Assembly (NCBI GenBank): GCA_045863855.1
Contig: BTVV01000165.1
Location: 1 to 11,771, forward strand
Direction of reading: 5' to 3'
Origin: Planctomycetota bacterium
GTDB lineage: Bacteria > Planctomycetota > SZUA-567 > H5-PLA8
Length of the DNA stretch: 11,771 nucleotides
Shown here: positions 1 to 11,771 of the stretch, piece by piece
How the letters are laid out: every line of letters starts with the position of its first letter
How positions within the stretch are numbered: position 1 is the first letter of the stretch
The notes under the pieces: model-generated
What the model saw: the letters and a program-made list of their open reading frames with translations, nothing else
The model's database searches: none
What the model was told of the DNA's origin: nothing
Translations under genes and position numbers: made by a program

Positions 1-1444
1 TGTAGTAATAGAGGCTGATCACGCTATTCAGGCCCATCACGACCACCAGCAGCCAGTTCCCGGCGGATGCCAGTTCGAGCATGATCAGGTATTTGCCGAT
101 GAAACCCGCCAGCGGCGGCATGCCCGTGAGGCTGAACAGGAAGATCACCAGCGCCGTGCCCAGCAACGGTTCGCGCCGGATCGTTCCGCGCAGCTTATCG
201 AGATCGCAGCTTCCGCGTATGTTCTCCAGCGCGACCAGCACCAGGAAGGCGCCGAGGTTCATCAGCAGGTACACGACAAGGTAAAAGAGAACCGCCGCCG
301 CTCCGTTGGCATTGGAAAGCGCAGCCAGCCCGGCCAGCATGTACCCGGCGTGCGCGATGGAACTGTACGCCAGCATGCGCTTGGCGTTGCTTTGGCCCAG
401 CGCCGCTAGGTTCCCGATCGTCATCGTAAGGATTGCCACCACGGCGAGAATCTTCTCGGCGGTCAGGAAATTGAAGCCTTGGTCATCGATGTCACCGATG
501 GGGAAGAAGGCGGCGATCACTCGCACCAGCACCGCGAATCCGGCGGCCTTGGGAACCACGCTGAAGAATCCGGTGGCCGTGGTCGGCGCGCCTTCGTAGA
601 CGTCGGGCGCCCAATAGTGGAAAGGCACCGCGGCGATCTTGTAGAGCAGCCCCGCGAAGACCATGGCCAGCACCGCCGCCAACGCGCCGCGCGTGTGCGG
701 AGCGTGACCGGCTTCCAGGCCGCGGAATTGCGCAGCGACCTCGTCGAGATTCAGCGTGCCCGTCAGCCCGTACAGGTACGAAATGCCGAAGATCATGATC
801 CCGCTGGCCATCGCGCCGTACATGACGTATTTCAGGCCCGCCTCGCTCGACTTGCGGTCGCAGCGCAGGAAGCCCGCCATTGCGTAGCTTACGATCGAGA
901 GCGATTCCAACGAAAGGTACAGCATCAGCAGATTGGTCGAGCTGGCCAGAAACATCCCGCCCAGGCACGTCGCCGCCAGGAGCAGGATGAACTCCCCGCG
1001 ACCGTTGGACTCGAGTTCCTTGGCGTTCAGCGCGATCAGCACTGTGACGATGGTGCCCAGCAGCAGCACGAATTTTACGAAGGTGCCGAACGAGTCGCGT
1101 ACGACCATCTTGCTGTAAATGAAGTCTTGGCTGGTCATGTCGGTGTTGCGAGTAACGGTAACGGTCGCGCCGTCTCGGCCCGTCGAATAAACCGTAACCG
1201 CCTGATCCAGGCTGCCGACGTACGCCTTCATGTCGTTTACATTGACCCACAGCGCAAGAAGCAGGCCGATCAGCAGCACATACGTGCCCGTCTTGCGGCG
1301 TTCGGCATTCTCGGCATCCCTGGCAGGGAGCGCCAATTCCACCACGAGCCCGAAAATGAAGGCGAGCGCCACCATCACCTCGGGCAGGATCAGGCCGAGG
1401 TCGGTGGCATTGCGGGAGAGCAGTTCGGCGAAGCCTTGGGGCAT
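1..1444 (-). CDS. nuoN: NADH-quinone oxidoreductase subunit N (partial; 3' end beyond window start)
   Basis: Not in the ORF track. Manual translation from ATG at 1444-1442 (MPQGFAELLSRNATDLGLILPEVMV...) is open to position 2. Motifs: LYLSLESLSIVSYAMAG, RKSSEAGLKYVMYGAMASG, LYKIAAVPFHYWAPDVYEGAPT, KRMLAYSSIAHAGY, FSLTGMPPLAGFIGKY, NSVISLYYY. Starts 11 nt after the nuoM stop. Confidence 0.96.
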   Translation of the reverse strand, partial: MPQGFAELLSRNATDLGLILPEVMVALAFIFGLVVELALPARDAENAERRKTGTYVLLIGLLLALWVNVNDMKAYVGSLDQAVTVYSTGRDGATVTVTRNTDMTSQDFIYSKMVVRDSFGTFVKFVLLLGTIVTVLIALNAKELESNGRGEFILLLAATCLGGMFLASSTNLLMLYLSLESLSIVSYAMAGFLRCDRKSSEAGLKYVMYGAMASGIMIFGISYLYGLTGTLNLDEVAAQFRGLEAGHAPHTRGALAAVLAMVFAGLLYKIAAVPFHYWAPDVYEGAPTTATGFFSVVPKAAGFAVLVRVIAAFFPIGDIDDQGFNFLTAEKILAVVAILTMTIGNLAALGQSNAKRMLAYSSIAHAGYMLAGLAALSNANGAAAVLFYLVVYLLMNLGAFLVLVALENIRGSCDLDKLRGTIRREPLLGTALVIFLFSLTGMPPLAGFIGKYLIMLELASAGNWLLVVVMGLNSVISLYYY

Positions 1445-1455
1445 GGGGCGGCTCT

Positions 1456-3660
<2,205 letters not shown>

Positions 3661-3709
3661 GTCGTGACTCCACGAGAAGCTCCGGACGCCCCATGCGGGG
3701 CTCCGGCGA

Positions 3710-6028
3710 CTACACCATCATCAGCACCAACAGCACCACCGCCACGGCGCCGAACGTCAGGCACACATAGTACTGAATCCGTCCGGCCTGCAGCGTCCGC
3801 GCCACCGTGCCCAGCATCCACGTCGCCACGCCGAACGCATCCACGCACTTGTCCACGAACCACGTGTCGATCGCGCTGGATACCCGCGCGATCGAACGCA
3901 CGAAGTACGCCCACCCGTCCACCAGGATCTGGTCGATCACGCCAAAATCGAAGACGTAGAACATCCGGTTCAGCGATTTTGCGAAGGGCACGATCCCGTC
4001 CTGGTACAACCGGTCGAAGAACCAAAGCTGCGCGCAGAGCTGCCACGCCAATCCCAAGGTGGCCGGATTCCGCTCGAGCAGCCGGTCCACGTCGATCTTC
4101 TTCGAACCGTACATCAGCCAAGCCAGCAGCGCGCCCAGCACCATGCCCAACACGGACAAGCCCGTCGCCCAAACGTGCGCGACCCCGTGCAATTTGTAGT
4201 GCTCGGCCCCATGCCCGCTTTCCACTATGTGCCGCAGTTCTTCCCCACGCACAGGGGACGTCATCGTGGCATTCAGCCAGCCTTGCGCTTTTTGAATCAA
4301 CTCGCCCTGCTTATCCACGTACGGTGCCTCCAGCTTCGGCGTGCCGAAGGCAATCAGGTCCCCGCCGATCAGATGGCTGCTCCACCAGAAACCCAGGCAG
4401 CCCACCGCGAGAATCAGGAGCGGAACGGTCGCGATCGGCGGCGATTCGTGGCAGTGCTCGTAGACGTGCTTGTCGCGCGGCTCGCCGAAGAACGACCAGA
4501 AGAGCATCCGGCACATGTAGAACGTGGTCAGCGCCGCAGTGAGCTGGCCAAGCACGTACGGCGCCCAGTGCAGCCGCCCTTCGCCCAGCGCCTTCTCGAG
4601 CGACGCGGCGAGAATCATGTCCTTGCTGAAGAAGCCGCTGAACCCTGGGAAGCCGATGATTGCCAGCACACCCGCGCAAGTGGCGATAAAGGTGAGCGGC
4701 ATCTTCTTGCGCAGCCCGCCCATGCGGTTCATGTCTTGCAGGTGGTGGCAGGCGTGGATCACGCTGCCGGCGCACAGGAAGAGCATGCACTTGAAGACCG
4801 CGTGCGTGTACAGGTGCGCGACGCCCGAGGTGTAATTCCCCGAGCCCAGCCCGATCATCATGTAGCCCAACTGCGAAATAGTGCTGTAGGCCAGGACGGC
4901 CTTGATATCCCACTGCACCATCGCCATCGTCGCGGCCAGAAAGGCGGTGATCCCGCCGATCATGGCGACGAAGAAGAGCGAACCCTCGGTGAGCAGCGGA
5001 TGGATGCGCGCGGTCATGTACACGCCTGCGGCCACCATCGTCGCGGCGTGGATGATCGAACTGCCCGTCGTCGGGCCCTGCATCGCGTCGGGCAGCCACG
5101 AATGCAGCGGGAACTGCGCGCTCTTGCCGATCGCGCCCATGAACGTGAGGATCCCGGCCAGCGTCAGGAGTTCCACCCCCGTAAACGCGCAGCCGAAGAG
5201 TTTGATCGTGACTTGGTCGAAGGCCCCGGCCGACTTGGCGGCGTACAGCGTGCCGAAATCCAGGGGCGAATTCGCGTAGCCGTTGGCCTGGTTGGCCACG
5301 CACAGCATCGTGGTCAGGAAAAGCATGATCCCGGCCATGAACCCGAAGTCGCCGATGCGGTTCATGACGAAGGCTTTTTTCTGCGCGTGCGCCGGCGACA
5401 AATAGCGTTCGTCGATGCCCGTCGCGTAAGGCGCTTTCAACTCCTGGTAATGGTGATCCTTGGAAACCGTGGGCTTGTAGAACCAGAACCCGATCAGGAA
5501 GTAACTGCCCAAGCCGACGAGCTCCCAGAAGACGAAGGTCATCAGCAGGTTGCTGCTGAAGACGATGCCCAGCATGGCGAAGCAGAAAAAGCCCATGAAA
5601 GCGAAGTAGCGGCGGTACATGGTATCGCCGTGCAGATAAAAGATGCTGAAGATCAATACCAGCGTCGCGAGGCCCGTGACCACCAGCGCCATGAAGGTCG
5701 AGAGGTTATCGACCAAGAGCCCCAGCGAGAATACGCCCGCCGGACCGAAGTTCATCCACGACGCGGAGACGACGAACGGCTTGGCCTGCGCCTGCGCCCA
5801 GCCTTCGTGGTCCGCTCCGCCGGCCCGCAGATTGACCGTAAAGAGCACCACCGAAAGCAGGAACGCGATGCCCATCAGCCCGATGGCGAGGTAGTCGGCG
5901 CCCTTATCCAGCTTGCGTCCCGCGAAAAGCAGAATGGCGAAGGTCAGCAGCGGCAGGAACAGAATCGCCAACGGCGCCCAGGTGAGTACCTGGATTTCGG
6001 TGCCGTAGACTTGACTGAGGGCGTCCAT
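3710..6028 (-). CDS. nuoL: NADH-quinone oxidoreductase subunit L (772 aa, elongated lateral helix)
   Basis: Motifs FWELVGLGSYFLIGFW, KKAFVMNRIGD, GKSAQFPLHSWLPDAM.GPT, HAATMVAAGVY, KAVLAYSTISQLGYM, THAVFK.MLFL.AGSVIH, GFFSKD, and a C-terminal amphipathic helix ending LQAGRIQYY followed by a final TM helix. Confidence 0.97.
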   Translation of the reverse strand: MDALSQVYGTEIQVLTWAPLAILFLPLLTFAILLFAGRKLDKGADYLAIGLMGIAFLLSVVLFTVNLRAGGADHEGWAQAQAKPFVVSASWMNFGPAGVFSLGLLVDNLSTFMALVVTGLATLVLIFSIFYLHGDTMYRRYFAFMGFFCFAMLGIVFSSNLLMTFVFWELVGLGSYFLIGFWFYKPTVSKDHHYQELKAPYATGIDERYLSPAHAQKKAFVMNRIGDFGFMAGIMLFLTTMLCVANQANGYANSPLDFGTLYAAKSAGAFDQVTIKLFGCAFTGVELLTLAGILTFMGAIGKSAQFPLHSWLPDAMQGPTTGSSIIHAATMVAAGVYMTARIHPLLTEGSLFFVAMIGGITAFLAATMAMVQWDIKAVLAYSTISQLGYMMIGLGSGNYTSGVAHLYTHAVFKCMLFLCAGSVIHACHHLQDMNRMGGLRKKMPLTFIATCAGVLAIIGFPGFSGFFSKDMILAASLEKALGEGRLHWAPYVLGQLTAALTTFYMCRMLFWSFFGEPRDKHVYEHCHESPPIATVPLLILAVGCLGFWWSSHLIGGDLIAFGTPKLEAPYVDKQGELIQKAQGWLNATMTSPVRGEELRHIVESGHGAEHYKLHGVAHVWATGLSVLGMVLGALLAWLMYGSKKIDVDRLLERNPATLGLAWQLCAQLWFFDRLYQDGIVPFAKSLNRMFYVFDFGVIDQILVDGWAYFVRSIARVSSAIDTWFVDKCVDAFGVATWMLGTVARTLQAGRIQYYVCLTFGAVAVVLLVLMMV

Positions 6029-6061
6029 ACGTATTCCGTCGTCCGTGGGTGCCTGTCCAAC

Positions 6062-6439
6062 CTACATCCGCAATTCGTCCACGCGGTCCATCTCGATGCT
6101 CCGGTGCGTCTGGAAGACCGCGAGCACCAGCGCCAACGCCACCGCCGCTTCCGCGGCCGCCAGCACGATGATGAACAGCGTGAAGATCTGCCCGTCGAAG
6201 CCGTGGTAACCGGCTTGATGTCCGTTGAAGCGCGCGAAGGCGACGAAGTTGATGCCCGAGGCGTTAAGGATCAATTCCACACCCATCAGGATGCCCACCG
6301 CGTTCTTGCGGCTGACCATCGCGAAGATGCCCAGCGCGAACAGCAGGCCGCCCAGAATCAGGTAGTTAAACAGATGGTCCGGCCCGGAACTCAACAGGCC
6401 CCGGTCGGCCAGCAAGAGGCTCTGCGCGAAGGCGTCCAC
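6062..6439 (-). CDS. nuoK: NADH-quinone oxidoreductase subunit K
   Basis: Three hydrophobic segments, RKNAVGILMGVELILN and AAAEAAVALA with both conserved Glu residues. GTG start lies 1 nt after the nuoJ stop. Confidence 0.95.
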   Translation of the reverse strand: MDAFAQSLLLADRGLLSSGPDHLFNYLILGGLLFALGIFAMVSRKNAVGILMGVELILNASGINFVAFARFNGHQAGYHGFDGQIFTLFIIVLAAAEAAVALALVLAVFQTHRSIEMDRVDELRM

Positions 6440-6440
6440 G

Positions 6441-6983
6441 TCAGCGGGTCTCCTTGCGCACGATCGCCACCGCGCCCACCAGCGCGGCCAGGATCAAGAT
6501 CGAAGCCACCTCGAACGGCAGGAGGTACTCGCCCAGCAGCACGTGCCCCAGCGCGACTTCGCCCGGCGCGGCACTGACCGTCGTGCGGTACGCCGCATCG
6601 GCGTGCGCGTTCGCTTCCGCCAGCGGCACCTGCAGCCGGTTGATCAACATGATCGTCGCGGCCAGCACCACCCCGGCCACCAGCGCGCCCCCGCCCAGCG
6701 CCAACCACGTCCGGCGCGGCTCGACCGTACCTTCCTGCGTATGCGCTGAGAACATGATCGCGAACATCACCAGCACGATAATGCCGCCGACGTACACAAT
6801 GAGCTGCACCGCCGCCAGAAAGTCCGCATGCAGAAAGATATAGATCCCCGCCACACCCAGGAACGCCACCGCCAGCGCGAACGCCGCATGCAGGATGTTC
6901 CGCGCCACTACCACGAAGGTTGCGGCGGTCACGGTCATCAACACCACGATCCAAAAAAGCAGGGTCGCCAGCATGGAATGCAT
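6441..6983 (-). CDS. nuoJ: NADH-quinone oxidoreductase subunit J
   Basis: Motifs NILHAAFAL, L.ADFLAAVQLIVYVGGIIVL.MFAIM, EYLLPFEVASILILAALVGA. Start uncertain: ATG 6983, ATG 6974 or GTG 6995. Confidence 0.93.
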   Translation of the reverse strand: MHSMLATLLFWIVVLMTVTAATFVVVARNILHAAFALAVAFLGVAGIYIFLHADFLAAVQLIVYVGGIIVLVMFAIMFSAHTQEGTVEPRRTWLALGGGALVAGVVLAATIMLINRLQVPLAEANAHADAAYRTTVSAAPGEVALGHVLLGEYLLPFEVASILILAALVGAVAIVRKETR

Positions 6984-7056
6984 CGCCCGGACCACGGCAG
7001 CCCGCGCCTCGGCGCGGCCCGCCTATCCCTGAGGTGAGAAGCAAATGAAGCAGCCG

Positions 7057-7084
7057 AATATAGCCGCCTGCCACACGCCTGCAA
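7057..7084 (-). promoter_or_regulatory. Putative sigma70-type internal promoter for nuoJKLMN
   Basis: Minus strand TTGCAG (7084-7079), 16-nt spacer, TATATT (7062-7057). Lies downstream of the nuoI terminator and ~75 nt upstream of nuoJ. Visual match to consensus only. Confidence 0.45.
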
Positions 7085-7161
7085 GCAACTCAACCACTAA
7101 TCGGGGAAGATGCTTAGCCGCACGCAACGCATCGTGCAGGCGTAAGCGCAAAAGTGGCTCC

Positions 7162-7197
7162 AAACGAAACAGCCCGGCGATTGAGCCGGGCTGTTTT
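7162..7197 (-). terminator. Intrinsic (rho-independent) terminator after nuoI
   Basis: Perfect 12-bp inverted repeat AAACAGCCCGGC (7167-7178) / GCCGGGCTGTTT (7185-7196) with a 6-nt loop. On the minus strand it ends in TTTCGTTT, ~22 nt after the nuoI stop. The plus strand also ends in TTTT, so it may be bidirectional. Confidence 0.7.
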
Positions 7198-7218
7198 CGC
7201 ATCGTGCGTGCTCGAATT

Positions 7219-7965
7219 CTAGCTGGCCGGCGGCGGTGCATCGCCGGCAGGCTTGGCGTCCGCGGTACCTTCGGCCGGCTTGGCTTCGGCGGCGGGCTTC
7301 GGCGCAACGGCTGGCTTGGCGGCAGCTGGCGCCGCGGCGGGCTTCGCGGCAGCCGCGGCTTTGGCGGCGGCGGCCTTCTTGGCCGCGGCTTCGGCCGTTT
7401 TGATGCGCTTCTCTTCGGCCAGCCGGATACGCATCTTCTCGGTCTTGATCTTCTCGTCGTCGGCGTAGAAGCCCACGCCGAACTCGCGGATGAGGCCGTG
7501 CAAATTCGAGCGCCCCCCCGTGGTGTCGGGCGTGCCGGCGCGCGTGGAACCCCACCACTCTTTCGTCATCGTCAGGCAGCCGGTCGGGCAGGCGAAGACG
7601 CACAGCCCGCAGTACATGCACTTGAGGATGTCGATGTCGAAGCGGCTGGGGCGCCACTTGTTCGAGACGGTTTTTTCGCCGTCGATGAAGAAGCAGTCGA
7701 TCGGGCAGGCCTTCGAACAGTTGCGGCAGACGATGCAACGCTCGATGTCGTTGTGCAGGTGTCCGCGGAATCGGTCGGCCACCTTCACTTCGCCGCGCGT
7801 CTGCGCCGATCCGTCCCACGTAACCGTATTCGGCGCAATGTCGTCGTCGACCTTTCCGCCGATGTTCTCCATGACCATGTTCTTGCCGAGGTAACCGCCG
7901 GTCACCTTCATGCCGACCATGAAGGACTTGACGCCGTCGTAGATGTCGCGAACGAAGTCGATCAT
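7219..7965 (-). CDS. nuoI: NADH-quinone oxidoreductase subunit I (2x[4Fe-4S]) with Lys/Ala/Pro-rich C-terminal tail
   Basis: DRFRGHL, CIVCRNCSKACP and CMYCGLCVFACP ferredoxin-type motifs. Located between nuoH and nuoJ. SD AGGAG at 7980-7976. Confidence 0.94.
   Translation of the reverse strand: MIDFVRDIYDGVKSFMVGMKVTGGYLGKNMVMENIGGKVDDDIAPNTVTWDGSAQTRGEVKVADRFRGHLHNDIERCIVCRNCSKACPIDCFFIDGEKTVSNKWRPSRFDIDILKCMYCGLCVFACPTGCLTMTKEWWGSTRAGTPDTTGGRSNLHGLIREFGVGFYADDEKIKTEKMRIRLAEEKRIKTAEAAAKKAAAAKAAAAAKPAAAPAAAKPAVAPKPAAEAKPAEGTADAKPAGDAPPPAS
7222..7398 (-). repeat. Low-complexity Ala/Lys/Pro repeat (AAAK/KPAA units) in the nuoI 3' end
   Basis: Encodes AEAAAKKAAAAKAAAAAKPAAAPAAAKPAVAPKPAAEAKPAEGTADAKPAGDAPPPAS. 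Recurrent (g)gctt / gccgc units in the DNA. Confidence 0.8.
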
Positions 7966-8007
7966 CGCTGCCGTTCTCCTGCACGCCGCTGCCGGCGGCC
8001 GCCCTGC

Positions 8008-9546
8008 TTAAAACTTGGTGCCCTGCGCGATCACGTTGCCTTCCACCAGCAACTTGCGCGACTTCTGCTCGTCGGGCGAAAGTTTCTTGAAGCCGAACCA
8101 CCAGATGATTCCGATCGCGCTCAATACGCAGACCGCGCAGGAAATCCCCGCCGTGGCGTTGTTCAGCGCATCCGCGCCGTACTTTTCCGCGACGTAAGGG
8201 CGCACCAGCATCCAGCCGGACACACCCACCAGACAGGACATGCCCAGCGGGATCAGCTTCTTCCAGCACAGCGTCATCATCTGGTCGACGCGGAAACGCG
8301 GGAGCGTCCAGCGAATCCACATCATCACGAAGACCAGCGCGTAGGTCTTGATCAGGAATGCAGCCAGATGCATCAGCGATCCCCAAATACTGAAGATCGG
8401 CGCGGTAGCGACCAAGCCCGTGGCGGGATTAATCTCACCGGGCCGAACCTGCATCGCCCAGTTTTCGAGAGGCGCAATGCCCGTCGACCACCCGCCCAGG
8501 AAAATCGTCACCGCGATCGCGCATGTGACGCACATCATCGCATACTCGGCCATGAAGAAGAACGCGAAGCGCATCCCCGAGTATTCGGTGTGGTAGCCGG
8601 CCACGAGTTCGGATTCCGCCTCGGGAATATCGAACGGCGTGCGGTTGCACTCGGCCAGCGCCGCAAGGTAGTAGACCGGGAAGAGCACGAACATGAACGG
8701 GCTGGAGAAGACGTTCCAATTCCAGGCCCAGCCTTCGCTCCATCCGGCCCCGTCGAAGCCGAACTGCGCGACCGTCATGCCCTGCATCGACATCGTGCCG
8801 CTGATCACGATGCCGGTCAGGAGCGCCAGCCCCACCGGGATTTCGTAGCTGACGATCTGTGCGGCGCTGCGCATGCCGCCCAGGAGCGCCCACTTGTTGT
8901 TCGAGGCCCAACCTGCCATCAGGATTCCGATCGCTTCGATGCTGGTAATCGCCGCGATGTAGAAAACGCCGATGTTGAAGTCCGCGATGTAGAAGCGGTC
9001 GCTGTACGGCAAGGCCGCCAGCGCGCCAAAGGCCGAGGCCAGCACGATGGTCGGCGCCAGCTTGAACATCGGCTTATCGGCCGCGGCCGGGACCAGGTCT
9101 TCCTTCATGATCAGCTTGATGCCGTCGGCCAGGAAGATCAGCAACCCCGGCAGCCATCGTCCCAGTGTGGCGTCGAGGAGTTTGAAGACGCCCACCAGCG
9201 GCGCGGCGATTTGGGCGAAGAGTTTCTCGCCGGGCCGAGCATTGGGGCGGCCGGCGCGTTCGATGGCTTCCGAGAAGACCGCGCCTAGGAAATTGCTGGG
9301 CTGGCACTGATTCGGTCCCACGCGGCGCTGAATGTCCGCCGCGACCTTGCGCTCGATGTACGTGCTCCCGCCGGCCACCGCCTGAATCAGCCCGAAGGCG
9401 ATCAGGACCGGAATCAGAGCGGCGATCACCACGGCCACCGTCTCGGGCTGGACGTGTATCCAGACCATGCCAAAGAGCTTGACGATGGCATCCACCACCC
9501 ACCGGCTCGCCTCGCCTTGCAGCAACCACTCGTACAAAGGAACCAT
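8008..9546 (-). CDS. nuoH: NADH-quinone oxidoreductase subunit H (512 aa, with insertions)
   Basis: Motifs ERKVAADIQRRVGPN, ADGIKLIMKED, GWASNNKWALLGGMRSAAQIVSYE, AECNRTPFDIPEAESELVAGYHTEYSG, WIRWTLPRFRVDQ...WKKLIP. Confidence 0.97.
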   Translation of the reverse strand: MVPLYEWLLQGEASRWVVDAIVKLFGMVWIHVQPETVAVVIAALIPVLIAFGLIQAVAGGSTYIERKVAADIQRRVGPNQCQPSNFLGAVFSEAIERAGRPNARPGEKLFAQIAAPLVGVFKLLDATLGRWLPGLLIFLADGIKLIMKEDLVPAAADKPMFKLAPTIVLASAFGALAALPYSDRFYIADFNIGVFYIAAITSIEAIGILMAGWASNNKWALLGGMRSAAQIVSYEIPVGLALLTGIVISGTMSMQGMTVAQFGFDGAGWSEGWAWNWNVFSSPFMFVLFPVYYLAALAECNRTPFDIPEAESELVAGYHTEYSGMRFAFFFMAEYAMMCVTCAIAVTIFLGGWSTGIAPLENWAMQVRPGEINPATGLVATAPIFSIWGSLMHLAAFLIKTYALVFVMMWIRWTLPRFRVDQMMTLCWKKLIPLGMSCLVGVSGWMLVRPYVAEKYGADALNNATAGISCAVCVLSAIGIIWWFGFKKLSPDEQKSRKLLVEGNVIAQGTKF

Positions 9547-9578
9547 CGGTGCTCGTCCCGCTCTAAGAGTTGTTCGCA

Positions 9579-9602
9579 GTCCGTGCCCGATCGAGCACGG
9601 AC
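9579..9602 (-). other. 24-nt inverted repeat / mRNA stem-loop between the lipoprotein gene and nuoH
   Basis: GTCCGTGCCCGATCGAGCACGGAC. The only imperfect pair is a C-A mismatch on the plus strand but a G-U wobble on the minus (transcribed) strand. No U tract follows. Confidence 0.55.
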
Positions 9603-9642
9603 AGCCGTTTCATGCAAGCCCGCTTCGAAGGCCTGAAAGCGC

Positions 9643-9915
9643 TTACTTGTCTGCCGTGACCACGGTGACGACCTTGTCGCCGGCAATGGTCACCACCACG
9701 ATCCCGTCCGAACACTTGTACTTCCACACTTCGCCGCTCAACGGGCCGATGCCACCGGCGTTCATCTCGTCCGGCTTGCCCAGTGCCGATTCCATGTCGG
9801 CTTTCGTCTTAATGTCCTTGGCCTTCTCGTACACCGACTGCTTGCCGCCGCGGCCGCACCCGGCCAGCGTGCACGCCAACACCAACACGGCGAACCACTT
9901 ACTCCATCTGCGCAC
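9643..9915 (-). CDS. Small lipoprotein (90 aa), SmpA/OmlA (BamE/OsmE)-like fold suspected
   Basis: Strong SD GGAGGAG 5 nt before GTG at 9915, preferred over the track start at 9942. Signal peptide MRRWSKWFAVLVLACTLAG|C has a perfect LAGC lipobox. The mature part has TKADMESALGKPD...EVWKY followed by beta-strands. The CDS and lipoprotein call are strong; the family call is tentative. Confidence 0.8.
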   Translation of the reverse strand: MRRWSKWFAVLVLACTLAGCGRGGKQSVYEKAKDIKTKADMESALGKPDEMNAGGIGPLSGEVWKYKCSDGIVVVTIAGDKVVTVVTADK

Positions 9916-9955
9916 AGGAACTCCTCCGTTAATTTTCCGCACCCAGCCTCGCGGC

Positions 9956-11164
9956 TCAGCGATCCACTTCGGGAAGCACGATGTCGAAACTGCCGATCAC
10001 GGCGATCACATCGCCGATCATCAAGCCGCGCGTTACCTTTTCGAAGATGCCTAGCGCCGAAAAGCTGCCGGTGCGAATCTTCAGGCGCAGCGCGCAATCC
10101 GTTCCGTCGCTCACGCAGTAGTACCCCGTCTCGCCGCGCGGATTCTCGCTGCGCACGTAAACCTCGCCGGGCTTGATCTTCAGGCGCGCGGGAAGCTTAG
10201 CCTGATACTGCCGGTCGGGATGGTCGGCGGGCAGCTTCTCGGTTTCTTTCAGCTTGTCGACCACCTGGCGCAGAATCTTGAGCGACTCGAAGACTTCCTT
10301 CACGCGCACCACGAAGCGGTCGTAGCAATCGCCCAGCGTCCCTTGCGGGTTCGAGCCGTTGGGATCGCCGCCGTCGCCGACGGGCACGTTGAATTCGAGC
10401 TGGTCGTAAATGCTGTACGGTTCGTTTTTGCGCAGATCCCACTTCACGCCGCTGCCGCGCAGATTGGGCCCGACAAGCCCCCAGTTAATCGCATCTTCGG
10501 GCGAGACGATCCCGACGTTGCAAAGCCGCTCCTGGAAGATCGAGTTTCCGGTGATCAAATCGTTGAACTCGACCATGCGCGGATGCAGGTAATCGATGAA
10601 GCGGTCGCACTTCTCGATGAAGCCGGGCGGCGCGTCGTAGCTAACCCCGCCGATGGTGTAGTAGTTGTAAGTCAAGCGTGCGCCGCAGACTTCCTCGAAC
10701 AGGTCGTTCACGCGCTCGCGGTGGCAAATCCCGTGCAAAAACGGGGTGTACGCGCCCATGTCCATCGCCAGTGCGCCGATGCAGATCATGTGGCTGCTGA
10801 TACGATTGAGTTCGCCGCAGAGCACGCGGAGCAGTTCGGCGCGAAGCGGAAGCTTGTAGCCGCCCAGCGCTTCGACGCCCAGCGCGTAGGCGTAGTTCGA
10901 ATTCATCGAGCAGAGGTAATCGACGCGGTCGGTGTAGGGCATGAACTGGCGGTAATCGACGTACTCGCCGATCTTCTCGATCGCGCGGTGCAGGTAGCCG
11001 ATGTCGGGGCGTGCGCTGACGACGACTTCGCCGTCGGTCACGACCTCCAGCCGCAGCACACCGTGCGTCGACGGGTGGTGCGGCCCCATCGAAAGGACCA
11101 TCTCCTCGGCATGCACGCGCTGCGTGCTGCCCGACGGAGTCAAAACGCTTTGTGCATCGGACAT
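9956..11164 (-). CDS. nuoD: NADH-quinone oxidoreductase subunit D
   Basis: MGPHHPSTHGVLRL (quinone-site His pair), IGYLHRAIEK, DRVDY (quinone-site Tyr), ELNRISSH, GP.LRGSGV.WDLRK.EPY, ENPRGE.G.Y, C-terminal DIVLPEVDR. No NiFe-binding CxxC motifs. Confidence 0.97.
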   Translation of the reverse strand: MSDAQSVLTPSGSTQRVHAEEMVLSMGPHHPSTHGVLRLEVVTDGEVVVSARPDIGYLHRAIEKIGEYVDYRQFMPYTDRVDYLCSMNSNYAYALGVEALGGYKLPLRAELLRVLCGELNRISSHMICIGALAMDMGAYTPFLHGICHRERVNDLFEEVCGARLTYNYYTIGGVSYDAPPGFIEKCDRFIDYLHPRMVEFNDLITGNSIFQERLCNVGIVSPEDAINWGLVGPNLRGSGVKWDLRKNEPYSIYDQLEFNVPVGDGGDPNGSNPQGTLGDCYDRFVVRVKEVFESLKILRQVVDKLKETEKLPADHPDRQYQAKLPARLKIKPGEVYVRSENPRGETGYYCVSDGTDCALRLKIRTGSFSALGIFEKVTRGLMIGDVIAVIGSFDIVLPEVDR

Positions 11165-11235
11165 GCGGCTCGTTCCCGTGGCTGGCCGCGGCCCCGGTCG
11201 GGCGCGGCGTACGGCCTCGACGTTACTGGCTTCGT

Positions 11236-11771
11236 TCAGCCTTCCTTCTTGTCCTCGGCTCCGGCGGCGGCCGGCTTATGCTTGGCCTCTTCCGCCATCT
11301 CCTTCTTCACTTCGGCGGTCAAACGGTCCACCAGCTTCTTCTCTTCCTCTTCGCGCGCGGCGATCTCGCGGCGCACCGCGTCGGCGAAATACTGATGCAG
11401 CCGCGTCGTCGGAATCCCCTGGTACTCCTTCGGATACTCGAAATCCTTGCGCCCCGGATGCCCTTCCCAATCCGGCGGATTAAGAATGCGCCGCAGATCC
11501 GGGTGGCCCATGAACTTGATCCCGTACAAGTCGAACGCCTCGCGCTCGAAAAAATCCGCCGCGCCCCACAAGTCGCTGACCGTATCCACTTCGGCGTGGT
11601 CGCGATCCAGCACCGCCTTGACGATCACCTTATGCAGGTGCTTGAAGCTGTGCAGAGGGTAAACGACCCAGAGCGTCCAGCCGTTATCGGCGCCGGCCAG
11701 CGACATCAGGCTGTCGAAGGCCAGTTCGGGGTCATCCTTCAGGTAGCGCAGGATCGCCTTGTTGTGCGCGG
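11236..11771 (-). CDS. nuoC: NADH-quinone oxidoreductase subunit C (partial; start beyond window end)
   Basis: The frame is open to the window edge (AHNKAILRYLKDDPELAFDSLMSLAGAD...), so the track start at 11706 is internal. Motifs W.AADFFEREAFDLYGIKF.GHPDLRRIL.P.DWEGHP.RKD. Separate from nuoD, not fused. Confidence 0.95.
   Translation of the reverse strand, partial: AHNKAILRYLKDDPELAFDSLMSLAGADNGWTLWVVYPLHSFKHLHKVIVKAVLDRDHAEVDTVSDLWGAADFFEREAFDLYGIKFMGHPDLRRILNPPDWEGHPGRKDFEYPKEYQGIPTTRLHQYFADAVRREIAAREEEEKKLVDRLTAEVKKEMAEEAKHKPAAAGAEDKKEG

Follow-up and report, generated by a model that had tools for sequence, protein, structure and literature searches.

A two-module NuoL lateral helix beside a single nuoM gene in a planctomycetal complex I operon

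We find that the NuoL subunit encoded on an 11,771-nt contig of a Planctomycetota bacterium (G000:C165, the whole stretch that was analysed, called the window below) carries a second, conserved module in its lateral helix (HL), although the operon holds a single nuoM and no spare antiporter gene was detected in the genome. A long helix combined with one nuoM is typical of a large NuoL clade (support 99) that spans many phyla, and also occurs on a few other branches. As the best reading, to which we give about an even chance, the membrane arm would be ordered L-M-M-N and made from one nuoM whose product is built in twice.

The operon and the two helix modules of NuoL

The window is an entire contig, and all of its nuo genes lie on the minus strand (Table 1). 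The operon has the order ABCD-lipoprotein-HIJKLMN and lacks nuoEFG; the whole cluster is visible in two genomes of the same genus, G002 and G001 (8 and 6 contigs), and the window's own nuoA and nuoB lie on another contig, C272. This is the gene content of an 11-subunit, N-module-less complex I (nuoABCDHIJKLMN). The earlier note on this DNA had described a plain nuoL-nuoM-nuoN order with one nuoM, and this holds: in both complete clusters the operon stops at nuoN, with no antiporter-like gene on either flank, which rules out a nuoM hidden past the contig end. Besides this operon, the genome encodes an ordinary complex I, with nuoA-I including EFG on C53 and nuoJ-N on C50. The 11-subunit complex could be served in trans by the C53 NuoEFG or by NuoF-like genes located on C14 and C191. 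Close homologues carry Planctomycetota names in their source records. In 3/4 sequencing runs the operon is covered by a relative ~95% alike, as contigs that carry no level or strand; sequencing-run matches numbered 10, with shares of at most 0.19.

Table 1. Features of the window (positions in nucleotides; residue numbers refer to NuoL)
Feature	Positions	Strand	Basis or remark
nuoC (cut by contig end)	11236..11771	-	nuoA and nuoB on G000:C272
nuoD	9956..11164	-	profile match
Lipoprotein-like ORF, 99 aa, in the usual nuoEFG place (between nuoD and nuoH)	9643..9942	-	
nuoH, 512 aa, long termini	8008..9546	-	
nuoI	7219..7965	-	
nuoJ	6441..6995	-	
nuoK	6062..6439	-	
nuoL, 772 aa, extended lateral helix HL	3710..6028	-	TIGR01974 498.8 bits, cut-off 407.5; AF2 pLDDT 93.7
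HL span D672-Q747, 76 aa (49-53 aa in ordinary NuoL)	3788..4015	-	one unbroken helix 668-747 in AF2 model
Module 1, D694-I720 (D694, D699, V703, D704)	3869..3949	-	superposes on single module of solved NuoL
Module 2, D721-L746 (D721, D726, V729, D730)	3791..3868	-	
Q-x-G anchor and terminal TM16 (751-771)	3716..3790	-	conservation; DSSP of AF2 model
nuoL-nuoM spacer, 49 nt, own Shine-Dalgarno-like GGAG and GC-rich inverted repeat	3661..3709	-	read from sequence
nuoM, single, 734 aa	1456..3660	-	TIGR01972 560 bits
nuoN (cut by contig end)	1..1444	-	TIGR01770 374 bits

Positions 3782-4015 of the window encode NuoL D672-G749. The earlier note had counted 76 residues from D672 to the terminal LQAG motif, set against about 50 residues with one repeat block in ordinary NuoL, and both figures stand: the corresponding span of the genome's second NuoL (G000:C50) is 51 residues, and alignment excludes the canonical length for the window's protein. 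The repeat itself has to be read differently. There are two copies of the motif F-D-x-x-V-[IV]-D-G-x-V-[ND], from D694 and from D721 (spacing 27; D721 to Q747, 26), and not three units, D672 being the usual anchor that all NuoL proteins have; the register of the two copies is D694/D721 rather than the proposed D699/D726.

The spans of 267 aligned homologues group into discrete steps of 47-53 (n = 53), 66-73 (n = 14), 74-80 (n = 190) and 101-103 residues (n = 4), the remainder being fragments or unaligned; these counts are not frequencies in nature, because the homologues were picked by likeness to the query. Such discrete steps argue that the duplicated module is not due to chance. In fact, the Asp residues of both modules are kept in 180 sequences with spans of 74-77 residues (D694 98%, D699 99%, D721 98%, D726 100%), as is the anchor behind them (Q747 98%, G749 99%, Y754 99%), and the proteins that carry this fixed length and Asp conservation are 35-45% identical. 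Tandem Repeats Finder detected no array of the module period in positions 3600-4200, and we therefore regard the duplication as old; a recent tandem duplication is excluded by the lack of a surviving DNA repeat together with the low identity between the two modules. The 14 helices of intermediate length are rich in Pro (2.21 Pro vs 0.12) and illustrate how a decaying module looks.

In the AF2 model (148-row alignment), the helix runs unbroken into TM16 and is predicted to be amphipathic, with a pLDDT of 84-95 up to residue 740 and of 63-71 around its end; with a 14-row alignment, the helix pLDDT is below 50. The NuoL fold matches solved chains (Z 43-46; rmsd 1.9 Å over ~550 residues for E. coli). 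Upon superposition, model residue 693 ends on residue 563 of E. coli 3rko (1.9 Å), and the solved helices are exhausted near model residue 720-725; consequently, module 2 and TM16 overshoot them by one module. Among 17 PDB matches, no solved NuoL-type chain has a long helix in one piece.

A helix of 26-27 residues has a computed length of ~39-40 Å. For Pyrococcus 6U8Y, which we take to contain two antiporter subunits, two antiporter-type chains appear in the structure search. Between this structure and the three-pump cyanobacterial NdhF1, 25 residues are added to the lateral helix (PMC11794437, excerpt), so one module corresponds approximately to one subunit. The proposal that the helix is long enough for four antiporter subunits in the order L-M-M-N is thereby borne out, the second module having the length of one subunit.

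A single nuoM across genomes and its spacing from nuoL

A search of five genomes with PF00361 revealed six antiporter genes, equal to two L-M-N sets, in each of G000, G001, G002 and G007 and no spare nuoM or mrpD in any of the four; the fifth, G005, has three. The check proposed in the earlier note, for a second nuoM downstream of nuoN and genome-wide, thus returned nothing beyond the two L-M-N sets. Its suggestion that another antiporter subunit is supplied from outside the window is correspondingly narrowed: with no spare gene here, only the NuoM of the second complex I could play this part.

The same mismatch between helix and gene number is widespread, and the window locus is therefore not special. 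Among 80 named GTDB loci, 29 have a long helix; 24 of these have M and N in view, 21 with one nuoM and 3 with two. A further 40 loci from Bacteroidota-phylum and Planctomycetota genomes (L131-170) all have one nuoM, 37 beside a long helix and three (L147-149) beside a short one, and one nuoM is likewise present in 20/20 further Planctomycetota long loci. Metagenome loci with nuoN in view (n = 47) comprise 18 long forms (17 with one nuoM, 1 with two) and 29 short forms (27 with one nuoM, 2 fragmented, none with two). One-piece matches to a long-helix profile were obtained in 56/151 Planctomycetota and 57/151 Bacteroidota-phylum genomes (the phylum of G042). When the helix columns are left out of the tree, the family of the window still sits inside a group of long-helix NuoLs, and the short forms adjoining it (G017/L046, P0025 and a Fibrobacterota-named group) are derived. 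Ignavibacteria loci belong to the same long-helix clade as the window. The cultured members Melioribacter and Sphingobacterium have records with a long helix and one nuoM.

Only four operons with two nuoM genes were seen. L086, L094 and L108 lie outside the window's clade and L287 is without tree placement, and no long-helix operon placed within the clade has two. All four have the long helix, and no short-helix operon with two nuoM genes was seen. At the other extreme, three-module helices adjoin one nuoM in G421 and G361; these would need three NuoM copies, or else module number is loose. Several Cytophagales long helices are degenerate, which likewise speaks against two built-in copies of NuoM. 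Long frames in L108, L291, L298-300 and L304 were considered as L-M or M-M fusions and rejected, being overlapping frames or internal inserts.

If NuoM is made in excess, nuoM is expected to be spaced from nuoL and to use optimal codons. Translation is coupled by overlaps or very short gaps, and ~20 nt abolishes coupling (PMC10666635, excerpt). A nuoL-nuoM gap of ≤10 nt is present in 6/75 operons with a long helix and one nuoM vs 30/69 with a short helix and one nuoM, against 24/75 vs 23/69 for the nuoK-nuoL control; these counts leave out loci without nuoK or with gaps >1 kb, and the gene starts were chosen by rule and may be off by a few codons. Where the K-L junction is tight, the L-M junction is open in 19/24 long vs 6/23 short operons. 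A metagenome sample fetched after the idea was formed gave 4/17 long vs 20/27 short for the L-M gap and 8/17 vs 15/27 for the control, and in same-genome pairs the L-M gap is wider in the long operon in 25/32 (K-L control, 16/31). The junction between nuoL and the first nuoM is tight in 4/4 two-nuoM operons. The open spacer is conserved across the window's family, and neither a promoter-like site nor a terminator was found at the spacer. The two operons of the window's own genome are alike in these respects: each has an L-M gap of 49 nt, and in each the top codon score belongs to nuoM. An open gap also persists after loss of the module (55 nt in L046; 30-58 nt in L147-149). Shine-Dalgarno strength is alike outside Bacteroidota (24/41 vs 26/45).

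Codons ending in C for Phe, Tyr, Asn and Ile are translationally favoured. They are richer in nuoM than in nuoL and nuoN together in 55/69 long vs 34/62 short operons, with flat controls. The metagenome replicate gave 16/17 long vs 16/27 short, and a four-fold-site control differed there as well (p 0.02); a third set gave 18/28 and same-genome pairs only 16/26. The excess is negative in 4/4 operons that lost the module, and nuoN has no codon excess over nuoL. Most long operons form one clade, and this kinship weakens both trends: the tree holds 7 changes and 5 supported independent pairs, the sign test is not significant, and contrasts favour the gap in 6/7 (one a near tie) and the codons in 4/6. 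Neither trend survives correction for kinship. The wide gap and the codon bias of operons with a long helix and one nuoM are new here, and would be expected if nuoM is made in excess.

Readings of the long helix

The docking residues expected for an L-M-M-N arm are present. The Paracoccus helix contacts Nqo13, the NuoM homologue, through D648, which binds H239 and Y315 (PMC9802314, excerpt). In alignments D648 corresponds to the leading Asp of module 1 as well as of module 2, and H382 and Y458 of the window's NuoM lie at the distances of the Paracoccus pair from the TM7 lysine. The NuoM residues E143, K375, H382, H389, K406, Y458 and E548 are intact. Similarly, the charged axis is intact in all three antiporter subunits, with E143/K375/K406/E548 in NuoM, Paracoccus spacing from K375 onward, and the L and N motifs present. 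NuoM further contains an insert of ~150 residues after TM6 (positions ~2626-3093), for which no Pfam match was found, and a C-terminal tail.

We propose that the Asp of each module would clamp the His/Tyr pair of one NuoM and that TM16 would dock at its usual NuoN/J/K site, so that the membrane arm would read L-M-M-N with the single nuoM product used twice. Translation of nuoM would then begin at a start site of its own and outpace that of nuoL and nuoN; NuoM would presumably reach a NuoM:NuoL ratio of 2:1 and would meet a second copy of itself at an M-M interface. When a compact relative of NuoM was modelled as a homodimer (74-row alignment), the score was 0.00, which speaks neither way. Four antiporter modules would allow five H+ per 2e-, a yield that would suit ferredoxin or another donor of low potential, or else electron flow in reverse, towards ferredoxin. 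The earlier note's idea that one nuoM is built in twice is thus retained as the best single reading, the signs for it being indirect and short of proof. In a wider form, which we put forward tentatively and rate a little short of even, the helix would act as a molecular ruler whose count of 26-residue modules sets the number of NuoM copies stacked (two here, three in the G421/G361 type), and four-pump, five-proton enzymes, so far not recognised as such and with nuoM translated in excess, would make up a large part of bacterial complex I.

A rather unlikely, though substantial, alternative is that the helix is a longer brace on a three-pump arm that moves four H+ per 2e-, the gain being stability. 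Module 1 would bind NuoM, module 2 the His/Tyr pair of NuoN, and TM16 would sit ~40 Å further along at NuoJ/K/A/H. D721 superposes where the Q that contacts NuoN ordinarily sits, and NuoN too has a His/Tyr pair (H276, Y360), so D721 could bind NuoN. No M-M interface is required, and one nuoM in nearly all long operons is accounted for. A structural part would also agree with Paracoccus, in which D648 is needed for stability and not for coupling, the helix being no coupling rod (PMC9802314, excerpt). However, the Q-x-G..Y/TM16 anchor is alike in long and short forms and would have to dock at a new site, and lineages that switch between long and short helix leave it unaltered (L046, P0025). Moreover, the brace leaves the gap and codon trends unexplained, as it does the finding that the two-nuoM operons are all long.

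It is improbable, in our estimate, that the helix is a relic of an ancestral second nuoM since lost, its extra module bulging out or lying partnerless on the membrane. The earlier note had offered 2M ancestry as an explanation, and this has weakened, since none of the long operons placed in the clade has a second nuoM and the three placed two-nuoM operons fall outside the clade. In its favour, an 'evolutionary transition toward or away' is raised by Yu et al. (PMC9040806, excerpt), the E. coli helix tolerates insertions of 6-7 residues at some sites (PMC3274701, excerpt), the module is lost or decaying in several lineages, and three-module helices adjoin a single nuoM. Against a partnerless module stand the fixed length and the near-invariant Asp residues of both modules in proteins of such low identity. 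The predicted helix is also unbroken and amphipathic, which is weak evidence against a bulge because the model is a monomer and AlphaFold tends to draw this helix straight.

We consider it very unlikely that in this organism the other, ordinary complex I (G000:C50) lends its NuoM as fourth subunit to a hybrid L-M-M'-N arm. A second L-M-N set is indeed present in G000, G001, G002 and G007, and in 5/5 genomes of another sample. However, six of the 15 genomes searched (three samples of five) combine a long helix with only L, M and N genes, namely G306, G210 and G310 (3/5), G338 and G341 (2/5) and G120 (1/5), of which G306 and G310 have about all bases on one contig, and supply from a second operon therefore cannot be general. 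The family member G005 (88% complete) has three antiporter genes and only the long operon, and the two NuoMs are only ~34-45% identical.

A similarly slight chance attaches to another filler of the extra 40 Å, whether an additional NuoN or a membrane protein of a non-antiporter type. Open junctions between nuoM and nuoN are likewise commoner among long operons (12/69 tight vs 25/53), and a 65-residue hydrophobic hairpin is inserted between the modules in six operons, but the duplicated motif has the Asp of the M type and not the Gln of the N type, nuoN has no codon excess, and no extra conserved membrane gene is common to long operons.

Known systems and what the long helix may mean

Chadwick et al. 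(2018) reportedly define 2M complex I by its second nuoM gene. The window shares the ~26-residue insertion (76 vs 51 residues), but a second nuoM is absent from the window, G001, G002 and other family loci. By gene content the enzyme is thus not a 2M complex I; it would work like one if the L-M-M-N arrangement holds. For the 2M enzymes, a lengthened NuoL helix has been linked to a proposed fourth pump and fifth proton, and some lack nuoEF (excerpts of PMC9040806, PMC6606698, PMC7117926 and PMC7419157); five protons per 2e- is a hypothesis only in the citing papers (PMC9040806, excerpt).

The mismatch between helix and genes is already in print for one family, and the earlier note's remark that single-nuoM cases may have been noted in other lineages was correct. 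In 'Ca. Manganitrophaceae', Complex_I_1 and Complex_I_2 have the NuoL insertion and a single nuoM, which the excerpted text leaves unexplained (Yu et al. 2022, PMC9040806). The window resembles them in the ~26-residue insertion, the one nuoM and the canonical L-M-N order; it differs in that those genomes also hold a two-nuoM cluster, absent from the window's genome, and belong to another phylum (same excerpt). Our literature search, which was not exhaustive, found no structure or stoichiometry of an enzyme with a long helix and one nuoM, and no paper showing the breadth of this combination.

Ignavibacterium album and green sulfur bacteria have an 11-subunit complex I without nuoEFG, for which ferredoxin has been suggested as donor (PMC3362086, excerpt). 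Like the window's genome, they combine the order ABCDHIJKLMN with a further set of 14 subunits (same excerpt); the window differs by its lipoprotein ORF between nuoD and nuoH and its large NuoM insert. Canonical complex I and NDH-1 (E. coli 3rko, Paracoccus 8qby, T. elongatus 6khj) have the same NuoL fold and charged axis residues; in contrast to the two modules here, they have one only, and their helices end ~26 residues earlier. Computed from midpoint potentials, 4.2-5.0 H+/2e- can be moved when menaquinone is reduced by ferredoxin and only 2.7-3.3 when it is reduced by NADH, so that the N-module-less context would fit a five-proton enzyme.

The pump number of complex I is currently read from gene number. 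If the 26-residue module serves a brace or is a relic, the insertion is no marker of a fourth pump, which would be a smaller lesson. If nuoM is built in twice, planctomycetes, Ignavibacteria, Cytophagales, Marinimicrobia and others would have a higher proton yield or a capacity for ferredoxin reduction that genome models have missed, and four-pump arms would need no prior gene duplication, which would change the view of how the 2M enzyme originated. If the helix is indeed a ruler, four-pump, five-proton enzymes would be invisible to gene counting.

Extra, interrupted and decaying modules in the NuoL lateral helix

Several NuoL homologues in the alignment and in complex I loci from other genomes depart from the two-module form of the lateral helix. 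Three intact modules, with a span of 101-103 residues, are present in NuoL of loci L311 (G421:C5) and L312 (G361:C27) and in homologues P0156, P0176 and P0191, and both cases with gene context (L311 and L312) carry a single nuoM; in G361, nuoN lies 65 kb away. A second departure is a 65-aa hydrophobic hairpin that sits exactly at the boundary between modules 1 and 2 (L142:8041-10302, L143-L146 and L150), giving a span of 140 residues, again with one nuoM. In a sister group comprising P0049, P0056, P0058, P0063, P0066-P0073 and their kin, some of them named Fibrobacterota, one module turns into a proline-rich loop by stepwise decay, with spans of 73-66 and then 53 residues.

Oversized NuoL and unusual operon layouts

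An oversized NuoL bearing large soluble inserts is encoded in L046 (G017:C328; 958 aa), the short-helix orthologue of the window's nuoL, and in L291 (G070:C5; about 1220 aa). Separately, nuoM and nuoN are 1.5-1.8 kb apart in several short-helix operons from the phylum of the Bacteroidota genome G042 (L182, L183, L185, L186, L187 and L206), and this stretch gave no antiporter match. Long helices also occur in clusters of membrane subunits only (L308 on G053:C68, and L055), which contain nuoA, H, J, K, L and M, with or without nuoN, and lack nuoBCDI.

Additional features of the window's operon

Features of the nuo operon in the window
Feature	Positions	Strand
Soluble insert within nuoM, after TM6, ~150 aa	2626-3093	-
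nuoH, 512 aa	8008-9546	-
Lipoprotein-like ORF, 99 aa, between nuoD and nuoH	9643-9942	-

The NuoM insert, which the usual subunit topology places in the periplasm, had no match in a Pfam search; in the alignment its length varies, yet it is present throughout the window's family and in G017. The lipoprotein-like ORF, with only weak family matches, is conserved in the congeneric genomes G001 and G002 and in G003 and G012, and was not detected in G007. In NuoH, the Pfam match is restricted to residues 131-440, and both termini are long and hydrophobic; these stretches could supply additional helices close to the arm's end.
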